A DNA stretch of 64,000 nucleotides from a virus. Its lineage: Duplodnaviria; Caudoviricetes. Positions 1-64,000 of the stretch are shown here, piece after piece. Position 1 is the stretch's first letter. Each line of letters begins with the position of its first letter. Made by a program: the position numbers and the translations under genes. The DNA is taken from positions 10,501-74,500 of IMG/VR virus record IMGVR_UViG_3300036783_000170. The stretch is one strand, 5' to 3'. The notes beneath the pieces were generated by a model that was not told where the DNA came from, made no database searches, and saw only the letters and a list, made by a program, of their open reading frames with translations.

Positions 1-77
1 CAGCGGGCCGGCGACACGTGCGACAACCCGTCGTGCGTGCGGCCGAGGCACCTGCGCCCCCGCGACTAGTAGTGATC

Positions 78-116
78 TTCTAAGGATCCTTGATATGCTC
101 CCTCGTAGCCAGAGAG
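78..116 (+). promoter_or_regulatory. Early-type promoter: dyad + -10 + GCCAGAGAG leader
   Basis: ttctAAGGATCCTTga, TATGCT (94-99), GCCAGAGAG (108-116), then GGAGG and ATG at 128. Confidence 0.7.
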
Positions 117-127
117 ACGGAGGCCCC

Positions 128-259
128 ATGGAAGGCCACTACTGCCCCGCGTGCGGGGAGGACGACCAGCGGGACCGGCTCGTGGTCGCGGGCACCTGGA
201 TCTGCGGCACCTGCTTCGAGGTCCACCCCCGCGAGCCCGACCTGGAGCCGGCGTCGTGA
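128..259 (+). CDS. 43-aa Zn-ribbon microprotein (not in ORF track)
   Basis: SD GGAGG; MEGHYCPACG...WICGTC; high GC3; GTGA overlap with the next ORF. Confidence 0.65.
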   Translation: MEGHYCPACGEDDQRDRLVVAGTWICGTCFEVHPREPDLEPAS

Positions 260-997
260 CCTCGCCCGACTACCCGTACACCATCTGGTCCGAGCCCTAC
301 CCGGGCGCCCAGCCCGAGCAGCTGGACCGGGACGGGCTGCGGTTCGTGGGCGAGTACTCGCGCCGCGAGCCCGCCCAGGCCGAGGCGCTAGAGCGCGCCC
401 GCCTGTACCGGGTCCGGCACGTCGTGAGGGACGAGCTGGGCATGACCATCAGCGAGCACCTACCCCCAGAGGAGAGCGAGTGAGCACCCTGTACCCGTAC
501 CGGGTCGTGCGGCCGGGCGACGAGGACGCGCCGTCCACGATCGTCAGCATCCAGCGCACCGAGCGCGAGGCCCGCGAGCAGGCCGACCGGCGCACCCGAG
601 CCACCCGCGTCGAGCACTACGTGCTGGATAGCTGCGGGCGCCGGTCCTACACCGCAGGGCTGGTGGCGTCGTGAGGTACCGAGTCGAGCGCCGCTCTCCC
701 GACGCCCGCGCCACCGTCAATGAGTCAGACACGTGGGCCGAGGCGGTAGAGAGTGCCCGACGGGTCGACGCTGCCATCGTCAGCTCAGACCCCGTCGTGG
801 TCGTAGACGTGCCGACGGGCGCTGTCGTATACGACACGCACGACGCACGTAACCCGGTAGAGGTAGGGATCGACCGCGTGGCGTGGATCGCCAAGGGCGA
901 CCAGTACTTCGCGCAGGCCGAGGCCGGTGACGGCCGGGAGTGGGTCATGGCCAACGCCATGCTGGCCGCCGCCGCGTACGCCAGGGCCGCGCTGTGA
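256..997 (+). CDS. Three coupled small hypothetical ORFs (256-483, 480-674, 671-997)
   Basis: Successive GTGA start/stop overlaps; GC3-rich frames. Confidence 0.6.
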
Positions 998-1869
998 CCG
1001 GCCGGCACCGCGCCGAGGACCCGCCGCGACCCTCGCTCCGGGAGCGGCTCCTGGCGGCCTTCACGATGACCGCCACGATGGTGTCGGTGGTGGCGCTCAG
1101 CTGGGCGCTGGCCCCCGTCAGGAAGGTCGACGCGGGCTCGCCAGTGGCGTCCGCCCCGCTGCCGTCGCTGGCCGACCCGGCGAAGAAGGAGATCGCGATG
1201 CAGCTGGTCTCCTCCGCCGAGAACAGCTCGCTGGACTGGCGCGCCCAGTACGGGTACATCGAGGACATCGGCGACGGTCGCGGGTACACCGGCGGGATCG
1301 TGGGCTTCTGCTCCGGCACCGGCGACATGCTGGCGCTGGTGCGGTACTACGGCACGATCGCCCCCAAGGCGGGCCTGCTGCGGTTCCTGCCGGCCCTGAA
1401 GAGGGTCGACGGCACCGCCAGCCACGCCGGCCTCGGGAGCGCGTTCGTCGCGTCCTGGAGGGCCTCGGCGGCCAACGCGGCCTTCCGGGCGGCCCAGGAC
1501 CACGAGCGGGACCGGGTCTACTTCAGCCCCGCCGTCTCCCAGGGGGTCGCGGACCACCTCGGCGTGCTGGGGCAGTTCATCTACTACGACGCGCTGGTGA
1601 TGCACGGGCCCGGCGCCGACCCGGACAGCTTCGGCGGGATCCGCGCGGCGGCGCTGAAGAAGCAGAAGAGCCCGGCGCAGGGCGGCGGCGAGGTCGCGTA
1701 CCTGGACGCATTCCTGGACGCGCGCAAGGCCGCCATGCTCCGCGAGGAGGCGCACTCCGACACCAGCCGGGTCGACACGGAGCAGCGGGTGTTCCTGCGG
1801 GCCGGCAACCTGGACCTGCACACGCCGCTGTCGTGGAGCACCTACGGTGACCGGTACGTGATCCGGTGA
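994..1869 (+). CDS. csn: GH46 chitosanase with N-terminal signal/anchor
   Basis: KKEIAMQLVSSAENSSLDWRAQYGYIEDIGDGRGYTGGIVGFCSGTGDML...ERDRVYF...YYDALVMHGPG...DTSRVDTEQRVFLRAGNLDL closely matches Streptomyces chitosanases as I recall them; catalytic Glu (SSAEN) and Asp (DGRG) present; start inferred from GTGA overlap. Confidence 0.93.
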   Translation: MTGRHRAEDPPRPSLRERLLAAFTMTATMVSVVALSWALAPVRKVDAGSPVASAPLPSLADPAKKEIAMQLVSSAENSSLDWRAQYGYIEDIGDGRGYTGGIVGFCSGTGDMLALVRYYGTIAPKAGLLRFLPALKRVDGTASHAGLGSAFVASWRASAANAAFRAAQDHERDRVYFSPAVSQGVADHLGVLGQFIYYDALVMHGPGADPDSFGGIRAAALKKQKSPAQGGGEVAYLDAFLDARKAAMLREEAHSDTSRVDTEQRVFLRAGNLDLHTPLSWSTYGDRYVIR

Positions 1870-2474
1870 GGGGGATCGTCGGCATGACCTTCAACGACGG
1901 GCGAACCCAGCAGCGGGAGATCGAGCGTGACCAGACGGTCAGGCAGTTGCTCGACGTGTCCAAGACGATCCACGAGCGCGAGTTGGCGCGTGAGTGGAGG
2001 CTCGGCTTGCTGACGGTCAAGAAGCTGCCCGCCTCGTCCATATCGATCCACCAGCGCGTCAAGGACCTGCTGCCGCTGCACGCCACCCCGGGCGCGGCGG
2101 CCAAGGAGCTGAGCCAGGGGCTTAAGGAGCTGGAGTACAAGGAGCTGCGTCGGCTAGAGGTCGCCGCGTACGAGGACGCCGAGGCGCACCTGGACGGCGT
2201 GTGCCCGATGTGGCGGTATGTCGAGGACGGCCAGCTCATCACCCGCAAGGAGGCGAGCTGGTGGCTGCTCAAGGCGCACCCGCAGCTCACGCGGGACGAC
2301 CTGATCTTCCTGTCGCTGCACCTGTGCATCACCGGCTGGGCGCTGCCGAGGGCGAAGGCGAAGAAGAAGCGGGTCGACTGGGAAGGTGTGGTACTGGGGA
2401 TCTTTGTGTTCGGCCTTCCGGGGCTCGGGCTCGCCCTCTTCCTCATCGCCGGGATCATGGGGTGGCACGGATGA
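1866..2474 (+). CDS. Hypothetical protein with C-terminal membrane segment
   Basis: Hydrophobic C-terminus GVVLGIFVFGLPGLGLALFLIAGIMG. Confidence 0.6.
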   Translation: MRGIVGMTFNDGRTQQREIERDQTVRQLLDVSKTIHERELAREWRLGLLTVKKLPASSISIHQRVKDLLPLHATPGAAAKELSQGLKELEYKELRRLEVAAYEDAEAHLDGVCPMWRYVEDGQLITRKEASWWLLKAHPQLTRDDLIFLSLHLCITGWALPRAKAKKKRVDWEGVVLGIFVFGLPGLGLALFLIAGIMGWHG

Positions 2475-4603
2475 GCGTCAACTGCGGGTTCTGCGGGAGG
2501 TTCGTCGACTCCACCTGGCGAGAGCAGTGGGGCTGCTTCGCGCACGAGACGACCACGTTCTGCCGGCGCTGCTTCGAGTACGCCCCGACTGACGACTACG
2601 AGGACCGGATGACTTGGGGCCGGCAGGCCGGGCTGATGACGGCCGACGAGGCGTCCCGGCACGTCGAGTTCCGAGCAGAGAGGACGCGATGACGACTATC
2701 GACTTGCACGCCCGCGTACTAGCTGAGATCGATCGGCTGATCTGGCTTGAGATGGACCGACGCGATACCTTCGGCATGGTCCCTAGCCCAGTGCCAGAGA
2801 GCCTGCGTGAGCGGGCCGAGAGGCACGCTCCCTATCCGATCGAACTGTTCGTAGTCGACTCAGTTGTCTGTGCGTATGACAAGAGCCTCGACAACTACGT
2901 GACGTGGCCGTGTCCGGATTACCTGTCTATCTGCCGCGAGATCGGGGTGACGCTGTGAGCGCGGACAACTTCGAAGGATTTGTCGGCCGCGAGTGCGGTG
3001 AGCATCGCACGACGGGTGAACGTGCCTGGTGTTTCGACTGCGGCGAGTGGTGCTACCCGGGTGCGCCATGCGTTCGCTGCTTGGTAGGCCCGTACAGAGA
3101 GCGGATCGAGCAGATGTGGATAGGGGTGCGGTCATGAGCCTGAACACCGGCAGTGCTCACCGCACCTGCATGGTCGAGGGCAAGCATGTCTGTCAGGAAC
3201 CGTCAGGCCGTACCTGCGTCGAGTCGGGCTGCGACCAGGACGCAGGTACGTGGTGGGGTCCGTACTGGTGCCCCGACTGCGATAAGGAGCGCCTGGATCG
3301 CATCTCCAGCTTACTCGACGAGATCGCCGCGAGCTTCGGGGAGACACCGTGATGGTCTGCGTTTTGTGCTGGGCCGGCAACTCCGACTGCATCCACTGCG
3401 TTCGAGGTGAAACGGTACCGATCGCTGATCTTGACGACGCAGTCACCATGCAACCTCCGATGACTGCGGATGGTCTCGACGACGGGGAGGACTAGCCGTG
3501 GTCTTTGATCATAAGTGCCCTACACGACATGATGACGAGATCTGCATTAAAGGCGAGGTCTACGGCTACTGCGAAACACCGACTTGCGGTGGGATGTGCG
3601 AGCCGACAAGAGCCTGTACCTGTGAGTGTCATCAGCCGATGCTTGCACCTAGCCAAGATTGGCCAACCGAGCCTGCGATAAGGGAACTTCTATGACTCTT
3701 GATCAGCGTGACACTGTCCGCCACACCCCGTTTGCGGACCTTGATGACGCCTACCTGCCGGATGACGACTGCCAGTCTTGTGGAGTCCCCGCGTCCGAGT
3801 GCGGCCACGTCCGACCAGAGCAAGACGCTGGGTACGAGTTCATCATCCAGAAGGGCTGGAGCAGATGACCGACGAGGCACCCATCGCACGGCCCGACCGC
3901 CGGCTCCAGGCGTGCGTGGAGCGCTGGTACGACGCCTACACCGGCGGCTTCGACCCGAGCTGCTGCCGGTTTCCCAAGAGCTGCTCGGCCGGCGTCTACC
4001 GCGACGACATCGATGAGTCCAAGCTGGAGGGAGGCGACGGATGAGCACCCCCTACGAGGCGTACCCTCACGAGTTCATCTCTGGAGAGCAGCTGAGTCGG
4101 TGCGATCGCTGTGATCTGAGGGAGACGGCGTTCGTGCACCAGTCGACCGCCATCTTGCATGCCCGCGTACTAGCCCGCATCGCCGAACTGGCGTCTGCGG
4201 CGACGAGTGGCAGCTATAGCGATAGCGGTGATGATTGGATCGCTAACCGACTCGCTGCTTCGTGGCGTGAGCGGGCAGAGAGGCACAAGCCGGTGACCGG
4301 CTGGAGCGGCCTGGTGTGCGGCTACTGCATGGAGACCTCTCCTGACTACGAGCTGGACGGCAGCAGCCCGGTCAACTCCGACGCGCCATGCGTCGAGCTG
4401 TGCGCTCTCTGCCGCGAGATCGAGGTGGGGCCGTGAGCGAGCCTATCTTTGATAACTGGCTGCACGACAACGCGCCCGGTCATGAGGTCTACGAGGGAAG
4501 CGAGTTCTCCGACACGTGGACTGGTCAGGAAGTCCGGGACGTGATGCGTTCCGCGTTCTGGGCTGGGTATCGCGCTGCGAAGGAAGAGGAGTTGGGGCAG
4601 TGA
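2471..4603 (+). CDS. Chain of ~10 small, mostly Cys-rich hypothetical ORFs including paralogs 2689-2958 and 4041-4436
   Basis: Overlapping start/stops; CxxC motifs; locally lower GC3. Confidence 0.55.
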
Positions 4604-5163
4604 GCATCGAGATGCCGTTGAGGGTCGGCGAGTTCACGCTGGACATCGTCGAGTTCGTCAGAGCGAGGCTGGATGAGAGGGAGGCGTGGGCTCGCGCCGC
4701 GTCGCATCCCTATCGCTACGCCATCGGCGACCCCGCTCCGCCCGTCGAGGGAGTGCACTGGCAGTGGGTCGCGGGCGGGGACTGGGAGCCAGTCACGCCC
4801 GACCCTGTCGTGGACGAGTTCGTCGGCGAGCAGGTCGACTCCAACGTCAACCTGGCCACTGTCGAGAGGTGGCCGACGAAGATCTTCCGTGAGATGCGCA
4901 AGACGTACGCAGGGTCGATCCAGGAGATGGATCCGTCGGCGGCCGGCCACATCCTCGCCAACGACCCCGCGTCCGTGTTGCGGGACATCGCGGCGAAGCG
5001 CGCCGTCGTGGACCTATGCGAGAAGCTCGCCCGGGCGGCTGCTATCAGGTGCGAGCCGGGCAGTCCCCTCGAGTCGATGTGGACCGCGTACGAGGAAGTG
5101 GCGAAGCAGTTCGCCGCGATCGATTCCGGTCACGCGGATTACCAAAAGGAGTGGGCACCATGA
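4600..5163 (+). CDS. DUF6221-like actinophage protein
   Basis: IVEFVRARLDEREAWARAA...DPASVLRDIAAKRAVV...HADYQKEWAP pattern. Confidence 0.75.
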   Translation: MSIEMPLRVGEFTLDIVEFVRARLDEREAWARAASHPYRYAIGDPAPPVEGVHWQWVAGGDWEPVTPDPVVDEFVGEQVDSNVNLATVERWPTKIFREMRKTYAGSIQEMDPSAAGHILANDPASVLRDIAAKRAVVDLCEKLARAAAIRCEPGSPLESMWTAYEEVAKQFAAIDSGHADYQKEWAP

Positions 5164-5456
5164 GTGAGCCTATCGGAGTCGTCGCGCACGCCGGCTACGT
5201 CTTCCTAGACGTCCCGGACGACTGCGGGTGCCTGACGTACGAGCAGACCATGCGGCTGATATGGAAGCTCCAGCGCGCCTCGGGGGAGGCCATCAAGCAC
5301 CAGCTGAGGGGCCTGGACGGGTCCACCCGATCGGCGGTCCAGATGCTGACCGGGTTCTCCGACGAGAAGCTCGAAGAGCTGGGAGGTGTCGAGGATGAGT
5401 GACGATAAGCGCCCATCGGGGTCGCCGTGGCTGGACTCTGCCGACATCGAGTAGGA

Positions 5457-5479
5457 GGCCGCCGCTATACGCGGCGGCC
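5457..5479 (+). terminator. GC hairpin, possible U-less terminator
   Basis: GGCCGCCGC-TATAC-GCGGCGGCC, perfect 9-bp stem after a short ORF. Confidence 0.4.
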
Positions 5480-5600
5480 CTGCGGTGCCTAGTACCAGCA
5501 GTGGAACAGGTGCAGGACTACGTGGACGTAGAGCATCAAGACACCCCCTCTCGCCCTCGGCGGGACGAACCGACCACAACCTACTCGTAAGGAGATCGAC

Positions 5601-7152
5601 ATGCCTCGCAGGACCGGCCAGCAGGAGGTCGCCAACAGCATCCGCCCGACGACCAGCGAGCGCCCGCCGCGCCCCGTGCAGCGGTCGTCCAAGGACCGCG
5701 AGCTGAACGAGCTGCGGGCGCGGGTGACGATGCTGGAGGAGGCCGTGGTGGCGGCCTGGGAGCTGTGGACGGACTCGATCACTAACCCGAGCTACCGCGC
5801 TTACTGCGCCGAGGCGCTGGGCGAGACGGTCGACGAGATCGTCGCCCGGCGCCCCGACGTACTCAACCAGCCGTGAGCCGCCTCGTGTTCGGCGAGCCGT
5901 ACTCCGGCCCGGCCACGGGCTCCTGCACCTACGAGGAGTGCGCGGAGCCGGCGGCCTACGTGGTCGAGTGGGCCGACGGCCCCTACCTGTCGGAGACGTG
6001 CGTGGAGCACGGCGCGCTGCTCCGGCGGAAGTACCCCGAGTACGTCGCGCGCATCCGCAGCTCCTGACCGAGACCCTTCTCCCCTAAGCAAACTTGTAGT
6101 AAGATCCCGCCATCGACCCTCGCCGCCAGAGAGGGGAAGCAACATGGCGGAGCCCTACAGCGCGCTTGAGCGTCTGGACTACCAGACCCCCATCCCGTGC
6201 TACTACATCGACATGTCTCGCAGGGACGACTGCGAGACTGTCGCGCACATGCTCGTCACCCGCGAGTGCTCCTCCGGCCATCGGCTGGAGAACCCGTACT
6301 GCGTCGTCCACGCCACCGCCATGACCGGCGACCCGAGGTGCTGCCTCGCCTGCGGAGGAATGACTCGCTGCGTCTACGTGCGGCCTGTCCCTCCGGACTA
6401 CTGGCCCGGTGAGGACCGGTGATCCTCCTCCAGCTCGTGCTCCGGGCGCTGCTCTCGTGGCTGCCCCAGGACGCCTACGATACCGGGGGCGATGATGACT
6501 GATCTCCTACCGCACACGGAGTGCTTCTGCTGCATCTGCATCGCCCACGAGACAGGGCCGTCGAGCAGCATCATGATCCGTGAGGCACGGTGCCCGGTAC
6601 ACGGCGACGAGCCGACCTCGTGTCCGGTGCACCGTCGGGTCGCGGCGTGAGCACCCCGCAGAGGGGGCTGGCGATCTGGGTGGTCGTGGTCCTGCTGGCC
6701 GCCGCAGTCGGGTGGCTCACCGCTAGGGCGCCGCAAGGAGCCTTGTTAGACTCCGAGTAGCCAGAGAGTGACCGAGGGGACACCGCGTGACTAGATCAAG
6801 AGATCTCAAGGCCGAGTACGGCGACGAGTGGAAGCTCTACGTCGAGGTGGGCGCCGACATGGCCGCCGACCTCGTCCGCAAGGGGCTCGCCTCCCGCTCC
6901 GACCGACCGTACGTGGTCGACGTGACCGACCGGATCGTCTCGGGCCGCTGGGTGCCGCTCGGCGAGGGCTCGTACGTGCTGAGCGACACCACGCAGAGCC
7001 GGCCGAAGGTCAAGGGCCAGCGCGCCCAGGTCGGGCTCGGCTGGTGGGTAGACGGCGCCATCACCCGTGAGCGAGGTGTCCACACCCTGTGGATCGAGGG
7101 GCTCCCGTACAGCGTCTTCAAGCGGTTCGTGCGGCTGACCGACGCCGCGTAG
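5601..7152 (+). CDS. Small hypothetical ORFs (5601-5876, 5873-6067, 6144-6422, 6787-7152 and others)
   Basis: SD motifs and GC3 bias; no recognisable family. Confidence 0.55.
6082..6133 (+). promoter_or_regulatory. Early-type promoter
   Basis: ccctAAGCAAACTTGTAG, TAAGAT (6100-6105), GCCAGAGAG (6125). Confidence 0.6.
6731..6768 (+). promoter_or_regulatory. Early-type promoter
   Basis: ccgcAAGGAGCCTTgt, TAGACT (6747), GCCAGAGAG (6760). Confidence 0.65.
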
Positions 7153-7220
7153 CACTACACACAGACCCCCGGGGGGCGAGCAGCCAAAGGGCCTCGCCCT
7201 CCGGATGTGCGCCTGGACTA

Positions 7221-7261
7221 CTATAGGGATCCTTGATAACATGGCCCCACACGCCAGAGAG
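7221..7261 (+). promoter_or_regulatory. Early-type promoter
   Basis: ctatAGGGATCCTTga, TAACAT (7237), GCCAGAGAG (7253); preceded by a GC hairpin at ~7171-7200. Confidence 0.7.
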
Positions 7262-7276
7262 ACGAAGGAGACTGTC

Positions 7277-8049
7277 ATGGAGGAGGACCGCATCGACGGG
7301 ATGCTCCGGGAGATCGAGGGCCAGTGGTACGTCCAGCAGAGCGCGCTCCGCGAGGAGCAGGCCGAGGACGAGACGCCGGTGCCGAGCGTCCTGGCCGCTA
7401 TGGTCTGGCCGATGATCATCATCACCTGCGGCGCGTTCTGGGTGCTGCTCCTCGGCTTCCTCCTGGGGCTGTTCTGATGGCCGACCGCAGGCCCGCCTTC
7501 CGGCGTGGGATGCCCCCGCAGGCCGTGTACTCGCCGCGCCCGCAGCGCCGGGTCGTCAGGGACGCCCAGTACGACGGCTGGTGCTACGCGTGTAGCGAGC
7601 ACATCGACGCGGGCGACCGGATCACCCCCAGTGACGAGGGCTGGGTGCACGAGGAGTGCGGCCGGGAAGAGCCCGCGCCGTCGACTCGTCAGATGGGCGA
7701 CTACCACAGCGCTCCGGAGTTCTAGCCCGACAGGAGGATCTTCATGACGGAAGACGAGCGCTGCGAGCTGACGGAGCTGCTTCGGTCGGAGTGCTCGCAC
7801 TGCCGGCCAAACCGGGCGATGGAGAGCCTCGCCAACCGGGTCAACCGCCCGTGGCGTCCACCTGAGCAGCACAAGAGCGGCGACGGCCCTCGGGGGCGAG
7901 GCCTCCCCTTCAAGGAGTGGCTGGACGACTGCTTCGAGGCCAAGATGCCCGATACCTGCGTGTCGTGCGGCGGCCGGATCGCCCCTGGTGATCGGGTACG
8001 GCGCGTCCTGGAGTACAACACGGGCGTCATCCATGGTGAGTGCCCGTAG
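7277..8049 (+). CDS. Three small ORFs: membrane protein 7277-7477 and Zn-binding proteins 7477-7725, 7744-8049
   Basis: TM segment; CYAC..HIDAGD and CVSCGGRIAPGD...HGEC motifs. Confidence 0.6.
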
Positions 8050-8108
8050 CGCAGTAAGGGGATAAGCTGGCAGGCGACCGCCACCAGCTTCCTTAGGAGT
8101 ACCGCAGG

Positions 8109-8984
8109 ATGACCGTGACCTTCCAGGGAGGCCGGCTGCGGCCGACCCCCACCAAGCCGCGCCTCTGGCTCTCCCGCCACCTCACGGGCGCGGTGCCGGC
8201 CCCGGCGACCGCCGACTGGCTCTCGAAGGTGCAGAGCTGGCCGATGGGCCACAACGACTCGTGCGGCGACTGCACGATAGCCACCGAGCAGCACGCCATC
8301 GAGATCGTATCGACGTACGGGCAGGGCAAGACGACCACCATCGGCGACGACGTGGTGCTCGCCAAGTACGAGGCCCTGTCCGGCTACGACCCGGCCACCG
8401 GCGCCAACGACACCGGGCTCGTGGTCCAGGACGTGCTGAACGACTGGGTCAAGAACGGGATCGGCGGCCACAAGGCCCTCGCCTTCGCCCAGGTCGACCT
8501 CTCCAACGCCGCCGAGGTCAAGGCCGCGATCGCCATCTTCGGCTGGGTGTACCTCGGCATCAACTTCCCCGCCTCCGCGATGGACCAGTTCAACGCGGGC
8601 AAGCCGTGGGACGTGGTCAAGGGCGCCAGGATCGAGGGCGGCCACGCCGTTCCTCTGGGCTACTACGACTCCAGCAAGTACAAGGCGGTGACCTGGGGGC
8701 GTCCGCAGGACATGACTCTCGCCTTCTTTCAGAAGTATGCAGAGGAGTGCTGGGCAGTGATCACGCCGGAGTGGCTCTCCACCGTCGGCACCAGCCCCAC
8801 CGGGCTCGACCTGTACGGCCTCGGCCAGGACCTGTCCAGCATCACCGGGAGGGCGAACCCGTTCCCGAAGCCTCAGCCGCAGCCGACTCCGTCTCCCACA
8901 CCCGCCCCGACCCCGAAGCCATCCGACCCGGACTCGGTGTTCGCCATGGCGGCCAAGGCGTGGCTGGCGGCCAAGCATTTTTAG
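8109..8984 (+). CDS. Papain-fold (C1-like) cysteine peptidase with Pro-rich tail
   Basis: MGHNDSCGDCTIA (catalytic Cys), GGHAVPLGYY (His), VTWG; PQPQPTPSPTPAPTPKP linker; SD TAGGAG. Confidence 0.75.
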   Translation: MTVTFQGGRLRPTPTKPRLWLSRHLTGAVPAPATADWLSKVQSWPMGHNDSCGDCTIATEQHAIEIVSTYGQGKTTTIGDDVVLAKYEALSGYDPATGANDTGLVVQDVLNDWVKNGIGGHKALAFAQVDLSNAAEVKAAIAIFGWVYLGINFPASAMDQFNAGKPWDVVKGARIEGGHAVPLGYYDSSKYKAVTWGRPQDMTLAFFQKYAEECWAVITPEWLSTVGTSPTGLDLYGLGQDLSSITGRANPFPKPQPQPTPSPTPAPTPKPSDPDSVFAMAAKAWLAAKHF

Positions 8985-9021
8985 GAGCCCTCTGGCGGTT
9001 GGTCACCGGCAGGGGGCGTAC

Positions 9022-9642
9022 GTGAGTAGGCCGACACCCGAGTTCGACTTCAGCGAGGCCAGCCAGGAGCGCGTCCAGGAGTCGGCGCTGGTGATGCACC
9101 TGGCGCTGGACCTGCGGCGTCTGGGCACCGACGAGGACGTGCTCTGGGCCCAGGAACTTACAAAAGAGATGCCGAGGTACGGCGACGCCGGCCCGTCCTG
9201 GTGGGCGGAGAAGGTGCAGGAGCGACTGGCGGAGATCGCCAGGAGGTAAGGCCGGCGGCGCTTGGTCAGTGGGTATCGAGAGATGCCTGGCCGCCGGCCT
9301 ACAAGGATCCTAGCAGAAGAGAGGGCTCGCGTGACACCAGAGGAGATGGCCCGAGAGCTGGGTCTCGTGCGGATCGCTCTCGGGCGCGTGTCGGTGTACG
9401 AGGGCATCACGGACGTGAGTCCCACCGTGATGATGGTGGACGACCTGGTCCGGAACTACGCCGAGCTGGAAGCTCGGATCGACGCCGCCATGATGGTCCT
9501 GACGGGCCTCAAGGGGCTCCAAGAGGCCCGGGGCGACTTCCTGCTCTACAACGACCTCACCGATGCGCTGGACTCCGTCTACGGCCTCCTGAGGGGCGGG
9601 ACGCGGGTACCTGACGACCCGTCCGCCCTCGACGGGGATTGA
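9022..9642 (+). CDS. Two hypothetical ORFs (9022-9249, 9331-9642)
   Basis: GC3 bias. Confidence 0.5.
9299..9316. promoter_or_regulatory. 18-bp dyad site
   Basis: CTACAAGGATCCTaGcAG, 16/18 match to the ideal palindrome. Confidence 0.6.
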
Positions 9643-9646
9643 CCAG

Positions 9647-9683
9647 CTACAAGGATTCTTGGTAGCATCCTCCTGCCGGAGAG
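9647..9683 (+). promoter_or_regulatory. Early-type promoter
   Basis: CTACAAGGATTCTTGg, TAGCAT (9663), GCCGGAGAG (9675). Confidence 0.7.
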
Positions 9684-9713
9684 CGAGTCACCCCCAGCAG
9701 GAGGAGTAAGCCT

Positions 9714-9956
9714 ATGTCTGATGTCCAGCGCACCGCCCAGGTGGAGGTCACCTGGGTCGAGTACCCGGACATGGGGTACATCCGGTTGACCACCCGAGAA
9801 GAAGCCATCGTCGAGGACGTGAGGGCCGTCTCCGTCCCTGGTGGCCAGATCATCCTGGACCTCGACAAGCACGGTCGACTCATCGGCATCGAGGTCATGA
9901 ACCCGTCTCAGGTGCTGCCAGCCGACCTGCTCGGTCGGTTATTGGCCGAGTCCTGA
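9714..9956 (+). CDS. DUF2283-like small protein
   Basis: DMGYIRL...IILDLDKHGRLIGIEVMNPSQVLP. Confidence 0.7.
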   Translation: MSDVQRTAQVEVTWVEYPDMGYIRLTTREEAIVEDVRAVSVPGGQIILDLDKHGRLIGIEVMNPSQVLPADLLGRLLAES

Positions 9957-12900
9957 TGGGCGAGATCATCGTCCGGCTCCACGACGTGCACTGGGACGGC
10001 CTGGAGACCCAGGCCGTCATCGGCGGCTGGATGGCGGCCAAGCAGATGGGCCTGACCGTCGAGCAGAGCGACGCCATCGTGCTGCCGGCCTTCCAGGCGC
10101 TCCGCGAGCGAGTGGAGCTGTGGGCCGGCCAGCAGGCCAAGGAGACACCCTCGGGCGAGCAGAAGCAGCGCGCCCTGCGCCACACGCTGGCCGAGGTCGA
10201 CATCGTCCAGCACGACGCGATGGTCGAGCAGCACATCTCATCGGCCGAGGCGCTGGACAAGATCGAGGCCCTGATCACCGCGTACCTGGACGAGTGGGAG
10301 CACGGCGCGTGGTAGCCGACGACGAGAAGAGGAACACGATGATCGAGAACACTGAGAACACCGACCCGCTTACTCATATCATTGGCTCGCTCGCCATGGG
10401 GCCGAGCGAGTACATCGAGCACACCGAGGCGCAGGGGCAGCGACAGCTCGTCGCCTCCGACCTGCTGCCGATCGAGATCACGGGCCGACCCGGCGTCCGC
10501 AACGTGTTCCTTCACCTAGGGTTCGTCTTCGGCGACGCCGTCGAGGACGACCCGCTGTTCCAGCACGTGACACTGCCTGAGGGCTGGTACCGCAAGGGCA
10601 GCGACCACGACATGTGGTCGTACCTGGTCGACGACGAAGGCAACCGCCGGGTGGCGATCTTCTACAAGGCCGCCTTCTACGACCGCAAGGCGTTCATGCG
10701 GCTGCTGGAGCACTCAGAGGTCGAGCAGGACCGCCTCGCCCACGAGACGCTGTGGACGGTCCAGTACGCCGGCCAGGTCATCCCGTACGAGACGTACGAG
10801 GCCGCCTACGCGATGTTTGAGAAGATCTGCGACCGACGCCAGGCGAATGAAGACTACAGCGGCTCCTTCCCGGCTGTCGTGACCCCTCGCAGCCACTGGC
10901 GGCGAGATGCCTGACGACTGCCCTGGTACAGCGGCAAGAGCAAGAGGGGGGAATTGATGACTGAGTATCGAATTGAGTACGCGATCCAGCGCTGTGACTC
11001 CTTTGGTGAGGAGTTCGTCGAGATCGGATTCGGGAGTTCCGGAAGCTGCTCCGACCTGGATGGTTGTACCTTCTCGATCGAGTCGCAGGTGAACAATGGG
11101 ATATGGGAGACCGAGAAGGGCCAGCCCGATCCCGCCGATGTCATGCGGGCCATCCAGATCGAGTCTGAGGGTGGCTGAGATGCAGCTCAAGGAGTGCGAG
11201 GTCTGCCACCGGGTCGGCTACAAGGCGTTCGTGCCGTATGGCGACGCGGGCTGGCGCTGCGGCCGCGACGACCTGTGTCGGGCCCGGGTGCACCGCGTGC
11301 TCAGCCGCTGGCTCCGGGGGCAGACCCTGACGGAGCGGCTCTACGTCATCGAGCGCTACCAGGACGACGGGCGCGTGCACCCGCTGACGTGCGGCGTCGA
11401 CTCCCAGCACCTGCTGGTGCCCAGGGTCGTGGACGACGCGGTCATCTTGCGGTGCTCGGAGTGCTCGTACGACCAGCACTGGATCCCGTGGCATGTGCTG
11501 CGGCCCTACGCGATCAGGCACGGACTGACTAAGGAGGAGGACTGATGGACGACCTCAAGATCTACGTGACCATCGATGGCACCTTCCGACTCTGGTGCGA
11601 CACGTGCAAGACGGTCCTCTTCGAGGACGATGAGGCGTCTCTGAGACACATCGCTGACATCGCTGTCTTGCACTCTTGCGAGGCGGTCGAGGATGCCTGA
11701 CGAGCTTGGGCCACTCGCGGACAACAATATCCGCGTCCATTTCTTCGACGGCGGGGACGTGTCGCTGTACGCCTGGGTGAAGGCGGTACCGCGCCAGGGC
11801 GACAGGATGGAGATCCCCGCCTCGCAGTTCCGCGACGACCTGTTCGAGGTCGCCGAGGTCATCTGGCCGCTGCTGCCAACCGTCTCCAGGCAGGCCCGGG
11901 TAGGGACGGTCAGGGTTCGACTGAGGAGGTCCGGCGATGCCCGGTAAGTACGCGGCCGAGACCTCGGTCTCGCCGGAGAAGTCGCAGATGGAGATCAAGG
12001 CGACCCTGACCCGCTACGGCGCGGACAGCTTCGCGTTCGCGGAGAACCGCGAGGGCGCGGTGGTGATGTTCGAGGCGCACGGCCGCAAGGTCCGATTCGA
12101 CCTGCCGCTGCCCGACCCGGACGCCCGCGAGTTCAAGATCACCCCGAGCAACCGGATGCGCACCGACCAGGCCGCCATCAGGGCCGCGTACGAGCAGGCC
12201 GTACGGCAGCGCTGGCGGGCGCTCCTGCTCACCATCAAGGCGATGCTAGAGGCCATCGAGGTCGGGCTGCTGACCTTCGACCAGGCGTTCCTGGCGCACA
12301 TCATGGTCCAGGACGGCTCGACCGTCGGGGCCTCGCTGATCCACCGGCTGGACGAGATCAGCGACCAGCGGAGCCTGATGGCCCCGTTCCAGGCGCATCG
12401 AGAGATCGAGTCAGGAGAACAATGAGCTACGACGACACCGTCGACGCGCACGTGGCCGGGCTCGCAGGGACGATCAGGGAGTCGATCAGGGTCGCCCTCC
12501 GCGACCACCTGAGCGTCACCGAGAGGGCCGAGATGGAGCGCGAGCACGACCGGCCTGTGCTCCGGTACGACGAGGGCGACATCGCCGACACCTACTGTGG
12601 CGTACTGACCGGTGAGGGCGAGTTCTGCGACGACAAGGCTGGCATCGTCGGAGGGTACTACGTGCCTTGTGCCTACCACCTGATGTGCGAGCTGCGCAGC
12701 CTCCGGATCGCGCTGGCGATGACGCGCTCGGACCACGCTCAGCTCCTGGAGCGCTGGGCCAAGCTGGACGGCCAGGTCGAGCGCGTAGCCGACCTCCAGG
12801 GCTGGTTCGCTCGTCGGCAGGAGGCCGACACCTACGGCGGCCGTACGGTCGCCGACCTCATCCAGGAGTCGCTCGATGGCGACCCCGACAGGGAGAAGTG

Positions 12901-14505
12901 ATGGGAGACCGACCGACCCACGTGCGCGGCTACTGTCCTATGGGCTGCGGCCAGACGCTGCTCCTCACCGACGAGGACTCCGCCCAGTCCGACGGGCTGG
13001 CCGTCACGGTCTGCTGCGGTAACCCCGAGTGCCCGAGACCGCACGCGGTCGCCGAGATCATCGCCGACGCGGAGACCGAGCACCTCGTCACGTTCACCGA
13101 GAGCGACTGGACGATCAAGCACCCGCTGCGGGAGCGACTAAACGATGCGCTGCTCAAGTGCGAGCTGCCCTCGTTCGTCGGCCAGTTCTTCGCGCTCAAC
13201 TACGTGGACGCCGGCCGGTACCGGGTACGAAGCAAGCCCGGTGGCGGCTGGCTGCCCGCAGAGAAGCTGGAGGACTGATGAGCCAGCTCAAGGCGTGCCC
13301 TCCTGGCGAGTGTCAGTTCGGTGCGTGCGAGAACACGAGCTACAGCGACTACGGCTGCGGTAGCTGCTGCAGCTGCCAGGGGGTCTGCGCGCGGGTCTAC
13401 GTCGCCTGTATCTGCCCGGAGGTCTCGATCGGCGATAGCGCCCAGCAGTACCCGATCCCCCACCCACTCTGCAAGGTCCACGGGAAGGACACCATCTGAT
13501 GGAGAGCAAGAAGCGCACCGAAGAGCACGTCGTCACGCGGGAGCGGTTCGACCTGCTGGACATGGCCGACGAGGAGGTGCGCGTCCTGGTACTGGGGCTA
13601 GAGAAGATCGTCCGCGAGTACAACGACCCCACCAGCGTGACCCGGTCGATGGCGAAGCACGTGCTCAGCAAGCTGCCGGCCGAGTTCCTGACGGACGTCG
13701 CCGGCCCTTGGGCGGCGGCTCGATGAACGACCTGATCGAGGCCCTACAGCTGATGGCCACGCGGGCCACGCCGGAGTCCCCGACGTGGTGCACTCACGAC
13801 GAGCTGCACGTCGCTGGCGTCGACCCGGAGCTGTTCACCCCGGCGGAGATCGTCCGGCTGGACGAGCTGGGCTTCTTCGTGAGCGGGGACGGCGACTTCA
13901 TGTCGTTCCGGTTCGGGAGCGCCTGATGATCAGGCAGCTCCGCCTCACCAAGGGGGTCGATAGCGGCCGGACTCTGATCGAGAGGGCGCCGGACCGCTCG
14001 GAGGTCACCGTGGAGTGGTGGTCGATGGCCGCCGGAGAGAAGTGGCCGCGCGGCTACGTCAAGACCTCCCGCACCGGTGTCGTCATCACTGACGACGACT
14101 CCCGCTACGTGGAGTACCAGATCGTGCGCTGGTCACGCCGGAGAGAGACCCTGATCGTCCGCAAGGTCCGAGACGAGGTGAGGGCCGATGCCTGACTTCG
14201 ACATGCGCGCGACGATGCAGCGGACCGCCGAGTTCCTCGATCGCGTGCAGGCGCTGACCCCGCAGGAGATCACCCAGCAGCTCGTCCAGTGCGGCCGGTA
14301 CCAGATCTTTCAGGACTCCTCCGCTGTTGACGACGAGTACCTGATGATCTTGCAGGAGGAGGCCGTCGTTCGGATGGGCAGTGACGAGGTCTTGAGGAAG
14401 ATCGAGCACCTCATCCAAGACGGCGAAGAGCAGTACCGACCCCAGGTCGAGGTACTGGGCAACATCGCCGTCCTCCTCAGCATGCACCGAGCCGGAGAGG
14501 CGTGA
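9956..14505 (+). CDS. Run of ~16 coupled hypothetical ORFs, including a conserved phage protein at 11937-12425
   Basis: Overlapping start/stops; 11937 carries YAAETSVSPEKSQMEI...RQRWRALLLTIKA..EA, a pattern I recognise from phage hypotheticals. Confidence 0.55.
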
Positions 14506-14553
14506 CGGAACTACCGACTCGCCCTTGTTCACTGACGTAGGAGGAGCACGCGC

Positions 14554-15582
14554 ATGACGCAGAGTTCATCGACTCGCGGCTGGTGGCTGGGGGCGGCGCA
14601 GGACTGCCTCGCCCGCATGGAGGAGACGGCGGCGAACGCCGACCCGACCCTGAACAAGAACGGCCCGACGTTCGCGGCCATGGCGCGGGCGGTAGGCGAG
14701 CACGTCGGCTGGGACGACCCGAGGGTCAAGCAGTGGTTCGACACGGCGCTCGCGGTCCGGTCGCCGTCCGGCGCCTGGGGCGTGGGCGCCTCGCTGGACG
14801 GGCTGCCGACGAACACCAACTTCATGATCACGACGGCCTGCTTCACCGCCCCGCACCTCGCCGCCGGCTTCGCCAACAACGTCGCCCCCAGCGGGTCGGA
14901 CCCGGGCAGGACGCTGGTCACGCAGGCGTCCATGGACCAGCTGCTGGACACCGTGCGCAACTGGCCGGCGTACGCGTACCCGTACGGGATATCGGGCCAG
15001 CCGGTCGCGCTCCCGGACTACTCCGCGAGCTACACGGGCGCCCCGACGAGCCAGCACTCCCAGGAGCGGATCTGGAACATCTCCGCCGCTGCCGCCGCGT
15101 TCCTGCTCTACAACCGGAACCGGCACAGCGTCGCAGCCGCGCAGTCGGACTGCCTCACCAAGGGCACCAACTGGAAGAACGGCGTCCAGTGGGCGATGAA
15201 CCGGCCCACCAACTTCGGCGGCTGGCTCTACCAGGGCATCTACACCACCGGTGGGTCGCCGACCCCGGTGCGCTCCGACGGCGGCCACAACTGGGTGTGC
15301 GCGAACCTCGTCCCGTGGCTGGGCACGGCGCCGATGATGACCCAGCTGGCCGCAGGGGTGGTGCCCGGGGACTCGATCGCCAACCCGTCCGACCCGTGGG
15401 CCGCGTACCTCGCTGGCGCGGTGGCGCTGATGGCGGAGCAGCCGGCCGCCGCCGGCTACCTCGACGTGCTGGTGGGGCGCGTCATCAACCGCGTGGACGC
15501 GAGCATGTCGAGCACCGACCCCGGCGGCCACGCGGTCAACGCCATCAACCTGCTGCACATGCACAAGAACGGGCTGCTGTAG
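14554..15582 (+). CDS. 342-aa protein, possible alpha/alpha-toroid enzyme
   Basis: Long ORF, SD AGGAG, helical Ala-rich segments separated by SPSGAWG and NFGGWLY loops reminiscent of QW-type repeats; function uncertain. Confidence 0.45.
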   Translation: MTQSSSTRGWWLGAAQDCLARMEETAANADPTLNKNGPTFAAMARAVGEHVGWDDPRVKQWFDTALAVRSPSGAWGVGASLDGLPTNTNFMITTACFTAPHLAAGFANNVAPSGSDPGRTLVTQASMDQLLDTVRNWPAYAYPYGISGQPVALPDYSASYTGAPTSQHSQERIWNISAAAAAFLLYNRNRHSVAAAQSDCLTKGTNWKNGVQWAMNRPTNFGGWLYQGIYTTGGSPTPVRSDGGHNWVCANLVPWLGTAPMMTQLAAGVVPGDSIANPSDPWAAYLAGAVALMAEQPAAAGYLDVLVGRVINRVDASMSSTDPGGHAVNAINLLHMHKNGLL

Positions 15583-15813
15583 TGGGGGTCCGGATCTCGT
15601 TCGCCACCGAGGACATGGGCACCGCCTTCGCGTACGTGGAGGCGGTGCCCCGGGTCGGCGAGGTGGTCGCCCTGCTCGACTACGACAACAAGGTGCACCA
15701 CCTCGCGGTCGACGCCGTCGTCCACTCGTTCGGCTTGTCCGAGCACGATGGTGACGAGGCCCGGCTCCGCGAGGTCGCCGTCTTCCTGAGGGGCAAGACC
15801 AAGAGCTGATTGC

Positions 15814-15859
15814 AGGCAAGGATCCTTACTGATACCGTCCGTCCCGACCCGCCAGAGAG
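15814..15859 (+). promoter_or_regulatory. Early-type promoter
   Basis: AAGGATCCTT (15818-27), TACCGT (15833), GCCAGAGAG (15851). Confidence 0.65.
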
Positions 15860-16566
15860 ATCGAAGAGGGGACCCCCATGACGACTACCGTCACCACGCG
15901 CGACCAGCGGATCGTGCTGCACTGCCTGAGCTGCGAGGGCGACCCGGTCATCCACGAGTCGTCGTACCTCTTCGAGGAGGCGCTCGACAACCTCGTGCAG
16001 GCCGCCGAGCAGCACTTCCAGGAGGCCCACGATGCCTGAGGACCCCCGGGAGCGAGAGCCGCTGTGGTGGTACGAGCGCGGCTCTGCCGAGTGGGAGAGG
16101 CTGGTCTCCGAGGCCACCGACGACACCGACTGGGACGCCCTGGAGGCCAACGCCCGTAGCGAGCACTACTACTGGGCGACGTTCACGCCGCCAGGTGCGC
16201 GGATGCCGCTGAGGATCGGACCCCGCACCCTCGACTACATCTTCGACGCCATGAGCTACGCGGGAGTGCCAGTGCGCACAGACATGGATCAGTCATGATG
16301 GCGCGGCTATGGCGCCGGGTGGTATGGCTGTGGCTCGGTGTCGTCTGGGAGGTCGCGACGGTGATGGGGCGCGAGGAGCGGGCAGCGTACGAGGAGGACT
16401 GGATGTTCGCCGACGTGCTGGGGGCCAGCCCGTACCGGGAGGACCCGCACGTCGTCTCCCGGGGCCGGCACCGGGGCGAGGAGGTCTCCCAGCTCGTAGA
16501 CCACGTCGGCCGGCACCGCGCCTGGTACGACCCGGCCGACCACCTGGCGCCCTGGCGCGCGTAGAT

Positions 16567-16590
16567 CTCCAAAGATCTTTAGAGTAAGAT
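16567..16590 (+). promoter_or_regulatory. Early-type promoter
   Basis: CTCCAAAGATCTTTAGAG immediately followed by TAAGAT. Confidence 0.65.
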
Positions 16591-16615
16591 GGACGAATTG
16601 ACTGAGAGGACCGAC

Positions 16616-18087
16616 ATGCCGTTGCCGATATCCGAGAGGGAACCAGCAGCCGATGGCTCTACCCCCTACTTCGATAGATGGGACGAGCTGTATAAGGCCG
16701 CGTACAGGGCGGTGATGTTCGGGGACGAGAAGATCTCCAAGACAGAGAGGCTGGAGCGCGCCAAGTACTTCTTCGACGCCGCCGGTTACGAGTTTATCCG
16801 CTGGGTCCAGGTGAACTACCAGAATCGCCCTCAGCTACCCGCGCAGGACTGGTCCGGCGTCGTGCCGAAGCTCGGCCCGCTCATCGGCGTGTCTCTGGCC
16901 ACCACCAAGCACCCCGAGCAGGACCGCATGGAGATGCTCGCCCTCCGCGCTCGCGCTGAGGAGGCAGAGCGCGTGGTGGAGCAGGAGCGGCTCAACAAGG
17001 AGGGGATGCGCAAGACAATCCAGGTCGTCCGGGAGGACTACGAGGAGCGCCTCTCGGTCCTGCGGCGGTCATATGACTCTCACCACGACGCCGTCGAGCG
17101 GGTGCAGCTACTGCTGGACTTCATCGCCGGAGCGAACCCGGACGCGGCGATGCTCACGCACGTAGAGAAGTTGCTAAGGCCGGTGCTAGCGAGCGTCGTG
17201 CCGTACGAGCCGGAAGACGACTCAGACAGCTGGACGGAGAGCAACTCTTGACATCATATGATCTCGATGAGTCCGTCGAGACGGCGTGCGCCGAGACCGA
17301 CTGCGACGCCGCGATCCACTGCGGCGACCAGTACCTGTGCGGGGGCTGCGAGGACTTCTTCTGCGACGAGCACATGGTCGTGATAGCCGAGGGCGAGCGG
17401 TGGACGCAGGTGTGCGTCGAGTGCGACCGAGAGGAGGAGGAAGAGGATGAGCAAGACTGACCTGGCCGCGCTGAGGGACTGCCCCGACTGCGGGGTCGCC
17501 CCCGGCGGTAGCCACAAGATGGGGTGCGACGTGGAGCGCTGCCCCGGCTGCGGCTGGCAGCGGATCCAGTGCGACAGCGAGGACCACCAGCTCATGCCGG
17601 ACGGCCCGTGGGATGGCGTCTGGCCCGGGGTAGAGGAGTGCCAGGAGTACGGCTGGTACGTCCGCGTCAACCCGCCCGGCGTGACGCCGTGCTTCCAGCC
17701 GGCGACCGTCGAAGAAGCTGACCACCAGGACGTGACGGAGGACCTCAACACGCTCGGTAGGGAGGCCGCCCTCGGCCACCTGGTGTGGGACCGTGAGCTG
17801 GTGCGCTGGGTGCGGGCGTGAGGGGCTCCGACATCACGGACCTGCGGTTCCTGCTGGCGATGCGGGACGTGCGCCTGGGCGCCCGCGTGTACTCCGAGAC
17901 CGTCAGCCGGTGGGACCTGGCGTCGGCCCTGGACTCGGTGCCCGAGAGGGTGCTGCTCTCCAAGGCGAGCAAGGTGATCAAGCGCGGCCTGGTGACCGGC
18001 TGCGCCTGCGGGTGCCGGGGCGACTTCGCCCTCACCGAGAAGGGCATCGCCCTGCTGGTCGAGCACGGCGGAGACGTACAGCTCTAA
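16616..18087 (+). CDS. Coiled-coil protein (16616-17251) and three Cys-rich ORFs (17248-17460, 17447-17821, 17818-18087)
   Basis: DCPDCGVAPG..H..GCDVERC..CG and GCACGCRGDF..T.KG motifs, recurrent in actinophage hypotheticals. Confidence 0.6.
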
Positions 18088-18120
18088 GGATCTTTATGGT
18101 ACGATGGGCAGGCCAGAGAG
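18082..18120 (+). promoter_or_regulatory. Early-type promoter
   Basis: CTCTAAGGATCTTTATGG, TACGAT (18100), GCCAGAGAG (18112). Confidence 0.75.
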
Positions 18121-18132
18121 TACCCAGCGACC

Positions 18133-18579
18133 TTGGAGGATCACGTGTTCGAGCCTAAGCCTGGCGCCCCCAGGACGATCCTCGTCGATGTCGACGGGAC
18201 GGTGGCCCTCCGTGGCGACCGGTCGCCGTACGACGAGACCCGGGTGCACGAGGACCTGCCTAACCCGCCGGTGGTCGAGGTCGTGAGGGCCATGCACGCC
18301 CGGGGCCTCAAGGTGATCTTCTGCTCCGGTCGGACCGACGCCTGCTACGAGGCCACCAGCCTCTGGATCAAGCAGAACGTGCTCGCCGAGCCCACCCACC
18401 TGTTCATGCGCAAGGCCGGCGACACCCGCAAGGACTCGATCGTGAAGCGGGAGATGTTCGACCAGCACATCCGCGACCGGTTCGATGTCCAGTTCGTCCT
18501 GGATGACCGGAATCAGGTCGTCGAGATGTGGCGCTCCCTGGGCCTGACGGTCCTGCAGGTCGCCGATGGAAACTTCTAG
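18133..18579 (+). CDS. HAD-family 3'-phosphatase (stand-alone T4 PNK phosphatase-type domain)
   Basis: ILVDVDGTVA (DxDGT), FCSGR, LFMRKAGDTRKDSIVKREMF, VLDDRNQVVEMWRSLGLTVLQVA.GNF. Confidence 0.9.
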   Translation: MEDHVFEPKPGAPRTILVDVDGTVALRGDRSPYDETRVHEDLPNPPVVEVVRAMHARGLKVIFCSGRTDACYEATSLWIKQNVLAEPTHLFMRKAGDTRKDSIVKREMFDQHIRDRFDVQFVLDDRNQVVEMWRSLGLTVLQVADGNF

Positions 18580-18590
18580 GAGGAACCAGG

Positions 18591-20628
18591 ATGAATGACA
18601 CCTGCCCGACCTGCGGGCCCGGCTACCGGTACGGCGACGAGGGCTGCCGGCACGAGCCATCGCGCGTGTTCGACTTCCCGCTCCGGGTCGACCCGGAGGT
18701 GCCGGACGACGAGGTCCGCGTCGAGCCCCCGGAGGGGCTGACCGAGATCCAGCGGATCAACGCGCGGCTGGAGAGGCTGGAGACGTTCGTCCGGATCACG
18801 TCAGCCCACCACCCGCTCCGCGACCTGCCAGCCGAGCTGAACCGGGCCATGGTGGATAAGAACAATGCCGAGTACCAGCTCGGGTTCGTCCGGCACAAGC
18901 TTGCCAACGAGCAGGAGCGCTACGAGTCCGCCCGAGCGCGGGCGGCGGCCGCCGAGGCCGAGCGCGACGAGGGGAAGAAGGACCTCGACGCTTTCGTGTC
19001 GACGGTCAACCACGTCATTGAGATCCTTGACGGTGCGGGAGTCCCCGATGAGGGGCGTACCGTGCAGCAGCGAGTCGGCCAGCTCGTGCACATGTTCGAC
19101 CTCGCGCAGGCGCAGCATGTCGAGGTGGTCCGTCTCCTCAAGGCCGCCGAGGCCAAGCTGGCCAAGGTCGCGGACGGTAGACCGTGAGCCGGCATAGCGC
19201 CGACGACCGCCGCAGCGAGCTACGTGGCGAGGTCTGCGGGGTGGGGCACCCGGACCGGCCAGAGGTGCTCTGCGACAAGCACGTTCCATGTTTCGGCCAG
19301 CACTCCAGCGTGGCGCACCTGACGAGCTGGCCTGGCCGGTCGGTGCCCAACCGCAAGAGCAGGACGGTGGAGATGACGAAGATCGCCAACGCAGCAGCCC
19401 GGAGGACGACGTGAGCGACTTCTTCGACGGCCCCCTACCGACCGAGCAGGAGAAGGTCCTGCACCACCTGCGGGTCGGGAGCAGTGTGGATGTCAGTAAG
19501 AGGGCTCTCTCTCACCTGAGACTCCCCAGCGGCGTCCACAACGCGACGCTGGAGGTCTCCGACCAGGAGAGGTTCATCCAGGACGAGCTGGCGTTCAAGC
19601 TCACCGCCTACGTGCTGGCCGACCACCTGCCCCCGGAGCGGTACGAGGCCGGCACGGTGGTGGAGTTCAAGCAGCCGGCGTCCTGGTGGCAGCACTGGAA
19701 GCTGGCCCACTCTCGCGGGCGCCTGCTCGGCTGGGTGGCTCGGCGGTGGCCCGTCCAGATGCTCACCGTGACCGAGCCCGTCACGCTCGCCGTGGACCTG
19801 CACAAGGCGTACGCGTTCCCCGAGGCGCCCTCGATGGAGTGGCCCCACGAGCAGCTCGGCCGGCCGGTGCGGATGCACTACCTGAGGACCGAGTTCTTCG
19901 GGACCGAGTCGCGCTTCGAGGTCGAGTGATGGCTGCCGGGCAGATCTTCACCCTGGTGATGCTGGCGATCGTCGCGATCTGCTACCTGGTCTTCTTGCGG
20001 GTCGCCTGGAAGGCCCGGCACGAGCACAAGCGTAAGTTCCCCGTCGAGGCGGACATCGTGGAGGAGGAGCGCGACCTGTGAGCGAGGAGGAGACCACGGC
20101 GAAGATCGCCGCGCTGTACGACGTGCCGGTGGAGATCGTGCAGGACTACTACGGCCTGCATCAGTTCCAGAGCGACACAGAGGCGCTCGGTATGAAGATC
20201 GTGAACGAGGAGGTCGCCGCCGTCGAGGAAGTCGTCAGAGAGCGGCTGAAGAGGCTCGGTCGGTGATGGCTGACTTCGCCGATGGTCTCGACGTGGTGGC
20301 CAATGTGTTGACGGTCCCGTGGTGGGTCTTCATCTCCATCAGCATCGCCGACACCTTCGGCTCCAAAGGATCGGGACTCAGGCGCGTGACGAGCTGGCTG
20401 GTCGTGGAGATGCTGCCGTGGGCCATATTGATAGTGGCCGTCGAGACCGCCGACTCCCTGGTTCGCCATAGGTGGGTATCGGCAGTACTGAACGGCGTCA
20501 TCCTCGTCTTGTACCTGCTGCGCTGGCACCATAACGACGACGACCGGTGGAAGCGCAGGCGCCGGAGGCTGGTCGAGAAGGTCAAGCAGCTCGGCTCCCG
20601 GCTGGTGGTCGCGCCCAGCGAGACGTAG
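18591..20628 (+). CDS. Six hypothetical ORFs ending the early region, two with membrane segments (19929-20081, 20263-20628)
   Basis: Coupled ORFs; hydrophobic stretches. Confidence 0.55.
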
Positions 20629-20630
20629 CA

Positions 20631-20664
20631 CTGTCCTACCTGCTGACCCACCTCCGAATGAGCA
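20631..20664 (+). promoter_or_regulatory. Putative late promoter
   Basis: CTGTCC (20631) ... GAATGAGCA (20656), 25-nt offset. Confidence 0.65.
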
Positions 20665-20679
20665 AGGGAGGTGGGTCGC

Positions 20680-21417
20680 TTGCGTCATGACGCGGCACGA
20701 CCGAAGAAGCTGGTCGCCGAGGACCAGGAGTCCACGGCGGCGGAGCCGATGAGAGGCAGCCAGCCGTCCGTGCGCCGCAACCCCTCCACAGATCAGAAGA
20801 AGACGCGCCGGCAGATGCAGCGATCCCAGCAGAGGACCGCCATCAGCGTCTGCGCGGCCTGTCAGGCGTCGTCAGCCGGACCCTGCCAGTCATGCGGCTG
20901 CACCCTCGTCACGAGGGCGACCGTGCTCCCTACCAACGCGGAGCGACTGCAGTCGGGCCACGTCCTGCGGCTGCCGTCCGGCCAACGGGTCAAGGTCAAG
21001 GGCGTCAGGCCGCACGAGAACAGCGGCGGCCACCTGTACCTGGACACCGACATAGGCACCAGCGTGGTGGACCGCAAGGCCCAGTTCCACGTCATGCAGG
21101 GCGACGCCGCCGAGCGCGGCGCCCCGTTCAAGCAGCCGACCAACCGCGAGACCCCCGGCAACTTCAACACCAACCTGGCCGAGTCCACGGAGAAGCCCGA
21201 GGCCGCCCCGGCGGCCGGCAAGTGCCCCAACTGCGGCAAGGGTCCGCTGGTCAACCACGGGGGCAAGATGGTGTGCCGGAACTGCGGCTACACCAGCTCC
21301 GGCGGCGACTCCGACTTCGGCGACGCAGGGTACCGACGCCCCACCGCCTTCCTGCACGACGGCATGACGGCCGTAGCCCGGCGAGCCCAGACGCTCGTGG
21401 AGAGGACAGAACAGTGA
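20680..21417 (+). CDS. First head-module protein with two Zn ribbons
   Basis: CAAC..CQSCG, central beta-rich segment, CPNCG..CRNCG; TTG start 9 nt after GGAGG (track start 20671). Confidence 0.65.
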   Translation: MRHDAARPKKLVAEDQESTAAEPMRGSQPSVRRNPSTDQKKTRRQMQRSQQRTAISVCAACQASSAGPCQSCGCTLVTRATVLPTNAERLQSGHVLRLPSGQRVKVKGVRPHENSGGHLYLDTDIGTSVVDRKAQFHVMQGDAAERGAPFKQPTNRETPGNFNTNLAESTEKPEAAPAAGKCPNCGKGPLVNHGGKMVCRNCGYTSSGGDSDFGDAGYRRPTAFLHDGMTAVARRAQTLVERTEQ

Positions 21418-23780
21418 CCACCCGAGCAGACATCTTGCGGTCCATCAACGCGGCCCGCTCCGGCGAGGAGCAGCGGCTAGCGGTGCTCGCCCTGGACGCC
21501 TACGACCGGCAGGTCGTCGCGCGCCAGCGGTCCGACCGAGAGCTGGACCTGACCAACCGCGTCGTCCAGGACCGGATGGTCGCGGTCGCCACGCACGAGC
21601 GGTCCACCATCCAGACCGACTGGCTCGGCGACGTGACCGCCTCGGCCGGACCGGACGCCGAGCAGAAGGTGATGGCCGAGGCCGCCCTCTGGTACCGGGG
21701 CACGCCGGAGATGGTGCGCCAGGACGCCGAGGAGTTCACCATCCAGGCGCAGGGCAAGGCCCGGCGCGTCGCCAGCGCGTACGGCGAGTCGGCCGAGGCG
21801 CTGGAGCGGTCGTTCCTGAACTACGTCGCGTTCCTGAGCCGGCAGGCAGCCAGCGGGCTGGACCAGGTCCAGCAGCTGGTGGACTCGCACGAGGACCCGA
21901 AGCGGACCCCGCTGCCGACCGAGGTCTTCGACACCTTCCAGCCCGAGGTCGACCCGGTCAACGCGGGCGTCACCGGCACCGAGACCTCCGAGCGCGCCCC
22001 GCTGATGCAGGAGATCATGCAGGGCGACGCGTACGGCGAGGGACCGGAGAAGCCGGGAGGGCACTCCACCAGCTTCGACGGCTCCGGCGGATACTCCGAG
22101 GTGCCCGCCGACGCCGCCGACGCGCACCGGACGGCGGCGGTCAACCAGCTGCTCACCCTCGATGACTACCGGCTGCAGTTCGCCGCCGAGGCCCGGAGGG
22201 CGGACCCAAAAGAAGGTAGCTCCCACGAGGGGCGCATCGACCACGAGACCAGCAGCGACGGGCCCCGGATCCCGAGCCTGCCCGGCGCCCCGTCGGACTC
22301 GAAGGCCCGCGAGTACCAGGACGAGTTCGAGGAGAACACGAAGAGGCTGCGGGACGAGTTCGAGGAGAACGAGCGCTCGCGCAAGCAGGGCGCGTCCGGG
22401 CTGGACGAGGTCCAGCAGGTCGTGAACCCGCACGAGGACCCCGCCCCGACGCCGATGCCGACGGACGTGGCCTTCCCGTGGGTGGACGGGCAGGACGAGT
22501 ACGAGCAGGACCACCCCGGCCAGAAGGCCGCCGTGGCCCGGCACCGGCTGGTGGCCTCGATCCTGAGCAAGGAGCCGGCCTCCGTCACTCGTGCTGAGCT
22601 GCGGGAAGTGCTCTCGTTCGCCAAGGACGTGCGCGGCGGCGAGTACGCCAGCACGATGGCGGCGAAGCTGGCCAGCGCCGACACCGGCCCGAGCACCTGG
22701 CACCAGGCCGTCTACCACCTCGGGGTGGCTGATCCTGAGGTCGCGCGTACTGCAGTCAAGAAGACCGCAGACCAGTGGACCGCGCCGCACGAGGTCCCCG
22801 GCGGCCAGGTCGCCAACTCGCCGGCCACCACGCCGGAGTCGTCGAAGGGCACGTACGCGGACGGGTACGCGGAGGGCGGCGAGGACGCCAGGTCCGGCGA
22901 GGCCCCCACCTTCGCGGACGCGTCCAGCCACGCTCCGGAGTTCGTCCAGGGCCACACCAAGGGCTACCAGGACGCCAAGCAGACCGTCGAGAAGGGCCTG
23001 CCCAAGGACGAGCCGGCCTCGATGGGCGGCCAGGCCGCGCAGACCCCCGGCGCCGACGCCACCAGTAACCCGTACGCCGACCCCGGCGGCCGGTCGTACG
23101 CGAGGAAGATCTCCAGCCTCGTCAGCACCACGGCGGCCCGGCAGGACGCGGACTTCCTCAAGGGCATGCGGTACGCCCAGAAGTGGCGCCCAGGGCGTCC
23201 GCTGGTGACGCAGGGCTCCGCCGAGTTCGAGGGCGGCCTGTACGCGGGCATCAGCGACAACGCCGACAACCAGTACGCCTGGGTCGCGGAGCACCAGCGG
23301 CTCGCCCGGCGGGACCAGCGGTTCGCGGACCGGATCAGTCGGCACGCGGAGTACAGCGAGACGGTGGCTACCGACCTGCGGGCCATGGTCGTCGGGCCGT
23401 ACCTGCGGCTGGAGGCGGCCACGTCCACCGACCTGGACACCACGGCGCCGAACACCAGCCCCAGCCCGGTCGGGGACACCCCGATCAACGGGCCCGGCAA
23501 GGTCCCCCCGCTGGCTGGCCAGGAGGACCCGGCCGCCGCTGGTGGACCTGCGCCATATAATTCAGCTCCTCCCTACGGCAAACCTGTGGTTCCGCAGGGA
23601 GAGATGGCTGCCGGTACAGGGTCAAATACGACCATCAATACCACCATAGGTGGTCCGATGGATCAGGCCGCTGAAGAACGTCGACGCATGCGCCCTACCA
23701 CCTTGGCCTTTAGGCATCGAGTACAAGCGTCTCTGGTGCAGGACCGTCAGGAGAGGGTGAATGCCAGCTCTCGCCCTTGA
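21414..23780 (+). CDS. Large acidic head-associated protein (788 aa) with an internal repeat and an internal slippery site
   Basis: GTG start overlapping the upstream TGA; repeat xQxASGLDxVQQxVxxHEDP twice; GAC CCA AAA G at 22203. Confidence 0.75.
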   Translation: MTTRADILRSINAARSGEEQRLAVLALDAYDRQVVARQRSDRELDLTNRVVQDRMVAVATHERSTIQTDWLGDVTASAGPDAEQKVMAEAALWYRGTPEMVRQDAEEFTIQAQGKARRVASAYGESAEALERSFLNYVAFLSRQAASGLDQVQQLVDSHEDPKRTPLPTEVFDTFQPEVDPVNAGVTGTETSERAPLMQEIMQGDAYGEGPEKPGGHSTSFDGSGGYSEVPADAADAHRTAAVNQLLTLDDYRLQFAAEARRADPKEGSSHEGRIDHETSSDGPRIPSLPGAPSDSKAREYQDEFEENTKRLRDEFEENERSRKQGASGLDEVQQVVNPHEDPAPTPMPTDVAFPWVDGQDEYEQDHPGQKAAVARHRLVASILSKEPASVTRAELREVLSFAKDVRGGEYASTMAAKLASADTGPSTWHQAVYHLGVADPEVARTAVKKTADQWTAPHEVPGGQVANSPATTPESSKGTYADGYAEGGEDARSGEAPTFADASSHAPEFVQGHTKGYQDAKQTVEKGLPKDEPASMGGQAAQTPGADATSNPYADPGGRSYARKISSLVSTTAARQDADFLKGMRYAQKWRPGRPLVTQGSAEFEGGLYAGISDNADNQYAWVAEHQRLARRDQRFADRISRHAEYSETVATDLRAMVVGPYLRLEAATSTDLDTTAPNTSPSPVGDTPINGPGKVPPLAGQEDPAAAGGPAPYNSAPPYGKPVVPQGEMAAGTGSNTTINTTIGGPMDQAAEERRRMRPTTLAFRHRVQASLVQDRQERVNASSRP

Positions 23781-24264
23781 TCACTCGCGTCATTTGCGTG
23801 GGACTGATGCCGTACTCTCTGGCCAGTCCTCGATAGGTGCCCGTGCCTTCGATGAATCTCCTTCGGACTTCGTGAACCTGATCCCAGGTGAGGATGGCTC
23901 GGCCGTGGTCTTCGCCGCGACGCAGGTGTCCTCCGTCTCGCCCCCGCTCGACTCTGTCCCTGACGTTTTGAGCGTTGTTGCCGAGATAGAGGTGGGACAG
24001 ATTTACGCAAGGTCGGTTATCACACCGATGGAGAACGTGCTCTTCGTCAGTGATCGCTGGAGCAACCATGATGCGGTAGATCCAGCGATGGGCTCGTACG
24101 ACTCGGCGCCGGTTACGGCTATGAGGGTTAGGTGCCCCTCCATGAAACTGCCCGTACCCCTTGGCGTCGGTATGACTTGTCCAAGTCCAGCAGGCGTCTT
24201 CGCCTCTCGACTTGTCGACCTTGATCCAGAAGCGGGCGAGAAGATCTTCAACGGTTGCCTCCAT
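23710..24264 (-). mobile_element. Free-standing HNH homing endonuclease
   Basis: RFWIKVDKS...CWTW...KGYGQF...RAHRWIY...VLHRCDNRPCVNLSHLYLGNNAQNVRDR...KGESW; lower GC than neighbours; antisense. Confidence 0.88.
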
Positions 24265-24293
24265 GGGTGCAACCTTACCTGGGGGAGGACCAC

Positions 24294-24836
24294 ATGTCTG
24301 ATGAGCTGAACGACCTGATGTGGGTGGAGGCCACGCGAGACCTGGAGTCCGAGGCGAGCGAGATGTCCGCCGAGCGGGCCAGGATCGCCAGCTCCTCGCT
24401 GTGGCCGTTCCTGGCCGCCGCCCGCTCCGAGCCCGAGTTCGACGGCCGCCTCAGCGTCGCCGCCGAGCACCTTGAGGCCGTCGCCGTCGAGACCGGCCAC
24501 CCCGTCGAGGCGCTGGCCGCCGACCTGCGGGGGCAGTGGCGGCTGCTCGCGGAGGCTCGCGGCTCCGACCCGGTCGACCACGAGGGGCACGACTACGACC
24601 ACGACGACGAGGACCCCGAGGGCGACGAGGAGGACGCGCAGAACGGCGCCGAGTGGGACAAGCACATGGGCTACAGCCCGTACGACCACTACGCGTCGCT
24701 GCGCACCGCCTTGGAGGAGGGCGTCGACCCGCTCTCCTGGGTGGAGGACGAGGCGGAGTACGGCTCCGGAGCCGAGGAGGTAGGCGGCCACCAGAGCGGC
24801 GCCACCGCGTCCCGGGACGCCGACCCAAAAGCCTGA
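24294..24836 (+). CDS. Acidic head-module protein (180 aa); probable N-terminal part of a -1 frameshift fusion
   Basis: SD GGAGG; ends GAC CCA AAA GCC TGA. Confidence 0.75.
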   Translation: MSDELNDLMWVEATRDLESEASEMSAERARIASSSLWPFLAAARSEPEFDGRLSVAAEHLEAVAVETGHPVEALAADLRGQWRLLAEARGSDPVDHEGHDYDHDDEDPEGDEEDAQNGAEWDKHMGYSPYDHYASLRTALEEGVDPLSWVEDEAEYGSGAEEVGGHQSGATASRDADPKA

Positions 24837-25909
24837 GCCCCGTGCAGGGGCAGGGTCCGGTATCGGACACCAACGTCCCCCAGGACCCAGGCGGGTCCGG
24901 CGCGGGGATGGCCCCGATGCCCGACTCGGGCGTGCCTGGCGGGGGCGCCCCAAGCAGCGGCGGGGGCAGCGACTTCGACCCCGCGTCCCTCGCGGGCGCG
25001 AACGCCAACACGACCCCCGAGGGCACCCAGTCCGACATGACGGGCCGGATGCTCAACTCCGCCATGCTGGTGGCCGCCGCGAACCCCGAGCTGGACGACG
25101 AGGCGTGCGCGACCCTCGCGGTCCTGGCCGGCCGCCGGCTGGCCGCGAACCCGCTGGGGTACGGCCACCGTCCGTCCGTGGAGGGCCCGCTCACGCAGCG
25201 GGTCAAGAACCGGGTCAACGAGCTGGTCAGCGGCGAGTACCAGAGGCGACACCAGCCGCGCCCGCAGGGCCGCCCGAGCGGGCAGCCCGGCGCGGGCAAG
25301 GGCGTCCGCCCTACCCCGCGCCCGGCCCCGAGCGTGGGCGAGCAGCTGCTGAACCTCGTCCCCCTCAAGCCGCACGAGCGCAGGCTGGTGGACGGCATCC
25401 GGGGGCTCATCAAGAAGCACCGCGACCGGGCGGGCAACCCTCCTCCTCCGCACCACAACGCCCCTCCGGTACCGGCCCCGCCGTGGCTGGACGAGGACGA
25501 CCAGGAGGACGTCGACCGGCCCGACGAGCAGCCCCGGCCGGCCGCGCCTGGGGTGCTACCTCCGGGGGCTAGCCCCCACGACTTGAACGGTGACGACGAG
25601 GGCTCGTCCGAGGGCGAGTCCAGCGGCAGCAAGGCCGCCGTGCGGCACCAGGCCGACAACCCGCTGGACTTCGGCAACCGGGCGCCGGTGCCGGAGGGCC
25701 CGCTCGAGCAGAAGGCGGTCGACTCCATCAACGAGGCGGAGGACGCGGTCCCGATGCCCGGCGACACCTCGAAGGTACCGGGCATGGGGGGCGGCAAGGG
25801 CTCCGGAGGCAAGGCGCCGGAGGGCGCTGGTGCCGGCGCGGGCGAGGCGGCCGGCGGCGAGGCGGCCCTGGGCGAGGTGGGCGAGCTGGCCCCGATGATC
25901 GCGGTCTGA
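24830..25909 (+). CDS. Pro/Gly/acidic-rich -1-frame extension of 24294-24836
   Basis: GC3-rich frame open through the slippery heptamer; no convincing SD for GTG 24842 or the downstream ATGs. Confidence 0.65.
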   Translation, partial: SLSPVQGQGPVSDTNVPQDPGGSGAGMAPMPDSGVPGGGAPSSGGGSDFDPASLAGANANTTPEGTQSDMTGRMLNSAMLVAAANPELDDEACATLAVLAGRRLAANPLGYGHRPSVEGPLTQRVKNRVNELVSGEYQRRHQPRPQGRPSGQPGAGKGVRPTPRPAPSVGEQLLNLVPLKPHERRLVDGIRGLIKKHRDRAGNPPPPHHNAPPVPAPPWLDEDDQEDVDRPDEQPRPAAPGVLPPGASPHDLNGDDEGSSEGESSGSKAAVRHQADNPLDFGNRAPVPEGPLEQKAVDSINEAEDAVPMPGDTSKVPGMGGGKGSGGKAPEGAGAGAGEAAGGEAALGEVGELAPMIAV

Positions 25910-25911
25910 GC

Positions 25912-26382
25912 GTGGTCAACGACGGCGACGAGGTCTTCTACTCAGGCTACGAGCGCGCGGGGGCGCTGGTGGGCGACCACGGCCAGGTGCTGGCCTCCAG
26001 CGGGTCCGCAGCGCACGTGAAGTGGAGCACCGGCGCCCGCGCCGGCTCGGTGAGCCTGGAGCACCAGGACGACCTGGAGCCGCGCCGCGCCACCCGGTCG
26101 CTGCTGGCCGACAGCCTGGAGTACGGGGAGCTGCAGGTGGCCGCCGCCCGTAGCCGGTACGACGAGGCCGGCCCGCAGGGCGTGCTCTCGATGCTGGCGG
26201 AGGACGGCCACCTGATGGCCTTCGCGGAGATCGCGGAGGAGGCGCTGGCGATGGTGGCGTATCGGGTGCGGCACGACCCGTCGGTGCGGGCCGCTACGGC
26301 GTCCCTGGACGACGACGAGGGCGAGCAGGTGGTGAGGGCCGCGTCGGCGGCCCTCATCTACGACGCGTTCAGCCTAGAGTGA
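25912..26382 (+). CDS. Hypothetical head-module protein
   Basis: 156-aa ORF directly following, GC3-rich. Confidence 0.65.
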   Translation: MVNDGDEVFYSGYERAGALVGDHGQVLASSGSAAHVKWSTGARAGSVSLEHQDDLEPRRATRSLLADSLEYGELQVAAARSRYDEAGPQGVLSMLAEDGHLMAFAEIAEEALAMVAYRVRHDPSVRAATASLDDDEGEQVVRAASAALIYDAFSLE

Positions 26383-26668
26383 GCGTCCGCTCGGCGGCCG
26401 CGACCCGGGGGTCGTCGTGGCGCGAGCTGTCGAGCAGGTAGTTCTCCAGCTCGTCCATCTCCTCGATGTCGTCCCGAGTGACGTGCCGCAGGGTGGCCCA
26501 GGAGCCGTCGTCCTGGCGCTTCTGGATGTCGGCCTCGGCGCCACGACTCAGCAGCCCGACGGTCTCGTTCAGCGCCTGCCACAGGCCCTCGGGGGCCGGG
26601 GCCTTGCCGTTGACGCCGTTCGGGTACTCGAAGCTCACTCGGTAGCTGAGTCGCTGTCCACGCTTCAT
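26369..26668 (-). CDS. Antisense hypothetical protein inserted in the head operon
   Basis: SD GGGAGAG; own dyad/-10 promoter upstream. Confidence 0.65.
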   Translation of the reverse strand: MKRGQRLSYRVSFEYPNGVNGKAPAPEGLWQALNETVGLLSRGAEADIQKRQDDGSWATLRHVTRDDIEEMDELENYLLDSSRHDDPRVAAAERTLTLG

Positions 26669-26704
26669 GGTCTCTCCCTGGCCGGTTCTTCTGGCGATGA
26701 GTCC

Positions 26705-26728
26705 ATAGTACCATAAGGATCCTTGTAG
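26705..26728 (-). promoter_or_regulatory. Early-type promoter (leftward)
   Basis: Minus strand reads CTACAAGGATCCTTATGG TACTAT. Confidence 0.75.
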
Positions 26729-26918
26729 TGGCTAGTCCTCCGAGACATCCACTGGAGCAGTAGGGCGACCTCGACGTACTCGACGGCCCAGTCCTCGTCG
26801 TACCAGCGCTCGACCACGCGGCCTCCTGGTCTTAGGTCCTACGTCCAGTAGTCGACGTAGCCCCACGGCGGATGAGTGTGACCTGCCTCACCGTTTTAAA
26901 CGATCTGCCACTTACCTA

Positions 26919-26953
26919 CTGCCCGCCCGGTGCCGAGCCCGGCGTAATAGGCA
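26919..26953 (+). promoter_or_regulatory. Putative late promoter
   Basis: CTGCCC ... TAATAGGCAGGAGG, 26-nt offset. Confidence 0.6.
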
Positions 26954-26964
26954 GGAGGTGGGGC

Positions 26965-28252
26965 ATGCCGAAGTACCCCGTCAACGACCGTAAGTGCGAG
27001 GACTGCGGCGAGCGCGTCCCGCCGGGCACGCCACGCCGGACCTCGGACGGCCAGCTCGTGTGCTCGAAGTGCTTCACGCGCCGGTCCGCCATGACCCTCT
27101 ACCGCCAGGCGGCCGAGCAGTACCCGACCTCGGAGCCGGTGGCCCCCTCGCGCCCTGACTGGCGCCAGGATGCCGCCAGGGCCCGCACCGCCGCGCTCGT
27201 CAAGAGGGCGCACGATTCGGGCAATCAGGTAGATATCTACCACTGTCCGTTCTGCGGCAGCGGTCAGGTCGTGGGTAGATCTGACCGGACCGTCGAGTGC
27301 ACGTTCTGCAACGCCGTGTTCACCGTCCAGGTCCAGCCGATGTACTCCGGCGTCCCGCAGACCATCGACGGCGAGTCCGTCGAGGAGCCCGGCGCCCCGG
27401 GGATGGATGGCGAGCCAGACGTGGCCGGGGACGAGATGCTCCCCGAGGAGCAGGGCACCATGAACGGCCAGCTGCCCCCCGAGGAGGACGCGGACCAGGA
27501 CGGCGAGCCCGACGACGAGGAGGGCGACGACGAGCCCGCGTTCCTGAAGGGCTCGATGCTGCGGACCGCCAACGGCACCCCCGTGCCGATCCCCGACCTG
27601 ATCAACCACATGGCGCTGCTCCAGGCCACCGACGAGGAGCGGCCGGCGATCCTGGCCCGCATCCGCGAGGAGCGCGCACGATGACCCGGTACCGCGCGGC
27701 CGTAGACATGCGCCTGCCTGGCCAGTCCGTCAGCCGCGACGACGTGCTGGACATGGACACCTCGACCGCCATCGCCCGCAGGGACGTGGAGGGCATGGTC
27801 TCTCGCGGGCTCCTGGTGGCCGTGGAGGACGAGCAGGACCAGCCACCGGAGCAGGAGCCCGACTCAGCGGCCGAGGAGCGCATGTCGACTCCTCGGGGCC
27901 GCAAGAGGGGGCGCTGATGAGCGCGCCCCCGTCGATGCTCGCCCTCGTCCGCGACGGGAAGATCGACATCCCGTTCCTGTGCGTGGAGCGGGAGTGCGAG
28001 GGCAGCCGCTACCACACGCCGACGCCGCTGGAGGTCGCGCCGTACCTGTTCCACGTGGACGACATCGCCGCGTACTACGGCCCGTCCACGAGCGACGCGA
28101 CCTGGCTATGCGGCACCTGCGCGGCCAACCTCCGCGTCTTCTTCGGGCTGATGCGCGGCACCGACGGCAGCATGCCCTGGGAGGTCCAGCGGGAGTTCGG
28201 CAACGGCATCCGCCGGATCGGCAAGATGATGTGGAGGGCAGCTGATGCCTGA
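26965..28252 (+). CDS. Three pre-portal ORFs (26965-27684 Zn-ribbon/acidic, 27681-27917, 27917-28252 Cys motif)
   Basis: CEDCG..CSKC and CPFCGS..CTFCN; coupled starts. Confidence 0.7.
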
Positions 28253-30479
28253 GCGCCGCAGGAGGAGGGTCGTACGCGCCCCCCAGGCGTCCCGACGCGC
28301 GTCGGTGGCGCAGCAGCAGGCCACCTTCGCCCAGCTCGCCTCGGCCGCCCGTAGGGGCGGCTCGCAGGCCGTGGAGGGGCAGGAGGCGGAGCTGGCCGAG
28401 ATGGCCAGGTCGCGCCGGCGTATCGCGGTGGCCTCGGGCGCCGGGTCGGCCCCGTACGGCGGGGGCGGCAGCGTCAGCTTCGCCACCGGGCGGCCCCGAG
28501 ACCCGTTCTTCTACTGGCGGCAGAACAACCTCTTCTACGACTTCGAGGACAACACCCAGCTGACTCGGGTGCGGCAGTTCTGCCACCTGCTGTACACGAG
28601 CCACTCGCTGATCGGGTCCTGCGTCGACATCTACACCGAGTACCCGCTGCTCGGGATGGAGCTGCGGTCGAAGGACGACAAGATCACGGACTTCTACTCA
28701 GATCTTTTTATGTCGCCGCGCCGGCTGAACTACCCGAAGTTCTTGGCCGACCTCGGCCGGTCGTACTGGCTGCTCGGCGAGGCGTGGCCGTTCGGCTCCT
28801 TTAACGAGAAGCTCGGCGTCTGGGAGGACGAGGAGCTTCTCAACCCGGACGACATCGACGTGGAGCGCTCCCCGTTCCAGCGGGAGCCGCGCTACCTGAT
28901 GCGGCTGCCCTCGACGCTGCGCGAGCTGCTGCAGAGCCGCTCCCCCGCGTACGAGTACCAGAAGCTGATCCAGGCGTACCCGGAGCTGGTTCGGTACCAG
29001 AACGAGGCGGAGATGATGCCCGTCAGCGGCATCCTGCTCCGGCAGCTGAAGTTCGACGGGCTGATGTTCAACAAGCGCGGCATCCCGCTGCTCAACCGGG
29101 CGCTGCGCCCGATCGTGCAGGAGGAGATGCTCAACTCGGCGATGGACGCGATCGCCGATCGGCTGTACGTGCCGCTGCTGATCGCCAAGCTCGGGGCGTC
29201 CGCCAACGACCTGGGCACCGAGGTACCGTGGATCCCCACCGAAGACGACATGGCCGCGTTCGAGGAGACCGCCGACGCCGCGCTGGCCGCCGACTTCCGG
29301 CTGCTGATCACCAACTTCGCCACCAGCGTGGAGTCCGTGTTCGGCCGGGAGCAGATGCCGGACCTGACCGCCGACTTCGAGCGCATCGAGGACAAGATCC
29401 TCCAGACGTTCGGGCTCTCTAAGACGATGCTCACCGGGGCGAGTTCAGGCGAGACGTACGCGGCGGACGCGCTCAACAGGGACCTCATCAGCCAGATGCT
29501 GACCCGGTACCAGCGGATGCTCTCCGACCACTACGAGGAGCGCGCGCTCGTGGTCGCCGAGGCGCAGGGGCACTTTGATTACGAGGAACGCGGCGGTAAG
29601 AAGTACGTCAAGATGGAAGAGATCCTCGAAGTGGACGAGGAGAGCGGCGAGGAACGAATCATCCAGCAGCCCAAGCTGCTCATCCCAGAGCTTCGCTTCA
29701 AGACGCTCAACCTGAAAGACGAGGAGGCCGAGCGGGCCTTCTACGAGCAGCTCCGCGAGGCCGGCGTCCCGATCTCCATGAAGACGCGGCTGATCAACGT
29801 GCCCATCGACCTCCAGGACGAGATGGAGATCAGCCAGGACGAGCAGGTCCAGCTCGCGGTGAAGGAGCAGGAGACGAGAAAGGCGATCTTCCTGGCGCTC
29901 CGTCAGAAGGGGCTGCCGATCCCAGCGGACCTGCTGGCGGACTTCAGTCCGCAGATCAACCCTCTCCCGCAGCCGGCGGACATGGCCAGCCGGGTGCCGA
30001 TGCTCGGTATCGACCCGCTGACCGACACCCCGAACCTCGCCCCGACCGGCGAGGACCTGGCCGCGCTGCCCACCGAGGGCACCGAGATCGCGGGCCAGCC
30101 CAGCCAGCCCGTGGAGCCGGTCGCGGTGATCGGCGGAGACGGCTCGATCACGCCGATGGGCGACCAGTCGCAGCGACCACCGGAGAGTGACGAGATGCGC
30201 GCCGACATGCCAAAGGCGGCGTCGATACTGAGCGAGGCCGCGCTGTGGCGGAACGCCAAGACGATGCGCCACGTGGTAGACGAGCAGCTCGGCAAGGTCT
30301 CGGACGAGATCGCTCGGCAGCGCGACATGCTGGTCACTGCGCAGGTGGTCCAGGGTCAGCACGAGGGCGACGAGACGCCGCCGTTGGACATGGAGCCCGC
30401 CGGACTCACAGGGCCGAGGCACGTTGGAATGCGTCGATACCTGGACATAGACGACACCGTACCAATGGAGGAGTGGTAG
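28245..30479 (+). CDS. Portal protein
   Basis: 744 aa; FCHLLYTSHSLIGSCVDIYTEYPL, DLGRSYWLLGEAW, RGIPLLNRA, LYVPLLIAKLG motifs as in Bxz1-like portals; position in head module. Confidence 0.82.
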   Translation: MPERRRRRVVRAPQASRRASVAQQQATFAQLASAARRGGSQAVEGQEAELAEMARSRRRIAVASGAGSAPYGGGGSVSFATGRPRDPFFYWRQNNLFYDFEDNTQLTRVRQFCHLLYTSHSLIGSCVDIYTEYPLLGMELRSKDDKITDFYSDLFMSPRRLNYPKFLADLGRSYWLLGEAWPFGSFNEKLGVWEDEELLNPDDIDVERSPFQREPRYLMRLPSTLRELLQSRSPAYEYQKLIQAYPELVRYQNEAEMMPVSGILLRQLKFDGLMFNKRGIPLLNRALRPIVQEEMLNSAMDAIADRLYVPLLIAKLGASANDLGTEVPWIPTEDDMAAFEETADAALAADFRLLITNFATSVESVFGREQMPDLTADFERIEDKILQTFGLSKTMLTGASSGETYAADALNRDLISQMLTRYQRMLSDHYEERALVVAEAQGHFDYEERGGKKYVKMEEILEVDEESGEERIIQQPKLLIPELRFKTLNLKDEEAERAFYEQLREAGVPISMKTRLINVPIDLQDEMEISQDEQVQLAVKEQETRKAIFLALRQKGLPIPADLLADFSPQINPLPQPADMASRVPMLGIDPLTDTPNLAPTGEDLAALPTEGTEIAGQPSQPVEPVAVIGGDGSITPMGDQSQRPPESDEMRADMPKAASILSEAALWRNAKTMRHVVDEQLGKVSDEIARQRDMLVTAQVVQGQHEGDETPPLDMEPAGLTGPRHVGMRRYLDIDDTVPMEEW

Positions 30480-30511
30480 GCCGGCGGCGCGAAATGAGTG
30501 GATCCCGATCA

Positions 30512-30547
30512 CTCTCTGGCCGCCGACCTACAAGGAACTTTAGCAGA
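30512..30547. promoter_or_regulatory. Dyad half-site with a minus-strand GCCAGAGAG
   Basis: CTCTCTGGC (30512-20) then CTACAAGGA (30528-36); near-copy of 9287-9317. Confidence 0.45.
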
Positions 30548-30559
30548 TAGGAGGCCACG

Positions 30560-30859
30560 ATGGCCAGGAGAGTACAAGTGGCCACCGGCCACGCTGACGT
30601 GGTGCTGCCGGACGGGTTCCGCCACCAGGCCGGCGACCAGGTCACGCTGACGGACGCCCAGTACGCCCAGATCGGCACCGCCGTCACCGCCGGGGTCGTC
30701 ACGGACCTCGGGGAGGTGGCCGACGGGGCGGTGACCGTCAACGGCAAGACGGGCTCCAACATCACCCTGACGCCCGCCGACCTCGGGCTGCCAAACATCG
30801 CGGTGCAGGCCAGCGCCCCCAGCTCGCCGGCCACCAACGACGTGTGGCTGGACACGTGA
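30560..30859 (+). CDS. Small virion accessory protein
   Basis: VTVNGKTG and APSSPATNDVWLDT fibre/decoration-type motifs. Confidence 0.55.
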   Translation: MARRVQVATGHADVVLPDGFRHQAGDQVTLTDAQYAQIGTAVTAGVVTDLGEVADGAVTVNGKTGSNITLTPADLGLPNIAVQASAPSSPATNDVWLDT

Positions 30860-30863
30860 GTAC

Positions 30864-30897
30864 CTGTCGCCCCCCGCGCCAGCGCGGCGAATAGACA
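30864..30897 (+). promoter_or_regulatory. Putative late promoter
   Basis: CTGTCG ... GAATAGACAG, 25-nt offset. Confidence 0.65.
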
Positions 30898-30912
30898 GGC
30901 AGAGGAGGCACG

Positions 30913-32759
30913 ATGGGACTGGGCAGCCGACGCGCTAGCCGTCACGACACCGAGGCGGTGCGCAAGCTCGCCGGAGTGCGCTCGGAGGACTACTGGGATC
31001 ACTCGCCGGGCGACCACGTGATGACCTGCGACGGGTTCCCCGGCGTGGTCACCGCCGTGCTGGACGGGTTCGCCCCGGGCAACGAGTCGTACGAGGTAAA
31101 GCTGGACGGCGGGACCGGCGGCGGCCTGTACTCCAGCGGGCAGCTGCGGCAGCGCGCCAGCACGGAGGCGAGCACCGCCCACACGGCGGAGTCCGACTAC
31201 CCGGAGCTTGGGTCGATCCTCCGCGACCGGCCCGACCCGGCGCTGGACCAGGTGATGGCCCGCCGGCAGGCGGCGGAGTACTCCCCGGAGACCGAGGAGG
31301 CCGAGCTGGTCAACCCCGGCATCTCCGCCAGCGACCCCGAGCTGGACCCCGACGCGGTCGAGGAGGACTTCGACCACCAGGCGTCGCTGGGCACCAGCAC
31401 CGCGTACGCCATCCTCGCGGAGGCGATGGCGCAGGGCGCCACCGACGCGGAGGTGGACAGCCTGATGGCCGCCGCCGGCCTGCGCCGGTCCGCGACCTCA
31501 GCGAACCCGTGGGGCGAGCCGGAGCCGCGCCGGGTGGACTACCAGCCCGGCCCGACCTCGCCGCCGAACCCCGGCCAGAACCCGGCCTCCGCCGGGCCGC
31601 TGTCGGCGATGGACCCGGACGGCTGGAACCGTGGCGAGCTGCCGACCCGGGTCACTCCGATAGACGCGTATGCCGCGCTGCACGACGAGCCCGAGCCGGC
31701 GCTTCCGTTCACCGACGGCGCGGACGAGGCCGACTCGGACCTCCCGCGCCAGGCGCGCTTCCACTTCGCCAACCCTGCGCTGCTGGCAGCCCTACCCGAG
31801 CTGATGGGCGCCAGCGAGGCGGGTGCCGGCGGCGAGCTGGCGGGGTCGCTGCCGGGCATGATGGGCGGCGGTGAGTCCCACGGCGGAGGGGCCGACGAGG
31901 ACGCGGGGTCGCACCCGACGCCAGACCCGACCCAGACCGGCGAGCAGGCGATCCGGGACCCAGCGGTGACCTCCCGCGCGGGCCTGAACATCGAGCCCGA
32001 CCCGGAGATGGACGACGCGGCCATGTCCGACCTGGCCCCTAGGGCGGCGATGGCCGACGACGTCGACGACGTGGTCAGGCAGTTCCAGGCCACCGCAGCC
32101 GGCAGGGACTTCAGCTCGGGGGTGAGCAAGACGGCGCTGAAGGACTTCACCGCCGACGAGCGTAAGTCTCTGATCGATGAGGGGCGCGGCACCCGTGCAG
32201 GAAATCTTGACAAACTGGACGTAGCCGGCACCCACTACGCAGCGCAGCTCGATGACGAGGACGTGACATGGCTGGGATGACCGACGCTCCGGTACCGATC
32301 GACAAGCAGCTCACCCCGCGCGCCGCGCGCAAGAGCCGTACCCCCGAGTCAGAGGCCCCGCCGACGCAGCCGATGGTCGAGGAGTTCCGGGTGGTCGATC
32401 CGTTCGAGGGCAAGACCACCAAGGTCGAGGGCGTCGTCGGCCTCTACCACGTGGCCCAGGTGAGGGACGAGATCGCCGCCGCCGCCGGTCTGGAGCCCGA
32501 CGGCGTCCAGATCGCGCTGATCCTCAGGGACCCGTACAGCGAGGCCAGCGAGGACAACCCAGGCGTCGTCTACGTCAGCCCCGCCGTCGACGTGAAGCTG
32601 GTCAAGAAGGCGCTGGCCGACCACGAGGCGGACCCGCAGTACGGGGTCACCGAGGAGCACGCCGAGTGGCTCAAGCTCAAGGAGAGGCTCCAGGGCGACG
32701 AGGACATGTCCACCGCCGAGCTTCGTGACGCACTGCGGGCCGTGGCTAACCGTATGTAG
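30913..32759 (+). CDS. Acidic head protein (30913-32280) and downstream ORF (~32277-32759)
   Basis: Long GC3-rich ORFs; multiple RxA/HTA junction motifs. Confidence 0.7.
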
Positions 32760-32762
32760 CCA

Positions 32763-32796
32763 CTGTCCGCGCGGCGTCGAGCCGCTCGAATAGACA
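32763..32796 (+). promoter_or_regulatory. Putative late promoter
   Basis: CTGTCC ... GAATAGACAG, 25-nt offset. Confidence 0.7.
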
Positions 32797-32825
32797 GAGG
32801 GAACGCTTCTCACGTTGGAGGGAAG

Positions 32826-34317
32826 ATGGCACTCATCGGACTCGTACTCGTCATCGTGGCGGGGATCCTGGTCGTCGTCCACATCGCGCTCGGCTCCCGG
32901 GGGAACGCGTGGGCGGGCAGCGGGTACCTACTCCCGGTAGCCCTGCTCCTCGTGATCGCCGCCCTGGCCTTCTTCGGGGTCCAGCCACTCGTTAAGGGCT
33001 GAGCGATCAGCCGCGCAGCAACCAGCACGAGATGGGCGGCCCGTCATGGTCGATAGCGCACCATCCATGCACGAGATCAGCCGCCGGCTCGACGAGGTCG
33101 TGACGCGGCTGGAGTCGCTGTCCGGGCACCTGGAGAAGACGTACGTACGGCTCGACCTATTCCAGGCCACCCGGCAGCTCTCCGACACCGAGCGGCAGCA
33201 GATGGACGTGCGGCTGTCGAAGCTGGAGTCGAGGCAGGAGTGGCTGGTCCGCACGGTAGGCGGGATCATCATCGCAGCGGTCCTCGGGGCCGTCATCGCG
33301 ACGACGAAGCTCACCGGCGGGGGATGACGACTGTGCTGAGGCGAGCGACGGCCGCCGCAGGCAAGGGCGTGGCCAAGGTCTTCGACCGGAAGACGCTGGT
33401 CGTCCTCATCGTGCTCGCCATCAGCCTCTCGGTCCTGTTCGCGGTGGTCGACAGCGTCCGGTCCCGTCGGGACGCGGAGCGGCACTCGATCGCCGTCGAC
33501 GCGCACTCGGCCGCCGTCGACGCCCAGAACCAGCAGCTCATCAAGCAGGCGGCGGCGGCGGCCGCCGAGGCCCGCAGGAACACCCAGCAGCTGGCCCAGC
33601 TACAGGCCCAGCTCGCGGAGCAGAACCGCCAGCTGGCGGCCCTGAGGCAGCAGCTGCTGGACTCGGGCATCTCCCCGACCAGTACGACGCCTACGACTCC
33701 CTCGGGACCGTCAGCGACCGGCTCAGGGGCGGGGTCGCGCACCTCCGGCGGCCCTACCCCCGTGAGCCCGAAGCCGACCCCGTCGAGGCCCGTGGTGAAG
33801 CCCCCAGTCCCGCCCCCGCCCGCCCACGGACCAGGTGGGATCGTGGGGGTCGTCTGCAGCGTCCCCCTGGTCAACGACCTGCTGTGCTGAGGAGATCATG
33901 ATGGACGAAGAGGGGCACTCGCCGCAGACCATCGACGAGCTGCGCACGGTCGTGGCCGGCCTGACGAGCGTGGTCAAGGACCTGCAGGTGACGGTGAAGG
34001 ACCAGGTCCCGGTGACGACGAGGCGTCGGACGATCGGGTGGATCATCCTGCTGGTCCTGGTCGCGGCGATCGGCGGCCTGCTGATCACCCAGCGGATGGA
34101 CACGGCCTTCCAGCAGAAGGCCAACATCGCCGCCTGCGAGGCAGAGAACGACCAGCTCCGCTCGGCGCGCTCCCTCTACCAGGGGTTGATCGTGGCGGAG
34201 CAGCAGATCCCGTCGACCTCCGGGACGAACATCTCGATCAAGCAGGCCAGGATCTCCGCGTACATGACGGCCATCAACGCCATCAAGATCACTGACTGCC
34301 AGCGGCAGTACGGGTAG
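32826..34317 (+). CDS. Four-gene membrane cassette (32826-33002, 33046-33327, 33324-33890, 33898-34317); holin/lysis-like
   Basis: Two-TM 58-aa protein; coiled coil with C-terminal TM; two TM + coiled-coil proteins; own late-type promoter. Confidence 0.55.
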
Positions 34318-34536
34318 CCTACTGACATGCGGTGGACGATCGAGCCGGACGGCGACGACCTGATGCTGATCGAGGGCCGCCGTGCGCGGCTCTGGGGCGC
34401 GACCGAGGACGAGGTCAAGAGGTACCTGCGCAAGCACATGACCTCTGGCGACGAGGTCCGCCGGGTCGAGCCCGACGGGTCGATCACGACGACTCGTGAC
34501 GCTCCCCTGGGCCGCCGGCACTGGCGCAGCTAGCTC

Positions 34537-34567
34537 CTGCCGCCACGTATCCGAGCCCGAGGAATGG
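34537..34567 (+). promoter_or_regulatory. Putative late promoter
   Basis: CTGCCG ... GAATGGG, 25-nt offset. Confidence 0.55.
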
Positions 34568-34590
34568 GTAAGGACACGGAGGTGGGCGGG

Positions 34591-36798
34591 ATGCTGCGTA
34601 AGTTCGCGACCGCGATGGTGCTCGATAAGTTCGTGGTGCCAGCGGACGCCGGGGCCGAGGCCATGCGGCGGATCGCGCACCGGCACGAGTTCCAGTACGA
34701 CGTGAGGCCGGGCTACCTCTATGTCCGTTCTCGTATGATTAGTTCCAGATGTAACGACAACTACGACGAGTTCCCCGCAGAAGAGATCAAGAAGGCGTAC
34801 CGGACCTTCGTCGGCAAGCCCGTCTTCGTCAACCACAACAACGAGGACCACCGGCGCGCCCGGGGCGTGATCATCGACGCCGCCCTGCACGACGACCGGA
34901 ACCCCGACGGCACCCCCGACCTGTGGGTCGAGGGGCTGATGGAGATCGACGCCGTCCGGTTCCCGATGCTGGCCAAGGCCATCGTCGCCGGCCACGTGGA
35001 CCGCACCTCGATGGGCACCGACGTGGCGTTCTCCGTCTGCTCGATCTGCAACAACAAGGCCACCACGCCGCTGGAGTACTGCCGGCACATCCCCGCGCAG
35101 AAGGGGCGCCGGATCTTCCGCGCCAACCCGAAGACCGGCAAGAGGGTCGGCGTGCTGGTCCGGGAGACCTGCTACGGGCTCTCATTCTTCGAGAACAGCC
35201 TGCTGGTCGAGCCCCCGGCGGACCCGACGGCGTTCTTCACGGGCGTCGACGCGCGCGGGCTGAGCGCCCACGCCGCCCGGCACCCGGAGGCGCCGAAGGG
35301 CAAGCCGACCCCTAAGCGTCAGACCCCCGCCGCGCGCCGGCAGGAGGGCGAGCGGCTCGCGTCCCTGCGCGCCGTCGTCGCCGAGGGCGAGGAGGCTGGG
35401 CCGCCGCCGAACCACCGGCCGCAGGGCGACCCCGTGGTCCGCGAGGAGGCCGCCTGCGCGACCTGCGGCGGCGCGATCTTCCACTCAAAGAACGGCGACG
35501 TGTGGATCCACTCCGAGCAGACCGGCGGCGGGATGCCGCACCAGGCCAACCCCGGCGAGGAGGGGTACGACGGCGCCAGCGGCCAGATGGTCCCGCAGAA
35601 CAAGGCGTACGAGAGCCACTCGACCAGCAAGGAGTCGCACCTCTCCGACGGCGCGCACAGCGAGAAGGAGATGGACGACTACAACCGTGGCCGCCGGGTG
35701 GACCTGGAGGACCCGATCGACCTCAAGAGCCACCTGATGGAGACCCACGGCTGGGCTCCGGAGGACTTCCACCAGCACGCCATGGACCGCCACCACCCGG
35801 CGCTCGGGGACACCGACGGCGCGAGCCGGCCGTACACCAGCACCGAGGTCCAGCACATCCACGCGTTCGAGCACACCCCGGCCGGCGGCGGCCACGACTT
35901 CCCGGACGCCCGGGTGGAGGACGGCATGCACAGGCACGCGTCGCTGGTGGCCGAGGCCAAGCCGAAGTACGAGGACCCGGGCGAGCACCCGGCGATGAAG
36001 GCGCTCGGCCTGCACCCCGGCAACGTCGTCGGCCACTGGGACATGGCCACCGACGAGGAGAAGGGCCAGGGCAAGAACTGGTACGAGGACGCCCACCACA
36101 TCGCCAAGGCGATCGCGGGCGGCGACGCGCACAAGGGCGCGGGGGTGCTGGCCGCGTACTCCCCGCAGACCGCGTGGCCGGCGAACATGTTCAACGCGTC
36201 CCGGTCGTTCCGGGAGGGCAAGGCGATCGGCGGCAAGGGCTCCGGCGTGATGGCTTCTGGCCAGATGCGCGACGCCGCGCAGCGGATCATGAACGGCGAG
36301 CGGCACGAGGACGTATTCAAGGGCAACAAGATCAGCGACTTCGCGCACCTGATCGAGCACGGCGGCAACAAGGACGACAACGACCCGAAGGTCGTCGTCG
36401 ACCGACACGCGCTGTCGGTGGCCGCTGGCCGTCGGCTCCCGGAGACCGAGACGGGCCCCGCGCAGGCTGCGATCGCGAACCGCCACTACTACCAGCACGC
36501 GGTGGACACCTACCACCAGGCCGCGAAGCACATCAACGAGCGCGACGGCCGCACGGGCGAGGACCAGGTGAAGCCGCACGAGGTGCAGGCCGTCACCTGG
36601 CTGGCCCGGCAGCGGATGAACCAGAAGGAGGACCGCGACTCCGGTACCGCGATGGGCAAGGGCCGCGCGAGCGGCTTCGAGAAGGCGCACCAGCAGTGGC
36701 TGGAGCATGCCCGGAACCACTACGACGGGTTGGAAGGCAACATGCACATGGCCCTGCTGCGCGCGCCCAAGGAGTCCCAAAGGCGCACAGGTGCCTAG
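34591..36798 (+). CDS. Probable capsid maturation protease fused to a His-rich linker and an HhH-GPD-like (DUF7178-like) domain
   Basis: N-term YLYVRSRMISSRCNDNYDEFP..EI..AYRTFVGKPVFVNHNN...TSMG...CSIC...CYG..FFENS.LVEPPADP.A; C-term WYEDA...AGVLAAYSP..AW..N...GNKISDF...VVVDRHA...QAVTW; ATG 34591 has SD GGAGG. Confidence 0.7.
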   Translation: MLRKFATAMVLDKFVVPADAGAEAMRRIAHRHEFQYDVRPGYLYVRSRMISSRCNDNYDEFPAEEIKKAYRTFVGKPVFVNHNNEDHRRARGVIIDAALHDDRNPDGTPDLWVEGLMEIDAVRFPMLAKAIVAGHVDRTSMGTDVAFSVCSICNNKATTPLEYCRHIPAQKGRRIFRANPKTGKRVGVLVRETCYGLSFFENSLLVEPPADPTAFFTGVDARGLSAHAARHPEAPKGKPTPKRQTPAARRQEGERLASLRAVVAEGEEAGPPPNHRPQGDPVVREEAACATCGGAIFHSKNGDVWIHSEQTGGGMPHQANPGEEGYDGASGQMVPQNKAYESHSTSKESHLSDGAHSEKEMDDYNRGRRVDLEDPIDLKSHLMETHGWAPEDFHQHAMDRHHPALGDTDGASRPYTSTEVQHIHAFEHTPAGGGHDFPDARVEDGMHRHASLVAEAKPKYEDPGEHPAMKALGLHPGNVVGHWDMATDEEKGQGKNWYEDAHHIAKAIAGGDAHKGAGVLAAYSPQTAWPANMFNASRSFREGKAIGGKGSGVMASGQMRDAAQRIMNGERHEDVFKGNKISDFAHLIEHGGNKDDNDPKVVVDRHALSVAAGRRLPETETGPAQAAIANRHYYQHAVDTYHQAAKHINERDGRTGEDQVKPHEVQAVTWLARQRMNQKEDRDSGTAMGKGRASGFEKAHQQWLEHARNHYDGLEGNMHMALLRAPKESQRRTGA

Positions 36799-37873
36799 GC
36801 TCGCGTACGGGGAGACGGTAGCGCCGGAGCAGGTCGACACGCTCCGGGACGAGGAGTGCCCGATCTGCGGCACCACCGACGCCTTCGACGGCGACCGGTG
36901 CCAGGAGTGCGGGTTCGTGCTGCCGCCGTCGTTCGTTCGCGACCCGGACCTAGAGCTGGCCAAGCAGCTGGACCTCCGAGGCAAGGACTCGGAGCCGCCG
37001 ACGCTCACCCCGGAGGAGGCCGGCCCCGGCGGGCCCACCCCCGGGCCGGTGCCGCTGGACCCGGGCCAGATCGCGGAGGACGGCTCCGTGCCCAGCGAGG
37101 AGCAGGACACCGTCGACCCCGACGAGGTCCCCGAGGACACCGACGAGGACGAGGCCGCCGAGGACGGCGTCGCGGAGCTGCCGCCCGACGAGCAGCCCGC
37201 TGTCGACCCGGCGGCGGCCGAGGGGCACGTGCAGCAGGGCGGCGAGTCGTTCACCGAGGGGCCGAACGACCCCGAGAGGCCCGAGCAGCCCGTCGACCCG
37301 CAGGACCTCGACGAGGACGGCGAGCTGACCGAAGAGCCCCAAGAGGCCGCTGAGGAGCCCCAAGAGGGCGCTGAGGAACCCCCGGAGAGCTCGGAGGCCC
37401 CCGATGAGGTACCGGGAGCGGGTGTGGGCCCGGAGGACGACTCCGGGGTCGTGGAGGGTGACGTGGAGACCCTGGGCGAGGAGGAGCCCCAGCAGGCGAC
37501 CACCGTCGGCGAGCCACCGCCCCCAGGGACGCCCGGGGACGAGACCCCCGACCTGGTGTGCCCGGCGTGCGGCTACACCGCGCCGGCAGCCCGACCGACG
37601 AGCACGAGCATGGACGACCCGTCGAGCCCGGACGCCGACGGTGACGGGCTGCTGGCCGGCGACGCGTGCCCGCAGTGCGGGATGGCCACGGTGATGCCGA
37701 TCAGCGACCTGGAGGAGATGGACGCCGAGGCGCCCGTCGAGGAGGGGGTCGAGCCTGAGGACGACGCTGAGGGGGCGCCAGAGGAAGAGGGCGAGGCTCC
37801 CGAGGAGGACGAGGAAGTACCAGAAGAGGACGACCAGGACGGCGACGAGGAGAAGAAGCCGCCGTTCGAGTAG
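36791..37873 (+). CDS. Very acidic head protein with two Zn ribbons (scaffold-like)
   Basis: CPICG..CQECG and CPACG..CPQCG; D/E/P-rich; GTG start overlaps the upstream stop. Confidence 0.7.
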   Translation: MPRLAYGETVAPEQVDTLRDEECPICGTTDAFDGDRCQECGFVLPPSFVRDPDLELAKQLDLRGKDSEPPTLTPEEAGPGGPTPGPVPLDPGQIAEDGSVPSEEQDTVDPDEVPEDTDEDEAAEDGVAELPPDEQPAVDPAAAEGHVQQGGESFTEGPNDPERPEQPVDPQDLDEDGELTEEPQEAAEEPQEGAEEPPESSEAPDEVPGAGVGPEDDSGVVEGDVETLGEEEPQQATTVGEPPPPGTPGDETPDLVCPACGYTAPAARPTSTSMDDPSSPDADGDGLLAGDACPQCGMATVMPISDLEEMDAEAPVEEGVEPEDDAEGAPEEEGEAPEEDEEVPEEDDQDGDEEKKPPFE

Positions 37874-37918
37874 GAGCAGGTCGGGGCGGGTACCCGCGAC
37901 CTGACGAGAGGAGCCATC

Positions 37919-38002
37919 ATGCGCGGAGGTTACTGGGGCGGCGGCCTGGTCGGCCTGGTCCTGCTCATCATCCTGGTCGTGATCCTGGTGCGGCTCGTCT
38001 AG
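37919..38002 (+). CDS. 27-aa single-TM peptide (not in ORF track)
   Basis: SD GAGAGGAG; MRGGYWGGGLVGLVLLIILVVILVRLV; followed by a hairpin. Confidence 0.65.
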   Translation: MRGGYWGGGLVGLVLLIILVVILVRLV

Positions 38003-38017
38003 TAGATCATATGATGT

Positions 38018-38051
38018 AGGGGCGCCAGGGTGCTGCGGTCCTGGCGCCCCT
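38018..38051 (+). terminator. GC hairpin terminator
   Basis: AGGGGCGCCAGG-N10-CCTGGCGCCCCT, 12-bp stem. Confidence 0.6.
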
Positions 38052-38053
38052 CC

Positions 38054-38085
38054 CTGTCCTGTCCTGCCTCTCGGCCACGGAATGT
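38054..38085 (+). promoter_or_regulatory. Putative late promoter
   Basis: CTGTCC ... GAATGT, 26-nt offset. Confidence 0.55.
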
Positions 38086-38135
38086 GAGAGAGCCGCCGTC
38101 GGCGACTCAGCCAGGTCGAAGGACAGGAGTAAGCC

Positions 38136-39059
38136 GTGGCTAAGGCAAGCGCAGGGACGCGCCCGGTGATCGCCGCCGTGCAGGGCCAGCAGAAGAACCT
38201 CCAGACGCTCAAGGGCGTCGTGGTCGCGCAGTCCCACGAGATCGAGAAGCTGAAGCTCAAGCTGGCGTACGTGGCCCGGCTGGCCGGCGTCTCGGACGAG
38301 ATGGACGCCATCGAGAAGCGCGCCAACCAGATCAAGCGGGCCGACGTGGCGAACCCCGGCCAGCCGGTCCCCGACCCCGCCTCCCAGGGCCCGACCGAGA
38401 GCACCGAGCAGGCCGTCACCCCCGAGACCTACGACGACCCGCGCCGGCCCGGTCAGACCCCGGGCTCCGTGCAGGACCTGCCGGCGGACGCCACTGACCT
38501 GGCCCTGAACCCGGGCGAGACCCTGCCGACCTCCCCGTACGGCGACATGGTGGACGTGACCGCGCCGGTGGCCGGCACCGAGACCCACGTCCCGAACGAG
38601 CAGACCCGGATCGAGACCGACGTGCGGGTCGGCGACCCGATGAGCATGGACACCGCGTTCCCCTGGGTCACCAGCCCGAACCAGTCCAACGGCCAGCCCC
38701 CGGCGTCCGGCGAGATGGGCCAGGGCAAGGCGGCGTCGGTGTCCTCTGAAGACCTGGCGCGGGTGCGGACGTTCGCGTCCATCACACTCGCCCGGCTGCG
38801 CATCCAGGCCGGCATCGCCCAGGGCGACGACCTGTCGGTGGCCGGCTCGATCGAGCAGTCCGAGCTGACCGACGGGGCGATCGACCACGAGATCAAGACG
38901 CTGTCCAAGGTGCAGAAGGCCGCAGCGCAGCGGCCACGGCCGGCCGGGCTCGTCCCGCGATCGGCCAGCGCCCAGCGGACCACCCCGTCGCTGGCGGGCG
39001 GGGCGACCCCGTTCGCGCAGCCGGCCGTGAGCCAGCTGGTGGAGGACTCCTTCCTGTAG
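38136..39059 (+). CDS. Probable scaffolding protein
   Basis: N-terminal coiled coil, VDVTAPV motif, helical C-terminus; located before decoration and MCP genes. Confidence 0.6.
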   Translation: MAKASAGTRPVIAAVQGQQKNLQTLKGVVVAQSHEIEKLKLKLAYVARLAGVSDEMDAIEKRANQIKRADVANPGQPVPDPASQGPTESTEQAVTPETYDDPRRPGQTPGSVQDLPADATDLALNPGETLPTSPYGDMVDVTAPVAGTETHVPNEQTRIETDVRVGDPMSMDTAFPWVTSPNQSNGQPPASGEMGQGKAASVSSEDLARVRTFASITLARLRIQAGIAQGDDLSVAGSIEQSELTDGAIDHEIKTLSKVQKAAAQRPRPAGLVPRSASAQRTTPSLAGGATPFAQPAVSQLVEDSFL

Positions 39060-39069
39060 GCCCTCCGCA

Positions 39070-39104
39070 GAGACCCCGCCACCCCTCGTGGGCGACGGGG
39101 TCTC
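39070..39104 (+). terminator. Hairpin after the scaffold gene
   Basis: GAGACCCCG...CGGGGTCTC. Confidence 0.5.
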
Positions 39105-39107
39105 GTC

Positions 39108-39141
39108 CTGTCCGAGGGCGGTCGAGCGCGGAGAAGGTGCA
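39108..39141 (+). promoter_or_regulatory. Putative late promoter (variant)
   Basis: CTGTCC ... GAAGGTGCAG, 25-nt offset. Confidence 0.5.
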
Positions 39142-39209
39142 GGAGGAAGGGCTCGACGGAAGGTCCGGAGGGTCGACACGGCTCCCAGACAAAAGGAGGG
39201 CTGCATCTC

Positions 39210-39713
39210 ATGCTTCGAGTGCGAGACGCCAGCAAGTCCTATCTCAAGCGCACGCTCCGGGAGCTGTACGGCTTCCACCAGGCGACCCCGAAGAGCGTGT
39301 TCCTCGACGCCGCGTGGGACCGGTCGGTAGCCATCTGGCCCGGCATGGTCATGTCGCGCACGTCCGGCGAGAACGTCACCCTGTACGGCGCCAGCCCGCT
39401 GAACGTGGCGTACGGCCTGTGCGGGATGTACATCGGCGGCGACGGCATCGACGAGCTGCTCAACGCCGGCCTGAACGTGATGGCGGTCTGGGTACTGAAC
39501 CGGGACGCGGAGTTCGAGGTCCTCGCGCCGGCCTTCGACACCACGGCCACCTACACCGACCCGGGCGACGGCACTGAGGTGCTCCTCACGGCGGCCGTCA
39601 GCGGCGCGACCCGAGGCAAGCTCACCACCACCGGGGCCAACTCCGGCAACGCGATCGCGCGGCTGCTGAAGGTCAACTCGGCGACCAAGATCACCATCGG
39701 CGGACTCCGCTAA
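39210..39713 (+). CDS. Capsid decoration/cement protein
   Basis: 167 aa, immediately upstream of the MCP; IWPGMVM motif. Confidence 0.65.
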   Translation: MLRVRDASKSYLKRTLRELYGFHQATPKSVFLDAAWDRSVAIWPGMVMSRTSGENVTLYGASPLNVAYGLCGMYIGGDGIDELLNAGLNVMAVWVLNRDAEFEVLAPAFDTTATYTDPGDGTEVLLTAAVSGATRGKLTTTGANSGNAIARLLKVNSATKITIGGLR

Positions 39714-39741
39714 GACCGCTGCGAGAGGAGAGGTAACCAGC

Positions 39742-40722
39742 ATGAGCACTGCGCTCGCCCCCAGCGGCCTGTACGGCAAGGTCGCCATCAAGAGCGACGA
39801 CTACGTCGCCGCACTGGAGCGGAAGCGGGCCTCGGGCCCGCTGGACCACACCCAGAAGGTCCGTCGCCTGGCGATGGTCCTCTCCGACCAGGTCGACGGT
39901 ATCCGCCGGCTCGGCGTCGGCATGGTCGGCCCGATCCAGCTGAAGCTGCGCTACCAGGGCATCACCCGCAACGTGCTGGTCGAGGACCCGGTCACCCCGG
40001 GCACCCCGGTCCAGTACGACGTGTGGGACGACCTGGGCCAGGCGTACCTCATGTCCAGCACCGACGGCGAGGTCCGCGTGACCCCGTTCGAGGGCAAGCG
40101 CGTGGACGTGAACTTCTTCCGGATCGCCTCGCAGCCCACGATCCGCAAGGAGGACCTGTACTACCTCCGGATCAACGCGGTGGAGCAGGTCCAGGACGAG
40201 ACCAAGCAGTCGATCCTCAAGCAGGAGGACAACCGGCTGCTGCAGATCCTGCAGGCCGCGATCACCGACTACGCCAGCCGGCCGGACCACGTGGTCACCC
40301 CGAACCACACGATCACCGAGGCGTCGGGCTACCTGACCCCCGGCTCGCTGTACTCGGCGGTCGCGATGACGGACCTGCACGAGCTGCAGTCGGCGCGGAT
40401 CCTGATCAACCCGTTCGACTTCCGGGACATGTACCGCTGGGATATCAACCAGACCGGCTGGGCCTTCAAGGACCGGGTCGTCGCGGGTGAGACCATCACC
40501 AGCTTCGGCGAGTTCCAGATCCAGCGGTCGATCATCGTCCCGCAGAACAAGATCTTCTTGACCCCGGAGCCGAACTTCCTCGGTGTCTTCCCGGTCCTGT
40601 ACTCCCTGGACGTGGAGGAGAACCACCAGGTCGCCAGCTTCATGAAGGGCTGGGTCTTCGATGAGATGGTCAATATGACCGTTTTGAACCCCAGGGGCCT
40701 GGCAGTGATTAACAAGGTTTAG
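39742..40722 (+). CDS. Major capsid protein (Bxz1/cluster C-like)
   Basis: MVGPIQLKLRYQGITRNVLVED..TPG.PVQYDV.DDLGQAY...GEVRVTPFEGKR...KEDLYYLR...WDINQTGWAFKD...FLGVFPVLYSLDVEE...KGWV.DE...LNPRG. Confidence 0.92.
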   Translation: MSTALAPSGLYGKVAIKSDDYVAALERKRASGPLDHTQKVRRLAMVLSDQVDGIRRLGVGMVGPIQLKLRYQGITRNVLVEDPVTPGTPVQYDVWDDLGQAYLMSSTDGEVRVTPFEGKRVDVNFFRIASQPTIRKEDLYYLRINAVEQVQDETKQSILKQEDNRLLQILQAAITDYASRPDHVVTPNHTITEASGYLTPGSLYSAVAMTDLHELQSARILINPFDFRDMYRWDINQTGWAFKDRVVAGETITSFGEFQIQRSIIVPQNKIFLTPEPNFLGVFPVLYSLDVEENHQVASFMKGWVFDEMVNMTVLNPRGLAVINKV

Positions 40723-40751
40723 GGTTTGGGGGTAAAAACCCATCTCTTTAC

Positions 40752-40815
40752 TAGACATTGATAAGGGCCTCCACTAAACTCTGATCTAACCGTCAGAGAG
40801 AAGTGGAGGCCCTTA
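40752..40815 (+). promoter_or_regulatory. SigA-like promoter overlapping an RBS-sequestering hairpin
   Basis: TAGACA (40752)-N17-TAAACT (40775); 14-bp inverted repeat 40762-75/40802-15 covering GGAGG. Confidence 0.65.
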
Positions 40816-40818
40816 CTC

Positions 40819-41598
40819 ATGGGCAGACCTGCTGGACCACGCGCGACTCGTCAGTGCGAAGCATGTGACGCAAAGTTTGAGGTAGTTCCCTCCTCGAAGC
40901 AGCGCTTCTGCGGAAAGTTGTGCTCAAACAAGGCGACAGCGCAACAGCGTGGCGCCAATCGGCGTGCGGAAGCTCGCTATAAGCCCCCAGTCTGTCCCTG
41001 CGGAACAGAGATCAAGCCTCCGCCTGGGATGAAGTACGTCTACGAGAACAGCAAGAAGTACTGCTCGAAGGAGTGTCGCCAGCAGTACGGTCGGCCGACG
41101 AACGTGAAAAATCCGGCAAACCATATCACCTTTACGTGTCAGAACTGCGGCAAGGAGAAGACGCGTCCGAAGGGCTACGGGGCCAACAAGTACTGCTCGA
41201 ACGACTGCGCCAAGCGACACACCAAGGTCCGCCGGCACGTCGTCGTCCGCGAGGGCGACATCGTGATGGATTCCAGCTGGGAGGCCCTCGTCTGGGGACT
41301 CTGCAGGTTCCGCAAGCTACCGATCGACCGCTTCGACCGGGAGAACGGCGTGGAGTGGCGCGAGGGCCAGTGGTACGCGCCGGACTTCATCTTGCCGACG
41401 GCCGGCATCGCGCTGGAGGTCAAGGGCCAGCAGGACTCCGAGGACCACCTGAAGTGGGCGGCGTACCGCGAGCAGCACGGGCTGCTGGCCGTCCTCGGAG
41501 AGGTCGAGCTGGACGCCCTGAGGCTGGCTGCCGGTAGCTCCGTATCGCTCCTGGCTCGTCTCCGGGAGATCGCGACCCAGCCCGTCACGGGAGGTTGA
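40819..41598 (+). mobile_element. Free-standing Zn-finger + PD-(D/E)xK endonuclease (putative homing endonuclease)
   Basis: Repeated CxxC / (F/Y)CSxxC fingers; MDSSWE...YAPDFILP...LEVKG. Confidence 0.75.
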
Positions 41599-41635
41599 AC
41601 GACACGCCCGTTCGCTCGACTCTCGGCGCACCCCC

Positions 41636-41663
41636 TTGAGCCCCTCTCGATCGTCTGTACGCT
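41636..41663 (+). promoter_or_regulatory. SigA-like promoter
   Basis: TTGAGC-N16-TACGCT upstream of ATG 41693. Confidence 0.45.
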
Positions 41664-41692
41664 GTCTGCATCCGATCTGTAGGAGGGCACCC

Positions 41693-42841
41693 ATGCCTGT
41701 CGAGTCCCGAGACGTACTGATCACCGTGTCGCCGCAGGTGCTGGCCGACTTCACCGAGGCGCGAGACGAGCTGAGCGAGGTCGGCGAGCCCGACGCGAGG
41801 TCCCTCAACCAGTGCGACGCCGTCCCGCACCTCAAGGTCATCCCCTGGAGCAGCGAGGTGATCCAGGACGTGTCGGAGAGCAGCCTCCTGGAGGACGACC
41901 CGCTGGAGCTGGAGGCGGTCTGGCAGCGGCTCCGCGACCTAGCCGCCATCGTCCAGGCCGACGCAGGAGGGTACGTCCCCAAGACCTACCGGGGGCTCGC
42001 CGGCCTGGAGCGGCTGCTGCTCTCTGACGAGCAGTGGCACGAGCGCTGGGAACTCCGCGAGCGGGCCGTGCGCGAGGGCATCTGGGAGAAGGTCCACCCG
42101 CAGGTCAAGAGGTTCTGCGAGGTCATGCTCGCCGCGATGAAGGAGGAGGGCGACTGGAAGCTCGTCCTGAGCCCGTCACCGGAGCCGGCCAGAGAGGCAC
42201 CGGCCGCCGAGTACGAGGGCTACGAGGTAGGGCCCGAGTCGTTCCCCCAGCTGGCGGGTCCGATGGGCCCCGACTCCTCCGTCCTCGATGAGTACTGGAG
42301 CAGGCTGGCCTGGAACCGACTGATCGCCAGGGCCGACAGGGAGAAGATCCCCCTCCGCGACCTGGAGGACATCCCCCGCACGCTGCAAGGGCTGGCGGAG
42401 CTGGAGTGGCGCGTCTACGACGCCGAGACCTTCCTCAAGCTGTACCGGCTCCGGATGGACGGGGCCATGGGCTCCGTGAACCTGGGGAACGGCGACGTGA
42501 TCCTGCGTAACCTGCTGATGAGGCAGCTGATGGAGCTGGCCATGCCGGCCGAGCTGCTAGCCGAGGCCACCCAGGACCAGCGTCAGCACTTGAAGCCTGC
42601 AGGCAACGTGGGGCACGCCCCCGAGGCGGAGGGCGGCAAGCGGGTCACCTACAACATGTCCGGTCGTGCGGTGGCCGCCCTCGACAGCTGCGCGGCGCTC
42701 ACCGACGCCAACGACACCCAGATCCGCGACCAGGCCGTGACCCTGCTGGCAGACGTGCTGGAGGCGCAGGCGGCCGGCGGCGGCATCTGGATCCAGCGCC
42801 GACCCGGTGACGAGCGCGAGCGAGTGAGGGTCTACCTGTAG
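41693..42841 (+). CDS. Hypothetical protein with C-terminal ribbon-helix-helix-like domain
   Basis: KRVTYNMSGRAVAALD...DTQIRDQAVTLL. Confidence 0.55.
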   Translation: MPVESRDVLITVSPQVLADFTEARDELSEVGEPDARSLNQCDAVPHLKVIPWSSEVIQDVSESSLLEDDPLELEAVWQRLRDLAAIVQADAGGYVPKTYRGLAGLERLLLSDEQWHERWELRERAVREGIWEKVHPQVKRFCEVMLAAMKEEGDWKLVLSPSPEPAREAPAAEYEGYEVGPESFPQLAGPMGPDSSVLDEYWSRLAWNRLIARADREKIPLRDLEDIPRTLQGLAELEWRVYDAETFLKLYRLRMDGAMGSVNLGNGDVILRNLLMRQLMELAMPAELLAEATQDQRQHLKPAGNVGHAPEAEGGKRVTYNMSGRAVAALDSCAALTDANDTQIRDQAVTLLADVLEAQAAGGGIWIQRRPGDERERVRVYL

Positions 42842-42857
42842 AGGCGCGAGCACAGAG

Positions 42858-42890
42858 GAGCCCCGACCCACGAGAGGGTCGGGGCTCTTT
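42858..42890. terminator. Rho-independent terminator between convergent genes
   Basis: GAGCCCCGACCC-N6-GGGTCGGGGCTC-TTT. Confidence 0.8.
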
Positions 42891-42894
42891 GGTG

Positions 42895-44515
42895 CTAGCA
42901 GCAGCCGCAGCCCGGCCTCGGCTGGGTCGGGCACTCGTGGACGTGCGCGCCCCCCTCGCCCCCGCACGCCTCGCACTCGCGGCCGTCGAGGCACCAGAGC
43001 GCGGCGTTCAGCACCGCCAGCCGCTTCTCCAGTGGCTCGGTGCGGAGCGGGTGCTGGCCGTCTTGGAGGATGTCGTCCAGCTCCCCGATGACGCCGCGCC
43101 GCCGCTCTTCGAGCACCTCACGCTGCTGGGAGACCTCCCCGTACGGCATGTCCTGCATCCTCTGCATGAGGAACACTCCCTCCGTGTCGGTCACGACGAC
43201 CACCCCCCGACGAAGTCCCACCCGGGGCCGATGTCCTCGGGCTTGAGGGGGAACTGCGTGACGCCACTGCTCATCTCCCAGGGGTTAGAGACGGCGACCT
43301 CGAGGTCGAGGATCGGCAGCGCCCTGGCCTCGCCGGCCTCCACTCGGGCGACGCCGTGCAGGTGCTCTTCTCGCTGCTGGATCAGCGTGTCCTGGTCGTC
43401 GGGGCCGCCGGACCACGTCTGACCGCAGGTGCAGTCCATCGCGACTCCCTCGCGCCCTTCGTTGAACGTGCCTCTCACGCGACTCACGGCGTGTGTGGGT
43501 CCTGGGTCCGGCCAGACCCCGACGCGTTCTTGTCGGAACTGGCGCTCCTCGACCTCCTCCGGCGAGTAGAACTCCTCGTCCGGGTCCATCTCCGGTGCGT
43601 ACTCGATCATGTCTTGTCCTCTTCTCGCCTGTGGGTTAGCAGTCCAGGTCATCGAGGGCCGGGTCTCGCCACCGCGACCTCCAGTGGATCAGTCCCCGCT
43701 CCAGTGCCTGCTCATACTCCTTGACCCTCTTCGCGGTGCGTGGATGGCGGTACGGGACGCGAGTCGCGCCGTAGTAGAAGCTCGGGATGCGGCCGGGGGT
43801 GTCGTCGCCTCCACGCCAGATGTAATCGGTAGGGATGCCGCCTACTGCGTCGCTGATCGCCACGACGCCCTTCCTCACCCTGCTGGACTCGCAGTAGATG
43901 CAGCCGCCGTCGGCGCAGATGATGTCGGGCTCGGGCCAGCAGACCTTGCGGGGCATCAGACGATCCCTCGTACGCGCACGCTCATCCTCGCTTACTTCGG
44001 CGGGTAGCTGTGCCGGCGGGCCCAGCCCTCGGGCGTGGGCAGGTCGTAGAGGCCGTCCTCCTGCGCCAGGCGGGTCATCTCGGCCAGCACCTCCTGCTGT
44101 TGGGCGTGCTCTTTCCGGCGTTCGAGAGAGAGGATCCGCCAGGCCAGGATGGTGCCGACGTGCTGTCCGGTCATCTTGGCTATCTTGACGTGCATGACTC
44201 CCGACCGTATGGCGTCGGCGACCGCGTCGTGCAGCTCGTTCTCCGCCCGCGTGTAGGCGTAGTCGGCCTGGCGGACCCGCTTGACGGCCTGGAGCTGCTC
44301 TTCGACTGCCTCGTCTTCGGCACTCATCGCTGCTCCTCGAACTCCTGGCGAGTGCCGAACCAGATGGCGTCGTGCTCGGTCCAGTGCGCGTCCGCCGAGG
44401 CGACGTACTCCTGCTTGGTGCCGTCGGCCTCGGTGACGTTGACGTAGACCTCCCAGCGGGACTCGGTGATCACGACCTTCTGCGGCGCCTTGATGACGGT
44501 GATGTCGACGCTCAC
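42895..44515 (-). CDS. Leftward block of five small hypothetical ORFs
   Basis: 42895-43221, 43191-43609, 43636-43956, 43992-44327, 44324-44515; GC3 bias on the minus strand. Confidence 0.6.
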
Positions 44516-45360
44516 GAGAAGACCACCCTGAACATCTCCTCGCTACCGACTGGCTTGAGCCAGACCTCCTGGGCGTTGGTGACCGTGTCGGTGATCTGGA
44601 TGCTCCGGTTGATCGTCTCGGTCTGGCTCCACTCCATGCGCTGGGAGAGCCGCTCCTTGGCCTCGGCGGAGCGCCGGGTGAGGTTCAGAGTGACGCGCTT
44701 GGTGACCTGGTCCATAGGTGTCTCGCCCGTGGTCGACTTGGTCGGGGCCTTCGGGTAGATCATGTCGATGAAGTGGCCGAGCGAGCCATCCTCAGTCCTG
44801 ATCAACATGCCGATCAGGTCGGTATGTAACTCCTGAGCCCACCCCAGCAGGATGACGCCGGCCTGCTCGCGCAGGGCCGTCAGCGCTCGGTCGTCGTGGA
44901 CGCTGGCGTCGTAGATACGACGGCTCTTGACGAGCAGCTCTGGCTGGTCACTGGCGTAGGCCACCAGCTCCGCCTCGCCTCTCATCAACGGCGGGTCGGG
45001 CTGGTGGTCGTGGATACTGAGCCGGGTGCGCGCCTCAGAGAACGGGGACATCACCTTCGTTACGTGCGCCTTGACACCCTCTTTTGGCGGGAACGGATCC
45101 CGGTAGAGCCTCCCGGCCTCGTCGACAGATAGAAGGACGGCATTCAACTCGTCTGGGTGGTCTATCCTCCACTGGTCTAGGACTGCCTCTAAATGCTTGA
45201 ATGCGCCGTCGACGGTCTGGTTGATCTCGTCCCAGTGGAACCGCTGGTTCCTGACCACTGCTCCGAAGCCCGCGACGTACGCCACCAGCTCGACCTCTCG
45301 GGGCACTAGCGGCGGATCCGTCTTGTAGTGGGGGATGAGCACTTCTTCTTCGACAGGCAT
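44512..45360 (-). CDS. Protein with an internal duplication and C-terminal RHH-like domain
   Basis: DPPLVPREVELVAY / DPPLMRGEAELVAY; KRVTLNLTRRSAEAKERL...SQTETINRSI; start MPVEEEV after SD GAGGAG. Confidence 0.6.
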   Translation of the reverse strand: MPVEEEVLIPHYKTDPPLVPREVELVAYVAGFGAVVRNQRFHWDEINQTVDGAFKHLEAVLDQWRIDHPDELNAVLLSVDEAGRLYRDPFPPKEGVKAHVTKVMSPFSEARTRLSIHDHQPDPPLMRGEAELVAYASDQPELLVKSRRIYDASVHDDRALTALREQAGVILLGWAQELHTDLIGMLIRTEDGSLGHFIDMIYPKAPTKSTTGETPMDQVTKRVTLNLTRRSAEAKERLSQRMEWSQTETINRSIQITDTVTNAQEVWLKPVGSEEMFRVVFS

Positions 45361-45446
45361 GCAGCTCTCCTCTGGCGTCTGATACATCTTTGGTACATCG
45401 ATAGTATGCATGATCGACGCCAGAGGCAAGAGCTTCCTTGTAGTGG

Positions 45447-45707
45447 CTACGCCTGGCCCATCTCTTCTCGGGCCCGGCACTCCTCCGCGAACCTGACGAG
45501 CTGCTCCAGCTCGGTCGAGCTGAGGGTGAACGACCGGATCCCCCACTCGTCCCGGCACAGCTCGACCTGGTCGCCCACGATCTTGACGTGCATCAGGGTG
45601 TCGTAGAAGCGGCCCGGCGTCCGGATCTCGGCGGACCGGGTGATCTGTCGGCGGGTGATGGTGTCCGGCTGCGCCGGTCGCTGAGTCTTGCGAGTGAGCC
45701 AGCCCAT
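45447..45707 (-). CDS. Small hypothetical protein
   Basis: SD GGAGG; leftward dyad/-10 promoter upstream. Confidence 0.6.
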   Translation of the reverse strand: MGWLTRKTQRPAQPDTITRRQITRSAEIRTPGRFYDTLMHVKIVGDQVELCRDEWGIRSFTLSSTELEQLVRFAEECRAREEMGQA

Positions 45708-45744
45708 ATATTCCTCCATACGTATATAGAGTCGAGTCGCTGAT

Positions 45745-45768
45745 ATTGTACTCTAAAGATGTTTGGAG
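45745..45768 (-). promoter_or_regulatory. Early-type promoter (leftward; divergent junction)
   Basis: Minus strand reads CTCCAAACATCTTTAGAG TACAAT; dyad 17/18 identical to the one at 16567. Confidence 0.7.
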
Positions 45769-45799
45769 TTATACCCGCCGGAGAGCAGGAGATCAAGAG

Positions 45800-46465
45800 A
45801 TGATGGGTTACAGCCACAGCCTCAGTGGGGCCGCCGCCTGGCTCGCCGCCGCGCCGGTGGTCGCCCTGGTCGCCCCCATGGGCCCCAGGGAGGTGCTGAT
45901 GGGCGCCGTGGTGACCGCAGGAGGCGCGCTGCTGCCCGACCTGGACTCGGTGGGGTCCACGGCCTCCCGGGCGCTCGGAGGCGCCTCGCGGGGCTTCTCG
46001 CGGCTCGTACGGCACGCCAGCGGCGGGCACCGGCAGGGCACCCACTCGCTGCTCGCGGCCGGCCTGATGGGGCTGCTGGCCCAGCTCGGGGTCGTACTGG
46101 GCTTCTCCTGGGCGCCGGTCGCGCTGGTGCTCTGGGTCGGGCTCCGGGGCCTCAAGCTCCTGCGGTCCGCCAAGACGGTGCTGCTGGCGTTCGCGGCGTG
46201 CGTCGCGGGGGTCGTCGGCCTGCACTACGCGGGGGTCGGGATGTCCTGGGTCGGGGTCGCGGTCGCCCTGGGCGCGCTGGCGCACCTGGTGGGGGACGCT
46301 CTCACCCCGGAGGGGGTGCCGTTGATGTGGGCGCCGTGGCACCGGCGGGCCCGCCGGTACACGCTGTCGCTGTTCACCACGAACACCTGGCCGGAGCACC
46401 TCGTGGTCACCCCGATACTGGTCGTCGGCATCCTGCTCCTGGGGCGGCTCAGCCTCGTAGGCTGA
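45800..46465 (+). CDS. YdjM-like membrane-bound metal-dependent hydrolase
   Basis: HSLSG, LLPDLD, GHRQGTHSLL, HLVGDALT..GVPL..P; multiple TM segments. Confidence 0.88.
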   Translation: MMGYSHSLSGAAAWLAAAPVVALVAPMGPREVLMGAVVTAGGALLPDLDSVGSTASRALGGASRGFSRLVRHASGGHRQGTHSLLAAGLMGLLAQLGVVLGFSWAPVALVLWVGLRGLKLLRSAKTVLLAFAACVAGVVGLHYAGVGMSWVGVAVALGALAHLVGDALTPEGVPLMWAPWHRRARRYTLSLFTTNTWPEHLVVTPILVVGILLLGRLSLVG

Positions 46466-46489
46466 TGCGTATACCCACCAGGAGGAAAG

Positions 46490-47353
46490 ATGATCAAGCT
46501 GCTGCTCGCCGCCCTGATGGCGGTCCCCCAGCTCGTGCCCCACGCCGCGCCGGCACCGGTCTACGGCTGGACCGTGGACGACGTGTCCGGCGTCTCTCAG
46601 GTCGTCGCGTCGCTCCAGGCGTCGCCGCGCCGACTCACCACCCGCGTGGTGCTGGACCCGGGCACCACCCCCGCCGACTACCGGCCGGCGATCGCCGCCA
46701 TGCACCCGTACTCGGCGCTGATGGGCGAGCTGGTGGACTCCGAGTCGATGGCCGGTACCTCGGTCGCCGCGTACCGCAGCAGGGCGTCCTCGTTCGTCTC
46801 CGGGCTGCCGCTGGTGGACGTGTGGGAGGTCGGGAACGAGGTCAACGGCGACTGGACCGGCTCGTACCCCTCCGTGCAGCAGAAGGTCGACGCCACCTAC
46901 CAGGTGGTCGCGGCGGCTAGCAAGCCGGCGGCGCTGACGCTCTGGTACAACCCCGGCTGCAAGGGCAGCTCCCGGGAGCTGGACCCGGTCTCGTTCAGCC
47001 AGCAGTACGTCACCCCCGCCACCCGGCAGGGCCTCGCGTACGTGTGGGTCAGCTACTACGAGACCGAGTGCAACAGCTACCGGCCGACCGCCGCCGTGCT
47101 CACGTCGCTGTTCACCCAGCTGCACCAGCTCTACCCGGGCGCGCTACTGGGCTTCGGGGAGGTCGGGCTGCCGAGCAAGGCCGGCACGAGGACGCTCGCG
47201 ACGGCGCGGTCGATCATGTCGTACTACTACGGGCTGCACGTCGACGCGCCCGGGTACGTCGGCGGGTACTTCTGGTGGTACGGGCGCGAGGACCTTGCCC
47301 CCACTAGCAAGCCGCTCTGGTCGACCTTCTCGGCGGCGGTCCAGCAGTACTAA
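46490..47353 (+). CDS. Secreted TIM-barrel glycoside hydrolase-like protein (clan GH-A)
   Basis: Signal peptide MIKLLLAALMAVPQLVPHAA; WEVGNEVNGDW (acid/base NE); GFGEVG (nucleophile); GGYFWWY. Confidence 0.6.
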   Translation: MIKLLLAALMAVPQLVPHAAPAPVYGWTVDDVSGVSQVVASLQASPRRLTTRVVLDPGTTPADYRPAIAAMHPYSALMGELVDSESMAGTSVAAYRSRASSFVSGLPLVDVWEVGNEVNGDWTGSYPSVQQKVDATYQVVAAASKPAALTLWYNPGCKGSSRELDPVSFSQQYVTPATRQGLAYVWVSYYETECNSYRPTAAVLTSLFTQLHQLYPGALLGFGEVGLPSKAGTRTLATARSIMSYYYGLHVDAPGYVGGYFWWYGREDLAPTSKPLWSTFSAAVQQY

Positions 47354-47371
47354 GGATTCTTATGGTATCGT
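47348..47371 (+). promoter_or_regulatory. Early-type promoter
   Basis: tactAAGGATTCTTATGG TATCGT. Confidence 0.7.
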
Positions 47372-47828
47372 GGCATCTCCGCCATGAGAGGAGAGCCAAT
47401 GAGCCGGGTGACCGTGACAGACAACGGCAGCAACCTGACCATCGATGACGAGACCTTCGAGATCATCACCTACATCCACCAGAGGCGAGGCGCCAGGATC
47501 GAGATCAACGCGTACAGGGTCGACCTGGACGCGTTCGCGGACGAGGAGAACGACGACTCCGGGACGCTCACGCTGGACATGAGCCGCGCCCAGTTCAAGC
47601 ACTTCCTGCTCGCCTGCCTCGACAAGCTGATCGACTGATGGCCGTCGTGGACGACGAGCCGATGCCGGCGTGCGGCTACCGGTACCTAGTGAGCTGGTAT
47701 AGGCGAGACGGAGACGGCCCGTGGATGAAGACCTTCCAGACCACCGACGAGATGCTCGCCTTCGTCGCCGAGACGGCGAGCGAGGCGATGGAGTTCACCG
47801 TCTCCTGTCTGTACGAGGATGAGGTCGA

Positions 47829-48671
47829 ATGAGCGAGTCCCGGGCCCCGTCGTCGTGGCGGGCCGAGAGGATCGGGCCGATGGTCCCGTTCATGCCGGAC
47901 TCCTCCACGCAGCGAGTCGCCGCCTCCGGGATGATCCTGCGGGTGATGGCCGGCTCGGCGATCCACGGCACCTCGATCGGCGGCAGCGACCGGGACGAGA
48001 TGGGCGTCTGCGTCGAGCCGCCGCAGACCGTAGTCGGCCTGAAGAGGTTCGAGCAGTACCAGTTCCGCTCGCAGCCGCAGGGGGTGGTGTCTGGCCCTGG
48101 AGACCTGGACCTCACGATCTACGGGCTCCGCAAGTACGCCGCGCTGGCCGCGCAGGGCAACCCGACGATCTTGTCGCTTCTGTTCACCCGAGACGAGCAC
48201 ACGCTCTACGCCACCGGGATCGGCGACGACCTGCGGCAGCGCCGCGCCATGTTCCTCTCCCGGCAGGCCGGCGCCCGGTTCCGGGGCTACCTGGAGTCGC
48301 AGCGGCGCGGGCTGATGGGCCTGCGCTCCGGAGGCAGCCGTAACCAGGGCCGGTCCGACATCCGTGAGAAGTACGGGTTCGACACGAAGTTCGCGGCGCA
48401 TATGGTCCGGCTGGGGCTACAGGGGGTCGAGCTGCTCGCCACCGGCGAGATCAGCCTCCCGGTGCCCGAGCCCGATCGCACCTGGCTGCTGGAGCTGCGC
48501 CGGGGCGAGCACACCAAGCAGGAGGCGCTGGCCCGCGCCGAGCACCTGGAGCACCAGATCGACGGGCTGATGCGCTCCGACGAGTCCCCGCTCCCGGAGC
48601 AGCCCGCCTGGGACGACATCAACGACTGGCTGGCAGCCGTCCACCGCCAGCACTGGGGGTGGGATCGGTGA
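47829..48671 (+). CDS. Pol-beta superfamily nucleotidyltransferase (PF10127/RlaP-like)
   Basis: AGSAIHGT...SDRDEMGV (GS-DxD), D.TIYGLRKY..LA.QGNP.IL.LLF, FDTKFAAHMVRL..QG.ELL. Confidence 0.85.
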   Translation: MSESRAPSSWRAERIGPMVPFMPDSSTQRVAASGMILRVMAGSAIHGTSIGGSDRDEMGVCVEPPQTVVGLKRFEQYQFRSQPQGVVSGPGDLDLTIYGLRKYAALAAQGNPTILSLLFTRDEHTLYATGIGDDLRQRRAMFLSRQAGARFRGYLESQRRGLMGLRSGGSRNQGRSDIREKYGFDTKFAAHMVRLGLQGVELLATGEISLPVPEPDRTWLLELRRGEHTKQEALARAEHLEHQIDGLMRSDESPLPEQPAWDDINDWLAAVHRQHWGWDR

Positions 48672-49091
48672 TCGGCGCCCTCGTCATGCTCGCGTGGCTG
48701 ACCCTCGGCGTCGTCATGTACCGGCTCTGGTGGTGCGGCGTCGACGGCCAGTACCGCTGGCGCGACCTCGCCGTGTTCTGGGCCTGGTGGGTGCTGCTGT
48801 GGCCGCTGGCGTACGGGTGGGAGATCGGTAGCCGGCTGCCGCTGGCGTGGCGAGAGTACTGGCGCATACACAGAGAGACGGGTCGATGGCTATGAGGAAG
48901 TGGACTGGCTCTACTAGCGCCGCTGACTGGGTGCGCCATAACTACGGCGTGCCGGCGCGGCGATTCAGTCAGGTCCGGGTCGACGGGCACCTCGGTCGGA
49001 TCACCTCGTTCGACCCTCCGTACATCAACGTCCGGTTCGAGGGCGAGAGGCGCTCGCAGCCGTGCCACCCGAGCTGGCGAGTGGAGTACCT

Positions 49092-49604
49092 ATGAGGCCC
49101 GTGATCCTCGGCGAGGCGCCGAGCAAGAGCGGCGACCGCTACTGGCAGTTCCCCCTGTCGGGCGCGGTCGGGCAGCGTCTGTGCGAGTGGGCTGGACTGG
49201 AGCCGGAGGCCGGCGGGAGTAGGTACGGCCGCTACTACTGGCCGCTCAACGAGGCGTTCGAGCTGCGCAACCTGCTGGAGCGCTACCCAGGACCGCAGGG
49301 GCGCGGGGCCGCCCTGCCGATGGGGCTTGCCCGGTCGGCGTGGGAGGAGCTGGAGCCGGCGCTCGCGGGGAGGGTGCTCGTCGTGCTCGGCTCTCGCCTC
49401 CGCGAGGTCGTAGGGATAGACCCGACCTTCTACGAGTGGAACCTGATCGACAGGAAGGACCCAGGGTGTCCCCGGGGGTTCGTCCGTGCCTGCGCTATCC
49501 CCCACCCGTCCGGTCTGAACCGGGCCTACAACGCCGAAGAGGCGAGGGCTAGGGCCTCCGCGACGCTCCGTGAGGCGCTGGACATGACGAGCATTGTGCT
49601 CTAA
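49092..49604 (+). CDS. Uracil-DNA glycosylase superfamily protein
   Basis: ILGEAPS, VLVVLG, IPHPSGLNR motifs. Confidence 0.7.
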   Translation: MRPVILGEAPSKSGDRYWQFPLSGAVGQRLCEWAGLEPEAGGSRYGRYYWPLNEAFELRNLLERYPGPQGRGAALPMGLARSAWEELEPALAGRVLVVLGSRLREVVGIDPTFYEWNLIDRKDPGCPRGFVRACAIPHPSGLNRAYNAEEARARASATLREALDMTSIVL

Positions 49605-49638
49605 GGATCCTTGTAGTATCGTGGATCTTGCCAGAGAG
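49599..49638 (+). promoter_or_regulatory. Early-type promoter
   Basis: CTCTAAGGATCCTTGTAG TATCGT ... GCCAGAGAG (49630). Confidence 0.8.
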
Positions 49639-50194
49639 AACCACACAGAGGAGACCACGATGAGCATCCGCTGCGGGAGCTGCAAGGACCGTCACGACAC
49701 CGTCGGCGACGTTCGCGACTGCTTCGCCGAGGCCGCCCACTGGAACGAGGTCGACTCGGAGGCCAACTACCTCGCCGAGGCCGCCGCCGAGAACGCCTGG
49801 CTGCGCCACGCGGAGGACGCCGGCTGGCAGGAGGCGCTACTGGATCGGGCCATGGAGGACGCGCGCGGCGTCGTCCAGTTCGAGGACGCCTACGCGATGG
49901 CGATGGGCGAGCTGTGAGCGCCTACCAGGTCATCGTGGAGACCGACCACCAGCCCCGTGAGTTCGTCCTCAGCGAGTTCATCGGCCCCGAGGACATCGCC
50001 CGCGACGCCGCCGACCAGGAGGTGCTGCGGGTGCTGTCCGACCCGCCGGAGGGTGTCACCAACGCGTACGCGCACCGCAGGCACTACTGAGAGAGCCGAG
50101 GCCACCCTGGGTCGGAGGGGTACCCAGGGTGGCCTCCTCATGTCCACGGTAGCGCGAGCGCCCGAAGGTGCAGGACCCCCTCGGACGGAGAGCC

Positions 50195-50695
50195 ATGACC
50201 CCACCCCCAGGCACCATAGGGCTCTCGCGGATCGGCGGCGTCATGGGCGCGGCCATCGGCCTCGGCCAGCTCCTGAACGGCGATGCCTCCAGGTACACGC
50301 ACGCGTTCATCCTGCTGGACGACGGCACCACGCTGGGCGCTTACATGGGCGGCGCGAAGATCATCACCCTGGAGGAGGAGACCCGCCGGCACGGCCAGCC
50401 CGGCTACCTCCGCTACCCGCTGTCGTACGCTCAGCAGCTCAGCGTCGTCTCGATCGCGCGGTCCTACGTCGGCACGCCGTACAGCCTCGTGGAGTACCCG
50501 GCGCTGGCCGCCGTCCGGCTCGGGCTGCCCAACGAGGCGCTGTGCCGGTACGTGGCCGACAGTCATCATATGATCTGCTCGCAGCTCGTCGACCAGATCT
50601 ACCTCGACGCGGGTATCCACCTCTTCTCCGACGGCCGGTCTCCTGGCGCGGTCACGCCCGGCGACCTCGGTAACCTGGCGCTGGAGCTGGCCTGA
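50195..50695 (+). CDS. Permuted NlpC/P60 (YaeF/YiiX-like) papain-fold protein
   Basis: YTHAFI, ARSYVGTPYS, ICSQLVDQIYLDAG, VTPGDL. Confidence 0.8.
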   Translation: MTPPPGTIGLSRIGGVMGAAIGLGQLLNGDASRYTHAFILLDDGTTLGAYMGGAKIITLEEETRRHGQPGYLRYPLSYAQQLSVVSIARSYVGTPYSLVEYPALAAVRLGLPNEALCRYVADSHHMICSQLVDQIYLDAGIHLFSDGRSPGAVTPGDLGNLALELA

Positions 50696-50697
50696 CC

Positions 50698-50732
50698 CTG
50701 TCCTGCGTATCGCGAGGGCCCCGGAATGAGCA
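50698..50732 (+). promoter_or_regulatory. Putative late promoter
   Basis: CTGTCC ... GAATGAGCAG, 26-nt offset. Confidence 0.65.
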
Positions 50733-50759
50733 GGAGACGACTACGTAGGAGGGGCGAAT

Positions 50760-51916
50760 ATGCCTGAGATCGAGCAGCTCGCGGTGCGCAACATGATGCC
50801 GGGACCCACGGTGCTGGGCCTGGACATCAACGGACGCCTGTCCGTCGAGTGGATGGGCGCGAACGACCCCGACGGCAAGGACGTGCAGTACGTCCCCGAC
50901 GAGGTCGCCAAGTCCGTTCAGTTCCGGCGCGCCTGCGAGCGCGGGATCCTCCAGGTGGAGGACGACCCGTCCAGCTCGATCGAGAAGCAGAACGTCGCCT
51001 GGGAGCGCCGGACCACCCAGTCCGACGAGGAGGCGCAGGCGATCATCAGCCAGCTGCCGAAGAACGACTACGTCGGCCTGGAGTGCGTCGGCCCCGGCGG
51101 CCGGGAGGGTGCGACGGTCGACTGCGGGGCCCCGGTGCCGTTGCGGGTCAGCCAGATCGCCACCGTCCCGCCGCTGTGCGAGCGCCACATCCAGCTCTCC
51201 AGCCGGTACGACCCGGAGAAGGTCGTAGAGGAGCGCCAGAACAACGACGGAGAGACGATCCAGGTCACCACCACCCGGTGGCACCTGGCGCGCTGAGAGG
51301 GAGACTGATGGGCTACCAGGAGAGTCCGGACTACGTCCCGGACCCGACGCACATGAGCGGCACGCTGGACACCAGCGGCATCTTCGGCGGCGGCCAGCAC
51401 GAGGACGTGAGGGGGGTCAGCGGGGTCTTCGACGCGGCCGACTCACCGGCCCCCGAGGGCGACGGGAACGTCGTCCCCAACGACGACGAGGTGCGGCTGC
51501 CCGACCGGCCCAGCCCGTTCCCCGAGGGCACCATCGACGCCTCCGACGTGCTCTCCGACGCCGAGATGCGCCAGCGGGTGGACCCGGACGCGCCGCCGCT
51601 CCCGCCGGAGGCGTACACCACGGACCCCGAGGGCAAGCCGCTGCCAGGTAGCGAGCAGGGCGGCTTCGACCCCGCCGAGCACACCGTGCCGGAGGTCAAG
51701 GAGCACCTGTCCGAGGCCGACGAGTCCGAGGCGGCCCGGGTACTCGCGGAGGAGGAGGCCGGGAGGCAGCGCAAGACGCTGATCGGCGAGTTCAACCCGT
51801 CCGAGCACACGGTCGAAGAGGTCAACAAGTACCTGGCCGCTGCCGACGAGGAAGAGCGCGAGCGCGTCCTGGACGCCGAGCGAGCGGACCGGGCCCGCAA
51901 GGGCATCATCGGATAG
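50760..51916 (+). CDS. Two structural-module ORFs (50760-51296; 51308-51916 with two F[D/N]P.EHTV.EV..[H/Y]L repeats)
   Basis: SD motifs; tandem ~40-aa helical repeats. Confidence 0.65.
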
Positions 51917-51932
51917 TCAAGGAGCCAGCGCA

Positions 51933-53303
51933 GTGACCTCTCCAGCCACGGAAGTCGACACCGAAGGCGTCACCGGCAACACCGGCGCCGCCCCCGTCGG
52001 CACGGCCGCCACGTCGGGCAAGGACGTGGAGACCTCGACCGCGCCGGGCGCCGCGTACGGCAGCACGACGCCGGCACCGAACCCCCCGACCGTGTCGGGC
52101 ACCTTCGACACCGAGGCGGCCAACGGCGGCCGGCTGGTGAACAGCCCGACCTCGACCCAGCCGCTGCTGGTGAAGACCCTCGACACCCTCGCCGGTGGCG
52201 GGGAGCCGATCCAGGACGCGAACCCGCCGTACCGGGCCCCGAGCCTGCCGGCGCCCGCGATCATCGTCGACACCACCTGGACGGACCGGCCGACCTCCGA
52301 CGGGCTGCCCCACGTGCCGTCCGCCAACAACGTCGGCGGGACGCTGGAGACCGGGAGCATCGGAGCGGTCCCCGCGCCAGCCAGCCACAACACCCCACCG
52401 GCGCCGTCGGCCCCCACCGTCGTGGCTGCGGCTCGCGGCGTGCAGGTGACCTGGGTGGCCCCGACGCCGGTCTCCGGCGCCCCGACCCTGGGGTACCAGA
52501 TCCAGAGCGACACCGGCGGCGTCCGGTACGCGAACGCGAACCAGCTGACGAAGTTCTTCGACACGCTGACCCCGAACCAGGCGTACAAGTTCCGGGTCGC
52601 GGCCCGCAACTACAACGGCTGGGGCGCCTACTCGGCGTTCTCCTCGACCGCGACCCCGTATAACCCGGACGAGAACGACGCGGGCAAGCCGGCGCCGGGG
52701 CTCACCCCCGACAACCGGGTCAACCCGATCTACAAGCCGGACGGCACCGTCGTGCCGGGCACCGGCGGCTGGCCGACCACCCCCAAGACCGTCGCCGCCG
52801 TGCAGGCCAGCGCGACCACGGCCACCGTCACCTGGGCGGCCCCCGACTACGGGCTGCCTCTGACCAACTACGTCGTTACGGCGTCTACGGGCCAGACCGC
52901 CACCGTCTCCGGCACGACGCTCACCGCGACCGTCACCGGCCTGACCACCGGCACGGCGGTGACCTTCACCGTCAAGGCGGTCAACTCCAAGGGCAGCTTC
53001 ACGTCGGCCCCGTCCAACAGCGTCACCCCGGGGGCGCCGTCGACCCCGAAGACCGTGGCGGCGGCGATCGCCAGCGCTACCTCGGCGACGGTCACCTGGG
53101 CGGCACCGGACTTCGGCCTGCCGCTGACCGGCTACACGGTGACCCCGTCCGTCGGAGGCTCCCCTCAGACCGTGTCGGGGACCACCCTCACGGCCACGAT
53201 GACCGGGCTGACGACGGGGACGCCGGTGACCTTCACGGTGACCGCGACCAACTCTTACGGCACCTTCACCTCGCCGGCCAGCAACTCGATCACGCCGGCC
53301 TGA
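51933..53303 (+). CDS. Fibronectin type III repeat virion protein
   Basis: Three Fn3-like units (V.W.AP...G.P.T.Y.V..S...T.GL..G..Y/V.F.V.A.N..G). Confidence 0.85.
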   Translation: MTSPATEVDTEGVTGNTGAAPVGTAATSGKDVETSTAPGAAYGSTTPAPNPPTVSGTFDTEAANGGRLVNSPTSTQPLLVKTLDTLAGGGEPIQDANPPYRAPSLPAPAIIVDTTWTDRPTSDGLPHVPSANNVGGTLETGSIGAVPAPASHNTPPAPSAPTVVAAARGVQVTWVAPTPVSGAPTLGYQIQSDTGGVRYANANQLTKFFDTLTPNQAYKFRVAARNYNGWGAYSAFSSTATPYNPDENDAGKPAPGLTPDNRVNPIYKPDGTVVPGTGGWPTTPKTVAAVQASATTATVTWAAPDYGLPLTNYVVTASTGQTATVSGTTLTATVTGLTTGTAVTFTVKAVNSKGSFTSAPSNSVTPGAPSTPKTVAAAIASATSATVTWAAPDFGLPLTGYTVTPSVGGSPQTVSGTTLTATMTGLTTGTPVTFTVTATNSYGTFTSPASNSITPA

Positions 53304-53304
53304 C

Positions 53305-54069
53305 GTGTACGCGCTGGGGGCCTCCTCCTTCGGCAGCCAGTCCACTGCGGACCTGGCCGCCGAGCTGGGGGTCCCCATCCCCGTCTCCCGGGCGTACCTG
53401 ACTACCCCTCCGCGCGCGCTCCCGCAGGGCCTGTCTCTCGTAGGCCCGGTAGTGCTCAGCGCCAAGCCGGACCTCGCGCAGCAGGCGGCCGGGCAGCTCG
53501 ACAGGGTCTGGGAGCGCTTCTACGACTCCCTCACCAGGCCGGTAGTGCTCACCATCTGGCACGAGCCGGACAGCAAGGTCCGCGCCAAGCAGCTGACCCT
53601 CCCCGCGTGGTCGGCGGCCTTCCAGCACTGGGTGAGCCACGCGCACGCGTACCGCGAGGCGCACGGCACGCCGCTGACGACCATGCTCAACCTCACCAAC
53701 GGCCCGTGGCGCTGGGCGCCCGAGGACCCGTCCCGGTACCTGGTCGGCGCCCGGCCGGACCTGTTCGGCCTGGACTGCTACCAGGATGTCCCCTCCGACT
53801 GGCTAGTGCCGGAGGAGATGGTCGACGCGCCGTTCGAGTGGGCGCTGACCCACGGCTTCCGCCAGCTCGGCGTGCCGGAGTTCGGGGCGATCAGTGACCC
53901 ACGCCGGTCGCAGTGGGTCGCGGACATGGTCGAGTGGCTCGACCACTGGGACTCCGTACGGTTCGCGAGCTACTGGACAGATCGAGGTAGCAAGTTCGAC
54001 GCCCGCACGGACCCGGCCACGATCCGTGTACTGAAGTCCGCCATCCTGCGCCGCCAGGGATCGTTCTAA
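53305..54069 (+). CDS. GH26-like glycoside hydrolase, no signal peptide
   Basis: TIWHEPD, DLFGLDCY, LGVPEFG, FASYW. Confidence 0.7.
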   Translation: MYALGASSFGSQSTADLAAELGVPIPVSRAYLTTPPRALPQGLSLVGPVVLSAKPDLAQQAAGQLDRVWERFYDSLTRPVVLTIWHEPDSKVRAKQLTLPAWSAAFQHWVSHAHAYREAHGTPLTTMLNLTNGPWRWAPEDPSRYLVGARPDLFGLDCYQDVPSDWLVPEEMVDAPFEWALTHGFRQLGVPEFGAISDPRRSQWVADMVEWLDHWDSVRFASYWTDRGSKFDARTDPATIRVLKSAILRRQGSF

Positions 54070-54086
54070 GCGACTCCCGCCCTCTC

Positions 54087-54121
54087 CTGTCAGCACCTCC
54101 GCCAGGCCGGCTGAATAGGCA
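54087..54121 (+). promoter_or_regulatory. Putative late promoter
   Basis: CTGTCA ... GAATAGGCAG, 26-nt offset. Confidence 0.65.
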
Positions 54122-54144
54122 GGAGACACAGGGAGGACGGGTAC

Positions 54145-55288
54145 GTGGCGACTTACACCGCACGGCTGGGCCTGAAGCGGAATGACGGCTCAGACCCGTT
54201 CAAGAGACAGGACTTCGTCGACAACTACAACCGGCTCGACGCCGCCCCCGGCGTGCACGTCTGTACGTCCTCGACGCGTCCTAGCTGGACCTCGTCACAG
54301 GCCGGCCGGCTGATCTGGGAGACCGACACCAACTCGCTGTTCCACTGGAACGGCACCGCGTTCGTCAGCCAGCTGACGACCCCGCTGTCGTGGGCCGGCG
54401 GAGTGGGGGCCGGGGCCACGCTGTCCCCGAACGCGACGGCGAACTACAACTTCGCCAACATCAACGCCCCCCGCGCGACGAGCCTGATCATCGTCGGCTT
54501 CGCCAGGTTCGCGGCCACCGGCTCTAACCTGGCGGCCGTGAACGTCTACCCGATCCTGGACTCCAACGTGGTCGCGCTGCCGTTCCAGCCGTACACGCAG
54601 TGGATCCTCCGGGACGGCACCCCCTACTACGACCACCGCGAGGTCCCGTTCGCCACCCTGACCCCCGTCACCGCTGGCGCGCACACGGTCGGCGCCCGGG
54701 TCGTGGTGAGCGCCTACCCGCAGGGCGTCCTGGTGGCTGCTATCCGTGGCGTCGCCTTCCTCGCCCAGGGTGCGTAGTGCTCACCGCCGTAGCAGCCGAC
54801 GAGCCCGAGGAGGCCCCTCCGGGCTGGCAGCTCTACCTGGACTACTGCCAGCGCAACTGGGACCGCTGGCTACGCCAGGAGGAGTGCCCGCCGGGTAGGA
54901 CCTGGACCGCGTCCTGGATCGAGATCACGAACCGCTCGACGCCGCTGGAGGGCTGATGGGACTTACCTCTGATCCTCACGACCCCAAGCTGACCCACGGC
55001 GTAGATGACGAGCCGGTAGAGCAGGCTGAGACCTACCTCGTGATGTCCGAAGAGGACCGGGCCAAGGGCTTCGTCCGACCGGTCCGTCGGACGTACTGGC
55101 ACGTGACCTGCGAGCAAGAGACCACGATGGGGGTTGCGCTGGCCGAGACCTACGCCCGCGAGCCTCGCTTCTACGGCGCGACCTACTGCGTCCACTGCAG
55201 GATGCACCGCCCCGTAGGGCCGGCGGGGGAGTTCCACTGGCTGGTCAGCCCCCTGCACTCCGAGGATGACCCCAAGGTCGGGACGTAG
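54145..55288 (+). CDS. Virion protein 54145-54777 plus two small ORFs (~54774-54956, 54956-55288)
   Basis: MATYTARLGL...NYNRLD...GRLIWETDT structural motifs. Confidence 0.6.
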
Positions 55289-55291
55289 CCG

Positions 55292-56173
55292 ATGGTCGAC
55301 ATCGACTTCCGCAACCGGGCTTACATGAGCCGGTACAGCACCGACGTGATCGGCCTCCAGATCCGGTCGGCGGCCACCGGCGAGCTGGTGGACCCGGACG
55401 GCAACGCGATCACCGTCACCCTCACCAACGAGGCGCTGCCGCCGGCACCGGTGTTCTCCCGCGCGGCCACCCGCAATGACGTGGGCGACTACCAGGTCTC
55501 GCTCAGCAGCGGCGAGACGGGCACCCCCGGGAACTACAACATGTCCTGGACGTACGACCTGTCCGGCGTGGCGGACCGGTACGACATGTACTTCGTGGTC
55601 GGGGACGTGACCCCCAAGTACGACCAGCTCTCCCCGGAGATGAAGGCGATCGCCGACTCGGTCTGGACGCGGTTCGCGGATTGCTTCGACTCCCCCCACG
55701 GCGGCCCGAACCTCCAGACGTACTTCCAGACGCACTGGGACCGGGGGCGGGTCGCGGACTGCATGCGCTGGGCGGTCGGCCGGATGAACATCGCCGCGCA
55801 GCCGTACCAGAGCTACACCCTCGACGGCGTCGGGGGTGCGTCCTTCCCGACCTCGCAGTGGGGGGGACTGCTGGAGATGGCCACGTACGTCGAGTGCCTC
55901 AAGCACCTGTGCCGCTCGTACCTGGAGCAGCCGCAGGCGATCCTCGGCGGCAGCGTCTCCCGGCTGGACCGGCGGGACTACTACGACCGCTGGTCGGGGT
56001 GGTTGCGTACCGAGGAGGCCCTCCTGAACCGCGAGTTCGAGGTCTTCAAGATCCGTAACATGGGGCTCGGTCGTGGGCGGGCGCTGGTCTCCGGCGGCGT
56101 CTTTGGGCGGATCGGCACCACCCGGTACGCGGGCATGGTCGCCCGGCCACGACTCTGGACCCGGTTCCTATGA
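55292..56173 (+). CDS. Probable head-tail adaptor/neck protein
   Basis: Ig-like N-terminus plus helical C-terminus; position after the capsid module. Confidence 0.55.
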   Translation: MVDIDFRNRAYMSRYSTDVIGLQIRSAATGELVDPDGNAITVTLTNEALPPAPVFSRAATRNDVGDYQVSLSSGETGTPGNYNMSWTYDLSGVADRYDMYFVVGDVTPKYDQLSPEMKAIADSVWTRFADCFDSPHGGPNLQTYFQTHWDRGRVADCMRWAVGRMNIAAQPYQSYTLDGVGGASFPTSQWGGLLEMATYVECLKHLCRSYLEQPQAILGGSVSRLDRRDYYDRWSGWLRTEEALLNREFEVFKIRNMGLGRGRALVSGGVFGRIGTTRYAGMVARPRLWTRFL

Positions 56174-56697
56174 GCCGCCTGATCTTCCCTCAGGACCGGA
56201 TCGCCTACGTCTACTCGGCGCCAGGCGAGCCGATCCTGATGCCCGACGCGGTCTCGATCACCGTCTACTCCAACGAGGGGATGACCGCGCTGGCGGACAT
56301 CCTCGACCGGGACAGCCACGCCGTCTCCGGGTCGGTCCTCTACGTCGGGTCGGACGGGCTGATCCCCGAGTTCTACGGCCCCGCCGACGGCACCTCCGTC
56401 CTCTGGGGGCGGACGCCGGGCGGGCACCCGTACCAGCTGGACGCGCAGCCAGGGCCGCGCATCACCGCCATCGAGCTGGGCGGTACTGGCGCCGGTGCCC
56501 TGCACTACACGCACGTCCAGGGCTCGGCGGCGACCACCTGGTCGATCACCCACTCCCTGGGGTACGACCCGGCGGGCGTCGTCGTCAAGGACCAGGAGGG
56601 CTCCGTCGTGATCGGGGGCGACATCGACTACGTCAGCGCCGACTCCCTCACCCTGACCTTCAGCGCGGCCTTCTCGGGCACCGCGTACCTGTCGTAG
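56170..56697 (+). CDS. Fibre-associated protein
   Basis: N-terminal FPQD domain; C-terminal TWSITHSLGY...LTLTFSAAFSGTAYL. Confidence 0.65.
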   Translation: MSRLIFPQDRIAYVYSAPGEPILMPDAVSITVYSNEGMTALADILDRDSHAVSGSVLYVGSDGLIPEFYGPADGTSVLWGRTPGGHPYQLDAQPGPRITAIELGGTGAGALHYTHVQGSAATTWSITHSLGYDPAGVVVKDQEGSVVIGGDIDYVSADSLTLTFSAAFSGTAYLS

Positions 56698-56706
56698 GAG
56701 ACACCC

Positions 56707-58206
56707 ATGACCACCAGGCTCGGCTACCCCCTCGACTTCAACTCGACCGAGCTGCTGAACGCCCGGCTGCCGAACAACTCGAGCGACCCGGGCTCGCTGA
56801 CTAGCGGCCAGAAGGGCGCGGTGGAGTTCAACACCACTACCGGGCTGGCGAAGGTCTGGAACGGGTCCTCTTTCGACACCATCAGCAACCTCTTGGAGTC
56901 GGTGTCCGGGTCCGGCGCCATCTCCGTCGGCAGCGTCACCTCGAAGTCGCAGGCGATCTCCATCGCCGCCGCCAGCGGGTCCGTGCCCGGCACCATGAGC
57001 GCGTCCGACTTCACCAAGCTCGGGGCGGCCACCAGCTCCAACACCAACAGCACGATCGTGATGCGGGACGGCAGCGGCAACTTCACCGCAGGCACCATCA
57101 CCGCCGTGCTGACCGGCACCGCGAGCAACGCCTCCGCCCTCAACAGCCAGGCCGCGAGCTTCTACCAGGCCCGCGCCAACCACACCGGCACCCAGACGGC
57201 GTCCACGATCTCCGACCTCGCCACCGTCGTGCAGGCGTACCGACTGGACCAGTTCGCCTCCGCGACCAGCCCGATCTCCGGCGTCGACCCGACCGCGAGC
57301 GCGCACCTGGCGACCAAGAACTACGTCGACTCGCTGGCCATCGGGCTAGACGTGAAGAAGTCCGTCCGCGCGGCCAGCACCGCGACCGTCTCGGTCACCT
57401 ACTCGTCCACCGGCGGCACGTCCGGTCGCGGGCAGATCACGGCAGCCCCGAACACCCTCGACGGCGTCACGCTGGCGGCGAACGACCGGATCTTGCTCAA
57501 GGACCAGGGCACCGGCGCCCAGGACGGCATCTGGGTCGTCACCACGCTGGGCACCGGCGCGAACGGCGTCTGGGACCGCGCCACCGACTGGGACGCCGAC
57601 TCCGACGTGAGCGCCGGTGCCTTCATGTTCATCGAGGAGGGCACCACCAACGCCGACTCCGGCTGGGTACTCACCACGAACAACCCGATCGTCGTCGGCG
57701 GCGCCAGCGGCACGGCGCTGACCTTCACCCAGTTCTCCTCGGCGGCCAGCCTGTCTGCCGGCGACGGCCTGCAGAAGGTCGGGACCGTCATCTCGGCCGT
57801 CGGCACGGCGAACCGGATCACCATCCAGGCCGCCGCCGGGATCGACATCGCGTCCACGTACGTCGGGCAGACCTCGATCACCACGCTGGGCACGATCGCC
57901 ACGGGCACCTGGAGCGCCACCGCGATCGCCATCGCCAAGGGCGGCACCGGCGCGACCACGGCGGCGGCGGCCCTGACCGCGCTGGGCGGCACCACGAAGT
58001 TCTCCGCCACCATTGGGGACAACAGCTCTACGACGCTGACGGTGACCCACAACCTCGGCACCCGGGACGTGATCCCGTTCCTCTACGACGCCACCACGTT
58101 CGAGGAGGTCATGGCCAACCCGATCAACGCGACCACGAACACCGTCACGTTCGGGTTCGTGACCGCGCCGGCCACCAACTCGTTGCGCGCGGTGATCATC
58201 GGATGA
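56707..58206 (+). CDS. Fibre/whisker protein
   Basis: HLATKNYVD, DVKKSVRAAS, TLDGVTLAANDRILLKDQ...QDGIWVV, WDRATD, VTHNLGT motifs common in phage fibres. Confidence 0.75.
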   Translation: MTTRLGYPLDFNSTELLNARLPNNSSDPGSLTSGQKGAVEFNTTTGLAKVWNGSSFDTISNLLESVSGSGAISVGSVTSKSQAISIAAASGSVPGTMSASDFTKLGAATSSNTNSTIVMRDGSGNFTAGTITAVLTGTASNASALNSQAASFYQARANHTGTQTASTISDLATVVQAYRLDQFASATSPISGVDPTASAHLATKNYVDSLAIGLDVKKSVRAASTATVSVTYSSTGGTSGRGQITAAPNTLDGVTLAANDRILLKDQGTGAQDGIWVVTTLGTGANGVWDRATDWDADSDVSAGAFMFIEEGTTNADSGWVLTTNNPIVVGGASGTALTFTQFSSAASLSAGDGLQKVGTVISAVGTANRITIQAAAGIDIASTYVGQTSITTLGTIATGTWSATAIAIAKGGTGATTAAAALTALGGTTKFSATIGDNSSTTLTVTHNLGTRDVIPFLYDATTFEEVMANPINATTNTVTFGFVTAPATNSLRAVIIG

Positions 58207-58935
58207 CCGAGATAGGGACGCGGTACATCGTCCAGGCCCTCCAGGAGGAGGTCGCCCGACTGAACGAGAACCGGATCGTCTTGATGGCTCAGGTAGCCCA
58301 GCAGGCCGACGAGATCGCCCGACTGGCGGGGGAGCTGTCCCGGGCCACGGTGGACGAGGAGTAGCCAGTTGCCGATCCTCAAGAGCTTGCTGAGGCTGCC
58401 CACCAAGAGCAGCAACCCGACCGGCGTCGCGGCCGGCGACTGCTACTACAGCACCAGCACCAACACGGTGTGGACGTACAACGGCACCTCGTGGGTTGAC
58501 ATGAGCCCGGCCACCCTGACGGGGCGCACGATCAGCGGCGCCAGCAACACTCTCTCGGCGATCGCGACGACCTCCCTCGCGGACTTCATCGCGCCACCCG
58601 GGGTCACCTTGAACACCTGGACGACACTCACCCTCACCAACTCTTGGGTCGTGTCCACGGCGCTGGCCGACAGCCCGTCGACGGCGGCGTACTGGGTATC
58701 TCCCACAGGATGGGTGGCGTTTCGAGGGCTGATCAAGTCAGGCACCGCGAACGCGGCTGCGTTCACCATGCCTGCCGGACTGCGGTCGTCGTTCAGCCGG
58801 ATCTTCATCTGCCACGCCAACAGCGGTACGGACACCCAGGCCCGGGTGATCTTCGGGTCTGACGGCACCATGAAGCCGACCCTGACGTGGACCAACCAGC
58901 TGGCCCTGGACAGCATCAACTACCAGGTCGGCTGA
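58203..58935 (+). CDS. 53-aa coiled coil (58203-58364) and fibre-tip-like protein (58369-58935)
   Basis: W..LTL.NSW...AAYW.SP.GWV.FRGLIKSG...AFTMPAGLR pattern. Confidence 0.6.
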
Positions 58936-58942
58936 CAGCTCC

Positions 58943-58976
58943 CTGCCCGCATACAGGCGAGTGCACGGAATAGGCA
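58943..58976 (+). promoter_or_regulatory. Putative late promoter
   Basis: CTGCCC ... GAATAGGCAG, 25-nt offset. Confidence 0.65.
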
Positions 58977-58994
58977 GGACCGAGGAGGTACCGC

Positions 58995-60578
58995 ATGCCC
59001 ATGCCGATCCAGTCGGCGCTGCCGACGTGGGACACGACTGGGCGGTTCCTGTTCCCCCAGGACAGGTTCACCTTCTACCTGAGCAGGGCCGGCGACCCTA
59101 TCCTGATGCCGCCCAAGGTGCCGATCCAGCTCTACCTCGACCCGGCTGGCGCGCACGTGGCCACCGACCTCCGCGACCCGGTCACCGGCGACGCGCTACC
59201 CGATAACACGGTCCTCGTCGGGGACGACGGCCTCGTCTCGCAGTTCTACGGCGCGGTCGGGGTGAAGCTCTACTACGGCCGGCCCTTCGGCGCCACCGCG
59301 ACCTACCCGGTCGAGGCCGCGTACGGGCCGATCCTGGACGCTCTGTACGACTCCGGCTACTCGACCGACGTGGTGCACCTGCCGGACCTGCCGCGCAACG
59401 ACGGCACCGTGATGGTGTGGGACGCCACCTCTGGTAAGCCGCGCCTGATGGCCGTGCTGCCGATCGGCAACATCCCGAGCCTGTCGTCGCTCTACGACGT
59501 GACGGGCGCCGCGACCGCAGCCGCCTCGGCGGCCCAGGCGGCGGCCATCGCCGCTGCCGCGACCGACGCGACGAACAAGGCCAACGGCGCGAAGGCGGCC
59601 AGCATCCCGGTCGACCAGAAGGGCGCGAGTAACGGCGTCGCGACCCTCGATGCCGGCGGCCTGCTCCCTAGCGCCCAACTGCCCCCGCTGGCCATCACCG
59701 ACACGTTCGTGGTGAGTAGCCAGACCGCGATGCTGGCGCTAGCGGCGCACGTCGGAGACGTGGCGGTGCGGACAGACCAGTCCAAGACGTACATCCTGCA
59801 GACCGCCGGGGCCACCGTCCTCTCGCACTGGGTAGAGCTGGCCTCCTCCGGGCTCGGGCAGGTCATCTCCGTCGACGGCCTCACCGGGATCGTCAGCCTC
59901 ACCGCCGTCTACGCCGCCAAGACGCACGCCGCCCAGCACGGCGCCGCAGGCAGTGACCCCGTCACGCCCGCCGCGATCGGCGCGGAGACGCCTACCGGCG
60001 CCCAGACGAAGGCCACGGCCGCGCAGGCTGCTGCAGCCACCGACGCCACGAGCAAGGTGACCGCGCACGCCGCCGCGACCGACCCCCACGGGGACCGGGC
60101 CTTCGCGACCACGGCCGTCTCCAATCACGTCGCCGCGACCGACCCGCACGGCGATCGGTCGGCCGCGTCCACGGCCCTGGCGGCTCACGTCGCGGCCACC
60201 GACCCTCACGGGGACCGCGCCTTCACCACCGCCGCAGTGGCGGCCCACGTCGCGGCGTCGGACCCGCACGCCGACCGGGCCTTCGCGACCGCCGCGATCG
60301 CCACGCACGCGGCTGCCGCCGACCCGCACGGGGACAGGGCTGCGGCGACCACGGCGCTAGCAGCTCACGTAGCCGCCTCAGACCCCCACGGCGACCGCGC
60401 TGACGCGGCCTCGAAGTACCTACCTCTGACCGCTCGCGGCGCCACCAACGGCGTGGCGGCGCTCTCAGGCGGCACGGTGCCCCTCGCGCAGCTCTACGGC
60501 GCCCCCGTACTGGTGCTGAACGTCGGGGACGCGGTACCTGGAGGCACGCCGGCCGGCACCGTGATCGCGAGGCACTGA
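58995..60578 (+). CDS. Fibre protein with six 20-aa DPH repeats
   Basis: FPQD N-domain; GVATLD..G..P..QLP motifs; H.AA.DPH.DR repeats. Confidence 0.75.
   Translation: MPMPIQSALPTWDTTGRFLFPQDRFTFYLSRAGDPILMPPKVPIQLYLDPAGAHVATDLRDPVTGDALPDNTVLVGDDGLVSQFYGAVGVKLYYGRPFGATATYPVEAAYGPILDALYDSGYSTDVVHLPDLPRNDGTVMVWDATSGKPRLMAVLPIGNIPSLSSLYDVTGAATAAASAAQAAAIAAAATDATNKANGAKAASIPVDQKGASNGVATLDAGGLLPSAQLPPLAITDTFVVSSQTAMLALAAHVGDVAVRTDQSKTYILQTAGATVLSHWVELASSGLGQVISVDGLTGIVSLTAVYAAKTHAAQHGAAGSDPVTPAAIGAETPTGAQTKATAAQAAAATDATSKVTAHAAATDPHGDRAFATTAVSNHVAATDPHGDRSAASTALAAHVAATDPHGDRAFTTAAVAAHVAASDPHADRAFATAAIATHAAAADPHGDRAAATTALAAHVAASDPHGDRADAASKYLPLTARGATNGVAALSGGTVPLAQLYGAPVLVLNVGDAVPGGTPAGTVIARH
60066..60410 (+). 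repeat. Six 60-bp coding repeats
   Basis: His codons at 60066, 60126 ... 60366 in exact 60-nt period. Confidence 0.85.
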
Positions 60579-60579
60579 C

Positions 60580-62814
60580 GTGTCCGTAGCTCAGTCCTCC
60601 TACCGAGGCCGGTACGACGACGGCTCGGAGACGACTGCCAACTGGATCGTGCCGGCGGATACCCGCTGGGCGCAGCTGTCTGGCACGACGTTCCGGGCCC
60701 GCTTCATGGTGACCAGGGACCCGGACCCGGCGGCCCTCGGCGAGCTGGTGGACGACTTCTCCGGGCCGCTGGACACGTCGGTCTGGAACGTCTCTCCTGG
60801 CGCCACCATCTCGGGAGGCCAGCTCGTGCTGGCGTGCACGAGTTCTTACTCGGGGATCGGGTCCATCGCCTCGTACGACATGACCGGCAGCCACGTGGCT
60901 GTGCAGCTGGTCTCGGTGCCCATCGACACCAACGGCGGCACCGAGACGGCGCTGTCGTTCAAGGCTGACGACTCCAACCTGTTGATGATCGACAAGCGCG
61001 GCGCGAACCTGCTCTGCGACGCCAGGGTGGGCGGGGTAGACACCACCGCCACGGTCGCGTGGGACCCCGCCGCCATGGCCTGGTGGCGGCTCCGAGAGGA
61101 CTCCGGGACCGTCTACTTCGAGACCGCCCCCGACGGGTCCACGTGGACCACGCAGCTCTCCGTCGCCACCCCTACGTTCGCCACCGACGGGACCGCCGGC
61201 CCGCAGGTCAACTGCGGGTACTTCGGCACGGAGCCGAGCCCCGGCAGCGCCGTCCTGGAGGGCTTCAACCTGTACCCGGGCGCGGTGTCCTCGACGGCGG
61301 TAGCGCTCAGGCTCGAGTACTCCCTCGACGGCGCGGTGTGGCACCCGGTCACGGGCTCGTCCTCGGTCGTCCGGTCTACCGCGAGCGCCAACATCACGGA
61401 CGGGGCCGCGACCACCCAGCAGCTCGGGTCCGGGCTGTTCGCCGCCGGCACGGTCGATGAGGTGGACGGGGTGTTCGCCTCCGTCAGCCTCCTGCCCCGC
61501 TTCCGTACGGAGGTCGAGGCGTCTTGCCAGATCCGGGCCGCTGACGTGACGCTGAGCAGCACGCTGCTGCTTCGGGTAGCGCTGTCCGACGGCACGCCGC
61601 TCGACGCCTACGTCAGCGCGGCGGAGGTGATCGTAGACAAGCCGGCGATCATGCAGCGCGCCTACCGGGCCCGGTACGACGACGGGTCAGAGACTGCGGC
61701 CCGGTGGATCGCCGCGCAGGACACGCCGTGGGGCGAGTTCCCGGGGCGCCCGTTCCGGATCAGGTACCTCCTCCAGCGGGTCGCCTCCGCCGCCGAGCTG
61801 TCCTCGTTCACCGACGCCTTCGGGGCGACCTCCATCGACCCGCTGCGCTGGCGTTCGGTGGGCACCGTCTCGCAGGCCGGCGGCGTGCTCTCCCTGGGGT
61901 GCACGCCGGCCTACTCCAGCCTCACCTCGTTCCGTAGCTACAGCCTGGTCGACTCCCACGTCGCGGTGCACGTCACGGGGCTCCCCACCGACACCGGGGG
62001 GTCTACCGAGACGCTACTGACGTTCCTCGGCGACGCGGACAACCTGCTGTCTATCGAGAAGAGGGGCGCCGCGAGCCTGGTCTGCACGAGCAGGGACGCG
62101 GGGGTGCCGACCACCAGCACGGTGGCCTGGGACGGCCCGAACATGGCCTGGTGGCGGATCCGAGAGTTCGGCAGCGTCGTCTACTTCGAGACCAGCGCCG
62201 ACGGCGCCACGTGGGCCACCCGGGCGACTGTACCCACCCCCTCCTTCGCTGGCGCTGGTGCCGCGCAGCTGTCCTGCGGGTACTCGGGCACGGAGACCTC
62301 GCCGGGGTCGGCGACGTTCGATGACTTCAACCTGTACACCGATGGTCCGCCGTCCCCGGTAGCCACCGTGACGGACTGGCAGACGTTCTACTCCCTGAAC
62401 GGCGCGACTTGGCTGCCGGTGACCTCGTCCTCCGCCGTCGTACGCGCGACCGCGTCCCCGTTCGTCACAGAGGACGCCGCGACCACCCAGCAGCTCGGCG
62501 CGGGGACCTTCGTGGCGGGCAGCACCGACGAGACGGACGGCTTCTTCAGCGCGGTCTCGCTGCACGTCGAGGACCAGACGGAGCTGGAGGGCTGCCTGTC
62601 CCTGGTGTCAGCCGACGTGCACCCAGGCGACAGCGTCGCGATCGTCATCACGCGAGGGAACTTCGAGTTCCTGGAGGTCTACAACCGCACCCCCACCCTG
62701 ACCGTCGTCGCGTACCCGGTGACGTACTGGGACGGGTCCGTCGAGCACCCGGCCGTCGTGACCGTCTGGGACGGGTCCGCTGAGGTCCCGATGGCATTCC
62801 TGGAGGTCACGTGA
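60580..62814 (+). CDS. Tandemly duplicated lectin/LamG-like virion protein
   Basis: Two ~365-aa units, each YR.RYDDGSET.A.W followed by ...MAWWR.RE..G.VYFET..DG.TW.T. Confidence 0.7.
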   Translation: MSVAQSSYRGRYDDGSETTANWIVPADTRWAQLSGTTFRARFMVTRDPDPAALGELVDDFSGPLDTSVWNVSPGATISGGQLVLACTSSYSGIGSIASYDMTGSHVAVQLVSVPIDTNGGTETALSFKADDSNLLMIDKRGANLLCDARVGGVDTTATVAWDPAAMAWWRLREDSGTVYFETAPDGSTWTTQLSVATPTFATDGTAGPQVNCGYFGTEPSPGSAVLEGFNLYPGAVSSTAVALRLEYSLDGAVWHPVTGSSSVVRSTASANITDGAATTQQLGSGLFAAGTVDEVDGVFASVSLLPRFRTEVEASCQIRAADVTLSSTLLLRVALSDGTPLDAYVSAAEVIVDKPAIMQRAYRARYDDGSETAARWIAAQDTPWGEFPGRPFRIRYLLQRVASAAELSSFTDAFGATSIDPLRWRSVGTVSQAGGVLSLGCTPAYSSLTSFRSYSLVDSHVAVHVTGLPTDTGGSTETLLTFLGDADNLLSIEKRGAASLVCTSRDAGVPTTSTVAWDGPNMAWWRIREFGSVVYFETSADGATWATRATVPTPSFAGAGAAQLSCGYSGTETSPGSATFDDFNLYTDGPPSPVATVTDWQTFYSLNGATWLPVTSSSAVVRATASPFVTEDAATTQQLGAGTFVAGSTDETDGFFSAVSLHVEDQTELEGCLSLVSADVHPGDSVAIVITRGNFEFLEVYNRTPTLTVVAYPVTYWDGSVEHPAVVTVWDGSAEVPMAFLEVT

Positions 62815-63545
62815 GCGCCATCCCGATCCCGCTGCCGGCGGAGGAGCCGGGCCCTGGGGACGAGGTCCGCTACCAGCCGTACTACGTGCGGGAGGTCCAG
62901 GACTGGGCCGTCCAGCAGGAGCACCTTCGTCACTCACAAGCGCTGTACGACTTCGGAGAGTGGGCTATGTTCTGCCTGCTCTGGCACATCCAGGACTACA
63001 GCGCCGGGCTCGTAGGCCGCTGCAGCCGCTGCTACGGCGCCGACGGCAGCAAGCAGCGCGAGATCAGCGACGTGTACCAGCAGCCGACCCAGAACCGGTG
63101 CCCGGTGTGCTTCGGCACCACCTTCGAGGGCGGGTTCAAGGCGTTGATCATCCGGCCGACGCTATTCAGCGACACCGACGAGTCAGAGCGCATGCAGGCG
63201 CGCGGCGTAGTGCACCCGTCGGACCTGGACGTGGAGTCGACCCCCGACTTCCGGGTCCGCAGCGGCGACTACGTGTTCCGGTCCTCTGGCGACCGATTCC
63301 AGCTCCGGGTGCCGCAGCGGGTGACGCTCCGTACCGGCTTCGCGCACCCGCACCAGTCGACGGCCGCGATCGGATACAACCATGCGCGAGCCAGCCTAGA
63401 GGACCCGAACGTCTCGGTTGCGTACCTGATCCCGCCGCCGGCCGCGACCCTGCCTTCCCTGCTGTCGCTGGCGGGCAAGACGCCGGCCGACTTCACCCAG
63501 TACGAGATCATAAGATCAAGTCTCATCCCTGTTGGTGATGACTGA
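62811..63545 (+). CDS. Probable neck/head-closure protein
   Basis: RCSRCYG...CPVCFGTTFEGGF; position. Confidence 0.55.
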   Translation: MSAIPIPLPAEEPGPGDEVRYQPYYVREVQDWAVQQEHLRHSQALYDFGEWAMFCLLWHIQDYSAGLVGRCSRCYGADGSKQREISDVYQQPTQNRCPVCFGTTFEGGFKALIIRPTLFSDTDESERMQARGVVHPSDLDVESTPDFRVRSGDYVFRSSGDRFQLRVPQRVTLRTGFAHPHQSTAAIGYNHARASLEDPNVSVAYLIPPPAATLPSLLSLAGKTPADFTQYEIIRSSLIPVGDD

Positions 63546-64000
63546 TGCTCCTCGAAAGCGCCGAGCTGTCGCTGACCAGCCGCCCGGACCGGGCGATCAT
63601 GGTCGTCGACGACCTCGACATGCGCCACGCGCGGGCGTGCGCCAACGCCGCCGTACGCGAGGCCCGGCGCAAGATGCCCAAGCTGTCCGGACGCGCGGCT
63701 AGCCGGCTGATGCCGCTCTGGGGGCGCGGGTACTTCGGGATCCGATGGCTGGACTCGTACGTGTTCTTTCAAGACCACGGCATCCGGTCGTTCACGATGA
63801 ACCGACTCGAAGGCAAGACCATCCCGATGTGGGTGGATGACCCGACCGGTAGCGAGCGGGCGAAGAACCCGAAGGCGAAGACCCGGGTCACCGCCAGCGG
63901 CAAGCAGCAGGTGCTGATCTTCCGGCGCGTCGGCAAGAAGGGGTCGAGCACCCCGCGTGGCCGTATCGACCCGACCACCAAGCTGCCACAGACCGTGCGC
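63545..64000 (+). CDS. Basic structural-module protein, truncated by the window end
   Basis: ATG overlapping TGA; open to the end of the window. Confidence 0.55.
   Translation, partial: MLLESAELSLTSRPDRAIMVVDDLDMRHARACANAAVREARRKMPKLSGRAASRLMPLWGRGYFGIRWLDSYVFFQDHGIRSFTMNRLEGKTIPMWVDDPTGSERAKNPKAKTRVTASGKQQVLIFRRVGKKGSSTPRGRIDPTTKLPQTVR

Follow-up and report, generated by a model that had tools for sequence, protein, structure and literature searches.

Can a long phage gene that is open from end to end also encode a second, much shorter product? This question is raised by gene A (21414-23780, + strand), the zero frame of which encodes a full-length product of 788 aa, and by a slippery heptamer inside the gene after which the -1 frame closes almost at once. 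The window analysed here is the whole stretch of 64,000 nucleotides that holds the gene, and it covers bases 10501-74500 of a viral contig in IMG/VR that is 74.5 kb long and was obtained from soil. The GC content is about 68%, and CheckV puts the completeness of the contig at about 50%. The start of gene A, a GTG at 21414, is backed by homologues that begin with MTTRA(D/E)IL.

The genes of the window lie on the + strand, and PHROG matches identify a portal gene (28245-30479, + strand), a prohead protease-like gene (34564-36798, + strand), a major head protein gene (39742-40722, + strand) and, near 59-63 kb, tail genes. Large actinobacterial phages, among them the Rhodococcus phages Finch and E3, the Gordonia phage Stormageddon and the Mycobacterium phages Myrna and Phabba, have portal proteins that share about 40% identity with the one encoded here. 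We therefore place the phage, which is uncultured, among the relatives of these phages. The contigs related to it measure 150-165 kb, and it belongs to an uncultured group of high-GC phages of about 155 kb. Searching 50,697 phage records with the region (blastn) and with protein A (tblastn) gave no match. Rhodococcus phage Finch has genes of 799 aa and 526 aa at the same place upstream of the portal gene, and no similarity to them was detectable. A candidate site in Finch gp12, one in-phase G GGA AAG, was set aside because its -1 stop is 70 codons away. The only sequencing run that contains this DNA is the source soil metagenome, and no RNA run is listed with it.

The putative slip site in gene A, which we call site 1, comprises codons 264-266, where the zero frame reads GAC CCA AAA (Asp-Pro-Lys) followed by GAA GGT AGC. 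The heptamer C CCA AAA (22205-22211, + strand) is in the X XXY YYZ phase of the gene A frame and is embedded in the 10-mer GACCCAAAAG (22203-22212, + strand), which is identical in the four aligned homologues L002-L005. There are exactly two copies of this 10-mer in the 64 kb, at 22203 and at 24822, both on the + strand; the chance expectation is 0.01, and none of 100 shuffles contained two or more copies. After a slip by one base the -1 frame reads AGA (22211-22213) and AGG (22214-22216) and then the stop codon TAG (22217-22219), all on the + strand. The predicted short product consists of residues 1-266 plus two arginines, 268 aa in total, and ends in ADPKRR.

The codons at site 1 are unusual for their surroundings. 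Gene A has a GC3 of about 0.9, and across 30 genes of the window 7% of the codons end in A or T, CCA accounts for 4.5% of the proline codons and AAA for 2.1% of the lysine codons, with GAA and GGT likewise rare. CCA AAA GAA GGT thus forms a run of four A/T-ending codons. In the same 30 genes two out of 25 Pro-Lys pairs are encoded by CCA AAA, and these two are site 1 and the second copy, site 2. A sequence-only reading of the locus had pointed out the second copy in the same Asp-Pro-Lys frame, the AGA AGG TAG of the -1 frame and the island of A/T-ending codons, and all three hold: both copies read GAC CCA AAA in real genes, and the stop and the island can be read directly. Counting both strands, the 64 kb contain 11 heptamers of the form XXXYYYZ with Y being A or T, and sites 1 and 2 are the only ones in phase with real genes. 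A CCCAAAG at 36776 was also considered and discarded, being out of phase with the real gene there. Transcriptional slippage was set aside on the reasoning that the runs of A and T are just 3-4 long.

Possible stimulatory elements flank site 1. A Shine-Dalgarno-like GGAGG (22195-22199, + strand) lies 5-6 nt upstream of the heptamer, and GGAG is found in all five homologues. Downstream, the sequence-only reading had described a hairpin with a 5-bp stem and a 5-nt loop starting 7 nt after the heptamer. Such a hairpin, GCTCC-CACGA-GGGGC (22219-22233, + strand), is indeed present, and to this extent the description stands; as a stimulator it did not hold up as well. It contains one G.U pair and reaches -5.6 kcal/mol (local MFE -8.3), it is missing from the MFE fold of the 60 nt downstream, and this stretch folds no better than its shuffles (z +0.45). 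The homologues L004 and L005 carry different hairpins (z -2.3 and -2.6), so that the hairpin sequence is not conserved. The hairpin at site 1 is marginal. No frameshift element was found in an Rfam search, and the literature yielded no phage-relevant report of frameshifting at CCCAAAA.

The comparison of gene A with its close homologues shows which positions at site 1 are constrained. DNA was read for four of the five closest homologues, and gene A was codon-aligned with these four, L002-L005, which are 76%, 66%, 63% and 58% identical to it, respectively; the divergence reaches 0.87 changes per site. The sequence GCG GAC CCA AAA G-N-A is present at the aligned place in each of the four, so the Asp-Pro-Lys of site 1 is encoded by CCA AAA, and nowhere by CCG and AAG, in every homologue that could be read. 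In 304 columns of the alignment the same degenerate residue is present in all five genes, and in 136 of them the codon is also the same. Among those 136 columns, CCA265 and AAA266 are the sole A/T-ending codons, as would be expected from the synonymous-site conservation that the sequence-only reading had put forward as a check. The gene of L005 has two further DPK motifs, which are encoded by CCG AAG and CCC AAG. In the codon after the lysine the residue varies between glutamate, valine and alanine while the first and third bases are fixed in all five genes, which indicates a constraint at the nucleotide level rather than at the protein level. The -1 stop is also retained: in L002-L004 a TAG is found two codons on at the same place, held by a rare GGT or GCT followed by AGC, and in L005 the -1 frame stops after 12 codons. 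The CCCAAAA clade has five sequenced members and is monophyletic, and it therefore counts as one origin. Scans of viral and metagenome contigs with single proteins for further close relatives returned nothing beyond L003.

Site 2 is found at the end of the neighbouring gene B (24294-24836, + strand), which encodes 180 aa ending in ADPKA before a TGA and was matched by tblastn to homologues in L002-L005. Here the heptamer C CCA AAA (24824-24830, + strand) lies one codon before the stop, the end of the gene reading CCA AAA GCC TGA. Gene C follows in the -1 frame (24830-25909, + strand), and its amino-acid sequence is conserved from the slip site onward. A slip at site 2 would join the two frames into a predicted B-C fusion of about 538 aa. 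The hairpin GCCCC-GTGCA-GGGGC (24837-24851, + strand; -9.9 kcal/mol) starts 6 nt after the heptamer and is conserved, being part of the MFE fold in all four loci that have GCCCC-N5-GGGGC. The GTG at 24842 is a GTA in L003 and L005; in these two loci the residues from the slip site to the gene C start assigned by the gene caller are nevertheless conserved, and there is no start codon between the slip site and the conserved N-terminal sequence. In every one of the distant loci a single continuous ORF spans B and C. Several of these ORFs contain C CCT TTC in phase where B meets C, followed two codons on by a -1 TAG and then by strong hairpins, and are the mirror arrangement of site 2. The idea of two matched cassettes with opposite outcomes is thus borne out by a conserved site 2 that joins ORFs which are continuous in distant relatives. 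As far as can be judged from the sequences, site 2 shows that this phage makes use of C CCA AAA and its context for recoding.

Between genes A and B there is a low-GC insert (GC 55-60%) with an HNH homing-endonuclease gene (23710-24264, - strand; Pfam: PF13392, 27.6 bits with a cut-off of 24.8). The insert is absent from L003-L005, and the HNH gene is outside the recoding system.

To look beyond the window clade, viral contigs were scanned with a profile, which added 51 further loci, and 29 gene A ORFs were searched for in-phase heptamers. Exactly one such heptamer per gene was found in 13 of the 29 ORFs, compared with 0 and 2 heptamers in the other two phases. In 12 of the 13 cases it is at the same place, 15-25 residues past a conserved LDD(F/Y)R helix at the end of the N module, and its sequence differs between lineages: C CCA AAA in the window clade, G GGA AAA in L007, L009, L011 and L012, C CCT TTC in L010 and L015, and A AAT TTT in L032. 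A -1 stop follows within two codons at 10 of the 12 truncating sites, while the same holds for 3.1% of random codon positions in the same genes. In a tree of the N module the CCCAAAA group and the GGGAAAA group are single clades, CCCTTTC is found in two lineages and AAATTTT in three. The GGGAAAA clade repeats the pattern of synonymous constraint, since no A/T-ending codon other than the GGA and AAA of the in-phase heptamer is conserved throughout its four genes. GGGAAAA is a reported -1 slip sequence in tail chaperone genes of actinobacteriophages (PMC4626039, PMC11749239).

Other relatives reach a free N module by a different arrangement. In L030 and L038 the N module is an ORF of its own with a stop codon 2-7 codons after A AAT TTT, and the -1 frame enters the C module, whose conserved KGAPFAGY motif precedes any downstream start codon. 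In these two loci a slip at AAATTTT would therefore extend the N module into the C module, and in L032, where the frames at A AAT TTT are swapped relative to L030 and L038, it would truncate. The two modules are separate genes in L018, L020, L024, L033, L034 and L036, each with its own ATG or GTG beside the stop codon. A canonical heptamer is lacking in about half of the full-length homologues, which means that not every member of the family needs the short form. The family thus arrives repeatedly at a free N module beside a C module that is either linked or separate, which argues that the predicted 268-aa form is functional rather than waste.

These observations bear on four alternative explanations. 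The one that survives best, although we consider it quite unlikely, is that CCA, AAA, GAA and GGT, all of them rare, cause a pause for co-translational folding at a domain boundary without any functional frameshift product. Its location is suitable, as the AlphaFold model places the slip site in a predicted disordered stretch, a linker directly after a helix. For a pause any rare codons would do, whereas the conserved feature is the X XXY YYZ pattern in the correct phase (13 heptamers against 0 and 2), and the CCCTTTC type even includes a common codon, TTC. Pausing would also leave unexplained why -1 stops follow within two codons at 10 of 12 sites and why some relatives have the C module in the -1 frame.

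Ranking below this and in our view very unlikely, slippage might be tolerated noise, with the near -1 stop limiting the damage and the short form having no function. The many full-length homologues without a heptamer and the weak stimulatory elements at site 1 are consistent with it. However, one synonymous change to the preferred codons would suffice to remove such noise, and yet in two independent clades no rare codons other than the slippery ones have been preserved; moreover, there are relatives in which a gene of its own encodes the N module as a free protein.

Highly improbable is selection on the peptide R-x-A-D-P-K, for example as a maturation-protease site in proteins A and B, with codons that are inherited or coincidental. 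The peptide is encoded at both sites, and a prohead protease-like gene is at hand at 34564-36798, but selection on a peptide does not account for the retention of the rarest synonymous codons over a divergence of as much as 0.87 changes per site, nor for the fixed first and third bases of the codon after the lysine, where the residue varies. Distant relatives lack such a peptide at the boundary (GQ|GK, AA|PF, P|NF) and yet have a heptamer. A cleavage site would in any case be compatible with frameshifting, and the two could coexist. The least likely reading, and a highly improbable one as well, is that the two copies of the 10-mer are a DNA or RNA signal outside translation, such as a protein-binding, processing or recombination site. 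The identical 10-mer does occur twice within 2.6 kb and is conserved in relatives, but elsewhere it is replaced by sequences that are unrelated to it except for the slippery pattern and its phase. In addition, the codon phase of the two copies is the same, Rfam gave no match, and the frame structure of site 2 itself demands recoding. Each of the four alternatives fails on the combination of phase-specific heptamers of differing sequence with adjacent -1 stops.

We therefore consider it likely, from the comparison of these genes, that ribosomes undergo a programmed, dnaX-type -1 frameshift at site 1, from which a short isoform and a long one result in a fixed ratio. The position of site 1 in a predicted disordered linker directly after a helix also speaks for it. 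The dnaX-like pair of forms, about 268 aa and 788 aa, that the sequence-only reading had suggested is supported by this comparative evidence. That reading had named homologues with CCG/AAG codons for DPK as a refutation, and the CCA AAA kept in the homologues decides this test in its favour. A ribosome translating gene A would decode CCA (Pro265) and AAA (Lys266), and a fraction of the ribosomes would slip back by one base and re-pair on CCC and AAA. We infer that this slippage actually takes place, with an efficiency that would set the ratio of the two isoforms, as in Escherichia coli dnaX. Slipped ribosomes would read AGA AGG, terminate at TAG and release the 268-aa product, comprising the N-terminal helical domain, the first ASGLDQVQQ/PTPLPT motif, the disordered region and one helix. 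Ribosomes that stay in the zero frame would produce the 788-aa protein, in which the N module is tethered to the C module. At site 2 the slip would act in the reverse sense and extend B into C. With a truncating site 1 and an extending site 2, four products could be made from two genes.

A broader reading, which we hold tentatively as a real possibility, is that selection keeps a fixed mix of free N module and tethered N-C protein, and that this mix has been reached repeatedly at one and the same domain boundary, in at least four interchangeable ways and with at least four heptamers in two adjacent genes. The ways distinguished are plain fusion, splitting into two genes, and a -1 slip that either truncates or extends. 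As the cassette is identical in both genes of the window clade, a single tRNA or factor could tune both ratios together.

Protein A is built of an N module, with a helical domain and a disordered region, followed by a linker and the C module. When 5.8 billion proteins were searched, 102 metagenome relatives emerged, none of them named or domain-bearing. Protein A has no Pfam family at E <= 0.01, no PHROG match and no PDB match by sequence profile, and an ESM Atlas search was empty or uninformative. The AlphaFold model (mean pLDDT 70.6) consists of helical domains joined by long disordered linkers. AlphaFold models of full-length protein A and of its predicted short form, compared with BFVD, PDB (Foldseek) and VIA wide, gave nothing informative; the best fold match in the structure searches, with a Z of 7.7, is on a helical hairpin only. 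The label of a head protein, which the gene had been given from sequence alone, is thus not backed by any Pfam, PHROG, PDB-sequence or fold match, and what favours it is the position upstream of the portal gene. The genes lie 4.5 kb upstream of it and on the same strand as the portal, protease-like and major head genes. Because they are in an operon just upstream of the portal gene, we infer that the isoforms probably act in virion assembly. It would be reasonable to see in the fixed product ratios a stoichiometry control for head assembly.

For annotation, these results mean that gene C should be joined to gene B in the window clade and that gene A should be given a second, short product. They also provide a first handle on two large, conserved and unannotated genes near the portal gene. 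To our knowledge, phage annotations hardly ever include truncating frameshifts of the dnaX type, since gene callers meet an uninterrupted ORF and cannot see the slip. Two neighbouring recoding sites with several heptamer types, together with close relatives that obtain the same two products by truncation, by extension or from split genes, offer a direct test of why isoform ratios are selected and of how such signals evolve. The unusual value of the family is evolutionary, in that it toggles among recoding arrangements in two adjacent genes; if the reading of a fixed mixture is true, it would be a natural experiment on the birth, flipping and loss of recoding sites.

The closest known parallel in mechanism is the E. 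coli dnaX gene with its tau and gamma products. There, the heptamer A AAA AAG is in phase within a long ORF, a -1 stop follows after one extra residue and a Shine-Dalgarno-like element is located 10 nt upstream of the heptamer; the outcome is a truncated isoform without the C-terminal domains and a full-length isoform at a fixed ratio. Site 1 shares the in-phase heptamer within a long ORF, the near-immediate -1 stop (after two extra residues) and the predicted truncated isoform. It differs in that its heptamer is C CCA AAA, with the Shine-Dalgarno-like GGAG 5-6 nt upstream and a weak hairpin, and in that protein A is unrelated to dnaX, an AAA+ clamp loader, and has no Pfam or PDB sequence match. 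Unlike dnaX, gene A is a phage gene whose relatives switch among truncating, extending, split and fused arrangements. Site 1 thus works like dnaX but is outside the dnaX family.

The second parallel is the tail chaperone of the lambda G/GT type, with a conserved -1 slip, according to the passages of PMC4626039 and PMC10885494 that cite Xu, Hendrix and Duda (2004). In tail chaperones a conserved -1 slip in a late phage gene sets the ratio of a short to a long product, as it would here, and in both systems the heptamer varies by lineage while its position is kept; GGGAAAA is used both in actinobacteriophage tail chaperones (PMC11749239) and in the gene A clade of L007. In contrast to site 1, which would truncate, G/GT sites extend, as site 2 would. 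Furthermore, the genes described here lie upstream of the portal gene and not between the tail tube or major tail gene and the tape measure gene, and there is no sequence similarity to the G/GT proteins.

A phage example from the head region is the -1 frameshift that Garcia et al. reportedly described in 2004 in the major head protein of Lactobacillus phage A2, a study listed in PMC10885494. As in A2, a -1 frameshift in a gene of the head region would produce two forms of one protein; the A2 slip extends a known capsid protein, whereas the slip at site 1 would shorten protein A. The mechanism of recoding is a known one, and the genes analysed here would add a new gene family to it.

At site 2, the slip heptamer C CCA AAA at the end of gene B (window 24824-25909 together with the downstream gene C), the heptamer, the stop and a hairpin are all conserved between the window and its counterparts in three close homologous loci (L003 5657, L004 4496 and L005 11242). 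Comparing the window with its relatives, we found no conserved start codon for gene C, and in distant relatives genes B and C are fused. The annotation should therefore give B-C as a product of -1 frameshifting, about 538 aa long.

At site 1, the in-phase heptamer inside gene A where a -1 slip would truncate the protein, the codon directly 3' of the heptamer (window 22212-22214) has the form G-N-A in all five genes, namely GAA, GTA, GCA, GTA and GCA. These are rare, A-ending codons and they encode a variable residue. The fixed A of this codon is not kept at site 2.

Our heptamer scan covered only the strict X XXY YYZ pattern and hence missed G GAT TTT, the heptamer responsible for frameshifting in red clover necrotic mosaic virus. 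It occurs in the sequence CTG GAT TTT (residues RLDF) at the boundary of the N and C modules of gene A in four more distant loci, L035 (about 6380), L041 (about 6360), L042 (about 6610) and L025 (about 6470), all of which keep the rare codon TTT. L041 has a -1 TGA one codon past this sequence as well as a GC hairpin. Another distant locus, L011, carries an in-phase G GGA AAG at 6959, immediately 5' of gene A's TGA stop codon, and the -1 frame after it stops four codons on.

Genes A and B of the window are separated by an insert of about 510 nt, which carries an HNH homing-endonuclease gene (23710-24264, minus strand, match to PF13392 above the cut-off) and is not present between A and B in L003-L005. 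Around this gene lies a low-GC tract (23525-24300). A/T-ending codons are unusually frequent in the final ~80 codons of gene A, as would be expected for a co-conversion tract.

Within gene A the short linear motif ASGLDQVQQ..PTPLPT is repeated (residues ~146-177 and ~327-358), the slip site lying between the two copies, and in gene C an NPLDFG motif occurs twice. A segment at residues ~190-234 of protein A recurs in some of the distant B-C proteins, a hint that A and B-C are made up of related parts.

The phage group also encodes translation-related proteins, a nucleotidyltransferase (phrog_388) at window 47829-48671 and RF-1-domain and Thg1-like proteins at L005 4562-5733; to link these enzymes to recoding would be pure speculation.

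In a cultured relative, Rhodococcus phage Finch (L057), two large hypothetical genes of 799 and 526 aa (5413-9392) have no detectable sequence similarity to A and B-C; they are of similar size and occupy the same place upstream of the portal gene.

Follow-up and report, generated by a model that had tools for sequence, protein, structure and literature searches.

In tailed phages, the tail assembly chaperone genes reportedly undergo a G/GT frameshift (Xu et al. 2004). This chaperone frameshift is routinely annotated in actinophages (PMC10885494). The locus described here, which lies in a 64,000-nt stretch of phage DNA referred to as the window, resembles G/GT in that slipping by -1 towards the end of a short ORF would yield a longer fusion, and in that the site is kept across diverged phages. 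However, G/GT is located between the major tail and tape-measure genes, whereas the present site precedes the portal gene and belongs to a protein family unrelated to the chaperones; with this position and no family match, it falls outside the tail chaperones.

A second described system is that of Lactobacillus phage A2. PMC5009743 and PMC5221750, in which García et al. 2004 and Rodríguez et al. 2005 are cited, place frameshifts in its major head gene orf5 (gp5A/5B) and its major tail gene orf10. In the A2 record NC_004112, ORF5 ends AC-C-CCA-AAA-GCG-TAA and ORF10 ends GC-C-CCA-AAA-GCG-TAG, so that an earlier note on this DNA was correct in assigning CCCAAAA to both the head and the tail gene; the slip position in the A2 genes is taken from sequence reading only. 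The window shares with A2 the C CCA AAA, the single Ala codon (GCN) and the zero-frame stop at the 3' end of the gene and, as we propose, a minority product with a C-terminal extension. It differs from A2 in that the A2 genes encode major head and major tail proteins and the window protein is neither; in that the extension, Ig-like in A2 according to a review, is in the window twice the length of the zero-frame product and mostly disordered; and in that the host is an actinobacterium of high G+C content, that of A2 being a low-G+C firmicute. The phage of the window is a soil actinobacterial phage.

Two further systems deserve comparison. The tau/gamma logic of dnaX, where slipping gives the short form, resembles that of two fused metagenomic relatives (L011 and L021) and of Flabslab gp83, Myrna gp87 and their counterparts in Phabba and Skog, all considered below; the wiring proposed for the window is the opposite, slip to long form, and the proteins are unrelated. 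Conserved frameshifting at A_AAA_AAR in Mg-chelatase-like AAA+/VWA genes was described by Antonov et al. 2013, as summarised in PMC5009743.

The proposed slip cassette and its reading frames

On the comparative evidence set out below, we consider it highly probable that ORF1 and the open frame following it (ORF2) are joined by a programmed -1 ribosomal frameshift. The elements of the locus are these:

24294..24836, + strand: ORF1, zero frame, 180 aa, with a strong SD (dG -10.9); homologues P0003-P0008
24824..24830, + strand: slippery heptamer C CCA AAA, X XXY YYZ, in frame with the ORF1 ATG at 24294
24831..24836, + strand: 6-nt spacer GCC TGA, unvaried in all relatives; TGA 24834-36 is the zero-frame stop
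24837..24851, + strand: hairpin GCCCC-GTGCA-GGGGC, 5-bp G+C stem and 5-nt loop, putative stimulator
24855..24868, + strand: second small hairpin GUCCG-GUAU-CGGAC, in the window only, not conserved, weakened in L002 and L006
24830..25909, + strand: reading continued in the -1 frame for 359 codons and a stop codon, with in-frame homology to P0045, P0052, P0018 and P0100

We read the 3' end of ORF1 as GAC(24822-24) CCA(24825-27) AAA(24828-30) GCC(24831-33) TGA(24834-36), and the ORF1 end, the heptamer and the hairpin 6 nt beyond it were thus described in the earlier note exactly to the base. No stop interrupts the -1 frame between 24476 and its end at 25907-09, and the predicted fusion comprises 179 + 359 = 538 aa, as that note had estimated for a frame open to 25909. 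Its junction reads ...ADPK/SLSPVQ... and, written out, ...ADPK-SLSPVQGQGPVSD... ORF1 consists of an N-terminal helical domain of ~90 aa (residues 1-90 have pLDDT >93 in an AF2 model), an acidic linker and the end ...RDA-DPKA*. The -1 frame contains the motif PVSDTNVPQ, a helical module NPxL...PLxYGxR..GPxTxxVK that occurs twice, Pro/Gly-rich disorder and a hydrophobic C-terminal helix.

Both codons of the heptamer are rare, as had been supposed for this high-GC3 genome: AAA provides 6 of 185 Lys codons (3%) and CCA 26 of 529 Pro codons (5%), at a GC3 of 0.93. In-frame XXXYYYZ heptamers (Y = A/T) number only 3 among 7302 codons, and CCCAAAA occurs twice in the 64 kb against 0.68 expected, which is not significant by count alone. 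The hairpin at 24837-51 begins 6 nt past the heptamer, within the ~5-9 nt at which a downstream RNA structure is expected, and with only 5 bp is weak for a stimulator. A 47-nt fold starting at the heptamer gave z = -2.45, with 4 of 200 shuffles folding equally well; in 70-nt windows, which take in longer folds, stability was not significantly above that of shuffles (z from -0.5 to -1.5). The second hairpin probably lies outside the frameshift signal. A consensus scan found no promoter or terminator near the slip site, so that a terminator reading of the hairpin is unsupported; the window contains no tRNA genes.

According to our proposal, most ribosomes translating ORF1 would stop at TGA 24834-36 and release the 180-aa protein. 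A fraction would pause with tRNA-Pro on CCA, tRNA-Lys on AAA and the hairpin at the mRNA entrance; both tRNAs would re-pair one base back, on CCC and AAA, and reading would restart at AGC 24830 in the -1 frame and continue to 25909, giving 538 aa with the junction ...ADPK-SLSPVQGQGPVSDTNVPQ... The N-terminal helical domain and acidic linker would be common to both products and the C-terminal modules restricted to the long form. That ribosomes actually slip here, how efficiently and to what biological end, we infer, and the 'fixed ratio' of short and long products put forward in the earlier note would be part of the same proposal. The proposed slip mechanism is canonical, with its phased X XXY YYZ, downstream structure, long -1 ORF, and conserved site with a kept frame relation or fusion; what is new is the gene family in which recoding is proposed.

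Conservation of the site and of the -1 frame

The earlier note had suggested that homologues be aligned for retention of the heptamer and for either a -1 frame relation or an in-frame fusion. The heptamer is retained, the frame relation is kept in every split relative examined, and in-frame fused orthologues exist. The 28-nt element CCCAAAAGCCTGAGCCCCGnnCAGGGGC is kept in five metagenomic lineages, at protein identities of 84, 68, 63, 60 and 41%; 26 of its 28 columns are invariant, where the average over the locus is 28.5%, and no segment of the 1.6-kb alignment scores higher. C CCA AAA itself is unvaried in the window and in L002, L005, L006, L007, L008 and L015, and the downstream ORF is in the -1 frame in all split relatives (L002, L005, L006, L007, L012, L014, L015, L016 and P0008). 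The hairpin stem is unvaried even at four synonymous -1-frame sites, whereas elsewhere ~80% of third positions vary (five sequences). The stem never varies in the close clade, which accordingly offers no compensatory change.

Of the alternatives to frameshifting, the one that survives best, and which we regard as unlikely, is that these are two separate genes, ORF2 initiating by itself through coupling or re-initiation at GTG 24842 or ATG 24908/24917 and the conserved element being a coupling or regulatory hairpin. Gene callers do give two ORFs; GTG 24842, in the hairpin loop, sits 5 nt past the stop in the window and L005, and the ATG pair, 84 and 93 nt downstream, is common to four close relatives, with a moderately G-rich upstream sequence (dG -4 to -8.6). 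However, GTG 24842 is without an SD (dG -1.9), in agreement with the earlier observation that the -1 ORF has no good SD, and the loop codon varies among GTG, GTC, GTA and GAG, the first three of which all specify Val. GTG is kept in the window and L005 and replaced by GTC, GTA and GAG in L002, L006 and L007; in L002 and L006 the codon is not a start. The ATG pair is missing in L007, and the start sites called for ORF2 vary between loci.

Coding-type features, moreover, extend 5' of the ATGs. From the hairpin to the first ATG, variable sites number 4, 4 and 11 at the three codon positions, the L005 sequence has a 6-nt insertion that is in frame, and the peptide PVSDTNVPQ is located 5' of every ATG; fused orthologues hold this pre-ATG stretch inside the protein. 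Upstream of the site, the -1 frame of L005 has no ATG, GTG or TTG. In the aligned sequences, the coding signature of the -1 frame begins at the heptamer and no start codon is common to all, which leaves a long -1 ORF under coding constraint with no conserved start of its own. Alongside programmed frameshifting, some independent initiation of a shorter ORF2 product from the conserved ATG pair may occur.

It is very improbable that the two products arise by transcriptional slippage, in which RNA polymerase would add or drop an A in the A4 run and the mixture would exist at the mRNA level. The A-run is there and the protein products would look alike, but transcriptional slippage is, as a rule, productive only on homopolymer runs of about 7 or more. 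The A4 run is shorter than these, the alternative CCCTTTC sites of distant relatives offer only T3, and the full heptamer, its zero-frame phasing and a correctly spaced hairpin are all conserved.

Distant, fused and cultured members of the family

We delimited a family by the ORF1 N-terminal domain, a helical segment of ~90 aa at the extreme N-terminus (W..EA.RD...WPFLA...R) that is present in the window ORF1. It has 154 representatives at E <= 1e-3, in all of which the domain is N-terminal; the counts below refer to 155 family sequences, namely the window's ORF1 plus cluster representatives and members. Distant members have another canonical heptamer, C CCT TTC, at the same place, and their -1 frame runs into homologous sequence. 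The stop follows C CCT TTC after 0-1 codons in metagenomic members and after 4 in gp68 of Rhodococcus phage E3. Distant members have hairpins of unrelated sequence, such as one of 8 bp in L016 and one of 9 bp in L015, and other stems in relatives have spacers of 4-7 nt. Thirty-three of the 155 sequences end in P-F or P-K plus 0-2 residues, and none of these 33 contains the C-terminal module, which is in frame in another 22. P0045 and P0052 are natural fusions whose gene order is unchanged; they hold the ORF1 domain together with the ORF2 motifs, among them VSDTNVPQDP and the C-terminal tail. In the fused orthologues L011 and L021 the heptamer is kept in frame, and the -1 frame closes 4-6 codons beyond it.

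Fused forms retain P-F, and D-P-K and R-P-F could for that reason be peptide motifs. It might then be argued that no recoding occurs and that D-P-K-A or R-P-F has been kept as a C-terminal or processing motif, such as a protease site after [RK]-x-A, which nucleotide identity merely follows; RDA/DPK and RRA/DPK occur again in the upstream gene, and [KR][KR]TA is repeated in relatives. We give this explanation very little credence. Rare codons are used exclusively, either CCA AAA or, for Pro in 11 of 11 P-F sites examined, CCT, and neither the unvaried synonymous stem positions nor a -1 frame conserved with a coding signature fits a peptide motif. Part of the nucleotide conservation could nevertheless come from protein constraint on D-P-K/R-P-F, which leaves the rare codons unexplained. 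Lastly, a gene broken by a frameshift mutation or an assembly error, as might be imagined from the two ORFs being one gene in P0045 and P0052, is effectively refuted and of negligible probability, since independent assemblies that differ in sample and source (Logan, ENA, JGI) show the same architecture, purifying selection acts on both halves, and the break is always at a canonical heptamer.

Cultured phages carry a related site as well. The ORF1-domain family includes Flabslab gp83, Myrna gp87, Finch gp12 and E3 gp68 as weaker matches (domain E 2e-6 to 3e-3); hhalign found nothing between the family and Finch gp13. Bixzunavirus Flabslab (gp83), Myrna (gp87), Phabba and Skog (gp150) have an in-frame C CCT TTC in the gene that precedes the portal, the -1 frame closing 4-6 codons after the heptamer, and a slip there would, from the sequence, give a truncated protein. 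In E3, a slip would instead extend gp68 into gp69. None of the 6 cultured-phage records inspected annotates a frameshift at the slip site. The earlier note took recoding of such a gene to be unfamiliar in Bxz1-like phages; this view needs qualifying, as the Flabslab and Myrna homologues carry a related in-frame C-CCT-TTC, unannotated and placed so that a slip would truncate.

Searches by blastn and tblastn with ORF1, ORF2, P0045, P0048 and the locus found no match in 50,697 phage records. Single-protein queries found no related loci in viral contigs, where a degenerate VSDTNVPQ pattern also had 0 matches; the exact-cassette pattern was seen in one unrelated AT-rich contig.

Neighbourhood and possible function

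The genes around ORF1 and ORF2 are as follows:

21414..23780, + strand: upstream neighbour, ~788 aa; another C CCA AAA lies in frame at 22205-11, and the -1 frame entered there closes after 4 codons
23710..24264, - strand: HNH homing-endonuclease gene (Pfam HNH_3, 2.2e-6), inserted between the upstream neighbour and ORF1
25912..26382, + strand: downstream neighbour, 156 aa, conserved, at the same place in L002, L005, L006, L007, L011, L012, L015 and L021
28245..30479, + strand: portal gene (phrog_2833, 4.8e-140), synteny anchor

The motifs RDA/DPK and RRA/DPK are both present in the upstream neighbour, and gene maps lack the HNH gene in L002, L005 and L006. The portal has 40% identity to portals of Finch, E3, Myrna and Bixzunavirus. 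ORF1/ORF2 lie ~3.4 kb upstream of it; portal, protease and the major head protein (39742-40722, phrog_2522) are further downstream.

The earlier note had called the two ORFs head-module genes, a description that our searches do not uphold: ORF1 and ORF2, like the upstream and downstream neighbours, have no match in Pfam or PHROGs, including any capsid or scaffold family, and the recognisable head genes lie downstream. The ORF1 model had no Foldseek PDB match at E <= 0.001 and in VIA wide matched only generic helical bundles (Z <= 6.0); the ESM Atlas gave no usable match. The protein is predicted to be largely disordered with short helices, and [RK]-x-[TA]-A motifs recur in the family. These last features and the place near the portal are circumstantial for a prohead role, and our working guess, a rather doubtful one, is that a largely disordered protein, processed by a protease, works in the prohead or is packaged into it, and that the slip fixes how much short and long form is made.

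A broader reading, which we offer tentatively as a serious possibility, is that one ancient slip site has been kept in a variable-length family near the portal of Bxz1/Myrna/E3-like actinobacterial myoviruses and their uncultured relatives, and has repeatedly been rewired, so as to extend the protein (window, E3 gp68-69) or truncate it (Flabslab gp83, Myrna gp87, Skog gp150, fused metagenomic forms). Each phage would then produce two isoforms, one short and one long, built on a single N-terminal targeting domain, and, with the second conserved truncating site in the upstream gene, two adjacent genes would be recoded. On this reading the N-domain could target the capsid or bind the scaffold and so serve as a handle for variable cargo. 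If the frameshift does occur, the two ORFs call for annotation as a single recoded gene, and the same correction would apply to the whole family of 154 cluster representatives and probably, in >200 sequenced cluster C mycobacteriophages as well as their relatives from Gordonia and Rhodococcus, to the gene that precedes the portal. It would be an actinophage recoding event beyond the tail-chaperone gene and a natural series of unusual clarity, one slip site serving either to extend or to truncate a protein, with genetically tractable cultured test systems in Bxz1-like phages and Myrna on M. smegmatis and E3 on R. equi.

The same 16-nt cassette with a hairpin also joins unrelated ORF pairs elsewhere, including an AAA_5/VWA pair in G+C-rich metagenome contigs. 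This pair resembles the Mg-chelatase architecture mentioned above, although the published site there is A_AAA_AAR and the proteins are unrelated to those of the window.

The site in its genome setting

We observed that ORF1 (24294-24836, 180 aa) begins at ATG 24294 with a strong SD (dG -10.9) and ends GAC CCA AAA GCC TGA, with the heptamer C CCA AAA in X XXY YYZ phase with this ORF, and that the -1 frame (ORF2) continues without a stop to 25909. The ORF, heptamer, hairpin and -1 frame described in the earlier note were thus all found in place. The mechanism is that of a textbook -1 signal: a slip at the heptamer would join 179 and 359 residues into a product of 538. On strong comparative evidence from relatives, which supports the proposal of the earlier note that a -1 frameshift fuses the two ORFs, we regard a programmed frameshift at this site as highly probable. 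The relevant features are as follows.

Features of the window
21414-23780, upstream gene
23710-24264, minus strand, HNH endonuclease gene (Pfam HNH_3), between the upstream gene and ORF1
24294-24836, ORF1
24824-30, heptamer C CCA AAA
24837-51, hairpin GCCCC-GTGCA-GGGGC, six nt 3' of the heptamer
28245-30479, portal (phrog_2833, 4.8e-140)
34564-36798, prohead protease, downstream of the portal
39742-40722, major head protein, downstream of the portal

The window derives from a 74.5-kb IMG/VR contig of ~50% estimated completeness, and the sequencing runs in which its DNA was found are all soil metagenomes. Its portal, ~3.4 kb downstream of the putative frameshift site, is ~40% identical to those of Rhodococcus phages Finch and E3, Gordonia phages Stormageddon and Skog, and Mycobacterium phages Myrna, Phabba and the Bixzunavirus group. 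The HNH gene is absent from three related contigs (L002, L005 and L006), where 8 nt are shared by the equivalents of the upstream gene and ORF1. On the plus strand of the window, ORF 23761-24309 is probably spurious.

As had been claimed, CCA and AAA are rare codons in this high-GC3 genome (CCA, 26/529 Pro; AAA, 6/185 Lys; GC3 0.93), and in the 7302 codons of 17 window genes an in-frame XXXYYYZ heptamer (Y = A/T) occurs just three times. The raw count of CCCAAAA (2 vs 0.68 expected) is not significant by itself, so the case for frameshifting was built on comparison with relatives. Beside the two C CCA AAA, the third heptamer is T TTA AAC (26895-26901), eight codons from the start of gene 26872-27684, a zinc-finger/Lar-like ORF; it may mean no more than that the real start of that gene lies further downstream. 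The tail-chaperone frameshift was also considered, and the window site is not that one.

Conservation among close relatives

Five ORF1 homologues of 179-195 aa (84, 68, 63, 60 and 41% identity) were recovered among 5.8 billion proteins searched. All five contigs contain CCCAAAAGCCTGAGCCCCG-nn-CAGGGGC, always with CCCAAAA retained and the downstream ORF in the -1 frame. The top window of the two-ORF locus alignment is a 28-nt element in which 26 of 28 columns are invariant, compared with 28.5% across the alignment.

Several observations argue that ribosomes read the -1 frame from the heptamer on and that it has no conserved initiation site. In the interval from the hairpin to the first ATG, variable sites number 4, 4 and 11 by codon position, a coding type of variation, and L005 carries a 6-nt insertion there that is in frame. 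The loop codon is GTG, GTC or GTA, which is Val in the -1 frame each time and in two lineages is not a start codon. The sequence coding for the conserved peptide PVSDTNVPQ precedes every ATG, and L007 lacks the ATG pair seen in the close clade. In L005 the -1 frame contains a stop 39 nt before the site, and no start codon lies between the two. Furthermore, the four synonymous positions of the stem never vary in the five sequences, while ~80% of third positions elsewhere do so and the loop itself varies, which points to selection acting on the hairpin itself.

The longest invariant run of the locus (21 nt, in all five lineages) lies at 25660-25680 and specifies the second NPLDFGNR repeat of ORF2; its conservation may stem from codon bias or from an element at the nucleotide level.

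The cassette in other genes and in the wider family

Of the described cases, phage A2 comes nearest: its head and tail genes finish with C CCA AAA GCG and a stop codon. The earlier note had cited this precedent, and we read the heptamers on the A2 genome record; the frameshifting itself is taken from the literature (PMC5009743, PMC5221750). The 16-nt cassette gave at least 120 matches in metagenomes. Among the matches listed most are there by chance, and ~25 combine a long zero-frame ORF with a hairpin straight after TGA and a long -1 ORF. In G+C-rich contigs the cassette, CCCAAAAGCCTGA followed by a G+C hairpin, joins unrelated ORF pairs: MoxR-type AAA_5 is linked to VWA/CoxE, a short ORF to an NB-ARC-TPR STAND protein, and an ORF to a GH46 domain (L104:4094-6021 (-), L038, L048, L102, L077, L094, L105, L112, L136; L108:913-3296; L096:1747-2936 (-)). 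Stem sequences are unlike between these groups. Frameshifting has been published for the family of AAA+/VWA 'Mg-chelatase' genes, as summarised in PMC5009743, at a heptamer that differs from that of the window. The cassette seems to have been adopted repeatedly in G+C-rich genomes, and this makes frameshifting at the window site more plausible.

An exhaustive HMMER search with ORF1 gave 154 cluster representatives. The first ~90 residues of ORF1 are predicted with confidence (pLDDT above 93) to fold into a helical domain, and a domain of this type is always N-terminal, in proteins of 95 to 1453 aa. We examined 155 family sequences (window ORF1, cluster representatives and members). The ORF2 module is present in frame in 22; another 33 end in P-K or P-F plus 0-2 residues, and none of these 33 contains it. 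The DNA of four such members was inspected, and the -1 frame was open in all. L012 and L014 have a terminal C CCT TTC with a stop after 0-1 codons, L016 has C CCT TTC TAA with an 8-bp G+C hairpin 4 nt downstream, and L015 has C CCA AAA GCC TGA with a 9-bp stem unlike that of the window. Where the contig was long enough (L012, L014, L015), the -1 frame runs on into recognisable ORF2-type sequence.

Natural in-frame fusions were also found, namely P0045 (421 aa) and P0052 (416 aa). Each contains the N-domain, an EEG-DPL-W motif, VSDTNVPQDP, the helical module and a hydrophobic C-terminal tail, and the gene order is that of the window: a ~750-860 aa protein, the fusion, a ~160 aa protein and later a long gene at the portal's position. 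Each of the three points on which the earlier note had held its reading open to refutation has come out in favour of frameshifting. We read the site as a known type of recoding, in a widespread actinophage gene family previously unrecognised for it.

The fused orthologues on two contigs, L011 and L021, still have C CCT TTC in frame; the -1 frame stops 6 and 4 codons later, respectively, and L011 has a strong stem downstream (z = -4.3). A slip here would truncate the protein, not extend it. The family profile also matches the N-termini of cultured-phage genes (domain E-values 2e-6 to 3e-3), five of which, lying before the portal, contain the same heptamer.

C CCT TTC sites in cultured actinophages
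Flabslab gp83 (L023:5015-8356), in ASRRPFV, codon 761; a -1 slip would reach a stop after 4 codons
Myrna gp87 (L010:4520-8410), in GSRRPFV, codon 870; likewise after 4 codons
Phabba gp243 (L025:3971-7423), in GSRRPFV, codon 777; likewise after 4 codons
Skog gp150 (L026:4489-7377), in DPRPFV, codon 531; likewise after 4 codons
E3 gp68 (gp68/gp69, L018:3218-5208), in ADRPFVRRR*, codon 519, 4 codons before the stop; a -1 slip would lead on into gp69 (145 codons open)

The heptamer is the sole in-frame XXXYYYZ (Y = A/T) in four of the five genes, Flabslab gp83 having an additional C CCA AAG at codon 1081. The Pro codon of the P-F sites is always CCT, which is rare in the window (34/529 Pro codons). 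Two further profile matches, Finch gp12 and Stormageddon gp8, lack the P-F site; C CCT TTT is present in the adjoining Stormageddon gp9. The inspected records of these phages carry no frameshift annotation at C CCT TTC. Frameshifting across the family, cultured phages included, is likely, and less secure than at the window's own site because R-P-F could also be a conserved peptide motif. In E3, gp70 (L018:5208-8367), two genes before the portal, is an annotated structural protein recorded as a two-piece joined pseudogene; its frame change looks +1, not -1.

The second C CCA AAA of the window (22205-22211) is in frame in the upstream gene, in the context RRA-DPK, with a -1 stop after 4 codons. 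At codon 265, L002, L005 and L006 retain both the heptamer and the -1 TAG, and in the fused-type relatives L011 and L021 the same gene carries G GGA AAA, after which the -1 frame closes within 3 codons. No convincing hairpin follows the window site (z = +0.3). It may be a truncating frameshift, in which case two adjacent genes would be recoded.

Protein features and possible role

Pfam and PHROG searches with ORF1 and ORF2 gave no match, nor did searches of PDB folds and Atlas, and the assignment of the two ORFs to a head module in the earlier note is not established. An AF2 model of a natural fusion shows three parts, the N-domain, a helical hairpin and a C-terminal helix. Between them lie long stretches, acidic or Pro/Gly-rich, that were predicted with low confidence. 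Motifs of the form [RK]-x-[TA]-A (KKTA, RKTA, SRRA, EARTA) occur at domain boundaries, namely after the N-domain, before DPK and before VSDTNVP, and Finch gp12 (L017:4413-6812) has many copies; the prohead protease might cut at these motifs. One reasonable guess, and no more than a guess, is that the protein belongs to the prohead or is packaged, is processed by a protease, and is targeted by its N-terminal domain. The C-terminal parts differ widely among family members: Skog gp150 carries a methyltransferase annotation, and the family protein P0018 matches a DnaJ-type zinc finger at a score that falls short of the Pfam cut-off.
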